From positions 186,001-250,000 of the IMG/VR virus record IMGVR_UViG_3300035665_000001: 64,000 nt of DNA; one strand, 5' to 3'. The position numbers were made by a program, and so were the translations under genes. Below are positions 1-64,000 of this stretch, one piece after another. Every line of letters begins with the position of its first letter. Position 1 is the first letter of the stretch. The notes below the pieces were generated by a model. The model had not been told where the DNA came from. It saw only the letters and a list, made by a program, of their open reading frames with translations, and searched no databases.

Positions 1-5
1 TTGAA

Positions 6-962
6 TTGACTGAAATTCACAGAATGTTAAATTATAAGTATAATAAGGATAGTGAAGCCTTACTAAATTACCTCTATGAGTTAAAGAAAGTTGATGTTAT
101 GGTTAATACTTTAGGTAAAGTAAAAGACAGAATTGATTATAAACTAACATCAATAATCCATACACTAGAATGGTCAAAACATAAGAATATTTTAGATAAG
201 AAAATAAAAATTGGTATAGACCGAGATATTATTCTATCTTTCATTGATAGAAAGGATTATTTTGCAAAGATGCATCTTTCATTACAATTATCAATGGTTT
301 CAAAATATTCTAAGTTGTTATATGAGATATTGAAAGATTACGCTGGACTAAAAACGATTACTGTTGATTTTGGAATATTATTACCATTACTAAATGTTAA
401 TTTTGAAAATACTAGGAATGGTGAATGGTCTATGTTTAATCAAAACATTTTAATGAAATCGGTTAATGAAATCAATGAAAAATCTGATATTGTAGTTTCT
501 TATGAAGCGATTAAAGAAAAACCAGAAGGTGGTAGATTGCAAGTAACTAAAATAAAATTTACTATTGAAAAACAACCAGAAATAAGATTGTGTGAATTGG
601 GTTTAATTCCACCAAGAATTGATAATAATAAATTTTATAATAAATCAAAAACTAAACTAGATAAATTGATTAGTAGTGGTTATAAAGTTATTGATGAGGA
701 AAAATGGATTGAAACAGATATTACCAATAATGAAGAAAGATATGATGCAGAAATGCGTGTAGATATGTGGTTGAAAAGCACACCACGAGAAGATAGAAAT
801 AAGATTTATGAATTACTTGCAACAAATTTAGATGAATGTCATGAGCAATTTATCACCATTGAAGGCTATTTAATTAAAGGTATTTTTTCAAATGAAGCCT
901 ATACTAAGAATCCAATGGAAACTATTGCTGTTATGAATGATTTTTTGAGCAAAATAACATAA
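6..962 (+). CDS. repB: Rep_3 (RepB-like) plasmid-type replication initiator, probably 5'-truncated by the window edge
   Basis: SKYSKLLYEILKDY ... FNQNILMKSVNEINEKSDIVVSYEAIK ... VTKIKFTI matches the second winged-helix region of Rep_3 initiators; frame is open to the window start, so the TTG at 6 may not be the true start. Confidence 0.7.
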   Translation: MTEIHRMLNYKYNKDSEALLNYLYELKKVDVMVNTLGKVKDRIDYKLTSIIHTLEWSKHKNILDKKIKIGIDRDIILSFIDRKDYFAKMHLSLQLSMVSKYSKLLYEILKDYAGLKTITVDFGILLPLLNVNFENTRNGEWSMFNQNILMKSVNEINEKSDIVVSYEAIKEKPEGGRLQVTKIKFTIEKQPEIRLCELGLIPPRIDNNKFYNKSKTKLDKLISSGYKVIDEEKWIETDITNNEERYDAEMRVDMWLKSTPREDRNKIYELLATNLDECHEQFITIEGYLIKGIFSNEAYTKNPMETIAVMNDFLSKIT

Positions 963-997
963 ATAAACATATTAAAATAATAAAAAGGTATTCACAT

Positions 998-1513
998 ATG
1001 GCTGACGAAAAACTTAGTGCAAAATTTGCAAAATATTGTGGAGAAGGCAAACTTACCATGGTTAAAAAATATATTGCTGATAAAAATGTCGATGTTAATT
1101 GGAATATGAGTTCACCATTAACAAAAGCAGTTAAATATGATAAAATTGAAGTTGTGAAACTTTTACTATCTGACCCTCGATTACAAACCGATTTTGAGAA
1201 TAAAAAAGAGTTGCGTGGATCGTTAATGTATAATAACCCACCATTAGTTTTAAATAATGTTATTATCAATCCATTTACTGAGGCAATGTTTACTAAAAAG
1301 TATGATATTCTCGATTTATTTTTATCAGATGGTAGATTTACAACTAATCGAACTGAATATTTGGATATTTTATTAAAAATTGATGATGATGAATTGAACA
1401 ATTACTTTAAAAAAATTCCAGGGTTTAAAGAATATGCTGTTTCCAAAGTTAAAGAAAACAATGATTATGTTAAGATAATTTCTAAATCTGTTGCATCCAT
1501 TATGATGTTTTAA
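998..1513 (+). CDS. Ankyrin-repeat protein with C-terminal hydrophobic-Phe tag
   Basis: CGEGKLTMVKKYI..DVNWNMSSPLTKAVKYDKIEVVKLLLSD resembles ankyrin repeats; ends KSVASIMMF. Confidence 0.65.
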   Translation: MADEKLSAKFAKYCGEGKLTMVKKYIADKNVDVNWNMSSPLTKAVKYDKIEVVKLLLSDPRLQTDFENKKELRGSLMYNNPPLVLNNVIINPFTEAMFTKKYDILDLFLSDGRFTTNRTEYLDILLKIDDDELNNYFKKIPGFKEYAVSKVKENNDYVKIISKSVASIMMF

Positions 1514-1605
1514 GAGTTTAACCACTAACTATTTGAATAATGAAATATCTAGTTTTTTGAAGTGGTGAGGATAAATAATTAAAACAAAAATATATAGGGG
1601 AAAAT

Positions 1606-2118
1606 ATGCGTATATTAGATTTAATTTTGGAATTCCAATTTGAAGAATTAGCTCAAGCATTATTTGAAAAAACAGGTGATGGTAAGAATGCAACAGTTGT
1701 CGCATGGGCTAAAAAATTAGATATGACTTATGAAGAATTACATAAAGTATGGGATAAATCTAAAAAAATAGCAAAAAGTGATACTGATTATGGTTTGATT
1801 ATGACTATTTTTAAAAGACAGGTTACCTCACTTAAAGGCGTAACTAAAAAACAACTTAAAGATGGTGGCGATGCTAAATTTAATTATAAAGTTAGAACAC
1901 AACAAACAATAGATCAGTTATTAGACGATAAACCTGCACCAAAATCCACAAATCGAGTTGAAGTTAAAAAAGCAGCAGTAAAACTTAAAAAAATTAGTCA
2001 AGAAATCAAAGATATTAAAAGTAGACCAAATAATACACCTACTAGAAAAGCTAGAAATAAAAAGGATTTGGCTGCAGCAATCGCTAAAAGAAAAGAAATT
2101 AAAGATTCATTAAATTGA
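1606..2118 (+). CDS. Basic Lys-rich hypothetical protein, possibly virion-internal
   Basis: 170-aa ORF with GGGG-containing RBS; N-terminus MRILDLILE; Lys/Arg-rich C-half; ATAAATA upstream at about 1570. Confidence 0.55.
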   Translation: MRILDLILEFQFEELAQALFEKTGDGKNATVVAWAKKLDMTYEELHKVWDKSKKIAKSDTDYGLIMTIFKRQVTSLKGVTKKQLKDGGDAKFNYKVRTQQTIDQLLDDKPAPKSTNRVEVKKAAVKLKKISQEIKDIKSRPNNTPTRKARNKKDLAAAIAKRKEIKDSLN

Positions 2119-2127
2119 TTTGCTTCC

Positions 2128-2170
2128 CTTTTAAGGGGAAATGAACTAAATGTTAAATTCCCCTTAAAAG
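2128..2170. terminator. Inverted repeat between convergent genes, likely bidirectional terminator
   Basis: CTTTTAAGGGGAA (2128-2140) / TTCCCCTTAAAAG (2158-2170), 13-bp perfect stem. Confidence 0.6.
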
Positions 2171-3570
2171 AATATTATTTTTTTTATTTTTTCAGGTAAA
2201 TATTCTACTTTTTTGTTAGTTAACAAATATTGTATGAATTCCTTATTTTTCAATAGTGATTGTTTTAACTGATCACCATCATTTAAATATTTCATTATTG
2301 ATGCTTCATCAATAGCATAATCCATCATATTACTAATAGTCGTGTTTTCAATAAAAATTCTTATCAAATTTGTTGCAATTTTACCCTCATGAATCTTATT
2401 TCCACTAAACAATTTAAGCAATTGTAATAATATGGTAGGTTGGTAATCTGGAAAATGTACCAACAGTATTTTTAATAAAATTGCCTGTGATTGTAAGTTA
2501 GTTTCAAAAATAGTTTTTTTAATGAGTGATAACAATTGTACATTTTCATCATCTACTAATCGCAACCAGTCTTGATCTATCAGTAGTTGTAGAAATTTAT
2601 GATCCTGTAAACAGGTAAGTGTTATAACCGATGATTTTAATCTCCAGCTATTAAAATAATATTTTTTTGCATCTTTATAATCGATGAATCTTGCGAATGC
2701 TGCATTATTTTCCGTATCTAGTAGATATTGCAATATTTCTTGACCTGTTTCGAATGAAAAATCCCAATTCTTCAAGATGTTTATATATATTTTTTGATAA
2801 CTAACCCCAATTTCAAATAATTTAAATGTTTGTGATACATTGTGGTTATTGTCGTCATCAAATAATGCTAGGTTATCAATTTTAAAGTCAGACAAGTGGT
2901 ATAATATATCGGAATATATTTTGTTTTGTGATTTATCTGACATAATATGAAAAAATGAATGAATTACATCTTCAATTTTTGTAGATTTATTTTCTGTTAA
3001 AATTTTTAATAAATCTATATTTTCTTGAGCGATACTAAAATCGATTACCCAGTTTATTGGGTTTTTAACGGTTGATGAAATTTCATCTATATTATTAATA
3101 ATTAGTTTTAATTCATGTGGTTTCAACTTTTCATTAAACTGTGAAATTGGGGATTGTTTATTATCATCAAAACCATAACCCACATTTTTTGGTATGATTG
3201 AATCGTAATCAGTAGATTCGGCTGATTTAAAATTGGTTTCTATTTCAAAATCATTTTTAATTTCTTTAGAACTTAAAATATTCTCTTTTATATCTAAAAT
3301 TATTGATGAAATCACGCCATTTTCTATGGTATATGAATTTCTAATTTTGATATTATTTTTCTTTAAAATAACAACTAATTTTTCAAACTTATTATTTAAG
3401 GAGTTTACTTCATCCTTACCTAATGTATGAGCATCATAGATTTTTGAGTTTATAATGAAACCATTTTTTTGAAAAGGTTGCCATACTTGCATAATAGTAT
3501 GTATATTATTTTCAACACTACATTTTAGTCCTAAAGAAAGGACCATGTGCTCTAATTCACTTTTTTTCAT
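2164..3570 (-). CDS. Helical-repeat (ankyrin-like) hypothetical protein with C-terminal tag
   Basis: 468-aa ORF; segments like FSIAQENIDLLKILTE; ends YLPEKIKKIIFF. Confidence 0.6.
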   Translation of the reverse strand: MKKSELEHMVLSLGLKCSVENNIHTIMQVWQPFQKNGFIINSKIYDAHTLGKDEVNSLNNKFEKLVVILKKNNIKIRNSYTIENGVISSIILDIKENILSSKEIKNDFEIETNFKSAESTDYDSIIPKNVGYGFDDNKQSPISQFNEKLKPHELKLIINNIDEISSTVKNPINWVIDFSIAQENIDLLKILTENKSTKIEDVIHSFFHIMSDKSQNKIYSDILYHLSDFKIDNLALFDDDNNHNVSQTFKLFEIGVSYQKIYINILKNWDFSFETGQEILQYLLDTENNAAFARFIDYKDAKKYYFNSWRLKSSVITLTCLQDHKFLQLLIDQDWLRLVDDENVQLLSLIKKTIFETNLQSQAILLKILLVHFPDYQPTILLQLLKLFSGNKIHEGKIATNLIRIFIENTTISNMMDYAIDEASIMKYLNDGDQLKQSLLKNKEFIQYLLTNKKVEYLPEKIKKIIFF

Positions 3571-3603
3571 ATTATATTTCTCTGTTGAATATCTTTTAAC
3601 CGC

Positions 3604-4335
3604 CTAAAAAAATAGATCTTTGATTTCTGTAGGTATATATTTTAGATCCTTCGTTTTCTTATATAAGTATTTACCTATAACATTCCTCGTTTTTACATCG
3701 GATAATGCTGCAAATCTAGTTTCTAAGGATTTAATATCTATATTTCTATCTTTATTTAGAATATTTGATATAATTAATTCAACATTTTTTACTTTTTTAC
3801 TTAACGTTAAACAATATCTTATTATTGCATTGTAAATTGTTGACTCTGAATTAAATCCATCAATTTCATCGATAAGCTTGTTTAAAATTTCTACTTCTTT
3901 ACCTTTTTCTCGACTAAAAATAAGATACATAAAATCATTTATTTCTGAAAATGTTCCAAACCCAGCCATTTCTTTAAATGAACCGTCTAACGTAGCCATG
4001 TGTCTTATTATCCATTCTCTATCAATACTTTCAGAATCGAAACTTTTTTTAGCTATTGTCGAACTAAATTTGGTATAACATGTTACTGTTGAATCAAAGT
4101 AAGGTGTATCTTTTAATAGATCCATCATTTCTTTATAATCATCATATGAATCGAATTTATATTTTGACATAAATGCTGATAATATTGCTGCATCATACTT
4201 ATCAAGCTCTTTATTCGCTGGAATAGTATAAAATTCCATCAGTCTTTTAAAAGTTTTCTTTGTAGCGGGTGCTTTTTTTTTAAAAATTGAGAGAATAAAT
4301 ATTCTCCATTTAAGCTGGTTATTATTTAAAGTCAT
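3604..4335 (-). CDS. Hypothetical protein with C-terminal tag
   Basis: 243-aa ORF ending YIPTEIKDLFF. Confidence 0.65.
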   Translation of the reverse strand: MTLNNNQLKWRIFILSIFKKKAPATKKTFKRLMEFYTIPANKELDKYDAAILSAFMSKYKFDSYDDYKEMMDLLKDTPYFDSTVTCYTKFSSTIAKKSFDSESIDREWIIRHMATLDGSFKEMAGFGTFSEINDFMYLIFSREKGKEVEILNKLIDEIDGFNSESTIYNAIIRYCLTLSKKVKNVELIISNILNKDRNIDIKSLETRFAALSDVKTRNVIGKYLYKKTKDLKYIPTEIKDLFF

Positions 4336-4359
4336 ATTTCATCCACATGTATAAAATTT

Positions 4360-4490
4360 GTGAAGCACTCCGACCTAAAGGACGGAGCTTCTAATGCTTG
4401 TTTCCAAGACTTACAAAGATCTTGATTTCAATGGAAATCACAGCCTTCTCTCCCAGAGACCAATTTGTTTTGGGAACCAAATAACTTCAT
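4360..4490 (-). ncRNA. Putative TnpB-type omegaRNA/reRNA scaffold
   Basis: About 130 nt with stems TGATTTC/GAAATCA, CAAGA/TCTTG and the terminal CTCCG..CTTTAG..CGGAG hairpin ending TTCAC; inferred from TnpB right-end architecture. Confidence 0.4.
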
Positions 4491-4645
4491 GATTCTCCGA
4501 TCAACGATCCATTTATATTTGGATCTGCTACAATCTTTACAGATTGCATTAAATTTATTTTGTGGAAATCCACATTTTTATTTATATCGGATTTTGTGAA
4601 AAACTGCCTATCCATCCTAAGCCTAAAGTCCGAGGTCTTACGGTA
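4360..4645 (-). mobile_element. Non-autonomous IS200/IS605-family element (PATE-like) with both end hairpins and no transposase or TnpB
   Basis: Minus strand starts TAAGACCTCGGACTTTAGGCTTAGGATGGATAGGCAG (left-end-like) and ends AGAAGCTCCGTCCTTTAGGTCGGAGTGCTTCAC (right-end-like); the left-end part is repeated at 35831-35880 (44/50 identical). Confidence 0.6.
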
Positions 4646-4662
4646 GGAATGAATAAAATATC

Positions 4663-5136
4663 TCATAAAAAAAATATATTTTCGATCTGTGAATTTTTTT
4701 TTATCATTTCCATCCATTTTAATTCCAAAGCTATTTTATTGAAATTTTTATTGTTAGATAGAATTTCAGTTTCAAATCTCTTTATTTCCGATAATAGAAA
4801 AAAATTTGCGATTTCTCTATCCCATCTTATGTAGGTAAACAAATTTGGAAACCTTTTTAATACCTTGGTATCATTAATGTTAATTAGATTGATGTTGATT
4901 AGTCCACCATTTCCTTTATACTGTTGCACTTCATTATCTGCGTCATTTTGAGTTTGAATTATCCATTCGAGAACTCTTTCAACATTATATTTATCATTCC
5001 AACCTAATAATTCTGCATCACCTTCACGCATTTCATCAATGATTTTTAATGCTTCATGTGCTGGATCATATTTGCTGTTGTATTTGGTTTCATAAAAATC
5101 TTTGACTTTTTTCCAATATTCATTCGTATCTAACAT
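4663..5136 (-). CDS. Hypothetical protein with C-terminal tag
   Basis: 157-aa ORF ending SQIENIFFL. Confidence 0.6.
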   Translation of the reverse strand: MLDTNEYWKKVKDFYETKYNSKYDPAHEALKIIDEMREGDAELLGWNDKYNVERVLEWIIQTQNDADNEVQQYKGNGGLININLININDTKVLKRFPNLFTYIRWDREIANFFLLSEIKRFETEILSNNKNFNKIALELKWMEMIKKNSQIENIFFL

Positions 5137-5169
5137 AACCTTTGATTCCTTATTACGTATTTACTATAA

Positions 5170-6612
5170 TCAAAAAGCGAGAACATTTGATAATTTTTTA
5201 AATTTTTCATATGTTGCCTTCCCAGATTTATCGACAGTTTCTACAAAATCCATTGTACTTTTAGGAATAGTTACCACATTATCATCTATTAAATTATTTA
5301 GGATTGAATTGATTGAGGTTTTTATTTTTGGTGGGTATAAATTTGCTTCAAAATGTAACCATAACCAATCATCCGTTGATAAGTTTACTATGCGGGATTT
5401 TATTTTTTGATAGTTAAAATTTAAAGCTTGCATAATATCTATTATATGATATTTTTGTACTTTTATTCCTTTCGGCCAATTAGATTTTACTTTGAAAAAA
5501 GCAACATCGTGGTTCTTTACCAAAAAGTCTAAAATCAAACTGTTTGATAGTAATTCATCTTCTACATTTCCTGGTAGTGTGTTTATGGCTATATAACTGA
5601 TATTCAACTTTTCGAGAATTTCTTTTGTCAACATATTTCCTCGAAATAACCTAAGTATAAACCTAGCTTTTGGTGATATATTTAGTATTTTTGGTGGTGT
5701 TTCTAATACATATTTAACAATTTTGTCTGTTAATTCTATATCTTTATCTAATGCGATTGCTATACCAGTTTTAGAAAAGGCAACATCGACTAATTGTGAT
5801 TTCCATCTAGGGTCAATAAACGACCAATCGTCTGAGTTTACATTAGGGGTAAGTTCGAAATATTTTTTAATTGCGTCTATAGTATAATAAGGCTGAGAAT
5901 TAATTAGGTTGAAATTTTCTGATAATCCACCACTACTTATTAACCACAACGCAAATATTTCTGGGTCAGCTTTAAATGTAGTAGATAGTTGACTCCAAAA
6001 TAATCGTAAAATATTGTATGTTTTTTTGTCAGTGTTTTTTAGATAGTCTATTATTTCTGATCGAGTTAATAAATTTTCTGGTAAGAAAATTATTGAATTT
6101 AAATCTAATTTTAATACTTGTTCTTTTAAAGATTTATCCCACCAATCAGTATGGAAATATTTTATTTGGTATATTTGATTAGTTATCAACCATTCTAATG
6201 TTTTAGTTGATGGTTTTTCTCCATGATAATTACTAAGGAAGTTAGATGAATTTTGTTGCAAATAAGAAATTAACCGTTTTTCAGTTTGTACTTCCCCAGG
6301 TAAAAATGGAAATAGTCCATTTTTAAAATCTGTTTTTGTATATAACCTATCATAAAATTCAAGGTTCAAAAATCCACCAATACCATTAATATCGGGAAAT
6401 TTAAACCATCCAATTATATTTGCTATTGGTGGAGTTTGATATACAAAATATAATTTTTCTATTAATTTTTGCCCATTTGGTGAATCTAAAATAAAATCGA
6501 GTATCTGATTAAATGTTGGTGGGGTAATAGAAATTATTTTTTCTATTTCCGATTTATCAATCGTGGATTGTTTAGATAAATTTATAAAAATTTCATTTTC
6601 AAACGGGTTCAT
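5170..6612 (-). CDS. Large helical hypothetical protein (weak DUF4116-like segments)
   Basis: 480-aa ORF with RBS; VLKLDLNSIIFLPENLLT-like repeats; ends KLSNVLAF. Confidence 0.55.
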   Translation of the reverse strand: MNPFENEIFINLSKQSTIDKSEIEKIISITPPTFNQILDFILDSPNGQKLIEKLYFVYQTPPIANIIGWFKFPDINGIGGFLNLEFYDRLYTKTDFKNGLFPFLPGEVQTEKRLISYLQQNSSNFLSNYHGEKPSTKTLEWLITNQIYQIKYFHTDWWDKSLKEQVLKLDLNSIIFLPENLLTRSEIIDYLKNTDKKTYNILRLFWSQLSTTFKADPEIFALWLISSGGLSENFNLINSQPYYTIDAIKKYFELTPNVNSDDWSFIDPRWKSQLVDVAFSKTGIAIALDKDIELTDKIVKYVLETPPKILNISPKARFILRLFRGNMLTKEILEKLNISYIAINTLPGNVEDELLSNSLILDFLVKNHDVAFFKVKSNWPKGIKVQKYHIIDIMQALNFNYQKIKSRIVNLSTDDWLWLHFEANLYPPKIKTSINSILNNLIDDNVVTIPKSTMDFVETVDKSGKATYEKFKKLSNVLAF

Positions 6613-6633
6613 TATGTGTTCCTTACAGAATAA

Positions 6634-7122
6634 TTAAAAAGTAAAACATGACAAAACTTTAATAGCACGTAAAACTTTGTCTATTTCAGTTGATAATTGA
6701 GTTACAATAGTATTCATCTTCATATCAATCTCACCATCTACATGATATAGTGTGATCATTGTTTTAAGTTTTAGTTTTTCATCTAATTCAGCAACCAATA
6801 CATCGGAAATACCTTTGAAAACTAAAGTTGCTGAAAAATCTCTACGAGATGGTGCTTTATATCCAGCACCTAATTCTGAAATTTTAATGGTTGCTACAAC
6901 TTTAATATTATTTACCGGTTGAGTTATAAATGTTATTTTTGTTTTTCCATCAAAGGATGAAACTTTATTCTCAGAATCATATATAATTTCGGTTAAATTT
7001 ATATTAAGTTTATTGAACATATCATCCATTTTTTTGGAAGCGATATCTGTTAACATTTCAACATCATCTTTAAAAGTGTTTCTATCTTGTGCTGATAACA
7101 GTAGTGTTTTTTTAACTGACAT
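6634..7122 (-). CDS. Hypothetical protein
   Basis: 162-aa ORF with GAGAGGAG RBS. Confidence 0.65.
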   Translation of the reverse strand: MSVKKTLLLSAQDRNTFKDDVEMLTDIASKKMDDMFNKLNINLTEIIYDSENKVSSFDGKTKITFITQPVNNIKVVATIKISELGAGYKAPSRRDFSATLVFKGISDVLVAELDEKLKLKTMITLYHVDGEIDMKMNTIVTQLSTEIDKVLRAIKVLSCFTF

Positions 7123-7142
7123 TTTTTTATTCTCCTCTCATA

Positions 7143-7769
7143 TTATAGAAATAGTAAATTTTTCATCTTGCTAGATAAAAACTTTTTATCTTTTGTTAGT
7201 TGCACAAATAATTTCAAAATTTTATCTGTGGTCATATTATTATCAAAAACTGCTGAAAATATATCATTGTTTTCTTTACAAGTTGCAAATTTTTGCCCAA
7301 AATCAGAAAAAATCTGTAAAATAATTTCCTCAGAATAATTTTTTTTAGGGTATTTAAAAAAGTTATACCAGAACGTTTCCCAGATTTTATCTGATACTAT
7401 GTTTGTATGATTCATTATAAACTTATATAATGTTAACCACTCAGTATCACTGGCAAAAAATTTTTCATTTTCAAGAGGTTGCATTAAATAAAAACTATAT
7501 GTGGTATTTGATGAGATGAATTTGATAAAATCAAAAATCCATTCCTTTTTAAATGCTTCGTTGTCGTAAAACAATTTATAAACTCTACTATTTTTGTTGA
7601 ATATTTTTACTTTTTTGGGGTTTGTCAACACATTAAAGAATTCATCATTTATATTTTTACTCGACACTATAGCTTCAATAATATCATCGACATCATCACT
7701 GACTAATAATTTACAAAGGTCTTTGGATGATAGGTTATGTATAGTTTCATTATTATTTGAATTTGGCAT
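7143..7769 (-). CDS. Hypothetical protein with C-terminal tag
   Basis: 208-aa ORF ending FLSSKMKNLLFL. Confidence 0.65.
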   Translation of the reverse strand: MPNSNNNETIHNLSSKDLCKLLVSDDVDDIIEAIVSSKNINDEFFNVLTNPKKVKIFNKNSRVYKLFYDNEAFKKEWIFDFIKFISSNTTYSFYLMQPLENEKFFASDTEWLTLYKFIMNHTNIVSDKIWETFWYNFFKYPKKNYSEEIILQIFSDFGQKFATCKENNDIFSAVFDNNMTTDKILKLFVQLTKDKKFLSSKMKNLLFL

Positions 7770-7780
7770 AATAGTTTACC

Positions 7781-8593
7781 TTACAAAAACAATATATTTG
7801 CAATTTTTTCAGGGATGTACTTATTCGATCTTGTACTAGCGAATGCAGCTTTTTTAACTGCCATTGTTGCATTTTTATGATTGACAGCCTTATCTCTGAA
7901 TCCCTCTAAAAAACTAAAATTTCTAACATCTAATGGTGCTGAAGCAATATCGATAAGAATTGATTCATCTAAATCATCAAATTTTAATAATGTACCAACG
8001 ATAGAATACCAGATATTATCTTTGTATGACCAATCAGCATATTTTTTTAATTTATCATACCAGTCATTTATCAATTTTTTAGTAACATTTTTTGCTGCTA
8101 CTAATTTTTCAAATGCTAGGTAATTGTAATTTTTTGTATTGGGTGGTAATACCCACATATTAAAAAATAAATTTAAATGATTTTCTGTTATGGATGGGTT
8201 TTGAAGAACCTGAGCATAAGATGATGAACTTCGCATTAACGCATTGATTATACTGTCATCGATTACTGGGTTTTCAGCTAATAGTCTTCTAATTTTACCT
8301 CGCAATCCCAAGTTTTTGGATTTTGTTGCTTGTGAGATGCTACTTTGTTTTTCTTCGGTACTAATGTCCTTTAATGTTTTCATCATTAAACGTATAGTAT
8401 CGGGTGTTAAATTTGGATTTAATGCCGCTCCAATCCAGGCGTTATAATTTATTTTATCTGTAATAGTGATTAATTTTTCAACTTCTTTCAATGGTGCTTT
8501 AGAAAATTTTTCACCATCTTTTGTTAATTTAATGTCACTATCAATTGCACCTTGTAATCTAATTTGTCTATCTAAGTATTGACTCATACTCAT
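7781..8593 (-). CDS. LRV/HEAT-like helical repeat protein with C-terminal tag
   Basis: Repeats AALNPNLTPDTI, LAENPVIDDSII, VLQNPSITENHL, AVNHKNATMAV; ends YIPEKIANILFL. Confidence 0.6.
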   Translation of the reverse strand: MSMSQYLDRQIRLQGAIDSDIKLTKDGEKFSKAPLKEVEKLITITDKINYNAWIGAALNPNLTPDTIRLMMKTLKDISTEEKQSSISQATKSKNLGLRGKIRRLLAENPVIDDSIINALMRSSSSYAQVLQNPSITENHLNLFFNMWVLPPNTKNYNYLAFEKLVAAKNVTKKLINDWYDKLKKYADWSYKDNIWYSIVGTLLKFDDLDESILIDIASAPLDVRNFSFLEGFRDKAVNHKNATMAVKKAAFASTRSNKYIPEKIANILFL

Positions 8594-8615
8594 AAAATAA
8601 CTCCGGTTGTAAATA

Positions 8616-9944
8616 CTATATATTTATTTGGTAGGTGGTATTATTATCTAAATCAATTAACGCATTTCTAAGTGGTGGGGTTATTATCTCTTTTAATGCG
8701 TTTAATAGATAATCAACATCATCTTTTGTATGGGTATAATGAATGGAGATTCTCAACCAACCCATATCTGGTCTACTGTTTGGATCGTTTGGTAATCCAA
8801 GAAGTATATGTCCGTATGGACCAGCACAACTGCATCCTGCACGAGTTTCTAGTTGATATTGAGTTGATAGTTTTTCACATAGTTCTTCGGGAGTAAAACC
8901 TTTAACATTTAATGAACATATACCAATATTGGGAACATCCATATTTCCATAAACAGTAACATTAGGAAACGTACTCACTTCAGAAACGAAATACCGATGT
9001 AATTCTTTTTTGATATTCTTAATTTTATCTAATCCGAAATCATTTCGTAATTTATACGCTTTGGCAGTTTTTATAAATTGTAATATGCCCGGAGTTCCTG
9101 CATTTTCTCTAATATGTAAATCATCGTCATAATAGTGTTCTTCTGAATTAACATAACAAACTGTTCCACCACCTGCAAAAGTGGGTGGTAATGTAGTATC
9201 AACTAACGATTTTCTAATTACTAATAAACCTACACTACCTGGTCCACCAATACATTTATGTGGTGACATAAACATTACATCATAAAATGAGGAGGGTATA
9301 TTGATGTAAGGTGAACTTGTAGCAGCATCTAGACATAGCACAGCGTTATACTTCCTTGCTATGACACTTACCGCCTGTACATCGGTTATAATTCCAGTTA
9401 CGTTAGATGCTACGGATAAGCAAATATAAATTTCTCGATTTTTATTTTCTTGTAGTTTTTTTTCCAAATCTAATAAACATAATGTACCTGTATCATTTAA
9501 ATTTAATCGTATTATATCGGCAATGGATTCTCGATATGATACATCATTTGAGTGATGTTCATATGGACCGACTAATACTACAGGTTTATCAATTACTTTT
9601 ATTTCACATCGACGTTTTGTTCGTGGTGGTAAATAAATTCCAATCAATTCCTGAAATTTTTTTATTGCCGCTGTAGATCCATAACCTGCAGGTATTATTT
9701 CAAAATCGAAAGGATTTATTTCAAGTAATTTAAATAACGCATTTCTTGAAGTGGTCCAATGTTCGTTCATATAATTTGAAAGGGTTGCATCTTTAGAATG
9801 TGTATTTGCGTAATGTGCTGAAATTTGTTTCATTTCGGCTTCAATACTTTCAACACAAAGACCACTGGCAGTATAATCGAAATATTTATTTGCATTGGGA
9901 TTTATAAATTTGATTTTCACAGTTGCGATTTCCTTAGGTTGCAA
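8616..9944 (-). CDS. Aminotransferase class V / cysteine desulfurase-like PLP enzyme
   Basis: YFDYTASG, YANTHS, GSTAAI, EHHSN, DAA, SPHK (PLP Lys), GTPG, RAGCSCAGPYG (catalytic Cys loop). Confidence 0.9.
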   Translation of the reverse strand: MQPKEIATVKIKFINPNANKYFDYTASGLCVESIEAEMKQISAHYANTHSKDATLSNYMNEHWTTSRNALFKLLEINPFDFEIIPAGYGSTAAIKKFQELIGIYLPPRTKRRCEIKVIDKPVVLVGPYEHHSNDVSYRESIADIIRLNLNDTGTLCLLDLEKKLQENKNREIYICLSVASNVTGIITDVQAVSVIARKYNAVLCLDAATSSPYINIPSSFYDVMFMSPHKCIGGPGSVGLLVIRKSLVDTTLPPTFAGGGTVCYVNSEEHYYDDDLHIRENAGTPGILQFIKTAKAYKLRNDFGLDKIKNIKKELHRYFVSEVSTFPNVTVYGNMDVPNIGICSLNVKGFTPEELCEKLSTQYQLETRAGCSCAGPYGHILLGLPNDPNSRPDMGWLRISIHYTHTKDDVDYLLNALKEIITPPLRNALIDLDNNTTYQINI

Positions 9945-10035
9945 TGGTTTCGAGAATAAAATTATTTATAACATTTTTTTAAGAATTATTGTTAATCTTT
10001 AGTATAATAATTTTTTAATATAAAGAGAAAATAGA

Positions 10036-10803
10036 ATGATTGATTTAATTAAGGAAATAAATCTTGATACATTTATAATTTCAGATCTGCATTTTGCACA
10101 TAGTAGAATTCTACAATTTGAACCAGTAAGGGTTGAATACCTATCTGACTATAATTCCGATGTGATGCTAGAGTGTCAGGAATTATTAACTCTTTTGAAT
10201 TTAATTCCAAGAGAACAACGCTACAATCATACTGAGATAAACACACTGTGCAAATTTTTATTGCCTTTTCACGATGAAATGATTATAGAAAAATGGAACA
10301 TGACAGTTGGTGATGAAGATTTAATATTATGTTTGGGTGATTTTGCGTTTAGTGATGTTAAAAAATACACTGAACTTTTAAATGGTAGAAAAATATTATT
10401 GATGGGTAATCATGATAGAAATTCTGTTTCAGAATATTATGATTCTGGATGGAATTATGTTATTTCTACTGTCCACGAAAATATTGCATTGGATGAAGAT
10501 ATTACTATTCCCGAAATAATTCAAACTGATAAACACTGTAGTGGTTTGTTCAAAACCATTGAACAACATAAAATTTTATTTTCACATTATCCAATTTTTA
10601 ATACCAGTTTATATGATAATAAATTTTCAAAAATTACTGAAATTTTAGAATCAATGTATTCTAATAATAACGCAACTATTAATATTCATGGACATACTCA
10701 TAGTTCTAAATCAACATTTCCTAATGCTATTAGTGCGTCAATCGAATATTGTGCCTCTTTATCACCCATAACCATTCGAGCACTAATGGAAAAAAATCAA
10801 TAA
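10036..10803 (+). CDS. Calcineurin-like metallophosphoesterase
   Basis: SDLHF, LGDF, GNHD, FSHYP, IHGHTH motifs in canonical order. Confidence 0.9.
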   Translation: MIDLIKEINLDTFIISDLHFAHSRILQFEPVRVEYLSDYNSDVMLECQELLTLLNLIPREQRYNHTEINTLCKFLLPFHDEMIIEKWNMTVGDEDLILCLGDFAFSDVKKYTELLNGRKILLMGNHDRNSVSEYYDSGWNYVISTVHENIALDEDITIPEIIQTDKHCSGLFKTIEQHKILFSHYPIFNTSLYDNKFSKITEILESMYSNNNATINIHGHTHSSKSTFPNAISASIEYCASLSPITIRALMEKNQ

Positions 10804-10820
10804 TTGGTAAATGTTTTAAA

Positions 10821-10828
10821 TATAAATA
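10821..10828 (+). promoter_or_regulatory. T4-like late promoter TATAAATA
   Basis: Exact TATAAATA about 35 nt upstream of ATG 10862; specificity is limited in AT-rich DNA. Confidence 0.4.
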
Positions 10829-10861
10829 CAAATAATATAATGAATGTTTTTTGGAGTTAAA

Positions 10862-11236
10862 ATGTATAAGAAAATATTATTGTTTGGATTTTTAACAATT
10901 TTGTATGGCTGTGATGATACAGAGTTTCGAAAAAATAAAGAGATTGATGAATATATTGATAGTAAATATACGAGTAAATTACTGGAAGCCAATGTTAAGT
11001 TTCTAAAATGTTATCCACAAAAAGATGGAACAATGCGTGCAGTTTATACTACGATTCAAAGAGATAATTCATTTCCCGCAGTGGTAAGATTTGATTATTT
11101 TAATAATTCCTATAATCTTTATTTTGATGTATCTTATTTGAATACATCTAAAGACATTTTATTAACCGATATTGATAAATGTGTTGATGAATGGTCTAGA
11201 CTTAAAGAATCTAACCTTAGTTGGGGAAATGGATAA
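10862..11236 (+). CDS. Putative lipoprotein
   Basis: MYKKILLFGFLTILYG-C: basic N-terminus, hydrophobic core, lipobox Cys; GGAG RBS. Confidence 0.6.
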   Translation: MYKKILLFGFLTILYGCDDTEFRKNKEIDEYIDSKYTSKLLEANVKFLKCYPQKDGTMRAVYTTIQRDNSFPAVVRFDYFNNSYNLYFDVSYLNTSKDILLTDIDKCVDEWSRLKESNLSWGNG

Positions 11237-11238
11237 GT

Positions 11239-11679
11239 ATGTCCACATATACATTTGATATGTTAAGTATGTTAAATTATGTGGAAACCTATTCTAAAAA
11301 ACAATACATTCATAAAATGGTTTCCAAAATACGTGAAATAGGTGATGATGAATTTTGGGTATTAAATAAACAATATATGGAAATATATAAATTTCGGGCA
11401 GTTCGAGTATCAGAATTTGACGTACAAATGAATTTGGATAATGAGTTAGCAAAAGAACATATTTTTAGTGGAATATTCGTTTTACATATGAAGGAATTTT
11501 TGTTAAGATTTTTGGAAGAGGTTCCAGGAACTGTATATGTTAATAAGTTAGAATGTTACAGAGAACTCTATGATGTTTTATATGCAAAAGCTCATAAAAC
11601 AAAATCTTTAAAACAGAAAAAAATGTTGGTTGAAAAAATTGAGTTTATTGAAAATGAATTCCCACAATTTGTAATTTGA
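11239..11679 (+). CDS. Hypothetical protein
   Basis: ORF 11221-11679 of the track; start adjusted to the first ATG after the upstream stop. Confidence 0.55.
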   Translation: MSTYTFDMLSMLNYVETYSKKQYIHKMVSKIREIGDDEFWVLNKQYMEIYKFRAVRVSEFDVQMNLDNELAKEHIFSGIFVLHMKEFLLRFLEEVPGTVYVNKLECYRELYDVLYAKAHKTKSLKQKKMLVEKIEFIENEFPQFVI

Positions 11680-11706
11680 TGTAGGAATTCATTTCTTAAA
11701 TTTTAG

Positions 11707-12396
11707 TTATACGTGATATTTTTTTGATTTGATAGCACCATGTGTTCTCAAAGAGAATGTTTTTCCTTGTCTTCTCATAGCACTTATTTTTTTACCAAAC
11801 ATTCTACGAATTTTTTTATTTCTCATACGAATTTTTGATCTATTTTTTCTATAATTTAATTTTGCTGCTCTTTTTTCTGCAGATGTTGATTTTCCAAACA
11901 TAGATTCGTTGAAATCTTCATCTTCATCTTCATCACAGGTACATTCACCATTTTCATCTGGTTCACAGCATGGTTCATCTTCATCTTCATCCCATTCACC
12001 ACTGATATAATCTTCATTTTCATCAAAATCGGATTCTTCTACTTCACCACCACATGAAGGACATGCACCATCAACTAATTCTGCCTCTGTACCTATCCAA
12101 TCACCTTCAACACAAGCATATTCCATCATTTCATTATATTCATCATCATCACATGATTCACATGATTCCATTAATACATTTGCAAAAATTGATGAGATTG
12201 AATCCATCAATTTTGTTTTTTCTTTTTTAGTTAATGCATCATTTTTGAGCATTTCTAAAATTGTTTTAACTGCCTGTACGCTTCCATTTTTTGAATTTAA
12301 AGATCCCACTAAATCTTTATCTAAAGAAATTTTTGGTTTTTTACCCGCTTCTTTAAGATTTGCAGATGTTTTCATTAGTTCTCTTAAACTTGCCAT
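11707..12396 (-). CDS. Acidic, Cys-rich / basic-tailed protein, possibly prohead core or internal protein
   Basis: D/E-rich centre with CxxC motifs (CESC, CPSC), Arg/Lys-rich C-terminus, GAGG RBS, several TAAATA upstream. Confidence 0.55.
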   Translation of the reverse strand: MASLRELMKTSANLKEAGKKPKISLDKDLVGSLNSKNGSVQAVKTILEMLKNDALTKKEKTKLMDSISSIFANVLMESCESCDDDEYNEMMEYACVEGDWIGTEAELVDGACPSCGGEVEESDFDENEDYISGEWDEDEDEPCCEPDENGECTCDEDEDEDFNESMFGKSTSAEKRAAKLNYRKNRSKIRMRNKKIRRMFGKKISAMRRQGKTFSLRTHGAIKSKKYHV

Positions 12397-12479
12397 TTTA
12401 TTTCCTCACTTAGGTTATAATCGTTTTATTTATTTATTATTTATTTATGGATGAATTGTAAAATTACCATTTCAAAAAA

Positions 12480-12728
12480 ATGATGGATATAAAAATGGAT
12501 AATAATCAATATGCACCATTATCAGACAGTGAAATGATAATCTTAAAACGACAACATACACAGAATTTTGATGACATGACTATTAAAGCCACAATACAGC
12601 TATTACATATGTTGAATTTTTCTGATGAAACCATGAAAACACATGTAAATAGCGAAGCATATAACTTACTACTCCGCAGATTACATATGATAATTGATTG
12701 GACTAATTACCCTGAAAGATTAATTTAA
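12480..12728 (+). CDS. Hypothetical protein
   Basis: 82-aa ORF. Confidence 0.45.
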   Translation: MMDIKMDNNQYAPLSDSEMIILKRQHTQNFDDMTIKATIQLLHMLNFSDETMKTHVNSEAYNLLLRRLHMIIDWTNYPERLI

Positions 12729-12983
12729 TCTTTCAATTTTAACGGTCGACGCAAAATCACTACCTAGTTGGGAATTTAACCTTGATGCTAAATTTTCTAA
12801 TGCTGTATCATGATTATATTGTACTCTTCTATAATCAGTTAAATTTGGTATTTGTAAATTATTTACAATATTTGGTTGGTTAACCAGTTGTGTTTTTGCC
12901 CATTCTTCATGAAATTGTGTTGTATTTTTTGGTTCATTTAAACCTGCGAGTTCTCTAAATTCTGCCATTTCCGATGGTGTCAT
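12720..12983 (-). CDS. Hypothetical protein
   Basis: 87-aa ORF with AGGAG RBS. Confidence 0.6.
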   Translation of the reverse strand: MTPSEMAEFRELAGLNEPKNTTQFHEEWAKTQLVNQPNIVNNLQIPNLTDYRRVQYNHDTALENLASRLNSQLGSDFASTVKIERLN

Positions 12984-13073
12984 ACCTTACTCCTAAAAAC
13001 GTATATTTTTAAATTTTGATTTTACAAAAAAAATGTAAAATTGGTTAGTTAAATTAAATTAAATAGTGTAGGT

Positions 13074-14204
13074 ATGAAAACTAAAAATTATCATTATGTT
13101 TACAAAATTACAAATCATAATCCAGTAGATTCACGTAAGTTCTATATTGGTGTTAGAACAACGAAAGGGCGATTACCAGAAGATGATATTAATTATATGG
13201 GTTCATCAGATACATTAACCGCTGCAATTAAAACCCAAGGAAAAAAATATTTTTCTAAAGAAATTTTGTCAGTATGGCAATCAAAGGATGATGCATATGC
13301 TGAAGAAATAAGATTACATGAATTGTATGATGTTTGTAGAAACATGGAATATTATAATAATGCTAACCAAACGAGCACTAAATTTTGTACGGATGGTAGG
13401 GTTGTAGTGTTTGATAAGAACACGGGCAAAACAAAAAGTGTAACAAAAGAAGAATTTCAAACTGTTACTGATTATGTTGGTGTTAAAACAGGTATGGTTT
13501 CCGTAATGGATACTACCGATGGAGTATTTAAATCAGTGTCAAAGGAGGAATTTGAAAAATCCGAACATTATATTCATCCTGCAACTGGTAAAGTAACCGT
13601 GATTGATACCACCGATGGTTTAGTTAAACATGTGAACTGTACAGAATATAGAAGTTGTGAAAATTATGTTTCTATCGCTACTGGAACTGTAACGTGTTAT
13701 GATATTAGAGATGGAAAAAACAAACAAGTTTCTAAAGATGAATTTGATAATGCTGATAATTTAATCAGTTGTAATGCTGGAAAAGTTACTGTGCTTGATA
13801 CTCGTGATGGAATTAAGAAATCGGTAACTAAGGTAGAGTTTGATATTACCTCTCATTATGTCGGTGTTAAATCTGGTAGAGTTACCGCTTTCGATATTCG
13901 GGACAAAAAGTTTAAAACTGTTACGATTGAAGAATTTGCAAATGATGATAATTATGTGAAAGGTAATTCCAAAAAAGTTGTTATTTTTGATAATAATGAT
14001 AATGTGGTTTTTGTATCTTATGGCAATTTTGAAACTTTTTGTAAAAAACATAAATTGCCGTGCTTTGTATTTAGAATGTCATATCGTAATAATGGCAGTC
14101 CAATCTATCAAAATTTAAGAGGCGTAACAAAAGCAAAGATATTTAAAAATGGAAACTACAAATATATCGGTTGGTATGCTAAAATTAGTGATGATACAAC
14201 TTAA
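13074..14204 (+). CDS. GIY-YIG (Seg-like) homing endonuclease with six 32-aa repeats
   Basis: YHYVYKITN..KFYIGVR..YMGSS..KEIL..EIRLH..YYN; then six units of G(K/R)V(T/S)xxDxxDGxxKxVxxxEF. Confidence 0.85.
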   Translation: MKTKNYHYVYKITNHNPVDSRKFYIGVRTTKGRLPEDDINYMGSSDTLTAAIKTQGKKYFSKEILSVWQSKDDAYAEEIRLHELYDVCRNMEYYNNANQTSTKFCTDGRVVVFDKNTGKTKSVTKEEFQTVTDYVGVKTGMVSVMDTTDGVFKSVSKEEFEKSEHYIHPATGKVTVIDTTDGLVKHVNCTEYRSCENYVSIATGTVTCYDIRDGKNKQVSKDEFDNADNLISCNAGKVTVLDTRDGIKKSVTKVEFDITSHYVGVKSGRVTAFDIRDKKFKTVTIEEFANDDNYVKGNSKKVVIFDNNDNVVFVSYGNFETFCKKHKLPCFVFRMSYRNNGSPIYQNLRGVTKAKIFKNGNYKYIGWYAKISDDTT

Positions 14205-15511
14205 AAAACAGAAGGGAGAATATCCCATTTATCCATATCGGAGTCAGGATCATAATCATCATCCTCATCATATTCTACAACAGATGAACCATTTTGTGCC
14301 ATTCTGGCGTAGTATTCTCTTTCCTGTTTCTTTGCTTCTTCAATTAATTTTAGTTCTTCCTGTTTTTGTTGTTCTAATCGCAAAGTTTCTTTTTCTACTC
14401 GTTCTTTATATAATTTCGCAGGATCAATTTCTTCTTTATTGGTGTTGATAATTTTTTCATCTTTTTTAGTAATCAACATATTATCAACAGAAAAATCACC
14501 CATCGCGTAGTTTGCGAATTCATTAAGAAGATAATATACCATTAAGAATGAACAGGTGACTCTATCGTCAGTATAACCAGATTTAGCACAATACGCCCCA
14601 CCAGCTGTTCTAATAAATCCATATAATTCCTCAATAAATCTTCCATCTCGAATTACCATTTTGTCGTACTCAACCAAATTTTTAAATTGTAATGCTAGTT
14701 TATTTTTAAGAGTTGGGGTTATGTGTAATCCAGGTTTACCCTTAATATCATAGAAGATAGGCATTTCAAGATTTTCGATTGCCTTTTCAGTTTGGGTTAA
14801 AATTTGAGCTAATCCCTCACCAATACCATTACGTTCAAAGATAATAAGTGCTTCATTTGGTTCATACTGCCATCTTGTTCGCATGTAATCCTGTAACCAT
14901 AATAATTTTTCAAATAGTACTGATGCATCAGCAAATTCATCGACAAAAGAGGCGATTTCATAAACCTTATGTGGTGCTATTTCCCAAATTTGTAAACAAC
15001 TACTATTATTACCACCTGCGGATGGGTCAATAGTTACCACTAACAAACCATCATCGTGCTCCAATTTATCTTTAAAAATATTAAAACCATTAACATCCTC
15101 CTCAAGAATTTCAGGTATTTGGTAAAAATCTAAAATATCTGTAGAAATTAATGAAAGTTCGAAAGTGATGAAAGCACAATTATGGGTTTTTAATGAATTA
15201 GCCAATAAAAAACTGTGCTCATCGTTTTCAACCTCAATAATATCAAACATTTTGGTAAAATTGTGAATTTCATTGATTTCCTCCACCTCACACAAACCCG
15301 TTTCGGTTTTTAAATCAAACCCCACTAATAAATCTTTTGCTTTTATTAACAGGTTATTTGATGTCCAAAATAAATGTTCACCAGAACATTTTACCGAAAT
15401 ATCATTGCTTAATTTTATTTCAAAAAACGAATTATGTTCAGATGATGCTATTCCTGCAAACGCTTTGTAACCTTCAGGAGTTTTTATTTTAAATCTATTA
15501 TTTTTTACCAT
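14201..15511 (-). CDS. terL: Large terminase C-terminal fragment: split-intein C-half (111 aa) plus RNase H-fold nuclease domain
   Basis: IKTPEGYKAFAGI..CSGEHLF..FDIIEVENDEHSFLLANSLKTHN|CAF, then gp17-like TIDPSAGG, IFERNGIGEGL, GYTDDRV; ends in a coiled-coil/acidic tail. Confidence 0.88.
   Translation of the reverse strand: MVKNNRFKIKTPEGYKAFAGIASSEHNSFFEIKLSNDISVKCSGEHLFWTSNNLLIKAKDLLVGFDLKTETGLCEVEEINEIHNFTKMFDIIEVENDEHSFLLANSLKTHNCAFITFELSLISTDILDFYQIPEILEEDVNGFNIFKDKLEHDDGLLVVTIDPSAGGNNSSCLQIWEIAPHKVYEIASFVDEFADASVLFEKLLWLQDYMRTRWQYEPNEALIIFERNGIGEGLAQILTQTEKAIENLEMPIFYDIKGKPGLHITPTLKNKLALQFKNLVEYDKMVIRDGRFIEELYGFIRTAGGAYCAKSGYTDDRVTCSFLMVYYLLNEFANYAMGDFSVDNMLITKKDEKIINTNKEEIDPAKLYKERVEKETLRLEQQKQEELKLIEEAKKQEREYYARMAQNGSSVVEYDEDDDYDPDSDMDKWDILPSVF
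15179..15511 (-). other. Atypically split intein, C-half (TerL intein 2)
   Basis: Contains block B (SGEH), block F and terminal HN followed by +1 Cys; lacks block A. Confidence 0.85.
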
Positions 15512-15615
15512 GAATTTTTTCTCAAATTAATGTAATTAAACTATATTTATGAATTTTTTGTTGAAACAATTACAAAAATAAATAAATATAATAAAATTAT
15601 AATTTGGAGAAAAAA

Positions 15616-16422
15616 ATGACGGTAGTAAACCAGAGTGATATTAAAAGTGGTTCAAAACCTGTTAGGGATTTATTTTCATTACTACCAAAAGACAGAGATT
15701 ATGGTTGGTTGTGTACGCAAACCTATTCAAATGACGATCTTGTCGAAATTTCATATATTGTGAATAATATTGAGAGTCCACATATCAAGAATTTTGGTTT
15801 TTTTAACTTACTGATACAGAGTCAAGCTGGACCATTCAATTCTGCTGTTTTTGCTGTCTATTTAAAAGAGTTAAATGCTGTAGATGTTCTAATTCATTTG
15901 ATCGCAAAAACCCCTAACTTATCAGAAAAAGAAAAAATTGCTTGGTTGGAAAACCCAAATATTATATCTAAAGGTTTTATGACAATGGTTAGATATTTTT
16001 TTGATCATGGTGTTGCCGCACAATGTGGAATTTCTAATACTAAATCACCATATAATGTGATATTTGCAAAAGAAATAATGGTATATGGTTATAGTACAAA
16101 TCATGATCGATTAAAAGACTTTTTATTTGGTTCGTTAAATTCTTTGACTCCTGCTGAATTAGATTCATGGTATCGTGAAACTCTTTTTATGATTTGTGGT
16201 GAGGATAATTATGTAGCAGTTGATGTGTTGGGTGATTATCCAAATACACCCGAAAATTTGTTGGATGACTATTTTTCACATACTCAAAACACTGCGTTGA
16301 AATTGAAATTGGCTTTGCATAAAAATTTCCCAGTAAAAAAAATATATCCTATATGGAAAGAAACTGAAAATACCATATTGTATGATAAGTTACCAGCGTC
16401 AATAAAAAGCTTGATATTCTAA
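15616..16422 (+). CDS. LRV/HEAT-like repeat protein with C-terminal tag
   Basis: AKTPNLSEKE, GDYPNTPENLL, ALHKNFPVKK repeats; GGAG RBS; ends KLPASIKSLIF. Confidence 0.6.
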   Translation: MTVVNQSDIKSGSKPVRDLFSLLPKDRDYGWLCTQTYSNDDLVEISYIVNNIESPHIKNFGFFNLLIQSQAGPFNSAVFAVYLKELNAVDVLIHLIAKTPNLSEKEKIAWLENPNIISKGFMTMVRYFFDHGVAAQCGISNTKSPYNVIFAKEIMVYGYSTNHDRLKDFLFGSLNSLTPAELDSWYRETLFMICGEDNYVAVDVLGDYPNTPENLLDDYFSHTQNTALKLKLALHKNFPVKKIYPIWKETENTILYDKLPASIKSLIF

Positions 16423-16425
16423 GAG

Positions 16426-16459
16426 TGAGTTGGTTGATAGATTGTTTTCAACCAACTCA
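16426..16459. terminator. Inverted repeat between convergent genes
   Basis: TGAGTTGGTTGA / TCAACCAACTCA, 12-bp stem. Confidence 0.65.
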
Positions 16460-16466
16460 TTTGTAA

Positions 16467-16982
16467 TTATACCAACTTACTCAATAGGTAAGTTTTATGT
16501 TTATTATTGTTAAAAACAAACATCACCTCATTTTTTTCTGTATTTTCATACAATTTAAATTTCTTGTAAATTGAAATTAATTGAGTAATTGGTGCAGTCA
16601 TAGTAACCATATTCACTCTTACATTTCTATCATAACAGAACGCTTGTAGGTCAGTAATATTTTTACCAAAACTTCCAAGATAATTGAAATTTTTAAGGTC
16701 GATTGCTTTTTCTGGTGAGGTTCCTAGAGTTTGATCTGTTACGGGAACTAATTTGTTTCGAGTTAATCTGAATGTCCCTTCAAAATCAATTTCTTCGGGA
16801 TTGTCATATACAATCATTGTTTTATCATTAATGCACGTCAAATATTCATTACATGCTGATGTATAAAGATTTGTTTTTTCACGTTGTAAATTTTTAAAAC
16901 TTTTTAACACTTCACGGTTAACATTGTCAATAATATCTAGGTTTAATGCTTCCACAACTATACTCATCGGTAAATTCTCCAT
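16467..16982 (-). CDS. Hypothetical protein
   Basis: ORF 16467-17048 of the track; start adjusted to MENLPM. Confidence 0.55.
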   Translation of the reverse strand: MENLPMSIVVEALNLDIIDNVNREVLKSFKNLQREKTNLYTSACNEYLTCINDKTMIVYDNPEEIDFEGTFRLTRNKLVPVTDQTLGTSPEKAIDLKNFNYLGSFGKNITDLQAFCYDRNVRVNMVTMTAPITQLISIYKKFKLYENTEKNEVMFVFNNNKHKTYLLSKLV

Positions 16983-17065
16983 TTTTAATTTATTTTGAAT
17001 TATTTTACAAAAAAATAAAAATTTAGTATAATTCTTTTGGAATACCAATAAATACGGAGAATTCT

Positions 17066-17827
17066 ATGTTCATATCATGGTTAGAAAAAAAATGTTATCC
17101 AAACCATCCAATATCTTTGACCGCTGAAGAATGGGTTGAATGGGAAAAGGTAGAAAAATCAAAACCAATTTGTAATTTTTGTGTTAATGTAGTTCCTCAA
17201 TGGTGTAAAAAATATATTACTAGACCCCTATCAAATGCACAATATTGGTTTTTATATCGGTTTGTTAAAAAACACAAATATCATTTAATTGATACTGGAT
17301 TGTTACCAGGCTATTATGATGTGGATACTCGTATTTTTCATGGTGTTTTTAATTTGATGAAAGAATTTTGTGAGGATGAACAACCTAGAAATGATTGGAT
17401 GTGGGAATCTGATAAAAATTCTAAAAAATTTGTTCCTGGATTTAATGCAGCGATTGAATCTTTTAAATGGCAAAAAGAATTGGTTTATACCTCGGATGAT
17501 GTCTGGGATATTGAAAATCAACATCTTATTGGTACACCACAACCACAGGCTTTAGTTGCTAAAGAATTAGAAGAAATCTATATTTGGTGGGTGGTAACTA
17601 GACCAAATCGAGAAGATCCATATAAAAAATTTCAGGATTTTTATTTTGAAAATCTTTTGCGAGAAAAAGGTTCCAGTATGTCACTATTATGTGCGAGATC
17701 ACCAGAAGAAGAAGAAAAAAGAGCATTGGTAGTTGCACAACGAGATGAATTAGAAAAGCAGTATAAAGATGAGGATGAAAATATGCTACTTAGATTGATA
17801 AAAATTAGACATTCTTTATGGACATGA
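17066..17827 (+). CDS. Phage hypothetical protein
   Basis: 253-aa Trp-rich ORF; GGAG RBS; TTTACA-17-TATAAT promoter at 17004-17032. Confidence 0.7.
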   Translation: MFISWLEKKCYPNHPISLTAEEWVEWEKVEKSKPICNFCVNVVPQWCKKYITRPLSNAQYWFLYRFVKKHKYHLIDTGLLPGYYDVDTRIFHGVFNLMKEFCEDEQPRNDWMWESDKNSKKFVPGFNAAIESFKWQKELVYTSDDVWDIENQHLIGTPQPQALVAKELEEIYIWWVVTRPNREDPYKKFQDFYFENLLREKGSSMSLLCARSPEEEEKRALVVAQRDELEKQYKDEDENMLLRLIKIRHSLWT

Positions 17828-17924
17828 TGTTATTTGGGATTGTTATGTGAAATATTATTTTAGTTGTCGACATTCAATAACATATAAATATTCTGTTTTT
17901 AAAAAATTAATCGAGATTACGAAA

Positions 17925-18365
17925 ATGAAAAAAATATTATTACTGGCAATTTTATCATCGATACACCAAAATGCTCATGCTTTAAAAGTTATAGATAATG
18001 TAGTTGTCCCTATGGGTGCTGGAATTGCAGGAGCAATGATTTATCAGTCAATTAGTAGTGATGATAATCGGAGAAATAACAATCAGTATAACTCAGATTA
18101 TAATCGAAATACTTATCAATATAATAATACCTACCAATACAACAATAGTTATGGTCGAACCAATGATTATCAGTATAATAGAAACCACTACGATAACCAA
18201 TATGATTATAACAGTGATTACAGTAGAAGTAGAGATAATGAAAGAGAATATGAAGAACGACAAATTGAAAGAGATATTATTAGAGAAGAAAAAAGAAAAT
18301 TGCGATACTGTAAATATTTGTTAAATACACAACAACTTAATATGTATCGTTATAAATGTCAGTAG
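17925..18365 (+). CDS. Secreted protein with Asn/Tyr/Gln-rich low-complexity domain
   Basis: Signal peptide MKKILLLAILSSIHQNAHA, glycine-zipper-like GAGIAGAM, NNQYNSDYNRNTYQYNNTYQYNN tract; TATAAATA at 17883-17890. Confidence 0.6.
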   Translation: MKKILLLAILSSIHQNAHALKVIDNVVVPMGAGIAGAMIYQSISSDDNRRNNNQYNSDYNRNTYQYNNTYQYNNSYGRTNDYQYNRNHYDNQYDYNSDYSRSRDNEREYEERQIERDIIREEKRKLRYCKYLLNTQQLNMYRYKCQ

Positions 18366-18647
18366 TTGAAACACGAATCAGATATTGTGTTAATTTTTTT
18401 GGAGTTAATTATGAGTAAATTTATTTTACCGTGTTGTATTGGTTATATATTGATTAATTTGAATCATGTGATTTTTGGATATTCAGTTCATGATGATGTA
18501 ATACAGTTAATCAGTCATATGTTTTTACTGTTTTCGGAAATTTTTGTTATTGAATCCCTGATAAAATGGTTTAATAGACATGAAAATGTTGTATAATAAT
18601 ATTGAAAGTTACAACCATTAACACTAATTTTTTGAGTAGATAACACA

Positions 18648-19625
18648 ATGCATACAGCAACAGACATCAAAAATTTAAAAGAAATTAAAGATTTTCTTGA
18701 TGAAAACGGATTAGAATATAGCACTGAATATGATAACTTTTGCCTCCATTATGGTAATCCAGATGGTAAAAGGTCTTATGAAATTTGTTATGTTGCATCA
18801 CACGAATACCCTATATCATACAAACAATATGGCATTGCAGGAGTGGATGCCGCATATTTTTATGAATTGTCTCATAAAGCAGAACACGAACAAAATTCCT
18901 TTAAATGTTGGGTTAAAGATTATGAATGGGCTGATGATAGAAAAAGAGAAGTGTTAAAATCTTACTTTATGCACGCAGCTGGTAAAACACGTTATAAATT
19001 TTATGCAAGGGATTGTGAAGTTCGTGAAGTTTCTACTCCAGTTGCTAGAAAATTTGAAAGTGAAAATTGTTTTTATGGTAAACGAGGTGCTTCTTTAAAT
19101 TTAGGTCTTTATTTGCGAAAAGAAAAAAATGGATTACCAGCTGGTACATTGATGATGATTTATACTTTTGGTAAAAACTTTTTTGGAAAGGATGATTCTA
19201 TTGAAGTTTTGCGTGTAGGAACTAAAAAGTTTTCGAATGTTGTTGGTGGAGCATCTAAGTTACTAAAGCATTTCATTTATAATTACCCAGTGTTGCGAAT
19301 CGGTGCAGTTGATGTTCCCGTAACCGTTTTGAAATTCTATAGTGATTATGACCATAACATTGGTAACAGTATGGACGAATTAGGATTTAAGTTTGTAAGT
19401 TATTCGGGTGGTGGATTTATGAATTACTGGGTTGCTACTGGAGAAGTAAAAGGTAGACAACCAAACAAACACAAATGGGTTATGGAACAAATGAAAGAAG
19501 GAAAAGTATTGGCAATTCCAAATGCTGGGGTAAAAACCTTTGTAATGTATGTTGATAGATCAACTTTACCACCACCTCCAGAAAAAATTATCGATCCTAA
19601 TGTTGGACCAGAAGTTCTTTTCTAA
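18648..19625 (+). CDS. Hef-like homing-endonuclease-related protein with GNAT-like C-domain
   Basis: FYARDCEVREV, LGLY, YTFG, VVGGASKLLKHF, YSD, GF pattern recalled from phage Hef-like proteins. Confidence 0.55.
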   Translation: MHTATDIKNLKEIKDFLDENGLEYSTEYDNFCLHYGNPDGKRSYEICYVASHEYPISYKQYGIAGVDAAYFYELSHKAEHEQNSFKCWVKDYEWADDRKREVLKSYFMHAAGKTRYKFYARDCEVREVSTPVARKFESENCFYGKRGASLNLGLYLRKEKNGLPAGTLMMIYTFGKNFFGKDDSIEVLRVGTKKFSNVVGGASKLLKHFIYNYPVLRIGAVDVPVTVLKFYSDYDHNIGNSMDELGFKFVSYSGGGFMNYWVATGEVKGRQPNKHKWVMEQMKEGKVLAIPNAGVKTFVMYVDRSTLPPPPEKIIDPNVGPEVLF

Positions 19626-19656
19626 AAAAATTATTTTGTGTACTAAAGGATAAAAA

Positions 19657-20718
19657 ATGAAAATACAAGAACGATTAGAAAATGAAATTTTATTTATAAA
19701 ATTTGGAAATATTAATTTAGAGCAGTTTATTAGGATGGTTGGTTTGAAAATAGATGGTATTGCTAGTGTTGAAATTAGTAGTACCACTAATACGATAATT
19801 AGTGTGCATAAATCAAATGCACGTAGATTGGAGGTGTGTTTTGAATTAACATTAAATCTCTATAATAATTTTTTCTTAAATTGTGATAGAGATATTAAAA
19901 CTGCTTTAAAGAAACTATCAAAACATTCTAAAAAATATGATATTGAATTACTGGAAGTTAAAGATAGTTTTGCAGATGGTGAAAATAGATTTATCAGTTT
20001 TAAATTTAAACCACCCATAAAACAAATATTCCCATTAAGTACAAGAAAAAAAGAGATTTCAACTGATACAATCCGAGATATTATTGGGTTGAAAAAACAT
20101 TTAGATTATTCGGTTATTTCTGATAGACCTGTGAATAATGGGTGGCAATACATTTTCCATGTGTATGATATTGATAAATTTAGTTTACATTATATTGATA
20201 TGGAATTACAACGATCAAAAATATCAAAAGATTATTACATTAAAGTATTTTGTGATAAGTATGCTGATATTAGGGTAGTGCTTCAAAATAAAAAATCTAA
20301 ACAGTTTTTTAAAAATTGCATTCCCCAAATCACTATTCCACATTTAACTGCTATTCTTAGAACTAACGATTATGCTTTAAGTGGTGCATTTACTTACCAG
20401 GATGAATATGCCGCTGGGTTAAAATTTACTAATTTGTTTTTACCAACTATAAATGAATTTTTGGATTTTGATTATGTAGTCAACGAAATAAAACCTTATT
20501 TTAAAGAATATTATCATATTGAAACGAATGTAAGTGAAAATATGATTCGGTTTGTGGATAAAAGTGTTGATGCTAGATACAACCCCGAAGATTTGAGTGA
20601 TTCAATTATTCGTATCGTTCTTGAAGATGTAAAAGTAGAAAAGTTGTCGATACATGATGCAACGGAAATTATAAAATTGCATTTTGAACAAATAATCGAT
20701 AAATTGGTTACATCATAA
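19657..20718 (+). CDS. Hypothetical protein
   Basis: 353-aa ORF with AAGGA RBS. Confidence 0.65.
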   Translation: MKIQERLENEILFIKFGNINLEQFIRMVGLKIDGIASVEISSTTNTIISVHKSNARRLEVCFELTLNLYNNFFLNCDRDIKTALKKLSKHSKKYDIELLEVKDSFADGENRFISFKFKPPIKQIFPLSTRKKEISTDTIRDIIGLKKHLDYSVISDRPVNNGWQYIFHVYDIDKFSLHYIDMELQRSKISKDYYIKVFCDKYADIRVVLQNKKSKQFFKNCIPQITIPHLTAILRTNDYALSGAFTYQDEYAAGLKFTNLFLPTINEFLDFDYVVNEIKPYFKEYYHIETNVSENMIRFVDKSVDARYNPEDLSDSIIRIVLEDVKVEKLSIHDATEIIKLHFEQIIDKLVTS

Positions 20719-21240
20719 CACTACACACATTATTGTTGGGGTTACTAAAATGGTTGATATTATACATGCTACTGAAGCTCGGAAGGTTACTAATATAGCG
20801 GTATCTGTATTAGAAAATCAGTTACAAGTTTTAGAGAATAACAAATGGTTGAAAGATTTAGAAATTATTAATACCGATTTGGATAACATCATCACCAATA
20901 TTATTAATGATGCCATAAAAAATGCAGCAAATGAGATGAAATATAGTGTTGAGTTTATAATTTCTACCGAAGATATTTCTTATGCTGATAAGTATTTTTA
21001 TTATACTCATATCATTCTTTCAGAATATTCTGAAAGAATGGTGGAAACCTTTGTTGATAAACTTAAAACTATTATTGAAGGTGGTGGTTATCATTGGCAG
21101 ATTGCAAAAAATAATATATTAGATTTGTGTCCAAAATTACAGGTTTCAAGTTATGTAGAATATTATTTTTTATCAGTTGACTGGTTAGTTGATGATGATA
21201 TTTACAATTGATGTTCTAATCCCTATTAGAGGAAAAAACT

Positions 21241-21720
21241 ATGAATACACCAAATGAAGTTGAACTAGATGTTAATTATGATGTTGATCAAGATGAATGG
21301 GATAAATTACTCCAGAATCAAATTGATTTATTGGATGATGATGGTTTTTATGATTTTGATTGCGATGAATGGGTTGTTAGTATGGGCGAATATGTTCCAG
21401 ATAAATGGGTTATTGTAAATATTTCTAATCCTACGGTCACCATTAGAAAGGTTTTAGGGTCTTGGTATGGCGGTTTTAATGGTGGTTGGAGTTATCGATT
21501 GAGTAGCGGTATCACTCAAACTGTTGATATGGGAGATTATTTTGAAATTCATAATGCATCTGGTAGTGTATATAAATGTTATAAATTCTGTCATGGTATG
21601 AGCTTATTTACAGCTGGGATATATGATGATTTTGTTAAAAACATTCCTGATGATACAGCTATATTCATCGAGGATAACCATGAACAGGATTATTTCGGGC
21701 ATTCTAACCTTCTACCATAG
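21241..21720 (+). CDS. Phage hypothetical protein
   Basis: PDKWVIV..KVLGSWYGG..SYRLSSGIT..NASGSVYKC pattern; GAGG RBS. Confidence 0.6.
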   Translation: MNTPNEVELDVNYDVDQDEWDKLLQNQIDLLDDDGFYDFDCDEWVVSMGEYVPDKWVIVNISNPTVTIRKVLGSWYGGFNGGWSYRLSSGITQTVDMGDYFEIHNASGSVYKCYKFCHGMSLFTAGIYDDFVKNIPDDTAIFIEDNHEQDYFGHSNLLP

Positions 21721-24700
21721 AAATTTAAACTGTATGTTTTGGTTTGGTGGATATGGTTTTTAATTAATTGACATAAAATGGTTTATTTTCTCAAAATTGT
21801 ATTGTAATTATGGTATAATAAAATAACATTTTTTGAAATATGATTGAGAAAAAATATGAACACTATATCAGCATATAAAGAAACCACCGATAATTGGTTT
21901 CCTTCATTTAAATTTGTAGGAAATCAAAATCGGAATTTTGTTAATGTTGAATTCACAAAGATTGAACCAAATACATTGACAACGGGTATTGATGCATGGC
22001 GTGTTTGTGCTTGGGGCAATGATGATTTTGGGTTAGAACTTGATTATACCGACAGGATAGAAGCATTAAATATGTTTTACGCTATTATTACGTTGGAATA
22101 TGTTAATGTAGATATTTTGTGTGGTTATGGATTTAAAAGTGCATAAACTTTAGCTTTTTATTTTTTTAGGGGGAGAAATGAAAATTAATTTTGACAAAAG
22201 GTCGGTTGGACTTATATCTGTAATATTTTTGGGTGTGTTAATATTGATACAGTATATTTACACTATTGTAAGTTTTATTATGTAGAGTTATTAAGAAAAT
22301 GCAAACTATCCTGATAGCGTTTATTATGTTTCATATGACATTGATGATGTCATATGAGTTTAGATGTAGATTATATTTAATGCTATTATCTATTTTAGAG
22401 AAAATTGAACGAAAAATAAAGGAAATAAAAAAAGATGACGAATAATTTTTTTAGTAAACTGTCCGCTAAAGATGAATTACGTAAAAAGTTGATTAAAGAT
22501 TATGAGATTGGTTTGGATTATGCAAAAAAATTAAAAAATGCTGGTCGTGAAAACATTATTGATAATTTAGGTGGTACAACTTATAATGTTGTGTCAATTG
22601 ATGATTATATTAATTATTGGGAAGTTGGATTAAAAGCCCTATTATCGGGTGCTGATCCAGAAAAATATGATTTTTAATATATTTTTTTAATATTTAGTAT
22701 TTGATTACTAAACAAATTTTAACAGATTTAAAAATAGGATGAAAGAATGGCTCTTAAAGAATCAAACAAAAATAGAAGTAACATGAATAACTGTTGTGGA
22801 CAGGGATGTAATAATCATGCAAACAAAGGTTGTGGGTCGAATGATGTTGATGATACATCGAGTTATATTACTGGAATAATTATTGGTAGTATGTTTGTTT
22901 TTGGTATATTTTTTCTGTTAGTTAACAGTTTTATTTTTCCAACGTTGTAATGGGTTTGTAGGTTACTTTACTCTGGGAGTTAATGATGTGTTTTAAATTG
23001 TTTGAATTGCTATGTATTGTATTATTCGTCAGTGTAATTGTAGGCTTAATAAGTTTGTTGGGATTTGTTTTAATTAAAATTCCATATTTCTTAATGTTAA
23101 TTATTAATGTTTTGTCAATAATAATCTTAGTTGTTATGTTTTTTTACGGTGGTATTGCACTTAGTTGTAGAATCGATAGAATATATAACCGTAAGATAAA
23201 AGATTAGCTAGTATTATTGTTGAGTACTGTATGCCATTAAGAGATAGACAGGCTGCGAGACGCATTAAAACTTTGTTAGAGTTACCTAATACTGATATTG
23301 GTAGTATTACTGATTTGTTGACAGATATTATTCATTATTGTAATCTTGAGGGTGAAGATTTTAATTCGATTCTAAAAGATGCCAAGGATTATGTGTGGAA
23401 GGATATTGAAACTGATGAGGCTGAATTTGATGATATAGCTGAATTAGAATGGAACAAAAAATAAAAATTCACTTATGTAGTTTGGATAATTAATATGAAA
23501 CATACTAACACTAACTTTAAACCTGATTTAGATTGGGTAGATTTTTTCGAACGTTTTGATCGTAGAATTGAGGAATTAATTTCTGCTAACGATATAACTT
23601 TCGAACAGGCAGAAAAAATTGTTAACACGGAATTTAATTTAGATGACTGACATGACTATTCCGCCTGTAGTATTGGTTATTTTGAAGATAAACATTTAAG
23701 TTACTATGATTAAAAATAAGAAAAAATTATGACTTTTGTTAATTTTGAGAATAAATGTGATGATATAGATTCTATAACATGGGAATTCCAAGGTATAGTG
23801 ATTTATCCATTTTATGCCAAATACAAAGATTCGGATGGATATGATATTACATTTGTTGTAGATAACACTGGAATAGCAATTTGTTATTCTAAAAACATCA
23901 ATTCAAAAAAATTTGATGAATTTTTTTATTTTATTCAATGTGATTTAAATTACACTTTAGCTAAATTAGTTTGTGATGGGTTGGAAAAAATGGATATTGA
24001 CAGATATTTAGGTGAGGTTAAACATTATTATGAAAAACACACTATAACACATACCAACTTAAAGAGAAATTAAAAAAATTTGATAAATTGAATCAATTGA
24101 GTTAAGTATATTTTCAATTTTAAAATAGGGGTGCATAATGCTAAGTGAAAAGAAAGAAACAATATTAACACAAAAAATAGATAATTTCTTTAAAATAACA
24201 GAACTACTAAATGAACAATATACTCATTTAGTTTACCAACCGATTCTGGATATAACTTACAGAATATCATTTGATGGTAATAATGTTGTTTGGTATAAAT
24301 CTGGAAATGAAACCACCAAATATCGATTGCCACCAAATATTTTTTTAAAATATATTAAAGTGGATATTGATAAAAAAATAAAATGCAGATTAGAAGATTT
24401 AGCTTATGTTGTATCAAGAAATTTTACATCTGGTAAATCGTCGAGTGCAGATGTAAATTGGGATATGGTTGATTTCACCGACAATGGTATCATATTGTCG
24501 TTTAATATAATGCCCTATACTGCAAATTGGTGTGGAATTAAAAAATTTCAAACACCATATAAATTCACCATTACCATTAGTAAGGATTATATTATAGTTG
24601 AGTCAGTTGAAATTAACACAAATGTTGAACCTATATCTGCCACGCTGTTTGATTTTTACGAACTGGATAATGTTATCACATTATTAGGTAAAATGTTAAA

Positions 24701-26198
24701 AATTAGAGATTATGGTGATGATGGTTAAGTTTTGAAAATTGAATATTTTCAAAGTAATTTTCACTAGATGTGGGGTAAAGTAATGGTTTTCGATAAAGAA
24801 CCAAATTTAAAAGAATTTAATGATATATTTCAATCGTATGTTTCTGATTGTATGAGTAATGATGGTAATATTCAGTCACATACGTTTCCTGCAAACCTGA
24901 ATGTGTGGTGTGAGGAAGAAGATGGTTCATGCTACGATATAGTTGCGATTAATCGGGATTATTTAGGTGGTTGTGGTTGCCCTAGTGGTATTGAAATCAT
25001 TATTAAAAAGAGTAACATTTAATTAAAAAAATAATAGGATAATAATATATGGGTTTTATTCCTGCTGAACCACCACCAAAAAGTAAAACTATCCCGCTAT
25101 CAGATGACAATCTTATATTAATGGATGGTAATGAGAGTTTAATTGATGTTGTTGAAAATAATCCATCAGCATTCTGTAACAGAATGGATTTTGATAATAT
25201 TTCAACAATTGATGATGATATGGTATAATATTCTTATATTTTTGTATGTTAATTCCCTTTGTGAACGTATTACCAAATACTTTTGAGTATTGGTTTCACA
25301 TCACGGATAAAATAACCAAAATCATTTTAGGTTTCTAAAAAACGATGAACGATGTAGTTGGTTGTAAGTTTCCACTTTTATTAGATTGCGGTAAGAAAAT
25401 TAGATGATTAAAAATGAAAGCTAAAGAATTAATTAAATTATTATCACAACATCCTAACGCTGATGTGGTTATAAGTGACTATAATGGTTGCGAAACACCA
25501 TTTTATGATGTTGATGCTATTGAATTCCATGAAAATAGTTATCCTGTCGGTGAAAATATTAGAAAAAGTGTCCAAACCAAACAAAGGTTTGATTACTTTC
25601 ATATTGGGTGAAAAATGTTAATGTGTAGTATTTTCCAACACTACACAAAGAATGCTGTGTGTTGATAGTCAAAATAATGAATCATGTGGTGTGAAGTATT
25701 TACATTTAATGATATTACATTAAGTGTGAATAATGTACAATCCAAAACATTTTATAACCGTGCTGAATTGATTGAATTTTTAAAACAGCATAAAGTTAGA
25801 TTAGATGATCCAAAATATCCCTTAGAATTAGAGGGACCTTACGAACATCATGTCTTTGGTAATTGTGTTTATACCGTTAAACAATGAACCACTATTGGCT
25901 GGATTAAAGACGAAATGATAGGATAAAATAATGAATAAACATATTTACGAGCTTGCAGAACAAGCTGGAATACAACACCGTTTAGAAACCCCTAACGAGA
26001 TTTGGGGATTTGATCATAATTTAGAAAAGTTTGCTGAACTGATTATCAAAGAATGTATTGATAAGATTGAAACGCATCGAATTCGTGTAGGCAACAGTCC
26101 AGCAGGTGAATTAGCAGCTGAATGGACTTATGATTCATTGTTTGTGATTAGGGATAAGATTAAAGATCATTTTGATATGGGTTAGTAGATTATAATCC

Positions 26199-26719
26199 AT
26201 GAAAATTAATGGGACATTAATGAAAAGTAACTTTAGTAATCCAGTTGAAGCTGCTATACATTTGTTAAATGTTGCATGGGATGACAATCTTCCGGTAAAT
26301 CCAATAAAAATAGCGAACAAAATAGGTATAGAAGTGCGTTCTATTTCTTCGGACTCTTATAGTGGCAAAGCAATGTACGAAGGAAATAAACCAATTGTTG
26401 AGTTTAATGAAAAAGATACTCTTAGTGGTAAATTATTTACTATTTCTCATGAAATAGGACATCATTATCTTGGGCATACTGAAGGTGAAGAACAACATTT
26501 TGTACCACGCATTGATGAAGCTGAAAATTTCAATGTAAACGTAAATGATGAGTATGACAGACAAGCAAATAATTTCGCTATGGAATTGTTGATGCCTTAC
26601 AGTGTGGTTGATTTTTTAATAACTAAAAAAAGATGACCTCATTATATGATTTAGCGAATAAATTTGAAGTATCAACAGTTGCGATGAAATATAGGCTAAA
26701 GAATTTAGGGTGGAATTAA
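26199..26719 (+). CDS. ImmA/IrrE-family zinc metallopeptidase; C-terminal HTH tail is in the -1 frame
   Basis: FTISHEIGH (HExxH), RQANNFAMELLMP; after A7 at 26625-26631 the -1 frame reads MTSLYDLANKFEVSTVAMKYRLKNLGWN to 26719. Confidence 0.75.
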
Positions 26720-26881
26720 AATATGCCATTGGTAATTGAGTTGATACTCAAAAGTAAACAAAATCAGGTCCACAATAACCATACTTGAGATATTTAATAT
26801 ATTGTATGTTATAATCAATAATTATATTAATCTTCAAAAATTATTATCTGATAATAGACGTCAATTAAAGAGGAATTAAAA

Positions 26882-27106
26882 ATGAGAAGTGATGCATCAA
26901 GATTTACCGAATATGTTTTATTAGATATTAACCAGGCAAACGAAAAATTATCCAAGGCTGTATGGAGTATCAATCAGGTACAACAGCAGTTTACGTCTGA
27001 GAAATTTGAGTATGTAAAACAGCTAATGTACGAATCTAAAGAGATAGATGAATTAAAACGAAATATTGCTGATTTTGAAAAATTGTTAAATAACCATGCT
27101 GATTAG
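26882..27106 (+). CDS. Hypothetical protein, paralog of 39603-39833
   Basis: ESKEIDELKRNIADFEKLL vs ESGAIEKLKQGITDFEAML; similar upstream DNA. Confidence 0.6.
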   Translation: MRSDASRFTEYVLLDINQANEKLSKAVWSINQVQQQFTSEKFEYVKQLMYESKEIDELKRNIADFEKLLNNHAD

Positions 27107-27112
27107 ATAGGT

Positions 27113-27141
27113 GTCAATTACCCCACCCTAAAGGATGGGGC
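27113..27141. mobile_element. Isolated IS200/IS605-type end hairpin
   Basis: GTCAATTACCCCACCCTAAAGGATGGGGC, with the same CCTAAAGG loop core as the 4360 hairpin. Confidence 0.5.
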
Positions 27142-28017
27142 ATTTTGGTAGAACATGGGTAAATTAAAGAGAAAATAAAATGCCAACAACTAAAGAATTG
27201 ACGTCAACAACTGATAAATTTTGTGAAAAACATGGTGGTACTGTAGAACAAGGTGATGCATACTGGTTATGTGACACATGTACTAGAGAGAATATCAACA
27301 AATGTAAATGTGGTGCTTATGCTAGGTATTTTGGCGAAGCTATGCTGTGTAGTATTTCTTGTGAAGCAAATTGTGGTGAAAATTTAGTAATGATATGCTA
27401 CGATGGTGATATTCGTCAGATGTGGAATGATGGTTTGCGTGGGTCCTACGAGGATTAAAATGAAAGATGTTAGTGATACATTAGTTGGTAAATTTCACAG
27501 CCACTTAACAATTAAAAGTAATGACATTGACATGCTAAAAAAGCTGCTACTATAGCTAAAGGTAAATTGACAGTAATGTAGCTTTAGATGCTTGGTGGTG
27601 GACTACATGGATTTAACACACAGAGGAAATAAAAATGACTAAACAATATGAAGAACGTGATATTATGGCATTAGACAGAGCTGGTGGATATTATATTAGA
27701 CATGTTGGTGCCATGACAACAGAAAAATTACACAACAAATCTGATATTGCTGCAGAATTAGCTCATCGAGATTGGTTAATTGATGATTTATTACAGCAAC
27801 TAAAAGCTTATCAGGTTAACTTCAATGATCAAGAAGAACTCTTGGAACAACTTTATTGGGAGTTTGATTCTGAAAGAAAAAGAACACCTGAGAATGAACG
27901 TATTTTGTTCAAAGGTAAGATGAGATTTTTTACAGGACAAGTAACTCAATACTTAAACACCCTTGTTGATGCACTTAAAAATAAGGAGAATTAAATGAAA
28001 TTGGTTGGAGATAGAAA

Positions 28018-28327
28018 ATGCCATTACCGTTTAAAGTTGCTAGTAAATCAACTGAAAAACTGATGTCTTGGAAAGAAGCAGTAAGCTATGTTAAAACGAG
28101 ATGGGTGGTGGTTGGAGATTGCAAACTAAAAATGAAATGAATTGAATTTGATTTACAATTCCAAAACCAATTTTAACGAAAATGAATACTGGTCTGGCAC
28201 GGAGTTTAGTTCAACAAGGTCGTGAATAAAATTCTCCAACTGTTGTGGGTTCAGAAATCTTACTCATAAGTCTCACAGTTACTACATTAGAGCTGTAATG
28301 GATGTTGAACAAGTAAAACAAATCTAA
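28018..28327 (+). pseudogene. Lcl/DUF1566-like pseudogene
   Basis: MPLPFKVASKSTEKLMSWKEAVSYVK / GGWRLQTKNE / YWSGTE..YIRAV, with frameshifts and TGA at the conserved Trp. Confidence 0.75.
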
Positions 28328-29906
28328 ACAACTTATTATGGGGTGTGGATAAAGAAAATGGATAATCAGATAACTTATCTTTATTTTTGTACTCTTGGTG
28401 GATTGGCTAATCCTCGGTGTTACAAAAAGAAACACCAAAATGGAACGCATGTCTACTATACGTATCATTTAAATTATTAGAGTGAAAATAATATGTCTCA
28501 AAGTAAAATTTTAGAAAATCACAATGTGGGGTAAAATGATGAAATCGCAGTTTGTATGGTTTGGTATTTGGTTTTTTGTTATATTTGTACCAATGGTTAG
28601 TTTGGTGGTGTGCCAATTAACCAGGTGCTTTGGTTAGTTATGAATCGGAAAAAATAAACTGTTAGTCGAATGGTTTCATTCACAATCACCACATATTTGT
28701 GAGATATGGAAAAATATGTCTGGTATCGGTTGTGTCCATCACTGTGTGGGTGTTTTAACATTATTTAATTAGGTAGAGAAGAAAATGGCAAATTATATTT
28801 TAGTAGAAGTGGACATGAATGATGCTGATTATGCAAGTAAATTTACACCAATTGATGATGAAGTATTGGCAATTATATTACCTTTAATTGAAAAAATTAA
28901 AGGTAATACAAACCGTCATAATTTTAGTTATCGAGAAAATACAAATGATGGTGAACATGCGTACGAGGTATATGTAAATGAAGAGACGGTTGATCACGAT
29001 GAAGAAGTTCTTGATATGTTTATGGATTTTCTTCCAGTAACAGAATACGGTTTTCATACGATAAAAACTATTGAAATTTATGATGTTGGGCACATTGAAA
29101 AATTTTTATAATCTGTTGAATAATGTTAGATATTGCGTTTGTGTTATTTGGCTATAATTTGAGTGAGTCAAGCGTACTATGTGAACGTGTTTTAACTAAT
29201 ATGTTGAGGAGTTAAAAAATGACTGATATATTATCATATGACGAATTTATTAAAGGGCGTAAACGTTACGAAAGTAAACGCGAATTAGAAGCGATAGACG
29301 ATTTTTTTGATAATGATGAAAATTGCGATGGCGTGACAATTGATGTTTTTATTGGTTTTTTAAAAAAAATTAAGGAAGACCATAAAGACAAAGATCTTCG
29401 CGTAAAGCAAGATAGTTGGTATTCGTCAAACAAAACATACATTACATACACTGTATATGAGTCTGATAAAGACTATACTCAACGAATGACTAAATCCTAC
29501 AATACATACGTTGAAAATCAATCAGCAAAAATGATTAAAATGGCTGTTGATCCAGCAGATAAAATCAAAGCATTAGAAGTGGAGATTGCTAGACTAAGAA
29601 CGTTGATTGGAACAAATGAATGAAAAAATTTCCGGTAATATGGTAAGAAAAAAATGAACAAAAATATTACATTTGAAACGTACAATTATATTACAGTAAC
29701 ATTAGATAAGTTGAGAGATGAAATAATGTATGTTGGTGATACTGATACTCGCATTTCGTTGTTAGAGCATCGTGATGCTATTCAACGCATTATTAGTGGA
29801 CATTCGTTTAAACCAATTAATCCCACCATTCCACCACAAAAACTTCCAAAAGACGGACAATAATATTTTTACATTGATTCATTGAAATGAAAAAGGAAAT
29901 ACAAAA

Positions 29907-30842
29907 ATGTCTAAAAAATTTAAACAAAAAATATCAAAATATATCAATGAGTTGGAATCACGTGGTGTCATTGTTGTGCAAGAAGGTGATTACATGGAAG
30001 ACGAAGATTATACAATTTATGATGTTGTTTATGAATATGTGATGAAATGTAATGACGATGAAATATATCATATCGTCCATCATGCTGATGGACATCTGGA
30101 GTTTACAAATGCAATTGAGGTTGATGTTTTAATTATTGATGATGCGTCAGATTTGTCATTATTATCTAATATCCAAGTTACATTAGATTTGTCGTTAGTG
30201 GAAGATGAAGATGAACCAGCTGATAACGATAGATTGAAATCTGTTGAAAATCAATTAGATAGATTAACACAAATACTATTGCCAATTTCTGAAAAATTGG
30301 ATAACTTGGAACGGAAATTATTAAAATTGAATACTCAACAAGCAAATTATTGTTTAAAATTTAATAAATTGCAGGAAGAAATAACTGGTATCCAAAAACA
30401 CCTAGTGGGTAGTAATGTGCAATCTCCAATTAAATCAAATATCACTTTGAAAAAATCTATTGATGATTTATTTGGTGAGGGTTATTACGATAGTCATCAA
30501 CAATTGGAAAATAGCGACCATCATCAATCGGAAATTAAATCAAAAAACAGTTTGACACGATATATTGATGATTTACTCGAGTTGGGTATTATATCGGCAG
30601 GTAAAAATTGTGGAAGATATTTTGATGGTACCTCAAGAATAATTCATAAAGTTAGTGATGAATATACCCTGACCCATTATAGTGAAATTAACACCTTTGA
30701 TGTTACCGAATTAAATTATGGTGCTGATACATTAACATTATATGGACAAAATGGTGCCTTTGGAGAACGTTATACCAACGAAGATTTTGAAACGTTTTTT
30801 AAAGAATCAAATTATCCATTAAAATTTAAATTAGCTAATTAG
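29907..30842 (+). CDS. Hypothetical protein with central coiled coil
   Basis: 311-aa ORF; heptad-rich segment RLKSVENQLDRL..LQEEITGIQKHL. Confidence 0.65.
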   Translation: MSKKFKQKISKYINELESRGVIVVQEGDYMEDEDYTIYDVVYEYVMKCNDDEIYHIVHHADGHLEFTNAIEVDVLIIDDASDLSLLSNIQVTLDLSLVEDEDEPADNDRLKSVENQLDRLTQILLPISEKLDNLERKLLKLNTQQANYCLKFNKLQEEITGIQKHLVGSNVQSPIKSNITLKKSIDDLFGEGYYDSHQQLENSDHHQSEIKSKNSLTRYIDDLLELGIISAGKNCGRYFDGTSRIIHKVSDEYTLTHYSEINTFDVTELNYGADTLTLYGQNGAFGERYTNEDFETFFKESNYPLKFKLAN

Positions 30843-30913
30843 TGGACTAACGTAATAAATTATAATATAATATATTTTTTAAAATAACTTTTACAAACTA
30901 AAAGGATACTATT

Positions 30914-31852
30914 ATGGACATTAAAACAGAAATTGCCGAATTAAAATCTCGCATTAATATATTAGAACAACAATTAATTGAATTACCAAAAGAATTTCCA
31001 TTTGAAATAGCTCCTAAAATAAGTGAGCGAGAATGTAAATGGGAAGATGCCATTAGCTATTGTGAATTTTTAGGCCATGGATGGAGATTGCCTTATTTGA
31101 ATGAATTGGATTTAATATATCAAACTGAAAATGATTTTGGTGACAATACCTACTGGTCCGATACCACGAGTGGTGGCATTTACGTATGGCTTCATAATAT
31201 GTCTAATGGAAATCAGTTCAGGGACAGTAAGGTTAATAGCAGATACTATGTTAGACCTATCCGTGATTTAGTTAAATCAAAACTACCATTCGAAATAGCA
31301 GATATATCAACTGAGATTAAATCTGATTGGGATAGTGCCGTAGAATATGTTAAAAGATTAGGTAATGAATGGAGATTACCTAGTATAAATGAATTGGATT
31401 TGATTTATCAAACTGAAAACGACTTTGGGGACAATACTTACTGGACCTCTACTGAGGGCAATGGCAATGGCGCATGGGGTCAGAATGTGTCTAATGGGAA
31501 TCAGTTCAACTACAGTAAGAACTTCGGTGGCAACTACGTTAGACCTATCCGCAATTTAGTTAAATCGAAACTACCCTTTGTAATTGCAGCCAAGGCGTTT
31601 GAGATTAAATCTGATTGGGATAGTGCAGTAGAATATGTTAAAACATTGGGTAAAGGATGGCGACTACCAACTAAAGATGAATTAACATTAATTTATCAAA
31701 CTGCAAATGATTTCGGTGACAATACTTACTGGTCCACCACTGAGCCTGATGGCGATTACGCCTGGATTCAGGATATGTCCTGTGGGTATCAGAACTTCCA
31801 CAATAAGTATGGTGGCAATTTCTATGTTAGAGCTGTTAAAGATATAAATTAA
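30914..31852 (+). CDS. Protein with coiled-coil leader and three tandem Lcl/DUF1566-like domains (putative DGR target)
   Basis: Three 96-aa (288-nt) units, each W..A..Y....G..WRLP...EL....YWS...W.......G.Q......YVR. Confidence 0.85.
   Translation: MDIKTEIAELKSRINILEQQLIELPKEFPFEIAPKISERECKWEDAISYCEFLGHGWRLPYLNELDLIYQTENDFGDNTYWSDTTSGGIYVWLHNMSNGNQFRDSKVNSRYYVRPIRDLVKSKLPFEIADISTEIKSDWDSAVEYVKRLGNEWRLPSINELDLIYQTENDFGDNTYWTSTEGNGNGAWGQNVSNGNQFNYSKNFGGNYVRPIRNLVKSKLPFVIAAKAFEIKSDWDSAVEYVKTLGKGWRLPTKDELTLIYQTANDFGDNTYWSTTEPDGDYAWIQDMSCGYQNFHNKYGGNFYVRAVKDIN
31151..31264 (+). repeat. DGR-like variable region VR-A
   Basis: 38 codons; aligns with VR-B and VR-C; variable codons mostly NNY. Confidence 0.7.
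31439..31552 (+). repeat. DGR-like variable region VR-B
   Basis: tac tgg acc tct act gag ggc aat ggc aat ggc gca tgg ggt cag aat ... aac tac gtt aga. Confidence 0.75.
31727..31840 (+). repeat. DGR-like variable region VR-C
   Basis: tac tgg tcc acc act gag cct gat ggc gat tac gcc tgg att cag gat ... ttc tat gtt aga. Confidence 0.75.
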
Positions 31853-31867
31853 AAAGATAATATTAAA

Positions 31868-32548
31868 ATGAATATCAATCAAGAAATTGCAAGAGTAAAA
31901 TATCGCCTTAGTAAATTAGAACAACAGCGAGATGAATTTCGGAGTGTGTTTTTACCAAACAATCGTGATAACAAGATTGATTGGAATTATAACAAAAACC
32001 GTGTTGATAAATGGAGACTGCCTAATGTCTCTAACTACGAAGTTAAAGAATGGTTAATTAACCTTGCATGCGGTGTGCGTTCAAAATTCGTGACCGCTGA
32101 TGAATTAATACATAAATTGCACTCATTGCCTACCGAGGTGCATGAGCGTATAATGTGGCACGCAAGTTTTGATGGTGGGCAATGTTTCGAAGATCTGTTT
32201 AGTGGTGATAGTTCACCTGTTACTGAATCCGCTGCAAGTGAATCGAATTTTGAAATAGCCCCAAAATCAACCGAAGTTAAAACTAATTGGTTCTATGCCA
32301 AGTTATATTGTATTGCTCTTAATATCGATGGAAAGACTGGTTGGCGTATGCCATCTAAAGAAGAACTAAATCAGATATACGAATCTGAAAATGATTTTGA
32401 GAAGGATTGGTATTGGTCATCCACTGAGGCTATTGGTGAACAAGGTCATGGTGATTATGCTTGGTATCAGCATTTTGGTCGATATCCGGTACCGGACTTC
32501 TACCAGAAAAATTACCGCAGATACGTTAGAGCTATTAGAGACATTTAG
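31868..32548 (+). CDS. Coiled-coil leader, unrelated insert and C-terminal Lcl/DUF1566-like domain
   Basis: MNINQEIARVKYRLSKLEQQ leader; FEIAPK..NW..A..YC..GWRMPSKEEL..YWSSTE..YVRAIR. Confidence 0.8.
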   Translation: MNINQEIARVKYRLSKLEQQRDEFRSVFLPNNRDNKIDWNYNKNRVDKWRLPNVSNYEVKEWLINLACGVRSKFVTADELIHKLHSLPTEVHERIMWHASFDGGQCFEDLFSGDSSPVTESAASESNFEIAPKSTEVKTNWFYAKLYCIALNIDGKTGWRMPSKEELNQIYESENDFEKDWYWSSTEAIGEQGHGDYAWYQHFGRYPVPDFYQKNYRRYVRAIRDI

Positions 32549-34453
32549 ATTTTTTAATTGGGACTGATAAATGAAAGATTTTCAAACATTTGAACAAACT
32601 ACAAGGAGTAATGATGCTGTTATTTAAACATGATACACGAGAATATGGTATTAAGATTTCTAAGAAGTATCTTAGATTAGCAGCAACATATAGAAGGTTT
32701 TCAGACAGACATAACCAACATTGGGATTTCTCATTAGAAGCATTAATCGATTGTTTCAACCATGAATCCAGTGGTGGAACTTATTTTGGTAACAATGGTT
32801 ATGTTCATGGCAAATGGAATAAAGATATAACATTTGCTATGTGGGTTGAGGACATTAGAAACGGATATACCGCGAAGATTGAATATTACACACCATTAAA
32901 CAAGTGGTGGGCAATTCCTGCACTATCAACTGTTGCGGTAACAAAGCCATTGTTTCCATATACAGATATTAAAGTAAGAGAAAAGATTATACATGAAAAC
33001 AGAATATAGCTTAATTTAACCTGGTAGAAAATACAATGACCAAAGAATTTGTTCACCGATTGAAAGAATTGGCCGCTACTGATGCTTGGGTGGATATAAT
33101 TCTGGAGAGATTCAATTAACTCGAGAAATTCTAAGTGAGCTTAACATTAAATGGTATGAAGAAGATGAGTAAACAAACGATTCAAGAATATAAAAAACGT
33201 AAGGTTGTTTTAAAACACCCCTGTACTGAGTGTATATCAAAAGATAACGATAAAATAAAGTTAGCATTAGGTTTAACCGCAGCGGTAGCATTGTTAGCTG
33301 GACTTTGTATTGGTTTAGACAATTCAAGACGATAATGAGGCAAACAATGCATGGATTTGATTTTGATTTGATAAGAATGAGAGAAGCAGTGGAATCTAAA
33401 ACTATTTCTATTCCATTAGAAGCATTGGATAGCTTTGAAAAGTTTGATGAATGGATTACTACAAGGCATAATTTATACACCAATATCAGAAATAGATTGC
33501 CAAACCCATTTACCACCGATTATCAATATAAAAATGGGCCATTAGATTTATACACTGAAACGGAGATGTTGAAATTTGCTGAAGCAATTATAAACCACTG
33601 TGTATATATGCTGGATGTAAATGATATATTATTGGTAGATGGTGTTGATAATACGCCAATCCCATCAACCGTAATTAAAAAAGGTTTTGGAATGAGTTTT
33701 AGTGAGGTAACTAAATGAATAAAAATTTTGAGTTGTCAGATTTGTTGGGTTTATTGGTAATATCTTTATTAATTCTTACCTGTGTTAGTATATTTTATTC
33801 TTTGGTTAAAGATGCAAATCAAAAATATGTACAAAATCAAGTATTAGAACAACTCGATAGCCGTACTAAGGATGACAATTATATTAAATCGCATATACAT
33901 TATGGTAAAGACCAATTTGGAAATTGTTGGGTATGGGGGAGTAATAGTGGTCTTGTTTCAATAGAATGTTCTAAAATAGGTAGACAACATGAATGATAAA
34001 TTATTATTATCCAATGAAATTGGAGTGTATCCAAATCCACCGATTTCTGGTACATACCCCGTTTTCATTGAAAATACAATATTTGGCTTTCAACCGTATA
34101 TGAATTTTGATGGGAAATTATGGGACGTTCCACATGAGTTCATAAACAAACGAATTTGGTGGCTTAATGAAAAATGGGACAATATTAATGAACTATCACA
34201 GTGAAAAATAAGAAAATGAGTGAAGAATATATTTTACCACCGAAAGATTTAATTGATAATGATGATATTGATTACAAAAAGGAACTGACTAAGGCATTAC
34301 GAGAAGCCACAGGATGTTATACGATGGAATGCAAAAGGGCATTGATGTTATTTGATTGGGATTTTATCCAGGCAAAGGCATATTTGGAAAACCCAATAAA
34401 TTCTATGCGTATATTGAATTTAAGAATTTAAATGGAAATTTGTGAAAAAGTTC

Positions 34454-34482
34454 TTGACAAACTTTACACAGAATGGTATAAT
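34454..34482 (+). promoter_or_regulatory. Consensus sigma70-type early promoter
   Basis: TTGACA-17 nt-TATAAT, with TG at the extended -10 position. Confidence 0.75.
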
Positions 34483-35094
34483 AATTTAAACTAATTGGTT
34501 GGAGAGAAAATGAAGATTAAATTGTTTGACGTATTTTGTATTTGTGCATTTGTTATTATATCAATAGTTGTTATTATATCAATGGGAATAATTTGGTTTG
34601 TTATTTTCACATTTGTTAAAATTCCGGCATATCTATTTGTTTTTGTGGTATTATGGGGGTTGAGTGTTTTTTATTTGATGCGTATAATTATTAATGGTAT
34701 GATGCTTATTGATGGATTCCCACTTGGAGTAAGAAAAAAATGACAAATAAGAGAGATAATATTTTAATGTCTGTAATTCTTGGTGGGATATTTGGTATTG
34801 TATTAACTGTAATTTTTTCCTGGAATAAGGCAACTAAATTAGATTGTCCGATAAAAATGGCCAGAATTCATAATGATTGGGGATTTGAAGAATTGGAACA
34901 AGCGTGTGGCATAGAACTTAGTGCGTCTAAAGAAAGTTGTATTCGCAGATTATCAAAAATTCATAGTGATTGGCGAGTAGAAGAATTAAGACAGGCTTGT
35001 TAATGAAATTTTTTGCTAATAATAGTTTAGGTTTAGATGTAGATTTCGGTTTGAATAGCATGTTAAAAAATACAGTAGAATCAGTTGATAAAAT

Positions 35095-35382
35095 TTGGAG
35101 AAAACAATAACATTATCATTTGAAATAGCACCGAAAGAATATGAAAGATGGTTAAATTGGGATGATAGTAAATTATATTGCACATTATTAATACTAAATG
35201 AACAGGATGATTGGCGATTACCCACCTTAACTGAATTGAATCACATGTTTAAATCTGAAAATGATTTTGCAAGCACAGGTTATTGGTCGTCTTCTGAGGG
35301 CATTAGTAATGATTGTGGGACAGAATACTACGGTGGCAAGGTTTTTAGTTGTTATGTTCGTCCTGTAAGAACTATTAAATAA
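35095..35382 (+). CDS. Single Lcl/DUF1566-like domain with shortened variable region
   Basis: FEIAPK..NW..YC..WRLPTLTEL..YWSSSE..YVRPVR; the AW segment of the VR is deleted. Confidence 0.75.
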   Translation: MEKTITLSFEIAPKEYERWLNWDDSKLYCTLLILNEQDDWRLPTLTELNHMFKSENDFASTGYWSSSEGISNDCGTEYYGGKVFSCYVRPVRTIK

Positions 35383-35451
35383 TTAACAAACCATATTAAC
35401 TAGTGATTATTTTTAGTTGATGGTAGAGAATAATTAAAGAGATAACTTACG

Positions 35452-35742
35452 AATATCGAAATAAGTCATAAAGAATTTGAAAAAAAGTTAAACTGGTATG
35501 ATGGAATGAGGTATTGTCAATTATTAGATATTGATGGTAAGAAGGATTAGAGGATGCCTACTAAAGAAGAATTAAATGAAATATATAATTCTGAAAATGA
35601 TTTTGTCGGTTTCTTCTACTGGTCGTCTACTGAGTACAATGGTAACACCGCCTGGTATCAGGCTTTCTCGAATGGGTATCAGTTCAACTATTTCAAGAAT
35701 ACCTGCAACTATGTGTGTGCTGTGCGGAGTTCAACCATTTAA
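35452..35742 (+). pseudogene. Lcl/DUF1566-like gene with in-frame TAG, carrying GC-rich VR-D (35617-35727)
   Basis: NIEISHKEFEKKLNWYDGMRYCQLLDIDGKKD*RMPTKEEL; TAG replaces the conserved Trp; TAA upstream at 35443 and no in-frame start. Confidence 0.75.
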
Positions 35743-35764
35743 TTTTTTTATCCATACTCTGTCG

Positions 35765-35880
35765 GAAAACCCAGTCCCTTTAGGGGTACGGTATAAATCA
35801 ACTGGGAAAATATCTTAAAGAAAAATAATTATTTTGTGGAGAACTACCTGTCCATCCTTAACCTAAAGTCCGAGGTCTTA
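35765..35880. mobile_element. Remnant IS200/IS605-type end hairpins
   Basis: GAAAACCCAGTCCCTTTAGGGG..TCAAC on +, plus a 44/50 copy of the 4591-4640 left-end-like sequence. Confidence 0.55.
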
Positions 35881-35909
35881 TGTCAGTAATGTTAAAAAAG
35901 GAAAAGAAA

Positions 35910-36557
35910 ATGAATATCAAAGAAGAAATCGATAATTTAAAAAAATTTATTGGGATTCATGAAAAAAGATTAGCTAAATTGGAACAACAATTATTAGAAT
36001 CAGAATCACGATTTGAAATAGCACCGAAGCTATTAGAAAAAGAAAATGTAAATTGGAATGAGGCTGTTAAATACTGTGAACTGTTGGGTAATGGATGGCG
36101 TTTACCATCTAAAGACGAATTAAAAATAATTCTTACATTGGAAAATGACTTAAACACAAACTATAGATATTGGTCAACAGCTACTAGGGGTAATAAAGAT
36201 CTTATTGCTTTTAATCAAAGTTTGTATAGAGGATATCGAGTTAGACCTATTAGAGATATTATTAAACCAAAATCATGTTTACCGTTCGAAGTTGCTGATA
36301 AATCAACTGAAAATAGATTATCATGGAATGAGGCTGTAAAATATGTTAAAACATTAGGTAAAGGTTGGAGATTGCCAACTAAACATGAATTAACTTTAAT
36401 CTATATTTCTGATAATGATTTTGACAAGGAATACTATTGGTCTAGTACAGAGTTTAATTCTACAGACGCTTGGGGGAAGGTCTTCGACGGTGGGTATGAG
36501 ACCACCAGCAATAAGGCTGGTAGTAACTATGTTAGAGCTATCCGTCCAATTCTTTAA
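35910..36557 (+). CDS. Coiled-coil leader plus two Lcl/DUF1566-like domains (VR-E 36435-36545)
   Basis: Two GWRLP..EL..YW..VR units; the terminal VR has mostly NNY codons. Confidence 0.82.
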   Translation: MNIKEEIDNLKKFIGIHEKRLAKLEQQLLESESRFEIAPKLLEKENVNWNEAVKYCELLGNGWRLPSKDELKIILTLENDLNTNYRYWSTATRGNKDLIAFNQSLYRGYRVRPIRDIIKPKSCLPFEVADKSTENRLSWNEAVKYVKTLGKGWRLPTKHELTLIYISDNDFDKEYYWSSTEFNSTDAWGKVFDGGYETTSNKAGSNYVRAIRPIL

Positions 36558-36645
36558 TTATTAGATCATTTGTAAGAGGAATGAAAATGAAATCTATCAA
36601 TACAACTAAATTGTACACCATTAATCGTTAAACTAATACAATATG

Positions 36646-36674
36646 TTGACAAACGCACAATGGTGTGTTATAAT
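36646..36674 (+). promoter_or_regulatory. Consensus sigma70-type early promoter
   Basis: TTGACA-17 nt-TATAAT. Confidence 0.75.
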
Positions 36675-37867
36675 ATACACAGTGAATAACTTTTACAAAT
36701 TAAAAGGACCAAATCAAATGAAAATTTTCAAACAAACAACGAGTATTATTAGTATTATTTTTGCATTAGCTGTATGTTTATTTTCCGTATCAGCGTTTAT
36801 ACATGCGTTATTTGTAATTCCAGCTTTTAGAATGTACTTAGGCCAGATGATTGTTGTCTGTGGAGCCACTTATCTATTTTTCAAGGGTATATTTGAGCTA
36901 TTGTCAATGTATATTGATTATGATCAACACCGAAAATAATGGTAGACCATCGATTACATAATATGTGAATTAACTAACTTTTCAACTAAGGGGTGTGTTA
37001 ATGAACAACATTGATGAGGATATTTTTGATGAATACTATCTAAGTCGGAGTAGATGTACACAATAATCCACTAATTAAAATGTTTGAGGATGAAAAAAAT
37101 GTTTGAACCTGCAAAAGAAATGTTACATAAAGCAAATGAAAATTTTAAAGCACTTTTTGAAGAGAAGATTACTGAAGTTGGTCCATGTATTCAAGAAGCA
37201 CTATTTGATGTGGCTGCTAAGGGAGAGTATAAAACTACCATCATATTTACTGGTCGTTCACATCGCAATCCAATTGGTTGGATACCAAACAACTATGTCC
37301 ACTATAATGAAGAAGATACAATGCTCAGTGCATTAACTGAGTTCTTTTGTGAACAATTGACTAATGATGGTTATGGTGTAGTTACCCAAATGGTTAAAAA
37401 TGATATAATTGTGATAACGATTTTTTTTAATCCTATGAAGACAAATAAAATGGGTACAAATTTACATGCAGTAGGTAATGGTTACTAAGACGGATGAGTA
37501 AACGGAACAACAAATTATCTTTGAATTGTATCAAACGTCAACTAATGTTACCTGGGATATATTAACCTCAATTCAGAACAAACATATTTTGAGTGGGTGA
37601 TTACGTTTAGGATAAAGATTATGCCCCCAGTTTACGGAGATGATGATTATTTCTGGTAGTATCCACCAATATGGTATAATATAATTTTTGAAGGTGATAT
37701 GCGCATTTAATAGAGTTAGATAATTTTAGTACTAAATGATGAGAATATTGGATATATGGTTGAATTATATTTAACAAATTCCATCAGAGTTAGAGCTATT
37801 TAATATGGTGTGTCACATGGTGAGTGGGATTAGAGATAGATTATCAATTATACTGAGTAATATAAAA

Positions 37868-38644
37868 ATGAATATTAATGAAGAAATTGCTGAAGTAAAA
37901 TCAATTATTGCAGTTCAAGAAAAACGATTAGCTGAATTAGAAAAGCAATCAAATGAATTAACATTTGAAATAGCTCCGGAGTTATTAGAAAAAGGCAATG
38001 TGGATTGGTATGAGGCGATTAACTATTGTAAATTGTTAGGTAATGGTTGGCGACTTCCATCTCGGGATGAACTGAAAATAATTTATAACTCTGATAATGA
38101 CTTGAACGAAAACAGTACGTATTGGTCAGCTACAAGGGGTAATAATGATCGTCTTGCTTTTAATCAAAGTATGTATAATGGGGATCAATTTATTTCGGAT
38201 AAAAGTTTTAGTTCCAATGAATATCGAGTTAGACCGATAAGGGATATTATTAGACCAAATTTATCGTTTGAAGTAGTTAATAAATCGACTGAGATTCAAG
38301 TGGAATGGGATAGTGTGGATAAGCATTGTAAACCGTTAGGTTTATCAACTACCGATGAATTACCGTTTGAAATTTCTCCTAAATCATGTGAAAAACAATG
38401 CAATTGGTATGAAGCATTTGAATATGCTGAATTTGTGGATCAAGGTTGGAGAATACCCACAATAGATGATTTAAAGCTTATTTTTCAAAACCGTAAAGGT
38501 ACAAATATGGAGCTTGGTGTTTATTGGACAAAAAATGTATATGGGCATACCGCTTTAGGTATTAATATGCTGAATGGATTACAACAACCGTATGGTAAAG
38601 AAATGGGTAACAACTACATTAGGCTAATTCGGAATAAAAAATGA
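37868..38644 (+). CDS. Coiled-coil leader plus two Lcl/DUF1566-like domains and a truncated middle unit
   Basis: First domain is closely paralogous to 35910-36250; FEVVNKSTEIQVEWDSV is a truncated unit; last domain is divergent. Confidence 0.8.
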   Translation: MNINEEIAEVKSIIAVQEKRLAELEKQSNELTFEIAPELLEKGNVDWYEAINYCKLLGNGWRLPSRDELKIIYNSDNDLNENSTYWSATRGNNDRLAFNQSMYNGDQFISDKSFSSNEYRVRPIRDIIRPNLSFEVVNKSTEIQVEWDSVDKHCKPLGLSTTDELPFEISPKSCEKQCNWYEAFEYAEFVDQGWRIPTIDDLKLIFQNRKGTNMELGVYWTKNVYGHTALGINMLNGLQQPYGKEMGNNYIRLIRNKK

Positions 38645-39153
38645 ATATAAAGAAAGAGACGATGTACACATTTGATGGGTTGAAAAACGCATGTCGAAAT
38701 GAAGTAATTGATTTTATTGAAGAATTGATGAAAGAAATTGACTTTCAACCTACTTGGTATGACCATAAGGAATCTGATTCTGATTTGCCTCGAGTACCAG
38801 TAACACCATCTGGGACATATATGTATGCCTTAAAAGTAATTAACAGTAGATGTAAAGAGTGGGAACATTTAATAATGGAGGAACCCAAATATTCGTATTT
38901 GTATGCATTAAACGTAATTGGTGGGAGATGGGAAGAGGCAGAACCAATTATTATGACTGATCCACAGTATGCATATTCGTATGCCATTGAGGTGATTAAA
39001 GGTAGATGGGAGCTAGGAGAGACTGTTATTAAAGAAGATTCCTATTATGCCTATTTGTATGCCCGAGATATACTTAAAGAGAGGTGGTGGGATGCTGAAC
39101 CTTATATAATGGAAACATCATGGTGGAAAAGGTATATACGTGATCTTGGATAA
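38641..39153 (+). CDS. Repeat protein (about 24-aa YAxxVIxGRWxEAEPxI units)
   Basis: YALNVIGGRWEEAEPII, YAIEVIKGRWELGETVI, YARDILKERWWDAEPYI. Confidence 0.7.
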   Translation: MNIKKETMYTFDGLKNACRNEVIDFIEELMKEIDFQPTWYDHKESDSDLPRVPVTPSGTYMYALKVINSRCKEWEHLIMEEPKYSYLYALNVIGGRWEEAEPIIMTDPQYAYSYAIEVIKGRWELGETVIKEDSYYAYLYARDILKERWWDAEPYIMETSWWKRYIRDLG

Positions 39154-39602
39154 TTGATTCAAAATTATCTTTAGTAAATGTAGAAAACGAATAGGTTGAA
39201 TTTAGTGATCATACTGTAATAGGGTTTAAAATGAGAAATGTGCAAGAAATAGCTGAAACTTTGATTAGCGAAGGTGTATTAGAATGGGTAGACAGTAATG
39301 AATTACCGTTTTATGAGATATTTGATGTATCTGATAATTATATTTTAGAACTTGATTACCTTGTTAATGATGATTATCCAATTAGATATAGAATTTGCTA
39401 TGTCAATATATCCGATGAGAAAATTGATTTTATCGGGTGTGAAGATGATAATATGCGATTACCACTCGATGGGTTGTTGGATGAATCAATTATGCATATA
39501 TATCAAAAAATATCAATTTAATATGTTGAGTGTTACAATCAATAGTTAAATTAGTCTTCAAAATTTGATGTCTACTGATAGACAAAAAAGAGGTATTGAA
39601 AA

Positions 39603-39833
39603 GTGTTTACTCACGAACAGGATATTGATAACGCATTGTTTGATATTGACCAAATGCACAAAAAATTAGCTGATCACGTTTGTTGGGTGTCAAATGTTAT
39701 GCGTGATCTTGATAATACGGAAATTGAGAAATTAAAAACACTGGTCACTGAGTCAGGTGCAATTGAAAAATTAAAACAAGGTATTACTGATTTTGAAGCA
39801 ATGTTGGATCATCGAGGAATTAAAAATGAATGA
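39603..39833 (+). CDS. Hypothetical protein, paralog of 26882-27106
   Basis: GTG start with GAGG RBS; protein and upstream DNA resemble the 26882 locus. Confidence 0.6.
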   Translation: MFTHEQDIDNALFDIDQMHKKLADHVCWVSNVMRDLDNTEIEKLKTLVTESGAIEKLKQGITDFEAMLDHRGIKNE

Positions 39834-39954
39834 AAAAAGTTTAAAATCGACTGGTGTTCAACTCAGTAAATCCCACAAGAATTACATCAGCTACGTGCGT
39901 ACAGTAAGAGATCTCTAAACAGATAATAGAAACCATTTAACAAGGAAATCTATA

Positions 39955-40338
39955 ATGAATCACCAACCACCAATATCTATCACCAAAGAACACTATGACA
40001 ACAGAGATGTAATTTATTCGGATACATTGTTTGTGGTATGGATGCCAGATAATACCAGAAGAAAAACAATCGAACTAGCTATCAATGCAGTACGTTTATC
40101 TTGGCTTGATTTATCTTGGGCTAATTTAGCACATGACGATTTATCTGGGTTAGATTTATCGGGTTTGGATCTTTCTTATACTAATTTAACGTTTGCAAAT
40201 TTGTCAAATGCTAATCTAACCAATGCGAATTTATTTCAAGCAAGTTTACGTGGTGCTGATCTTACGAACACCATGATAAATAATACAAATCTTCAATATG
40301 CTGATTTAAGTTATACATTATTAAAAAATGACAGATAA
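39955..40338 (+). CDS. Pentapeptide-repeat protein
   Basis: ANLAH DDLSG LDLSG LDLSY TNLTF ANLSN ANLTN ANLFQ ASLRG ADLTN. Confidence 0.85.
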   Translation: MNHQPPISITKEHYDNRDVIYSDTLFVVWMPDNTRRKTIELAINAVRLSWLDLSWANLAHDDLSGLDLSGLDLSYTNLTFANLSNANLTNANLFQASLRGADLTNTMINNTNLQYADLSYTLLKNDR

Positions 40339-40362
40339 TTTTACAATTTTTTTAAAAATCTC

Positions 40363-40391
40363 TTGACACCTTGACTTGTTTAAGGTATAAT
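40363..40391 (+). promoter_or_regulatory. Consensus sigma70-type early promoter
   Basis: TTGACA-17 nt-TATAAT. Confidence 0.75.
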
Positions 40392-43300
40392 ATTACTATC
40401 AAATTATTATTAGAAATATTCAAAATATATGCATGAAAAAGTAAAACCATTTTTGCCTGTTTACACTAGACCACCAAATGTCTTTTTGCGATATGAAGAA
40501 ACAAGATTTGATGATGGATATGGGCATACAGGTATAGCTAGAACAGCATTCTTTTTAACTAAAAAGAAAGAAGAAATGTCAATGATTGCCCAAATTATTT
40601 GGGATAACTTATGAGGATTAAATAATGAATTTGTACTTGTTGGAACAAGAAGAAAATAGTGGTTATGATACTTATGATTCTATGGTAGTAGCAGCAGAAA
40701 CTGAAGATAAAGCCAGATTAATTCATCCAAATACTTGGTTAGATAATCCTTGGGATAGAACAAAATTTAATAGAGATTGGGCAACTTCTCCCGATCAAGT
40801 TTCTGTTAAGTTAATCGGAACAGCGGTAGAAGGAACAAAATCTGGTGTGATTTTATCATCATTTAATGCAGGTTAGATAAGGAAAGAATATGCCTTTTAA
40901 AAAACATAGAACTGATTGTATATCAGAGTATGCAAACACAATTGCAAAGTTGTCTGTAGAGTTGGCTGTTTTAGGTACAAACCGGGATGATGCTGTTAAA
41001 TGTACCACAAAATTGATTAGTACCCTATTGAATAAATTGATGTTGAGTCCAGGGGCAGTAGAGATTCTAAAACATGATTTAAAAAATAATGTTATTCCAC
41101 TGTATAATTCTACTATTAAAAATGAGAGTGAAAATCAATATCCTACACCTGTTAAACAAAAAAAGTTAACGGTGGATTTTAATTTCGATTTGGAGAGAAT
41201 GAAAGTTGCGGTTGAATCAAAAAAAATTGAGATTCCAAAACATGCTTTAGAAAGTTTTGAAGCTTTTGATGCCTGGTTGAATGATGATGAACTACCTAAA
41301 AAGCAAATTTGTCCACAGAAAGTAAATGGACATTGTCCACTACATAATTTGTTTTGTAAATATCCAGAATGTGAGAAAATCCCTTTAGGGATGGGTAATT
41401 GACAATCAACTTTTTGCAGAAATTATCAAATCATTGCACCACTGATAATAGTAAAAAAATTGTAATAATAGAAATCGTATTGGTTGCAGAGATGTCTAAA
41501 GATTCTCTAACTATCCAATCACTTTTTTGAGTAAAGGTAGGTATAATTATGAAAAATGCTAAAGCCGAAATTGTAGAAATTGTATCAAAAATTAATCCTG
41601 ATTTGGTTAGTCATGTTGATTTACTAAACATTGATAAGGCATGTTTTCAGTGTGGTCATTTTAACAAAAATTTAAAAGATGTAGATGTATATCGATGCTA
41701 TAATATTGGTACGTGTATATCGGCAACATTACATCCCGAAATCACTGATAAAATTTGGAGTGAATACACTGAAAATTTTTGGAAAGATGTTGATTGTGGT
41801 ATAATATAGGTGACAGATGAAAGTGTATGTGGTTTACTATACCGATGGTTTAGGGATGTCAGATCGTTTTTGTGGTGTGTTTGATTCTCCCGAATCATGT
41901 ATTACATTTATCGATCGTCAAGATTTTAGTTGGTATTATGATTGGTTTTCATCAAAAGTATTATCTAAAGATGATCTAACATTGGATGATGTTTAAAACT
42001 ATTATGGATTGTGGGTAAAAATGGCACAAATTGAAAACCCAGATTTAAAAATTTTTAAAGTTGTTTTAACAGAATATGAACGTGGCTGGGGATCTAAAAT
42101 CTGGGACACATTGTATTTTGATAATGAATTAGAAGCAAAAACATTTGCTACTGACTACAATCAACAAAATAATAGTGATTCTTATGTACCCGATTGGTAT
42201 GTTAGTGCGACTTATGAAGGTAAAGTAAGATAATGATGGTTGATTATGAAATATTATAACAGTAAGATAAGAGAGTTGGCTAATAAAACTGCGAATGAAA
42301 TAGCGGATCAATTTGCAATAGGTTATTTTGATGATCGTATGGTTGAATTACATTCTGACATTATAGAAAGAAATATGCTCACAATCGTGGATTTGTGCTC
42401 TCTAATAATATTAGAAGATGATAAGAAACAGGTTTCAATGTTTGATAAATTATTGAGAAATGATGCAGAGGAAATGCATAATCTTAGTAAAAAAATTAAA
42501 CTTTATTTTGGTGTGTTATAATGCATACATATATACAGAATATTGCCGATCAGGCTACCGAATATGCCAGTTTAAAGAAAAATTTGGTATGTGTTCAACT
42601 GCAAATGGTAATTAAACCGATGTTAAGAAAATTAAAATAACTATATTACATTAAAAAATAGTAATAACAGAATCTAATGGAAATAGGAATTAATATGCAT
42701 GAAAACGTAAAACGAATTATTGATCAGTGGGATGAAATTTTAGATGATGAAGCTGATTTTGATGTCGAGTTAGCTAAATTGGTGGAAATAGTTGTTTTTG
42801 ATGTTATCAACAATATCAATGATGTTAAATATGAATCTGGAAAAAGTCTTTCTAAAATTATTGAAACTGTGATTAAAAACCATTATGGTTTAGAATATGA
42901 ACATTAAAAATAGATATTTGTTGGTTTACCATTTTGAGTTGAATTTATGAATGAAAAAATTAAAGAAATTGCAACTAGGTGTAATTGGGTAGATTTAACT
43001 GGCGACGATAACTGGATCAACATTGAAGCTAATAAACGTGGTTATTTCACTGAAAAAGATTTAGAAAAGTTTGCAAGAGAGATAGTAAAAGAATGTATTG
43101 GTGTGTATGTGACCATTGCAAATGGTAATTATGTTGAGGATACCGATGATTACATTGTTGCGATTGGAAAAACATTTTTAACTGAGCGAAAAGTGGAAGA
43201 ATGATATTATGGTCACCAAAATTCAAAAATTGATAAGTAAGTTTGATGATAATTTTTTAGATAAAAATGATTCATTCGAACAAATGATGGAAAAATTTGC

Positions 43301-43746
43301 TACATTGGTGATTTCTGATGTACTATATGTAGTAAACGATGAATTACAATATGAAATTGGTTTTGGGTTAGCAAAAACAATAAACCATGCAGTAAATAAA
43401 CATTATGAAATAAAGGATGATTAGAGTCCACACAAAACATAACTGATATGGTGTTATATTGATTATATTATCAGTTGGTTATTTAGAAAAACATTTTGAG
43501 AAAAAACATATGACAGATAATAATGTAGTGAAAAAAAAAGTTGTTACATACCCAATTATTGGTATTTTTCCAAAAACTGGAAACATAGTATTATTTTCAT
43601 CTTTGACCACTGGAACTTTTTTAAAATGTTCAGAGAGTTGTACACTTAAAGTGGGAACAACCATTTCTAATTTTGCTCGCAATTGGATTCCCTATCCAGG
43701 GATGTTAAACATGTCAAACGATATATTATCCAGGTAAAGAGTAATT

Positions 43747-43780
43747 AAGAAACCCCATATTTCAATTTGTGGGGTTTCTT
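43747..43780 (+). terminator. Intrinsic terminator ending the small-ORF array
   Basis: AAGAAACCCCA / TGGGGTTTCTT, 11-bp stem right after the last small ORF. Confidence 0.7.
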
Positions 43781-43965
43781 CCACAAAAAATTGACACAAC
43801 CGTATATTTTCTTCAGAGTACACATTATGTCACTCAATTCAACAAGCCGGTAATCCTCAAAAATTTGTTAAAAATTCCAACACACGGGTATCTCACTACC
43901 CATAAGTTGACAAAAAATTGGTATTAATTAATTACGTTGACTTTTTTCATCACCTTGCTAAAAAT

Positions 43966-43973
43966 TATAAATA
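43966..43973 (+). promoter_or_regulatory. T4-like late promoter upstream of the terminase middle fragment
   Basis: Exact TATAAATA 36 nt upstream of ATG 44010. Confidence 0.5.
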
Positions 43974-44009
43974 GAATAACATCAGCAAAAAACTATTTAG
44001 AGTAAGATA

Positions 44010-44333
44010 ATGAAAGATATTAATGAGTGGGAGATTTTAACTCCAGAGGGATGGCGTGATTTTTCGGGAATTATCCAATTAGATAAGAAAGTTATCACTA
44101 TTGAATTTGATAATGGTAAACAGTTAACAGGTAGTGAAACACATCGAATTTTTTCTAAAATTGGAATACAAGAATTTAACACTTTAATGGTTGGTGATGA
44201 AATCAAAACCAATGATGGTTGGACTGTGGTAACTAAAATTTCAGATGTAAAACAAACTCAGAAAGTATATGATTTGGTAGAAGTAAAATCAGCTAACCAT
44301 CAATATTATACCAATGGTTTTGTTTCAAAAAAT
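44010..44333 (+). other. Atypically split intein C-half (TerL intein 1); partner N-half not in window
   Basis: Blocks B (SETH), F and G ending SKN, with +1 Cys. Confidence 0.82.
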
Positions 44334-44798
44334 TGTGATGAGATTGCGTTTATTCCCAACAGAATTCAGGAAGAATTTATGTCTGGCACAACACCGGCTC
44401 TTTCTGCTACAAAAGGAAAAATGTTAATTACCTCAACGCCCAATGGTTCGAGAGATTTATTTGCGAAACTTTGGTTTGGATCCGGTATGACATGGGATAA
44501 AAAACAATATACATACGTCAGAAAAAATGAACCAAAAAACCTTTTTAGTCCATTATTTGTACCTTTTTGGATTGACCCAGAAAAAAACACTGATGAATGG
44601 ATTCACAGAGAAAAGATGACTCTCGATAGCCCAATAGCATGGAAAATAGAGTTTGAATGTATGTATCCAGATACGTTGATTGATGTATATGATGAAAAAA
44701 CTAAAAATTATCAAACAATAACTATAGAAGATATGTATCGAATGATACTTCGAGATGAAATTGAGAATAAAGTTATTATTGATGAATCTGATAATTAG
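44010..44798 (+). CDS. terL: Large terminase middle fragment: IntC(108 aa) - ATPase Walker B/motif C region - IntN(46 aa)
   Basis: ILTPEGWRDFSGI..SETH..YDL..YTNGFVSKN|CDEIAFIP..LITSTPNG..IEFE|CMYPDTLIDV..ITIEDMY. Confidence 0.9.
   Translation: MKDINEWEILTPEGWRDFSGIIQLDKKVITIEFDNGKQLTGSETHRIFSKIGIQEFNTLMVGDEIKTNDGWTVVTKISDVKQTQKVYDLVEVKSANHQYYTNGFVSKNCDEIAFIPNRIQEEFMSGTTPALSATKGKMLITSTPNGSRDLFAKLWFGSGMTWDKKQYTYVRKNEPKNLFSPLFVPFWIDPEKNTDEWIHREKMTLDSPIAWKIEFECMYPDTLIDVYDEKTKNYQTITIEDMYRMILRDEIENKVIIDESDN
44658..44798 (+). other. Atypically split intein N-half (TerL intein 2), 46 aa
   Basis: CMYPDTLIDV block A plus ITIEDMY helix, then stop. Confidence 0.85.
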
Positions 44799-44806
44799 AG
44801 AAATAT

Positions 44807-45970
44807 ATGTTGTTGAAAGAAAAAATGATATTGATAGAATTCATAATATTCGCAAAAAACAATATTAATAATATCGCTGAAAATCCAACAGATACGTTCA
44901 TCGATAAAGTGGTTGAAATTTACCATCGCAAGAAAAATGTTGAATTTAAAAACCCACTAGCAAATGAATTTCCTAGAGCACCTAATACACTTGAATATTG
45001 GTTACACCGTGGATGGAATGAAAAAGAAGCAGAGAAAAAAAGGTGTGAAAAAATTCTCGCTAGTAGTTGCTCATTACAAGCTTTAATTGCTAAACATGGT
45101 GAAGAAAAAGGGTATCATTTGTTCACCGAAATCAATACTAAAAAATCAAATACTTTGGATGGTTTCATTAGAAGACACGGTGATGAAATAGGAAAAAAAT
45201 TGTACGCTGCATATACCCTAAAAATGTCCACACAAAATACTTTAGTTGGGATGATTGAAACTTATGGTGAAATTGAGGGTAATGAAAGATATAACACTAT
45301 GATTTCTGGTAAGATACATAACTTAGAAAGTGTTATTAAGCGATATGGGGAAGAAGAAGGTAAAAAACGATACACTGCTAGTAATTTAAAAAGAAGTAAA
45401 TCACACAGTTATGTGGGGTTCGTTGAAAGGTTTGGTTCTTACGCTGACCAAAAATGGGAGGAATTATCAAAAAATCGATCATATAGAACAACAGTAGATT
45501 ATTATATTGAAAAATATGGGGATGATTTAGGGAGAAAAAAACATACCGATTGGTTTAAATCATCGATTGGTGGTGATTTTAGTCAAAGTTTTTCAAAAAC
45601 ATCTAAAATGTTATTTGAAAGTTTAAAAAATAATGAATTTGCTCAATTTGGTTGTAATGAAGCTTTAATTGAATTAACTACAGATGAACAATCAGTTTTA
45701 AATAGGAAATTTATTCGCCCCGATTTTTTACTTGATAACAAAATAATTGAATTTTACGGAACCTATTGGCATTGTCATGAATCCATGTTTGCTGCAGATC
45801 AGATACATCCACAGTTTAATAAGACAGCAACAGATATACGAAACTACGATTGTAAGAAAAATGAGGTGTTGAAATTGAAAGGGTTTGATGTTTTGGTTAT
45901 TTGGGAACATAATTATTATGCTAACAAAGAAGGTATTATTGCACAGTGTAATGACTTCTTAAATCAATAA
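44807..45970 (+). CDS. Free-standing homing endonuclease with C-terminal Vsr-like PD-(D/E)xK domain
   Basis: Repeated K(H/Y)GxExGxxxY units; RPDF..IIEFYGTYWH..GFDVLVIWE; paralog of 62689-63924. Confidence 0.75.
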   Translation: MLLKEKMILIEFIIFAKNNINNIAENPTDTFIDKVVEIYHRKKNVEFKNPLANEFPRAPNTLEYWLHRGWNEKEAEKKRCEKILASSCSLQALIAKHGEEKGYHLFTEINTKKSNTLDGFIRRHGDEIGKKLYAAYTLKMSTQNTLVGMIETYGEIEGNERYNTMISGKIHNLESVIKRYGEEEGKKRYTASNLKRSKSHSYVGFVERFGSYADQKWEELSKNRSYRTTVDYYIEKYGDDLGRKKHTDWFKSSIGGDFSQSFSKTSKMLFESLKNNEFAQFGCNEALIELTTDEQSVLNRKFIRPDFLLDNKIIEFYGTYWHCHESMFAADQIHPQFNKTATDIRNYDCKKNEVLKLKGFDVLVIWEHNYYANKEGIIAQCNDFLNQ

Positions 45971-45991
45971 TACCACTAAGTTACTTACAAA

Positions 45992-46501
45992 TCAAAAAAT
46001 ACTACTATTATTTAATTTATCGTGATTCTTTTTAAATTCGGTAATCAAGTCTGTAACTAACTGATGGTCTTTAATGTATTGTTTAATATCATCAACAGTA
46101 GCAGTTACCAATCGTTTATTTCTAAATTTAGGCCAGTTAGATGTAATATCTCGTTTGTTACCTAAACGACCGTTTGCATCGTAATAAAATTTTCTAACTT
46201 TTACAATTGTATGGAATGGATGTTCCATCGTGGGATCAAAATCCTCAGTTCCATCAAAATACCATTTAACTTGGGACTTTTTAAAATTGCCCACAAGAAA
46301 AATTATTTCTGATTTTTCACCAATCGATTCTAGATAAGTATGCAATGCTAATGCAAATTCATAGCATTTTCCCGATTCAAATGCAGATGGTCCTCTCATT
46401 CCACGCTCAATAAAAAACATACTATTCCGGTTTAAATCCGAAATAATTTGTTCAATATTATACTGTTTCATTGAGGCTTCTAAAAGTGTTGATAATCTCA
46501 T
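45992..46501 (-). CDS. Hypothetical protein with a possible papain/transglutaminase-like Cys-His-Asp triad
   Basis: GKCYEFALAL .. FHTIVKV .. YYDANG; N-terminus MRLSTLLEA. Confidence 0.45.
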   Translation of the reverse strand: MRLSTLLEASMKQYNIEQIISDLNRNSMFFIERGMRGPSAFESGKCYEFALALHTYLESIGEKSEIIFLVGNFKKSQVKWYFDGTEDFDPTMEHPFHTIVKVRKFYYDANGRLGNKRDITSNWPKFRNKRLVTATVDDIKQYIKDHQLVTDLITEFKKNHDKLNNSSIF

Positions 46502-46592
46502 AAGTGGTTTTCCTATTAATTAAAGTTTTAACTATTTATCAACCCGAAATGTAAAATTACAAAATTGATTACATTGAAAGGAGAGTTAGACT

Positions 46593-48056
46593 TTGAGAAC
46601 CATATTAAAATTTATATTGATTACACTACTTTTGTTATTACCCGTAGTATTGATAACAAATCTAGGTGTGATACAACCTTCATACTATCATATTATTATA
46701 AATCAAATTTACAATACGGTAATTATAGTTTTGTCTGTATGTTTTATTACTACTATTGTTGGTGTAACACTATCATGGGTATTTGCAATTTACGATTTCC
46801 CCTTTAAAAATAGTTTGGAAAAAATAATTATTTTAGGTATGGTTTTTCCAAGTTATGTATTGGCATTTTTTTATTCCGAAATGTTTAATATCTTTGGTTC
46901 AATTGCGTTAATTGGTACTTTAGTTGTTACCACATTACCTTATGTTTTTATGATGGTAACTACCAGTATCCGAATACAATCCCAACGTATGGTTGAATCG
47001 GCATTGATGTTTGGTAAAGATAAGAGATGGATAAAAGGTAAATTGATATTGCCATTAATTTTTCCAACAATCGTTTTATCAACATTATTGGTTATGGGAG
47101 ATACATTTTCTGAATTTGGTGCCACTTATTTTTATGGTGTTAATACTGTGATGACTGGAATTTACGAAATTTGGTTTGGTTTGAATGAATCTATACAAGG
47201 GATACGATTGTCAGCATGGTTGTTAACAGTTGTTATAATGGTATATTTGGTTATTAATGTTTTGAAAAAAGTATTTGTTGATAAATCCGATAATTTTATA
47301 AACAGTCGTGAATTTAAAGGTATAGTGGTCGAGAATATAGGTATTAAAGGTTGGTTTATAACTTTTTTAATATTCTTACTAACCATTATTACTTTTTTTA
47401 TACCTTGTTTCGTGTTATTAACATGGGTAATTGAAAGTTATAACAAAACCGATTGGTTTAAAGTTTTAGCAACCACAATTAATTCGGGAATCTTAGCATC
47501 AATAATATCTTTAAGTGTATTATGTGTTACCACTATAATTTTATATTTGTTTAAGCATCGGCTAGTGGCAATAATGACAATTTGTAATACGTTGTATTCA
47601 ATACCAGGTATTGTTTTGGCAATAACGACAATCTTTATATCTACACATCTTCCATTGAGTTTTACACCTGTTATATTTTTGTATGTTTTAATAGTCAAGT
47701 ATATTGCAATTGGTGTTGATAATATTAGTGCTCCAATTCAAAAAATTCATAAACAACATTATCACTCCTCAAAATTGTTAGGTCATAGTTCCTTATGGTA
47801 TATTAAAAATGTTCAGTTTCCATTAGGTTTTCAAATATATTTGGTTGCAGGATTATTAGTTTGGATCGATGTCATTCGGGAATTAGTAATAGGGTTGACT
47901 ATTAGACCACAGGGATTAAATTTATTAAGTATCGAAATTTTTAGATTTATGGATTTAGAACAATTATCTATGAGTGGTCCTTGGATTTTATCTATGGTTA
48001 TTTTAACAATGGTTCCAATTTATTTTATAAATATGGTTTTAAAGCAAAATAGGTAA
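46593..48056 (+). CDS. fbpB: Fe3+ ABC transporter permease (FbpB/FutB-like)
   Basis: Multi-TM with two duplicated halves; ESALMFG..LILPLIFP EAA-like motif, SEFGAT. Confidence 0.85.
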   Translation: MRTILKFILITLLLLLPVVLITNLGVIQPSYYHIIINQIYNTVIIVLSVCFITTIVGVTLSWVFAIYDFPFKNSLEKIIILGMVFPSYVLAFFYSEMFNIFGSIALIGTLVVTTLPYVFMMVTTSIRIQSQRMVESALMFGKDKRWIKGKLILPLIFPTIVLSTLLVMGDTFSEFGATYFYGVNTVMTGIYEIWFGLNESIQGIRLSAWLLTVVIMVYLVINVLKKVFVDKSDNFINSREFKGIVVENIGIKGWFITFLIFLLTIITFFIPCFVLLTWVIESYNKTDWFKVLATTINSGILASIISLSVLCVTTIILYLFKHRLVAIMTICNTLYSIPGIVLAITTIFISTHLPLSFTPVIFLYVLIVKYIAIGVDNISAPIQKIHKQHYHSSKLLGHSSLWYIKNVQFPLGFQIYLVAGLLVWIDVIRELVIGLTIRPQGLNLLSIEIFRFMDLEQLSMSGPWILSMVILTMVPIYFINMVLKQNR

Positions 48057-48062
48057 ATCTGT

Positions 48063-48968
48063 ATGTTTGATGTAAAAAATCTAAACCTAATAATAGATGA
48101 TGTTGATATTCTACACAATATAAACTTTGATATTCATAATGGTGAAATACTTTCTATTATTGGACCGAGTGGTTGTGGTAAATCATCTATTTTAAAATCT
48201 ATAGCTGGAATTTATAAACATACTACAGGGGCATTAATATTAGATGGTGAAAATATCGCGGACAAACCTATTAATCTCAGAAATGTCAACTTAGTTTTTC
48301 AAGATTTCCCTTTGTTTCCACATATGACTACTATACAAAATATGCTTGTTGCCTGTGATAATAACCGAGTTATTGATATAGTCCTCGATGAAATGGGTAT
48401 CAAACATTTAAAATTTAAATATCCTCATGAAATGAGTGGTGGTGAACAACAACGAGTTGCATTAGCTCGTGCGATAGTGTATAAACCCAAATTATTATTA
48501 TTGGACGAACCATTTTCAAATATTGATGTGCTAACCACAAAAGTATTGAGACATAAAGTATTTAATTTATTGAAGCAATTTAATATTACTACTCTAATGG
48601 TTACACATGATTTGGATGATGTTTTTGAAATGAGTGAAAGATGTATCGTTATGAAAAATTCGAGTATTGTACAGTTTGATACTTTTGATAATTTATACAA
48701 TTATCCAGTTGACGAATATGTTTCAACTTTATTCGGTAATGTTGTTTCTTATGCAGGTAAAAATTATAGACCAGAAAATATATTAATTATTGCAGATTAT
48801 TCACCTAATTCCGTTAAAACTGTAATTAAAAATGTAAAATTTAAATCACATTATAATGAAATAACTTTAGAATTGGATAATAAACAAGATATCATTGTTT
48901 TTGATTATTATCGTAAAAAGTATAAAATTAATGAGATTATGTATTTGAATTTTAATAACCCATTATAG
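48063..48968 (+). CDS. fbpC: Fe3+ ABC transporter ATPase (FbpC/FutC-like)
   Basis: GPSGCGKS Walker A, VFQDFPLFPH Q-loop, MSGGEQQR signature, LLLDEPF Walker B, VTHD. Confidence 0.9.
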   Translation: MFDVKNLNLIIDDVDILHNINFDIHNGEILSIIGPSGCGKSSILKSIAGIYKHTTGALILDGENIADKPINLRNVNLVFQDFPLFPHMTTIQNMLVACDNNRVIDIVLDEMGIKHLKFKYPHEMSGGEQQRVALARAIVYKPKLLLLDEPFSNIDVLTTKVLRHKVFNLLKQFNITTLMVTHDLDDVFEMSERCIVMKNSSIVQFDTFDNLYNYPVDEYVSTLFGNVVSYAGKNYRPENILIIADYSPNSVKTVIKNVKFKSHYNEITLELDNKQDIIVFDYYRKKYKINEIMYLNFNNPL

Positions 48969-48980
48969 GAAAAACATATT

Positions 48981-49976
48981 ATGAAGAAAAATTTATGGTT
49001 GCTACTTTTTTTGTTTGGTATTTATAATGCATCTGCTTCAGATAAAAAGAGTATTCATGTTATTACTGATAGAAGTGATGCACACTTATTAGATTTAACA
49101 TCAAAATTTGAAAAAGAAAGTGGTGTTGAAGTGAATTTAACATTCGTTAAAAATGGCATTATTGAAAAAGTAAAAAGTTATGATTATGATGCAATTATCA
49201 GTAAGGATAGTAGTGAATTAGTTGCGGCGAAAGATGAGGGGTTGTTACATACTATTGATGATAGTGTGCTAGACAACATTCCAACCAATTTTAAGGATAT
49301 TGATAAACAATGGTTTAATATGAGCTATAGAATTAGATCATTTCATATGAAGAAAGGTTTAACAGATGCACCAACATCGTATGAGGATTTAGCAAAACCC
49401 CAGTATAAAAATAGAATTTGTATTAGAAGTTTAACTCACAATTACAATTTAGAAATGTATGGAACTATGTTATCATATATGGGTGAGGAGAAATTTACTA
49501 ACTGGTTTAAAGGATTTAAATCGAATATAGTTAAAGATTCGGCAGCAGGAAATGATAGAACCCAGGTTAAAGGTGTGTATGATGGTGAATGTGACATAGC
49601 AGTTGCAAATTCATATTATCGTGGATTGATGTTACAAGATCCGGAGCAAAAAAAATGGGCAGAAGCAACATATTTATACATACCTAACCAAGAAAACGGT
49701 AGAGGAGCGATAGCATTGTATTCTGCAGTAGGTTCGTTATCGGATAATACCAATAATAAAACATTTTTGAATTATTTAATTTCAAAAGAAACGCAACAAC
49801 AGTTATCATATGATAATTATGAATATCCAATTAAAACTGAAAATACATCACCTACTGTTAAACAATATGGTGATGCACAGAAATTGGACTATAAATCAAT
49901 CAAATTATTTGATAATGTTCAAAACGATTTATTTGAATTGAGAAAAAAAGCTTATTTAATTATTAAAGCCAACTAA
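48981..49976 (+). CDS. fbpA: Fe3+ ABC transporter periplasmic binding protein (FbpA/FutA-like)
   Basis: Signal peptide; SYEDLAKPQYKNRICIRS..HNYN, GNDRTQ, CDIAVANSYY, YEYP. Confidence 0.85.
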   Translation: MKKNLWLLLFLFGIYNASASDKKSIHVITDRSDAHLLDLTSKFEKESGVEVNLTFVKNGIIEKVKSYDYDAIISKDSSELVAAKDEGLLHTIDDSVLDNIPTNFKDIDKQWFNMSYRIRSFHMKKGLTDAPTSYEDLAKPQYKNRICIRSLTHNYNLEMYGTMLSYMGEEKFTNWFKGFKSNIVKDSAAGNDRTQVKGVYDGECDIAVANSYYRGLMLQDPEQKKWAEATYLYIPNQENGRGAIALYSAVGSLSDNTNNKTFLNYLISKETQQQLSYDNYEYPIKTENTSPTVKQYGDAQKLDYKSIKLFDNVQNDLFELRKKAYLIIKAN

Positions 49977-50944
49977 AACAAAACCAATTTTGCAATTGGG
50001 GTGAGTTTAATAAATTCACCCCAATGTTTCCAATCTCTTTCAGCTGATATAGTTTTTACAAACACTTTTGATCTTGAATTGAGGTCGGCAATCAAATCCT
50101 CATCAAATAATATTTTATCATCTTTTAATAATGAAATAGCTAATTGTTTCCATTCATCGTCAGAAAATTTAAAAAAATCTAAATATTTTGGATTCTCAAC
50201 GTATAAATCTGACATATTTTTAATAACTACTTGACCAATAGCTGTTGATGATATTCTCACAAATGGCAATATCTTTTCTAATGATCTGGATGATAAATTT
50301 CGTAAAAATGGATAGGTATAAACTGATAGTCCTGTCAATACTTTACCATCTCTTATAATACCCATTTTTATATAAAAATCAATAGTTTCATCTTCTCTAT
50401 CAAGTGAACGACAATTCAATAATATTGATGCCACCCAATTATTGTCAATGATGGGATAGTTTTTAACACCGTAAGTTTTAACCAACCATTCCATTGCAGG
50501 TAAATTGTGAAATTTATAAAACAATTGAAAGTATTTTATATCACTGAAATTTGTTAATTTATTTTCCTTGTATAACTTATCAAGTATTGGTACAACATTG
50601 GGATCATCATACTTTATACTTGATAAATCGGCATCAAAGAAAAATTTACGCAATTCTGGTGTAAATTTATCAATGGTTAATTTTTTTAACATTGCCGCAG
50701 TTATTGAATATCTACCCTTTGGTGTTTTTTTGATTTCTATACCATTTGCTTTTAAGGCTGATACAATAATTTCGACTTTTTTATTGAATTCATCGATTTT
50801 TAGATTTGATGTGTAATTGTTTCCTCGTCCAAAATAATCCAATATTTCTTCACGCAATCCACATTGTGAATTTCTAAAGGTTTCTAACCATTCGATTATG
50901 TTTAATCTTCCAGAAAGGGGTAAACTTAATAATTTTGATGCCAT
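49973..50944 (-). CDS. Hypothetical helical protein with C-terminal tag
   Basis: 323-aa ORF ending KLTPIAKLVLF; GATAAATA upstream. Confidence 0.6.
   Translation of the reverse strand: MASKLLSLPLSGRLNIIEWLETFRNSQCGLREEILDYFGRGNNYTSNLKIDEFNKKVEIIVSALKANGIEIKKTPKGRYSITAAMLKKLTIDKFTPELRKFFFDADLSSIKYDDPNVVPILDKLYKENKLTNFSDIKYFQLFYKFHNLPAMEWLVKTYGVKNYPIIDNNWVASILLNCRSLDREDETIDFYIKMGIIRDGKVLTGLSVYTYPFLRNLSSRSLEKILPFVRISSTAIGQVVIKNMSDLYVENPKYLDFFKFSDDEWKQLAISLLKDDKILFDEDLIADLNSRSKVFVKTISAERDWKHWGEFIKLTPIAKLVLF
49995..50025. terminator. Hairpin at the convergence of the fbp operon and the 49973 gene
   Basis: ATTGGGGTGA / TCACCCCAAT stem; lies inside the 3' end of the minus-strand CDS; weak U tract. 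Confidence 0.35.
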
Positions 50945-51080
50945 GCAGATTTCTCCAAACGTAATGATTATATTTAATTATACTAAAATAATTTATACTA
51001 AAACAGTATTTATCCTCACATTTTTAAAAATAATGAATAAAAATGGGATAAATAAATTCATATTTAAGGAGATAAATACT

Positions 51081-51299
51081 ATGATAGATGGTTATAATTT
51101 ATTTTTACAAAATTTAGAATCAAAATATCCTGAGGTATATTTCAAACTTTGTAGTTTACCACAGGCATCGATATATGGTATTATTAATGGGTTTCAATCA
51201 TCGAATGTTAATTTTAATGATGAGGATAAGGTTGTCACTTATTTTAAAAACATACCATCATTGCGAGAATATACTGAAATTGAATTTAAAATCAAATAG
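51081..51299 (+). CDS. Hypothetical protein
   Basis: AAGGAG RBS before ATG 51081, inside track ORF 50898-51299. Confidence 0.55.
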   Translation: MIDGYNLFLQNLESKYPEVYFKLCSLPQASIYGIINGFQSSNVNFNDEDKVVTYFKNIPSLREYTEIEFKIK

Positions 51300-51315
51300 C
51301 CGTTGGAGATAAAAT

Positions 51316-51990
51316 ATGGTTGATAATATCACGAATGTTGAACATACAATTAATTATTTTAGAAAGAATTACATAAGTGATGGATTGGAAATAAATTATC
51401 AACTTGTTGGTTCGGAAAAATTAAAATTTAAAATACCAAAAAACGAATATGGTTTAATAACTCAAAAATTAAAAGCTGACAATATTGATTTTGAAGTAAT
51501 CCCATCCGATAGAAAAATGGAATTGGAATTTCAGCAATATGATGGTTTTCAGTTATTGACAAAAACGTTTAAAATGGATATATATTTTGTTGAGTATGCA
51601 GCACTTAAAAATGTTGAAAATATTCATAATTCCACGGATTTAAACATTAAAAATTGGTCTGATTTTTTTGATCTAATTGATCCGGAGTATCGCAATTTAT
51701 TGCTTCATATTATAAATGGTGTGCCTATAGCAACTCATAAAAATGAATACAATAAGGTCATTTCGAAGAAAGTATATTGGATTGATCCCAAAGATGGTTT
51801 ATTTGAAAAGAAAGAAAAATTGGTAAATGATGAGTGGAAAGTTACTTATCAATTGGTTACAAATAATTTACACCAAATATTTAAAATGTTTTTTAAATAT
51901 TTTGATGAAATTCCATTTAATGAGTTAGCCGATTTTGAAAAATTCAAAGAAATTGTTGCCAACACAAAATATAAAACTTATTTGTATTAA
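51316..51990 (+). CDS. Hypothetical protein
   Basis: 224-aa ORF with GGAG RBS. Confidence 0.65.
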   Translation: MVDNITNVEHTINYFRKNYISDGLEINYQLVGSEKLKFKIPKNEYGLITQKLKADNIDFEVIPSDRKMELEFQQYDGFQLLTKTFKMDIYFVEYAALKNVENIHNSTDLNIKNWSDFFDLIDPEYRNLLLHIINGVPIATHKNEYNKVISKKVYWIDPKDGLFEKKEKLVNDEWKVTYQLVTNNLHQIFKMFFKYFDEIPFNELADFEKFKEIVANTKYKTYLY

Positions 51991-52048
51991 AAAATATTTT
52001 TTGAGTAAATAAAGGAATGTTGAAATACTTTATAAAGGATAGTGTTAT

Positions 52049-53608
52049 ATGACTTATACTGAAAATGATCTAATTTATTATAAAAACCACCCAGAACATA
52101 TAACGTCGGAACTTGATCACGATTTATTATTAGCATTAATATCTTATAACGTTGAAAATATGTCGCGTATTAAGAAACAAACCACCGAATTTATAAGTGC
52201 AGCTTATGATATAAGTCATTCAGTTTTTAAATATATTGATTTCAGTGAAGTATCTATTCACTTTTTAGAAATTGCAATATCAAATAACCCTACATTTATT
52301 CAATACCTATATTCACCAAGCCCAGAAATAATTAAATTAGCATTATCGAAAGACATCAACGTGTTTATGTATGTTGAGAAATACTTGGATGCTAGTATGT
52401 TTGAATGGTTGTTATCACAAAATGGATTGATGTTAGAATATGTCCCGGCAGAAATACAAACTGAAAAAATGGTATTGATAGCATTAAAAGAAAATGTACA
52501 GTCGTATAAATTTGCACATATAAAAACAAAAGAAACAGATATTTGTTTAATTAATATCGACCAAACAAAAATAAGTTGGATAACTGGTTTTTGGACAGAA
52601 TTAGTTAAACCGATAATTGAATATAATCCTTTATACATCGCCAAATTTTTCGATACCCCTGAAATATTAACCAATGATATTGTAAAAATGGCATTAAGAA
52701 AAAACCCAAAAATTTATAAAATTCTACCAAATCCAAACCCAGAATTAAAATTGTATGCCGCTGAATTGGATATTTCTTTACTTGAACACATGAAATTTGA
52801 CAGAACACTGATTGAACATATTGTTTCTAAAAACGGGTTAGCTCTTAAATATGTAAAGAAAAAAGATTTGTATATAATAAAAATAGCAATTTTACAAAAT
52901 GTATTTTCACTCGATTATGTTGTAAATGTTGATAGACCTAGACAATTTCTTATTGATTATGCGTTTAAGCATGATGGTGCTGCATTAAAATATATGACGT
53001 CACCTACATACAAACAATGTTTAGACGCAGTTACTAGAAATCCATTGGCAATTCAATTTGTTCCAGCGTTACATAACACTGAAGAGATACAATTGGTGGC
53101 GTTGCATGGTGGGAAATATGAAGTGGTACAGTATATTTCTACACCTGCATCAAATGTGGTTATTTTGGCAATGATTGAATGTGATCCAAGTTATATATTT
53201 AAAATTCCAAATCCAACAAAAGAAATATATAAACTTGCGTTTAAACATGATGGTCGATTGATGATGCAATTTCCAAATTGGAATAATAAATTTGATCCTG
53301 ATGTTATTTCTGTTGCACTTAGTCAAGATGGTGAAATATTTGAATATGTTGAACGCAAAACTAAAACTTACGCGACTGTCGCAATTAGTCAATATCCACC
53401 AGCGATACAATGGGTTATATTCCAGGATTTAGAATTAGCTACTTTAGCGGTAAATTTAGATCCAAGAACGATATTTTTCGTCGATAAAAGTATATTAGAT
53501 AAAAAATTATTTGAAACTGCACTTACATTAGATCCAGACTTTTTTGAACATACAGCTGGTGAGATGACATGGGATGAATGGTTGAAAATAATTACACCAA
53601 TACAATAA
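52049..53608 (+). CDS. DUF4116-like tandem repeat protein
   Basis: Many roughly 24-aa units such as LSQNGLMLEYVP, VSKNGLALKYVK, FKHDGAALKYMT, VTRNPLAIQFVP. Confidence 0.75.
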   Translation: MTYTENDLIYYKNHPEHITSELDHDLLLALISYNVENMSRIKKQTTEFISAAYDISHSVFKYIDFSEVSIHFLEIAISNNPTFIQYLYSPSPEIIKLALSKDINVFMYVEKYLDASMFEWLLSQNGLMLEYVPAEIQTEKMVLIALKENVQSYKFAHIKTKETDICLINIDQTKISWITGFWTELVKPIIEYNPLYIAKFFDTPEILTNDIVKMALRKNPKIYKILPNPNPELKLYAAELDISLLEHMKFDRTLIEHIVSKNGLALKYVKKKDLYIIKIAILQNVFSLDYVVNVDRPRQFLIDYAFKHDGAALKYMTSPTYKQCLDAVTRNPLAIQFVPALHNTEEIQLVALHGGKYEVVQYISTPASNVVILAMIECDPSYIFKIPNPTKEIYKLAFKHDGRLMMQFPNWNNKFDPDVISVALSQDGEIFEYVERKTKTYATVAISQYPPAIQWVIFQDLELATLAVNLDPRTIFFVDKSILDKKLFETALTLDPDFFEHTAGEMTWDEWLKIITPIQ

Positions 53609-53627
53609 CAAAGAAGGAAATCAAACA

Positions 53628-54155
53628 ATGAAATTAGGTAAATTAAGTGAAAGTTTTACAAATCCAGATACATTTTTTCTGAAATTGTATCAGACTGAAG
53701 ATTTGTCAAATTGTACAACATTAAATGAAACCAAAGAAACTATATCTACCATATTTGCAGCCGCAGATACTTATGCAGTTAATAATAAGTTTAAACACAA
53801 ATATTTTGATTTGGCACATACTCCCCTGTGGGAAAATTTAGAAATTGAAAAACACCATTTTATTTTAAAAGGTTTTGATGCGTTTATTGCGATCGATTTA
53901 ACTGAAAATTTGCATGACATTAGACCATTTGTATTGGTTCAACACAATAATGTTGAAGATTTGGAATATGGGCATCGAATTGAAATCACTGAAGAATTTA
54001 TAAATTCTATGGTTGTATTTCAGAAAGAACTTTTTTTAGAAGCATTACATAGATTTGAAAGTGAAACTGTGGAAACATTAAAGGCTGTTTGGAAGGTTGA
54101 ACAGCAAAGAATAGATAAATGGGTTAAAACTTGTAAAATTGATTTGAATTCGTAA
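53628..54155 (+). CDS. Hypothetical protein
   Basis: 175-aa ORF; N-terminus MKLGKLSES. Confidence 0.6.
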   Translation: MKLGKLSESFTNPDTFFLKLYQTEDLSNCTTLNETKETISTIFAAADTYAVNNKFKHKYFDLAHTPLWENLEIEKHHFILKGFDAFIAIDLTENLHDIRPFVLVQHNNVEDLEYGHRIEITEEFINSMVVFQKELFLEALHRFESETVETLKAVWKVEQQRIDKWVKTCKIDLNS

Positions 54156-54170
54156 ATCAGTGTAGTATAA

Positions 54171-54485
54171 TTGGTATTTAATTATACAAATAGGATAAAC
54201 ATGGAAATCTTGGATATTTCAACAGTTCGTGAAAAAACTATCAATTCACAACCCATTGAAAAAGAATATGATACTATGATTTCTGACTGGAATAATATCA
54301 TTGATTGGACATCTAATAATCACTTTGGATATACTAAAATTTGGTTTTATGAGCATCAACTCGAAGAATTAGAAACTGATATTTTACATGTTTCTAATTT
54401 GTATAGGGTTGGTGGTTATAAAGTGAGTGACATCGGGTTTGATAAATACTTCTCTTATTATTTTGTAGAGATATCGTGGGCATGA
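54171..54485 (+). CDS. Hypothetical protein
   Basis: About 100-aa ORF. Confidence 0.5.
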   Translation: MVFNYTNRINMEILDISTVREKTINSQPIEKEYDTMISDWNNIIDWTSNNHFGYTKIWFYEHQLEELETDILHVSNLYRVGGYKVSDIGFDKYFSYYFVEISWA

Positions 54486-54952
54486 CAATATTTCTTGATA
54501 AAATCAAAGATTTGTTAACTGTACAGAAAAACATTATAATTTCTGATATTACCCCAGTTATACATGTGGCCCATATAACTAACAATGGGTATCTACATTT
54601 GGGAATTGAATTTCATGAGGAGTTACAGGTAAGAATGTTATATCATGGTTTTAAACCAAATAATGTGTGGCAGTTATCACTTACGGGGTTATTTGACGAA
54701 CATGAAAACATAATCACTTATATATCGGAACATTATTTAACCATACAGGTAACAAATAATCGGTGGTATCAATTAGATTTATTCACCGATAATGAGGTAA
54801 GTGATTACAGTTTAACTATCGAAAGTATTGAATTCTCGAAAGTAGTTAAGTCACTATTACAGTTATCAGAAGAAAAAACAATCCATTTAAGAGTTAGAAT
54901 TGGTGAGTCAAATTGGTCAGAAATAGTGAAATTTGATGTTTCAAAAATTTAG
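54476..54952 (+). CDS. Hypothetical protein
   Basis: About 155-aa ORF. Confidence 0.5.
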   Translation: MGMTIFLDKIKDLLTVQKNIIISDITPVIHVAHITNNGYLHLGIEFHEELQVRMLYHGFKPNNVWQLSLTGLFDEHENIITYISEHYLTIQVTNNRWYQLDLFTDNEVSDYSLTIESIEFSKVVKSLLQLSEEKTIHLRVRIGESNWSEIVKFDVSKI

Positions 54953-55176
54953 GAACCAAATTATCTACCTAAGAGGAGATTAAACTCAATGAATCATAAT
55001 CGTGTTTTGATGGTGTATGAACAATCTAAGAAAAAATTACTACCTCACAATATCACTAAAATATGGGAATATATTTCTCATCACATTCCAACTAAAAAAA
55101 TACCAGTTAAAACTTTTTTATCACCAAAAAATATTGTAAAATTGTTATCATCAACAATAAAATAGGATATTAAATT

Positions 55177-55470
55177 ATGGCTAAGAAAGACACAACCACA
55201 TCTACATCTAAAAGTGCCACACCTAAAAAAAATGATTTATTCACCAAAATGAGAAAAAACATTCTTAAAAAGAATGAAGATGCAATGTTAGATTTAACGG
55301 AACCTACTGTTTGGGCATCATCTGGAAATTATGTATTAAATCATATTTTGAGTGGTAGATTTCATAGAGGTTATCCTTCTGGAAGAATTGTACAAATTTT
55401 TGGTGATTCTGGGTGTTTATTGCCACATGAAAAAATAAAAGTGTATGAATTCAAATCAAATATTGTATGA
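55177..55470 (+). CDS. recA: RecA/UvsX fragment 1: N-terminus to mid-Walker A plus 18-aa split-intein N-half
   Basis: SSGNYVLNHILSG..GYPSGRIVQIFGDSG|CLLPHEKIKVYEFKSNIV*; IntN 55414-55467. Confidence 0.85.
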   Translation: MAKKDTTTSTSKSATPKKNDLFTKMRKNILKKNEDAMLDLTEPTVWASSGNYVLNHILSGRFHRGYPSGRIVQIFGDSGCLLPHEKIKVYEFKSNIV

Positions 55471-55533
55471 AATACTTGTTAAATTATTATAAAACTAACA
55501 ATCAAAAAATAAAAAACTTTATTGGAGAACAAA

Positions 55534-56856
55534 ATGATTGAAAACAATGTTAGAGAATTAACTGATAAAGAAAAATTACTGGAATTAAAAGAATGGTATT
55601 CCTCTGATGAATTATCAAAATCCCTTGATGTTACTGAAGAAATGCTTGGTAATTTTTTAAATGATAAAAGTTCTTTTACATTAACAAATTCTGAGAAATT
55701 GAACGATTTTTTTAATAACCATGTTCATGAAAATTCAAAATTTGAAATGATTAAAAATGTTTATGGTTTGTGGGAAACTGATGAAAAACAATTTATGGTT
55801 GATACTCCTGATGGGTTTCAATTTGTTAGTGAATTTATTCATAAAGATTCAAGAAGTTGCTTTGACTTAAGAACCGATAATTTTCATATTGAATGTTCGG
55901 GTGACCATTTGATTGAAACTGATAAAGGTTGGGTGAAAACTGAAGATATTGTAGTTGGTTCAAAAGTGTTAACCCGTGTTGGTTTTGAGGAAGTTAAATC
56001 AAATGCACAACTTAGTGATAGTGATGTTTACGATATGACTGTTGAACATGATAATCATCGATATTGGGGTGGTGCCGGTATTTCATCACATAATTCTGGT
56101 AAATCTTTTCTTATGGCTAAAGCGATTGTTGAGGCTCAAAAAGAAGGTTATATGGTGGCAGTATTAGATTCGGAACAAGCGGTTTCACAGGATTATTTGA
56201 AAAAAATTGGGGTTGATTTAGACCCATCAATGTTAATGACTGTGCAGGTACAAACAGTTGAACAAACTCAAGATATGCTTCTAGAAGTTTTGGAAGGTGT
56301 TAAGGAAGAACAAGAAGCTTTAGGAAATACCAAAGAACTAAAATTATTACTGATTGTTGATTCCATTGGTATGCTTTCATCTGGAAAAGCACTAGCAAAT
56401 GCTGAAGCTGGACATCACGCGGCTGATATGGGTACTAAAGCAAAAGCATTAACCAATATGTTCAACCAAATTGTACAAAAAGTTGGTATTACTGAAACTG
56501 TTTGTTTAGTAACTAATCATGGAGCATTAGAAGTTGGAGTTATGTTCCCACAACTCAAACCAAAAGGTGGACAATGTTTAGTAGCAGGTACAAAAGTACA
56601 AACTGATAAAGGTTATAAAAATATTGAAGAAATCCAAGTTGGTGATATGGTGAGAACACACTTGAACCAAATTAAACCTGTTGAAAAATTATTTAGTTTC
56701 GATAATCTTGATATTCTTAATTTTGAATTAGAAACAGGACAAAACATTAAAATGTCGAAGGATCATAAAATGTTAGTTTTGCGAAATGGTGAAAAATTGT
56801 GGTTGGAAGCTCAATTTATAACTACTTATGATTCATTGTTAGCACTTGATGTTTAA
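55534..56856 (+). CDS. recA: RecA/UvsX fragment 2: IntC(187 aa) - ATPase core - IntN(93 aa)
   Basis: GGAG RBS; ..CSGDHL..YDMTV..ISSHN|SGKS..LDSE..IVDSIG..VTNH..KGGQ|CLVAGTKV..SKDHK. Confidence 0.9.
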   Translation: MIENNVRELTDKEKLLELKEWYSSDELSKSLDVTEEMLGNFLNDKSSFTLTNSEKLNDFFNNHVHENSKFEMIKNVYGLWETDEKQFMVDTPDGFQFVSEFIHKDSRSCFDLRTDNFHIECSGDHLIETDKGWVKTEDIVVGSKVLTRVGFEEVKSNAQLSDSDVYDMTVEHDNHRYWGGAGISSHNSGKSFLMAKAIVEAQKEGYMVAVLDSEQAVSQDYLKKIGVDLDPSMLMTVQVQTVEQTQDMLLEVLEGVKEEQEALGNTKELKLLLIVDSIGMLSSGKALANAEAGHHAADMGTKAKALTNMFNQIVQKVGITETVCLVTNHGALEVGVMFPQLKPKGGQCLVAGTKVQTDKGYKNIEEIQVGDMVRTHLNQIKPVEKLFSFDNLDILNFELETGQNIKMSKDHKMLVLRNGEKLWLEAQFITTYDSLLALDV

Positions 56857-56870
56857 TAATTAAATGGATT

Positions 56871-56901
56871 GGGGTGGATATTGAAATCCACCCCATTTTT
56901 T
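56871..56901 (+). terminator. Intrinsic terminator after RecA fragment 2
   Basis: GGGGTGGA / TCCACCCC stem followed by a T run. Confidence 0.75.
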
Positions 56902-57397
56902 TATTGTACAGCCCCATATCTAGAACCAGTAACCAACCATGTAATTGAACTGTTTCCACTTATTGATGCACCACCTGAACCACCACCTGAACCCATATCG
57001 TTGTATGATGTTTTACCACCGCCACCACCACAGATTGCACCTGCTTGACCTGTAAATGCTGAACCGCCTGTACCTGCTGTCCTACCATATGAGTTAGAAC
57101 CATTAGTTCCGTATGTCGCACCTATCCAGTTTTCAGTACCACTTCCCCATGGTGAAGCACCACCAGCACCACCTTGAGTTTGTGTACCACTGTTACCATT
57201 ACCACCAGCGGCATAACCAAAACTTGTTTCCGTTCCACCTGATGCAGGTGAATTATTCGAATCGGACTGTCTAGCAGTTGTTTCTGCAGCTAAATTAGTA
57301 GTTAAAGTTGCATCTGCAGCTTGTCTCGCAGTTACCTCATTTGCAATATTGGTAGCAACAACACTACCGATTTTTTTTTAAATATTGAATCGACCAT
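56901..57397 (-). pseudogene. Frameshifted Gly-rich tail-fibre-like ORF (about 165 aa if shifted -1 at A9)
   Basis: AGGAG RBS, then MVDSIFKKK / IGSVVATNIANEVTARQAADATLTTNLAAETTARQ..GGAGGAS..CGGGGG..GSGGGSGG..AVQ*; T9 run at 57371-57379; GC-richer than flanks; absent from the ORF track. Confidence 0.6.
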
Positions 57398-57477
57398 TTG
57401 TATCTCCTATTTAATAACTATTAAAAATCGGTATGATTTTTTGAATGAATCCACTTGTGTGGAATATGTTATATTTA

Positions 57478-57789
57478 TCAAATAGTATCATTTTGCGGAA
57501 CTAAATTTCGTTCTAAAACACCCCATTTATGTAATCTTCTTAGTTCTGCAGAATGATCACGGCAGCAGGTTTTATTAAATCCAGCACCAATTGACACAAA
57601 TTTTGTTACTTTATTACATTTTGGATGTTGACATATATTGCTGTCTGGATGATAAAATAAATAAATTTTTGCATCTGTCGGTGTACCTTCAAAAAGTTTG
57701 GAATCCTCACATTCATTTAACCATAACCCAACGTTATGTTTGAATCCTTTTTCTTTGTTTTTTATAAAATATGTTTCAAAATTATTCAT
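57478..57789 (-). CDS. Truncated homing-endonuclease-like N-terminal fragment (Cys motif)
   Basis: CQHPKCNKVTKFVSIGAGFNKTCC resembles the Zn-binding N-domains of phage free-standing endonucleases; no nuclease domain. Confidence 0.4.
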   Translation of the reverse strand: MNNFETYFIKNKEKGFKHNVGLWLNECEDSKLFEGTPTDAKIYLFYHPDSNICQHPKCNKVTKFVSIGAGFNKTCCRDHSAELRRLHKWGVLERNLVPQNDTI

Positions 57790-57945
57790 TTGTTTTTTTC
57801 TCCTGAAAATAATATAGTATTATACATTAAGTGACAATTCATCTTATTATCGAGTGATAGGCAAAAAATAAATTTTTAAGATTTTACTTTTATCTCATTT
57901 GATTGTAAAATAATAGTTAATAACCATTCACTAAAGGAGTATTTT

Positions 57946-58614
57946 ATGAACTCAAATGAGTTTTTAGTCGATTCAAATTATAAACCAGTTAAGATTAAAT
58001 CTATTACCCCTGTGGCAATAGAAAAAACTTATGATTTTCAAGTTGCTGACGATCATAGTTTTTTATTAGAAAATAATATAATTTCAAGTAATTGTATGGA
58101 ATTTGTACCATCAATTTCTTTGCGTGTAACTAAAGGTAAGATTAAACCCACTGATTTGGCAGAATTAGAATATTTGTATGATGGTGGAATACCAAAACAT
58201 TTGGGTGCTTTAGGGATTGTATCGAGAATTGAATTGTATAAATCCCGATTTACCCGACCTTTTAGAAAGGTACAATTGATGATTCCATACGATTTTGGAT
58301 TACCTGAATATGCGGGATTATTTGATTATCTCAAAGATAATGGTATAATTATTGAAAATGGTAGAAAAGGTTATTATAATTGTACTGAGGTACAATTTGA
58401 AAAAGATTTTACTAGAAAAGATTTTATTAAAGGTGGTTGGGCTGATTTAATTATGGAACATTTATTAGCTGAGGAAACCAAAGGTAGAATTTATGATTTT
58501 ATTATGAAATCTAGTGATGATGATGCCCGAGAAAAAGAACAAGGATTAGATTCAATTGATGACTCTTACATTGAAGATGATGATATGGATGAATCGGAAT
58601 TTAATGTTGAATAA
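57946..58614 (+). CDS. recA: RecA/UvsX fragment 3: IntC(49 aa) plus C-terminal domain with acidic tail
   Basis: AAGGAG RBS; VKIKSI..TYDFQVADDHSFLLENNIISSN|CMEFVPSISL..KSRFTRPFR. Confidence 0.88.
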   Translation: MNSNEFLVDSNYKPVKIKSITPVAIEKTYDFQVADDHSFLLENNIISSNCMEFVPSISLRVTKGKIKPTDLAELEYLYDGGIPKHLGALGIVSRIELYKSRFTRPFRKVQLMIPYDFGLPEYAGLFDYLKDNGIIIENGRKGYYNCTEVQFEKDFTRKDFIKGGWADLIMEHLLAEETKGRIYDFIMKSSDDDAREKEQGLDSIDDSYIEDDDMDESEFNVE

Positions 58615-58632
58615 CCATAGTGAGAAAAAAAT

Positions 58633-59079
58633 ATGTTTAGAGTAGTTTCAATTAATGGTACTATGAATGATATTTTTAATGAAGGGAGTTTTCTCGTTGA
58701 AGAAGCTTTCTTCTTCACTATTAAATCAACTTCATATTACAATGTTTATAATAAAAGAGAAGAACTTATTGGTGTGATTCCTGATGGATACAACTTATTC
58801 TTTAAAGTTGAGGAACATGATAATTTTGAAGAAATTGATATGTTTAATGTGCTCAGATTATTTGAAATGGGTGAAGAATTTCAAATTGTTGGAACTATTA
58901 GTAATAGTCAACAGGTTAAATTGATTTCAAGTAATATTATTAAAGAATTTAGATTGGTCGATGATGATGTTATTAATATTCCATTTACTAATAAGGCATT
59001 TGATTCTGAGGGAATCATCGTATTCAAAAATATGGTATCATTGGCTGAATCTATTAAATTAGAAAATGATTCACATTGA
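58633..59079 (+). CDS. Hypothetical protein
   Basis: 148-aa ORF. Confidence 0.6.
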   Translation: MFRVVSINGTMNDIFNEGSFLVEEAFFFTIKSTSYYNVYNKREELIGVIPDGYNLFFKVEEHDNFEEIDMFNVLRLFEMGEEFQIVGTISNSQQVKLISSNIIKEFRLVDDDVINIPFTNKAFDSEGIIVFKNMVSLAESIKLENDSH

Positions 59080-59117
59080 TTGTGTTATTAAAAAATTATA
59101 TTGGTTGGTGATAAATA

Positions 59118-59705
59118 ATGGATATTTTTGAAATAGCTCAGAAAGGTATGGAAATCCAAGAAGTTGAAAGGGTTGAAAAACTTAAAGAAGCGGCTGAAAT
59201 AGAAAAAACTAAAGCGTACAAATTAGAAATTTTTGATGTTATTAGAGCTGCCGAAAATAAAGATTATGATTGGTTTAATCGTTTGGGTGAGAACCAAAAA
59301 CATTTTCAACCGTTTATGTTAAATTTATGGTTGGGTATGTTGTGGAATGTAAAAAATACACAAAAAAAATTCAATAATAATGATATGATTTATGCTGAGT
59401 TGATTAAAAGTATAAATCATAATTTAAACAGACACGTATACAACACTCCAAAAGAATTATTTTGGTTATTAGCTTGTATAATTCAAGAGTATGACGCACC
59501 ATTCGATGTAGATTATAAAAAATCATTAAAAAAAATATCAGGCGAAAAATATAATAAAAAGGTTATTGATTATATGTCTAAAGAATTATTATCTTCAAAA
59601 GAGAAAATTCTTGATATGATTGATATGGGTTTAATAACCAATGAGGATATGATTGAAATTGAAAAAGATTTGGAAACTCTTGAAGATCAACGAAAAAAGA
59701 AGTAA
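59118..59705 (+). CDS. Possible clamp-loader small subunit (gp62-like)
   Basis: IFDVIRAA..K...F..FQPFMLNLWLG resembles gp62 homologues; lies in the replication cluster. Confidence 0.45.
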   Translation: MDIFEIAQKGMEIQEVERVEKLKEAAEIEKTKAYKLEIFDVIRAAENKDYDWFNRLGENQKHFQPFMLNLWLGMLWNVKNTQKKFNNNDMIYAELIKSINHNLNRHVYNTPKELFWLLACIIQEYDAPFDVDYKKSLKKISGEKYNKKVIDYMSKELLSSKEKILDMIDMGLITNEDMIEIEKDLETLEDQRKKK

Positions 59706-59741
59706 CACTTTTAATTTAAAAATCTAAAAAAGGAACATGTC

Positions 59742-59951
59742 ATGAAACTAAAATTTCGCAATCCATTGTTAAATAAAAACAAAAAACCATGTAAATTTAC
59801 ATGTCATAATCAATCAATCAGATCTAAAGGAGTAGTTATTACTTATTCAACGGAAGAAAGTTATGAACTTAGGAGTTGTACCTCCTGTGGTAGAAAATAT
59901 ACTGCTGTATTAACCCCTGTTGGCTTGATTGAAACACAAAACAAATTTTAG
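59742..59951 (+). CDS. Small Zn-ribbon-like protein
   Basis: CKFTC and CTSC motifs. Confidence 0.45.
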   Translation: MKLKFRNPLLNKNKKPCKFTCHNQSIRSKGVVITYSTEESYELRSCTSCGRKYTAVLTPVGLIETQNKF

Positions 59952-59959
59952 GATTTCTT

Positions 59960-60337
59960 ATGTTGAGTTTAATAGAAGAGTTTAAACAAGATGCAACAAT
60001 TTTCATCTTGGTAAAAAATACAAAGGATTTTTTATATGGTGAATACCACGTTGTAGATGTCAAATATCGAAGTATGAATAATCAGTATGCTAAATTAGCA
60101 TTGAAAGTTGCACCTAAAAAACAAAGGTATTTTAAACCTACCTTTGAATTTGATGGGTTTCATATTGAATTTAAAAATCATTCAAATCAGGAATATTTAG
60201 TTTTTGAAACTTATGATGATTTAGTTCGAGAATTTTGTAATATCTTAGATAAAAATGGTGATTATGATTCAAAGTTATTTAAAAAGTTTAAAAAACTGTA
60301 TCCTCAATTTTTTAAATTTAAACATTATGATCTGTAA
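59960..60337 (+). CDS. Hypothetical protein
   Basis: 125-aa ORF with AGGA RBS. Confidence 0.55.
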   Translation: MLSLIEEFKQDATIFILVKNTKDFLYGEYHVVDVKYRSMNNQYAKLALKVAPKKQRYFKPTFEFDGFHIEFKNHSNQEYLVFETYDDLVREFCNILDKNGDYDSKLFKKFKKLYPQFFKFKHYDL

Positions 60338-60358
60338 AAACTGATAGGATAAGTTAAA

Positions 60359-60796
60359 ATGTCAATTACAATTTACACTGATGGCAGTTGTCGTGGAAAC
60401 CCTGGACCAGGTGGTTGGGCTACATTGATAAAAAAAAGTAACGGTGGTGAAGAAAAAGTTTTACATGGTAGCAATGAAAAAACTACCAATAATGTGATGG
60501 AATTAACTGCCATCATTGAGGCTTTGCGAGAAATTCAATTATCTACCGATACAACTTTACCCATAAAAATATATTCTGATAGCACTTATTGTGTTAAAGG
60601 GATTTCTGAATGGCTTCCAGGTTGGATAAAAACCAATTTCAAAGGTAAAAAAAATGTGGATCTTTGGAAAGATTACATTTCCTGTTCAAAAGGCTTAAAC
60701 ATTACCGTTGAATGGGTTAAGGCACATAATGGTCATGAAGAAAATGAATTCGTTGATAGGTTAGCGTTTGAAGAAGCTAGTAGGTATTTTACATGA
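60359..60796 (+). CDS. rnhA: Ribonuclease HI
   Basis: YTDGSCRGNPGPGGW, TTNNVMEL, YSDSTY, WVKAHNG..NEFVDRLA. Confidence 0.95.
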   Translation: MSITIYTDGSCRGNPGPGGWATLIKKSNGGEEKVLHGSNEKTTNNVMELTAIIEALREIQLSTDTTLPIKIYSDSTYCVKGISEWLPGWIKTNFKGKKNVDLWKDYISCSKGLNITVEWVKAHNGHEENEFVDRLAFEEASRYFT

Positions 60797-60952
60797 TCAT
60801 CCGATATGGATTAGTAAAAATTGATTATAATTGGATTAATACTCGAGCATATTATATTTACTTAGAAACTAACGAAGATGATGATTTTAAAAATTGGTTA
60901 CAGGCTCAGGAAGAATATTTCATTTTTGTTAATATGGATGAAGGAAGAATAA

Positions 60953-62692
60953 ATGGCTAACTATATTGATTTTGCTTATTTAGGTAAAACCGCAGACCCA
61001 ACAGGCATTAGAGTGTGGGAACAAAATTATGAAACAGGTAAAATTGATGAGAAAGATTATGACATAAAAGATTATTTGTATTTTTACATTGATGCTACTG
61101 ACGAGAACAAAATTGAAAAAAATTTAATTTCTCAAAGGGGAACAAAAGTTAAAAAAGTGGTTGCAGATAACTTTAAAGTTCTTAGAAATGGTGAATCTGC
61201 GAAAATGTTTCATAGTTTAAATCTTAATACTTATGAGTCTGATATTGAACCCTTACATAAGGTAATGTTGGATAATTATGGAAAAGATCATCAAAAAGCC
61301 ACTAATTGGAATTTAGCTTTATATGATATTGAAACGGATGTTCGTATGGAGGATTCTTTTATGGGTATGCGAGCAAATGCAGATCGAGAGATAAACGCTA
61401 TTTCTGTGTGGTATTCGAAACCAAATAAATTTTATAATTTTACCGTTGTACCACCTATGCTGCGAGATGAATGGGATTTTGATACTATTGAAACTCGTGG
61501 TAATTTTGAGATTATCTATTTTGATAATGAAGAAGAAATGCTGGAAACATTTTTCACAGTTACAAAAAAACATGAAACTATGGCATTAGGTGCGTGGAAT
61601 GGGGATTTTTTCGATACCAAGTATATTTTTGATAGATGCAAAAATATTTGGAAAGAAAAAGGTGCTGCAGAACGAATGGGGCGGTTTACAAAAGTTAAAA
61701 AAACTAAAATCATGTTGGGTGAAAAAGAAGAAATTTTGGTTAGACCAATTGGTATGATTTGGTACGATTGTATGGAGGCTTATAAGAAAAATGGTCCAGA
61801 ATTAGAATCGTTTGCTCTAAATGCTGTAGTTGAACATGAAAATTTGGGAAGTAAGTTAGATTTTGAAGGGTCGTTTGAAACTTTATATCACGGAAGTAGA
61901 AAAGATAGAGATAGATTTTTAGAATTAACACCAAAGAAAAAAAGAAAAAATTTGATTAAAAAATCTAATGAGATTGGAAACTCGGTTATTTCTGATTTGG
62001 GGTTATATAGCGAATGTAAAGATATGTTGAAGATGGATACAAGCATCGAAGAATATGAATTGGAAACTCGAATTCAAATAAGTATTACTGATAGATTGGA
62101 AGAGCTTCTCAAAATGAATGAAACCAAAGAAGATTTAGGTGATATGTTTGAGGATTTTGAACGATTTGTAGTGTATAAAAAGTTAACAGATACTTATAGA
62201 CTTTTTGTTGATTATTCTAATCAGGATAGTCAACTTTTACATGATTTAGAAATGAAGTTGGAAAAATTTAAAACTCTTATGATGTTGGCACAGTATAATG
62301 TATCATCGTTTTATGATGTATTTTCTACACTCAAACAGGTTGAACAGGGTATTACTAATTTTGCTCATTTATATAATAATAAAGTTGTTATTGATCGAGA
62401 GTATGATAAGAAAAAACAGATTTATAATAAATTTGTTGATAAAGATTTGTTACAAATCAGAATCGACAATGATACTCGTATACAACCAAATGATAATCGG
62501 AAGATAAGAGAAATAAAAACTCTTTTGGAGCAAAAAAAAATACCTGGAGCCAACGTGCTTCAACCATACGTAGGATTGATTTCTTACAATGAGGCGGAAA
62601 CACCACAGTTAGCAAGAGAATTCAAATCATTAAAAAATGAATTGCGAGAAATAGATGAACAGTTAAAACAATTTGAAATGGATGAAAATTAG
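60953..62692 (+). CDS. polB: Family B DNA polymerase N-terminal (3'-5' exonuclease) subunit of a split gene
   Basis: ExoI YDIET, ExoII WNGDFFD, ExoIII YSNQD; ends PGANVLQPYVG plus a coiled coil, before polymerase motif A. Confidence 0.85.
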   Translation: MANYIDFAYLGKTADPTGIRVWEQNYETGKIDEKDYDIKDYLYFYIDATDENKIEKNLISQRGTKVKKVVADNFKVLRNGESAKMFHSLNLNTYESDIEPLHKVMLDNYGKDHQKATNWNLALYDIETDVRMEDSFMGMRANADREINAISVWYSKPNKFYNFTVVPPMLRDEWDFDTIETRGNFEIIYFDNEEEMLETFFTVTKKHETMALGAWNGDFFDTKYIFDRCKNIWKEKGAAERMGRFTKVKKTKIMLGEKEEILVRPIGMIWYDCMEAYKKNGPELESFALNAVVEHENLGSKLDFEGSFETLYHGSRKDRDRFLELTPKKKRKNLIKKSNEIGNSVISDLGLYSECKDMLKMDTSIEEYELETRIQISITDRLEELLKMNETKEDLGDMFEDFERFVVYKKLTDTYRLFVDYSNQDSQLLHDLEMKLEKFKTLMMLAQYNVSSFYDVFSTLKQVEQGITNFAHLYNNKVVIDREYDKKKQIYNKFVDKDLLQIRIDNDTRIQPNDNRKIREIKTLLEQKKIPGANVLQPYVGLISYNEAETPQLAREFKSLKNELREIDEQLKQFEMDEN

Positions 62693-63924
62693 ATTCTCTC
62701 TTTAATTAGATTCACACATTTTTCTACCATCTGTTCTATATTTTCTTTTGTTTCATAATCCCAAATTTCGATTACAGTGAACCCTTTTTTTTCAGCAGAT
62801 GCTAATTTTAATCTGTCCAATTCAAATTTTTCATCTGCTGATTTTCCTGTCCAAGGACATCTCCATCGTTCCCATTGCTCAGTTGTTAATTTTTCTTTTG
62901 ATGGGTGTACATGACTTCCATTATATTCAAAAATTAATTTTAGTGGTAAAATAGTATAATCGAATGAATGCAGTTTTGTACCTTCTTCAATTTTGTATTC
63001 ACAAGAGTTTTCAACGCCGTAAAAAATATCAGAAAAATCAATACCGTGTGCAAGTGAAAAATCAGTTAAATGTTTAAAAAATGCCAATGATTCTTTGGAA
63101 GCAATATAACCTGCATTGCTGTTTTTGTATTTTTTCCATCTGGTCAACCCTTCTTCATATCCATGAACTCTGATGAAATTCTCTTTAGTATTTGCAGATC
63201 GTTTACAAAATAGGTTGTATTTCTTTTCACCTAATTCTGTACCATACCGGGAAATGAAATTCTCCTTACTTAATTTAGATTTTTCTTTAAATTCTACCCA
63301 TTTTTGTTTTCCCAATTCTTCTCCATGCCGAAGTTTAAAATTTTCTTCGGATAGCATGCACTTTTTTTTCCATGATTTGTATTTCTTTTCACCCAATTCA
63401 ACACCATGACGTTTTTGCATTTTTTCTAAAGTTTGTCCACCTCTTGTAGAAATTGCCTTGGTAAACAATTTCAACCCTTCATCATTTCCATATTTCTTAG
63501 TGAATTTTTCTAAGGTAAGCACTTTTTTTGAATTCATTTCAGTGTATCTTCTAGATCCTTCTTCCAATCCATATTTTTCTACTTGTCCCTCTAACGTGTT
63601 ACCAATACCTTTTTTTCTGTTATTATCAAGATATTTTTTTAAACCTATCTCGTCACCATACTTTAACCTAAAATAATGTTCAGTGTTAGATTTAGTCTTT
63701 AGAAATTTTTTAAATCGGACTACTAAATTTTCTTCTAGGGTAGTGGTAGATATTAGCATACAATGAAACGAATATCTTTGTTCTTGTGTTAAATTTCCTC
63801 CCAATACTAAGTTGACGTCTTTTAATCTTTCAATCCCAATGTTTTCAAAAGTAATCCCATTCTCCTTAAAAAACTTATTGGTGAACGCTCTTTTCGTTTT
63901 TAAATTTAATTCTGAATATTTCAT
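62689..63924 (-). CDS. Free-standing homing endonuclease with Vsr-like C-terminal domain
   Basis: Many (K/R)YGxExGxxxY repeats; SFDY..IFEYNGSHVHP..GFTVIEIWD; paralog of 44807-45970. Confidence 0.75.
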   Translation of the reverse strand: MKYSELNLKTKRAFTNKFFKENGITFENIGIERLKDVNLVLGGNLTQEQRYSFHCMLISTTTLEENLVVRFKKFLKTKSNTEHYFRLKYGDEIGLKKYLDNNRKKGIGNTLEGQVEKYGLEEGSRRYTEMNSKKVLTLEKFTKKYGNDEGLKLFTKAISTRGGQTLEKMQKRHGVELGEKKYKSWKKKCMLSEENFKLRHGEELGKQKWVEFKEKSKLSKENFISRYGTELGEKKYNLFCKRSANTKENFIRVHGYEEGLTRWKKYKNSNAGYIASKESLAFFKHLTDFSLAHGIDFSDIFYGVENSCEYKIEEGTKLHSFDYTILPLKLIFEYNGSHVHPSKEKLTTEQWERWRCPWTGKSADEKFELDRLKLASAEKKGFTVIEIWDYETKENIEQMVEKCVNLIKERI

Positions 63925-64000
63925 GTTAACCGATTATTATTGTATAATTTAAATATATTATTATACAAATTTATGTATTTGAAGGTGTTTTCTTATGAAA

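What the first reader, a model, noticed from the sequence alone, without database searches (positions are those of the whole stretch)
60953..64000. DNA polymerase B split without an intein, ending in a coiled coil
Seen: the ORF holds ExoI-III and the GAxVxxPxxG segment, then stops with LAREFKSLKNELREIDEQLKQF and no Cys/Ser-initiated intein block. A convergent endonuclease follows, and a new + strand ATG with GAAGGTG RBS appears at 63995. It also has a roughly 90-aa insertion between ExoII and ExoIII. Known: two-subunit gp43A/B polymerases occur in some T4-like phages. Inference: the halves assemble non-covalently, perhaps through a newly acquired coiled coil, a second solution to gene fracture alongside the inteins.
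Basis: partly seen in the sequence, partly recalled or inferred. Interest (0 to 1): 0.6.

Follow-up and report, generated by a model that had tools for sequence, protein, structure and literature searches.

The report
Phage DNA polymerase in three genes
A lake-water jumbo phage and its many uncultured relatives encode their family B DNA polymerase as at least three separate, scattered genes without inteins or introns, and the first break is flanked by a matched pair of helices that probably zip the pieces together.

Summary
The sequence observations hold. Window 60953-62692 (+) is a 579-aa ORF with the PolB N-terminal and exonuclease domains. It runs to 13 residues past GAxVxxP, adds a 34-aa heptad tail and stops. 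No intein or intron is present.

The ATG at 63995 opens a very acidic 325-aa protein with no polymerase similarity. Motif A lies in a 235-aa gene (p2) 8.4 kb downstream of the p1 stop in the same 306-kb virus record. Motifs B and C lie in a 300-aa gene (p3) 21 kb further on. No thumb and no other replicative polymerase were found.

All three genes are conserved as stand-alone ORFs in dozens of metagenomic relatives. In some relatives they sit on opposite strands, so the fission is old and the pieces can only assemble as proteins.

The coiled-coil idea gains comparative support:
- The acidic p1 tail and the basic p2 head both show conserved heptads.
- A subclade splits p1 again, with a new tail/head pair at that break.
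- An unsplit relative carries a helix-loop-helix insertion at that same site.

Complex prediction gave only weak support. p2 and p3 overlap in the fingers region, so p3's role as third subunit is inferred. Verdict: a new variant of known split PolBs.

The parts
60953..62692 (+). p1: N-terminal subunit gene of the split family B DNA polymerase (579 aa). It holds the N-terminal domain, the 3'-5' exonuclease, the lead-in to the palm and an added tail helix.
   Evidence: There are 47 relatives of 47-75% identity, nearly all 570-585 aa and ending at the same place.
61319..61339 (+). ExoI motif LYDIETD (residues 123-129)
   Evidence: L123, D125, I126, E127 and D129 are invariant in alignment A1.
61595..61627 (+). 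ExoII motif WNGDFFDTKYI (residues 215-225)
   Evidence: W215, D218, F220, D221 and Y224 are invariant.
61871..62197 (+). Clade-specific insertion of about 100 aa between ExoII and ExoIII (residues about 307-415). Its start, residue 306/307, is where a subclade splits p1 a second time.
   Evidence: The T4-like HMM skips it. P0040 carries a 48-aa helix-loop-helix there. L100 is split there.
62213..62239 (+). ExoIII motif YSNQDSQLL (residues 421-429)
   Evidence: Y421, S422, Q424, D425 and L429 are invariant.
62546..62587 (+). Last ancestral PolB segment, GANVLQPYVGLISY (residues 532-545). It ends 5 residues before the place of the motif A aspartate.
   Evidence: In 21 contiguous T4-like PolBs, GAxVxxP to the motif A Asp is always 18 residues. 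p1 stops at about position 13 and p2 resumes at about 13/14.
62588..62689 (+). Added C-terminal tail (residues 546-579): an acidic amphipathic helix with a 4-3-4-3-4-3 heptad pattern (L553, F557, L560, L564, I567, L571, F574). It is the proposed zipper arm.
   Evidence: All seven positions are 100% large hydrophobic residues in 19 relatives. Mean net charge is -4.4.
62689..63924 (-). Convergent 411-aa ORF, a putative free-standing (homing-type) endonuclease sitting at the break point. It has five KYGxEEG-type repeats and a C-terminal FEYNG...H core.
   Evidence: phrog_22677 at E 6e-29. DUF559 at E 0.021, below the cut-off. Two paralogues in the genome. An N-terminal remnant lies next to p1 in L091.
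63981..64000 (+). GAAGGTG ribosome-binding site and the ATG (63995) of a 325-aa ORF that runs to genome 250972. It is conserved near p1 in relatives, very acidic, and not a polymerase piece.
   Evidence: Homologues in L008, L090 and L091. Net charge -24 to -33 and hhalign probability 0.06% against PolB. No lead from the Atlas.
60359..60796 (+). RNase H gene (145 aa) just upstream of p1; a replication-module neighbour.
   Evidence: Pfam RNase_H at E 6.8e-38.

Best explanation
The ORF is the N-terminal subunit (p1) of a replicative family B DNA polymerase that this clade of freshwater jumbo phages encodes in at least three independently translated genes.

- p1 carries the N-terminal domain, the proofreading exonuclease and the palm lead-in up to the turn before motif A.
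- p2 (235 aa, genome 257123-257830) carries the motif A strand and helix, and the first fingers helix.
- p3 (300 aa, genome 279267-280169) carries a complete fingers hairpin with motif B, motif C and the KK strand.

The pieces are joined neither as RNA nor by protein splicing. They assemble as proteins. At the p1/p2 break nothing of the ancestral enzyme is lost. Instead, 34 residues (acidic heptad helix) were added to p1 and 29 residues (basic heptad helix) to p2. I infer that these two helices pair as the arms of a hairpin-like, probably antiparallel, coiled coil, and that this brings the motif A strand back to its place.

Selfish endonuclease genes sit at or beside several of the break points. 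They probably caused the fissions or later colonised them.

Shown: the gene structure, its conservation, the motifs, the heptads, the charge pattern, and the absence of intein or intron signals. Inferred: helix pairing, the p2-p3 contact, and catalytic activity.
For: Pieces. PF00136 and phrog_262 scans of the whole 306-kb record find only p1, p2 and p3. A T4-like HMM over all six-frame ORFs finds only p1 and p2.

p2. It carries DFASMYPS. hhalign places p2 29-220 on PolB 382-539 at 98.7% probability.

p3. Its AlphaFold model has pLDDT 92. The model matches PolB palm plus fingers: Foldseek probability 1.0, and VIA Z 15.2, rmsd 3.6 A, 236 residues aligned to Tgo PolB 323-637. hhalign gives E 4.5e-7. 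R111, K138, N142, Y145, G146 and D194 are kept in 18-21 of 22 sequences.

Conservation. p1 has 47 relatives, p2 has 64 and p3 has 27 cluster representatives. All are stand-alone ORFs of constant length. By matching contig lengths, p1, p2 and p3 relatives appear to share one 73.5-kb contig, and p2 and p3 relatives a 26-kb contig. The p2/p3 pair on a 13-kb contig was read directly.

No splicing in cis. p1 and p2 lie on opposite strands in L091, and p2 and p3 in L097. The DNA between them differs between relatives. Each gene has its own ribosome-binding site. Rfam finds no intron. No Hint domain is present in the pieces, although the genome has at least 6 intein loci elsewhere.

Zipper.
- The heptads are perfectly conserved.
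- Tail charge averages -4.4 and head charge +2.1.
- The p2 head is modelled as a 29-residue helix.
- The break is clean.
- The most divergent pair, L089, has both a longer tail and a longer head.
- A second split of p1 in L100, P0043, P0045 and P0046 carries a new tail/head helix pair. The unsplit P0040 has a helix-loop-helix insertion at exactly that site.

Complex prediction, p1 with p2: score 0.36, best control 0.00. This mark was reached by 58 of 80 solved complexes and 2 of 110 mismatched pairs. At 0.60 or under it was reached by only 7 of the 80 solved complexes and by both mismatches that passed. The runs agree in at least 61% of contacts, and the partner's pLDDT is at least 64. The tool's verdict is weak support.

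No PolA is present, and the only Pol III alpha signal is a 170-aa fragment.
Against: - Binding was not shown. The complex score counts only as weak support, and no interface was returned.
- p2 and p3 are not a clean partition. p2 runs into the start of the second fingers helix: it keeps the motif B lysine (K219) but has lost NSxYG. p3 has its own first fingers helix (R111, K112, K115). The two therefore overlap by about 50 ancestral positions. The p3 model alone looks like a closed palm-fingers module, and its N-terminal 100 residues are of unclear homology.
- p3 evolves faster than its neighbours (about 40% against 55-73% identity). It always sits between a P-loop kinase gene and a nucleotidyltransferase gene, which could point to another role.
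- No thumb domain was found.
- The record is only 85% complete, so another polymerase gene could lie in the missing part.
- No RNA or protein data exist.
Confidence: 0.62

Rival explanations
1. Only p1 and p2 belong together. p3 is a separate PolB-derived paralogue with a job of its own, for instance working with the flanking kinase and nucleotidyltransferase. The true motif B/C/thumb partner of p1 and p2 is then too divergent to detect, or lies in the missing 15% of the genome.
For: p2 and p3 overlap in the fingers. The p3 model is a self-contained palm-fingers fold. p3 has a conserved gene neighbourhood of its own and evolves faster than that neighbourhood. Profile comparison finds no p2-p3 or p1-p3 similarity. 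The record is 85% complete.
Against: p3 keeps exactly the catalytic residues that p2 lacks (motif B K/N/Y/G and the motif C Asp), and lacks the motif A Asp that p2 keeps invariant. No other PolB signal exists in 306 kb. p2 and p3 co-occur wherever contigs are long enough. p3 relatives are never fused to a thumb or to anything else.
Confidence: 0.22
2. The pieces are decaying remnants, or p1 survives only as a stand-alone exonuclease. The phage would then be replicated by a host polymerase or by another phage polymerase.
For: No thumb was found. p3 is divergent. A 170-aa DnaE-like fragment exists. This type of fragment was described as a split minimal Pol III alpha in group 2.2 jumbo phages (PMC7824862).
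Against: All exonuclease and polymerase catalytic residues are invariant or nearly so across dozens of relatives down to 47% identity, with constant ORF lengths. Pseudogenes would not hold frame and motifs over that divergence. No PolA is present and no full Pol III alpha.
Confidence: 0.08
3. The halves are joined after transcription or translation, by a group I/II intron, by trans-splicing or by a split intein.
For: The genome is rich in inteins and homing-type endonuclease genes. Related huge phages have polymerase and terL genes interrupted by group I introns and endonucleases (PMC12880540).
Against: Pfam finds no Hint or intein match in p1 or p2, and there is no Cys/Ser...HN-Cys/Ser/Thr junction. 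Rfam finds no intron family at E <= 1 in the 21 kb that hold the pieces. Between p1 and p2 lie 8.4 kb with at least ten ORFs of 60 aa or more on the same strand. The pieces lie on opposite strands in L091 and L097. Each piece has its own start codon and ribosome-binding site.
Confidence: 0.03
4. The stop codon is a sequencing or assembly artefact in an otherwise intact gene.
For: The source is a single metagenome-assembled record.
Against: The stop and its junction are identical in contigs from other lake metagenomes. The same ORF end is found in 47 relatives.
Confidence: 0.01

Closest known systems
Split gene 43 (43A/43B) of Aeromonas T4-like phages 25 and 44RR
   Same: A family B polymerase of a myovirus is encoded in separate cistrons without an intein. 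A homing-type endonuclease gene (seg) is associated with the break in phage 25. The two products co-purify and are active (PMC2988022).
   Different: That case has two adjacent cistrons. Here at least three genes are spread over 33 kb, and in relatives they lie on opposite strands. The paper I read does not mention helical extensions at the break. I could not check the break position there.
PhiKZ (chimallivirus) DNAP-N/DNAP-C split PolB
   Same: A jumbo-phage PolB is made of separately encoded subunits from distant genes that form a stable complex. An RNase H protein is associated with it (PMC13648687). Here an RNase H gene lies just upstream of p1.
   Different: PhiKZ splits after motif A, inside a large palm-insertion domain built from both subunits. 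It keeps a thumb and has two subunits. Here the first break is before motif A, each side carries one simple helix, there is a further break or overlap in the fingers, and no thumb was found. p1 groups with T4-like, group 2 PolBs rather than the chimallivirus clade.
Split-intein PolB and DnaE (Nanoarchaeum PolB, cyanobacterial DnaE)
   Same: The polymerase is encoded in distant gene pieces. This comparison rests on my own knowledge.
   Different: Those pieces are ligated by protein trans-splicing. Here no Hint fragments are present.
Engineered Pfu polymerase split at the finger tip
   Same: It shows that a PolB tolerates a break in the fingers domain (PMC3061061, abstract). The p2/p3 boundary lies in the fingers.
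   Different: It is an artificial termination-reinitiation within one gene, with no overlap between the parts.
Genes in pieces caused by free-standing homing endonucleases (Aeh1 nrdA/mobE, T4 gene 60/mobA); fragmented genes of gut 'Jug' phages
   Same: An endonuclease-type gene sits at the break point and the enzyme is reassembled from separate polypeptides (PMC2988022, PMC12880540).
   Different: Here the breaks are old and fixed in a whole clade. The pieces have since drifted apart in the genome, and dedicated helical extensions have evolved at two independent breaks.

Membership tests
Family B DNA polymerase (the enzyme as a whole) | 3'-5' exonuclease motifs ExoI, ExoII and ExoIII | tested here: met
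   p1: D125/E127, D221 and Y421/D425 are invariant in 19 sequences. PF03104 at E 1.3e-15.
Family B DNA polymerase (the enzyme as a whole) | Motif A, DxxSLYPS, with the catalytic Asp | tested here: met
   p2 has DFASMYPS. D35, F36, S38 and Y40 are invariant in 21 sequences. hhalign against PolB gives 98.7% probability.
Family B DNA polymerase (the enzyme as a whole) | Motif B, KxxxNSxYG | tested here: met
   p3 has KLYLNLVYG. K138 is kept in 21/22, N142 in 21/22, Y145 in 19/22 and G146 in 18/22; the Ser position varies. p2 keeps only the Lys.
Family B DNA polymerase (the enzyme as a whole) | Motif C, YxDTD, with the catalytic second Asp, and the KKxY strand | tested here: met
   p3 has YYIDTDV, with D194 kept in 21/22. 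K244 is kept in 18/22 and K245 in 19/22. The p3 model matches PolB palm and fingers at Z 15.2. The Pfam PF00136 score is below the cut-off (19 against 23 bits).
Family B DNA polymerase (the enzyme as a whole) | Thumb domain | tested here: not met
   p3 ends about 105 residues after motif C, and only two short helices reach into the thumb region. HMM and profile scans of all ORFs find no thumb. A very divergent thumb gene, or one in the missing 15%, is not excluded.
Family B DNA polymerase (the enzyme as a whole) | Polymerase activity of the assembled pieces | not testable with these tools
   This needs expression and a primer-extension assay.
T4-like two-cistron gp43A/gp43B | Two adjacent cistrons that together give the whole enzyme | tested here: not met
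   There are three genes, with gaps of 8.4 and 21.4 kb. In relatives the pieces lie on opposite strands.
PhiKZ-type DNAP-N/DNAP-C | Split after motif A within a shared palm-insertion domain | tested here: not met
   The break is 5 residues before the motif A Asp. Only single helices were added at the break.
Split intein (protein trans-splicing) | Hint N- and C-fragments at the break, with a Cys/Ser start and an HN + Cys/Ser/Thr end | tested here: not met
   No Hint or intein Pfam hit in p1 or p2. The p2 head is all heptad helix and ends ...LKNKS-LVSVVDF.
Intron-interrupted gene | A group I/II intron RNA between exons on one strand | tested here: not met
   No Rfam hit at E <= 1. At least ten ORFs lie between the pieces. 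The pieces lie on opposite strands in relatives.
Heterodimeric coiled coil (zipper) at the break | Heptad a/d hydrophobic pattern in both partners | tested here: met
   p1: positions 553, 557, 560, 564, 567, 571 and 574 are all 100% large hydrophobic residues. p2: positions 7, 14, 18, 21 and 25 are 95-100%.
Heterodimeric coiled coil (zipper) at the break | Complementary charge between the partners | tested here: met
   Mean tail charge is -4.4 (negative in 18 of 19). Mean head charge is +2.1 (positive in 17 of 21).
Heterodimeric coiled coil (zipper) at the break | The two helices actually bind each other | tested here: inconclusive
   Complex score 0.36 against a best control of 0.00, which the tool rates as weak support, and no interface was given. 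Indirect support: at the second break site of the clade, a helix-loop-helix insertion is found in the unsplit P0040.

The most novel reading that the evidence does not exclude
In this phage clade, gene fission of an essential enzyme follows a repeatable route. A surface loop first gains, or is left with, a two-helix hairpin. The gene is then cut in the hairpin loop, probably by a selfish endonuclease gene. The two arms survive as a natural heterospecific zipper that holds the fragments together. This happened at least twice in the same polymerase: at p1|p2, and at p1a|p1b in a subclade. The result is a three- to four-subunit PolB that lacks a thumb, has overlapping (duplicated) fingers, and may bind its processivity factor through a short C-terminal FPEYxI peptide shared with other small phage proteins.
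Probability: 0.35. Interest if true: 0.75.

Novelty: new variant of a known kind. Interest (0 to 1): 0.62.

Why it matters
Two-piece family B polymerases are known from Aeromonas T4-like phages and from PhiKZ. How the fragments find each other has been an open structural question for the T4-like cases (PMC2988022). In PhiKZ the answer was an interdigitated insertion domain (PMC13648687).

This clade offers a simpler and testable answer: one helix added to each side of a clean break. The same device recurs at a second break, and an unsplit intermediate carries the fused helix-loop-helix.

If confirmed, it would give three things:
- a natural example of zipper-assisted reassembly of a split enzyme;
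- a model for how essential genes survive invasion by selfish endonuclease genes;
- a naturally evolved set of split sites and tags for engineering split polymerases.

It also warns annotators that PolB-based phage taxonomy, and completeness checks on metagenomes, can miss or miscount such polymerases.

Tried and rejected
- The ORF at window 63995 as the second half. Rejected: no family hits, hhalign probability 0.06% against PolB, net charge -24 to -33, and no lead from the Atlas.
- Close relatives in IMG/VR: none, either with the single protein or with the alignment. Only contiguous T4-like PolBs of at most 32% identity turned up.
- The word search with p3 found nothing. The exhaustive HMMER search was needed.
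- Search for a thumb. The T4-like HMM over all six-frame ORFs gave only chance hits: ORF 206696-207208 at 3.6 bits, and the UvsX ORF. The ORF after p3 is a phage nucleotidyltransferase, not a thumb. The small ORFs after p2 are not PolB.
- My first reading of p3 residues 71-88 as a degenerate motif A. It is not supported by sequence: hhalign starts p3 after motif A, and profiles show no p2-p3 or p1-p3 similarity. Structure alignment does span that region, so this stays open.
- The p2 model on its own (pLDDT 77) gives no PolB match (best Z 4.7). This is uninformative, as expected for a fragment.
- Polymorphism of the endonuclease ORF. No contig in four other lake metagenomes lacks it. The single joint reported had only a 21-letter side and I ignored it.
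- RNA evidence: no RNA run holds the stretch.
- Complex prediction on p1 with p2 gave weak support only.
Full report
**Where the window lies.** The window is bases 186001-250000 of a 306,333-bp IMG/VR virus record. The record is linear, estimated 85% complete and about 29% G+C. Near-identical DNA occurs in lake and freshwater metagenomes from at least six studies. No run on record as RNA holds the stretch. By its polymerase, RNase H, UvsX-type recombinase and a mini Pol III alpha fragment, this is a T4-like 'group 2' jumbo phage in the sense of PMC7824862.

**The observation.** ORF 60953-62692 (+) encodes 579 aa.
- It matches Pfam DNA_pol_B_exo1 (E 1.3e-15), phrog_262 'DNA polymerase' positions 37-377 of 856 (E 2.3e-37), and positions 2-365 of a T4-like PolB HMM that I built from 21 contiguous phage PolBs (E 3.9e-42).
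- ExoI, ExoII and ExoIII are present and invariant in relatives.
- ExoII and ExoIII are 204 residues apart, so the clade carries an insertion of about 100 aa there.
- After GANVLQPYVGLISY the protein continues with 34 residues and stops.
- In all 21 contiguous PolBs, GAxVxxP lies exactly 18 residues before the motif A aspartate. p1 ends its ancestral part at about position 13 of that stretch.
- A 411-aa ORF on the other strand (62689-63924) overlaps the stop. GAAGGTG and an ATG follow at 63981-63997.
- Contigs of four other lake metagenomes cover the region without a single difference. One 940-base contig bridges the p1 stop into the reverse ORF.

**What follows the ORF.** The ATG at 63995 opens a 325-aa ORF with no polymerase motif and no family hit. 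Its net charge is -33, and it shows no profile similarity to PolB. It is conserved near p1 in three relatives, but it is not the missing half.

Scans of the whole record with PF00136 and phrog_262 found two further pieces on the same strand.
- p2 lies at genome 257123-257830 (235 aa), 8.4 kb downstream of the p1 stop. It has a helical head followed at once by VDFASMYPS, which is motif A.
- p3 lies at genome 279267-280169 (300 aa), 21.4 kb further on. It has KLYLNLVYG (motif B), YYIDTDV (motif C) and a KK strand.
- Between p1 and p2 lie at least ten ORFs of 60 aa or more on the same strand, among them an NAD synthase and a cytidylyltransferase-like gene.
- No PolA is present. The only Pol III alpha signal is a 170-aa fragment.

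**Are the pieces real genes?** Yes.
- p1 has 47 relatives (clusters at 90% identity) of 47-75% identity. Nearly all are 570-585 aa, and all end with the same tail.
- p2 has 64 relatives of 46-68% identity. Full-length ones are 227-248 aa; shorter hits are partial. All those aligned start with the same kind of head and end at the same place.
- p3 was missed by the word search. The exhaustive search found 27 cluster representatives of 19-47% identity. Most are about 260-300 aa, and none is fused to anything.
- The catalytic residues are the most conserved positions in each piece.
- The p3 AlphaFold model is confident (pLDDT 92, pTM 0.88). It matches family B polymerases over palm and fingers: Foldseek probability 1.0, and VIA Z 15.2, rmsd 3.6 A, 236 residues aligned to Tgo PolB 323-637.

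**The arrangement varies between relatives.**
- L089: p1 and p2 are 565 nt apart.
- L090: they are 8 kb apart, with different genes between them.
- L091: they lie on opposite strands.
- L097: p2 and p3 lie on opposite strands.
- By matching contig lengths, relatives of p1, p2 and p3 appear to share one 73.5-kb contig.
- Each piece has its own ribosome-binding site.
- Rfam finds no intron in the 21 kb examined.
- Pfam finds no Hint domain in the pieces, although the genome has at least six intein loci elsewhere.

Cis-splicing, trans-splicing by inteins and assembly error are thus excluded or very unlikely. The fission is old and fixed in the clade.

**The coiled-coil idea.**
- In the p1 tail, positions 553, 557, 560, 564, 567, 571 and 574 are large hydrophobic residues in all 19 aligned sequences. 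This is a perfect 4-3 heptad spacing over three heptads.
- In the p2 head, positions 7, 14, 18, 21 and 25 behave likewise.
- Tails are acidic (mean -4.4) and heads are basic (mean +2.1).
- AlphaFold models the p2 head as one 29-residue helix. The following motif A strand has low confidence, as expected for a strand that needs a partner sheet.
- In the most divergent pair, found on one contig (L089), both tail and head are longer.

The strongest support is comparative. In a subclade (L100; P0043, P0045, P0046), p1 is split a second time at residue 306/307. The N-terminal fragment (335 aa) ends in a new helical tail, and in L100 the C-terminal fragment (307 aa) begins with a new helical head. 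The unsplit relative P0040 carries a 48-aa helix-loop-helix insertion at exactly that site. Its first helix is visibly related to the tails of P0043 and P0045. If that insertion folds as the hairpin its sequence suggests (a 4-residue loop between two heptad stretches), its arms pack against each other. So at that break the tail and head helices are most simply read as partners. By analogy the same holds at the p1|p2 break.

The direct test was weaker. The complex predictor scored p2 against p1 at 0.36, with a best control of 0.00. That mark was reached by 58 of 80 solved complexes and 2 of 110 mismatched pairs. At 0.60 or under it was reached by only 7 of the 80 solved complexes and by both mismatches that passed. 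The runs agree in at least 61% of contacts, and the partner's pLDDT is at least 64. The tool rates this as weak support and gives no interface.

**The unresolved part: p2, p3 and the thumb.** By profile alignment, p2 covers PolB positions 382-539 of my reference. It includes the first fingers helix (R200, K201 and K204 invariant) and the first turn of the second helix. There it keeps the motif B lysine (K219) but has lost NSxYG. p3 aligns from just after motif A to beyond motif C. It has its own first fingers helix (R111, K112, K115) and an intact motif B.

The two genes therefore overlap by roughly 50 ancestral positions. This is what fission by duplication and complementary loss would leave. 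It also means that I cannot say which helix serves in the active enzyme. The N-terminal 100 residues of p3 are conserved but of unclear origin. p3 lacks a motif A aspartate (position 79 is Y/T/S), so it cannot be a complete polymerase by itself. p2 has the aspartate but no motif C. This complementarity, the co-occurrence of the two genes and the absence of any other PolB signal are my reasons for calling p3 the third subunit. It remains an inference.

p3 ends where the thumb should begin. No thumb was found by HMM or profile searches, and the genes next to p1, p2 and p3 are not thumbs.

**Endonuclease genes at the breaks.** The 411-aa reverse ORF has five KYGxEEG-type repeats and a C-terminal FEYNG...H core. 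It matches DUF559 (Vsr-like nucleases) only weakly (E 0.021), and it has two paralogues in the genome. A 132-aa N-terminal remnant lies beside p1 in L091. In L100 a 592-aa gene of a related design (KYGV repeats plus an IEFNG..WH core) follows p1b. That family has at least eight paralogues in this genome. In the P0043 contig a 349-aa reverse gene lies between p1a and p1b, but I could not read its DNA. Selfish endonuclease genes are thus regular tenants of the break points, as in the known 'genes in pieces' of T4-like phages (PMC2988022) and gut Jug phages (PMC12880540). Whether they made the breaks is inferred.

**Comparison with what is known.** Split PolBs without inteins are known.
- Aeromonas phages 25 and 44RR have gp43A/B: adjacent cistrons whose products co-purify and are active (PMC2988022).
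- PhiKZ has DNAP-N/DNAP-C. Its break lies after motif A, inside a large shared insertion domain, and a thumb is present (PMC13648687).
- An engineered Pfu enzyme tolerates a break at the finger tip (PMC3061061).

The present clade differs in five ways:
1. the number of pieces (three, or four in a subclade);
2. their scattering across the genome and across strands;
3. the position of the first break, before motif A;
4. the simple paired helices at two independent breaks;
5. the overlap in the fingers, and the missing thumb.

My five paper searches found no description of this arrangement. That is not proof that none exists.

**Verdict.** It is wrong about the partner gene and about the number of pieces. 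I rate this a new variant of a known kind, of moderate to high interest. Its chief open points are physical proof of the zipper, the role of p3 and the whereabouts of a thumb.

Noticed in passing
window 55513-56853 (+) and 57946-58614 (+): The UvsX/RecA-type recombinase gene is in pieces and carries inteins. The first ORF holds an intein C-end (residues 130-187), the RecA core, and then an intein N-part at which the ORF stops. The second ORF begins with an intein C-end (...LLENNIISSN|C) followed by the UvsX C-terminus. The 1.1-kb gap holds reverse-strand ORFs, one of which is related to the KYGV-repeat endonuclease family. This may be a naturally split intein.
   Followed up: partly
L092 1495-2007 (-), that is genome 23731-24243, outside the window: A 170-aa ORF with a DnaE-type motif (GSGVASYIFYVIGLNKVNPYKFGL). 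It scores 22.6 bits against PF07733, just under the cut-off. It fits the 'minimal, split Pol III alpha' that Iyer et al. described for group 2.2 jumbo phages (PMC7824862). I did not look for its second half.
   Followed up: partly
L100 6034-7041 and 7338-8261; proteins P0043, P0045, P0046; P0040 (alignment A1, columns about 312-362): In a subclade, p1 is split again at residue 306/307 with a new helical tail/head pair. The unsplit relative P0040 has a 48-aa helix-loop-helix insertion at the same site.
   Followed up: yes
p3 family C-ends (A3); L090 10871-11209; L091 10239-10592; L097 2180-2497, 1920-2183 and 1599-1850 (-); own genome 55216-55695 (+): A short C-terminal motif, [FY]PE[YHL]x[IL]-COOH, is shared by p3 relatives and by several small ORFs next to p2 in relatives; three of the five are homologous to one another. 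Its background rate is 1 in 7,475 windows of 16 aa. It may be a peptide that binds a hub such as the sliding clamp, like the C-terminal tail of T4/RB69 gp43.
   Followed up: partly
window 63995-64000, continuing to genome 250972 (L003 3995-4972): A 325-aa, extremely acidic protein (net charge -33). It is conserved close to p1 in three relatives at 35-50% identity. It has no family, no fold lead and no similarity to PolB.
   Followed up: partly
window 44795-45967 (+); genome 50770-51843 (+); genome 73030-74853, 118693-120498, 298277-299731 (+); 262767-263831, 265452-266558, 272076-273151 (-): There are two related families of putative free-standing endonuclease genes, each with KYG-type repeats and a Vsr/DUF559-like core. 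Together they have at least ten copies in this genome.
   Followed up: partly
L003 6425-9490 (genome 252425-255490), between p1 and p2: A cluster of genes for NAD metabolism: NAD synthase (PF02540, E 3.5e-28), a 2OG-Fe(II) oxygenase-like ORF, and a 467-aa ORF with a cytidylyltransferase-like domain. Compare the reports of NAD+ synthesis genes in jumbo phages (PMC11662467).
   Followed up: no
L099 138-788 and 1839-3203 (genome 278537-279187 and 280238-281602): In five genomes p3 is always flanked by a Zeta-toxin/AAA_33-type P-loop kinase gene and a phage nucleotidyltransferase gene (phrog_19290). The flanking genes are 55-73% identical between genomes, but p3 only about 40%.
   Followed up: partly
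genome 64456-65277, 108484-110084, 117459-117611, 159481-159843, 169724-170005, 242575-242832: There are at least six loci with intein-splicing domains in the record. Several of them have stop codons inside the match.
   Followed up: no
L004 1120-1160 (genome about 279192-279232), just upstream of p3: An inverted repeat (ATATGGATTTT ... AAAATCCATAT) lies between the kinase gene and p3. It may be a terminator or a regulatory hairpin.
   Followed up: no
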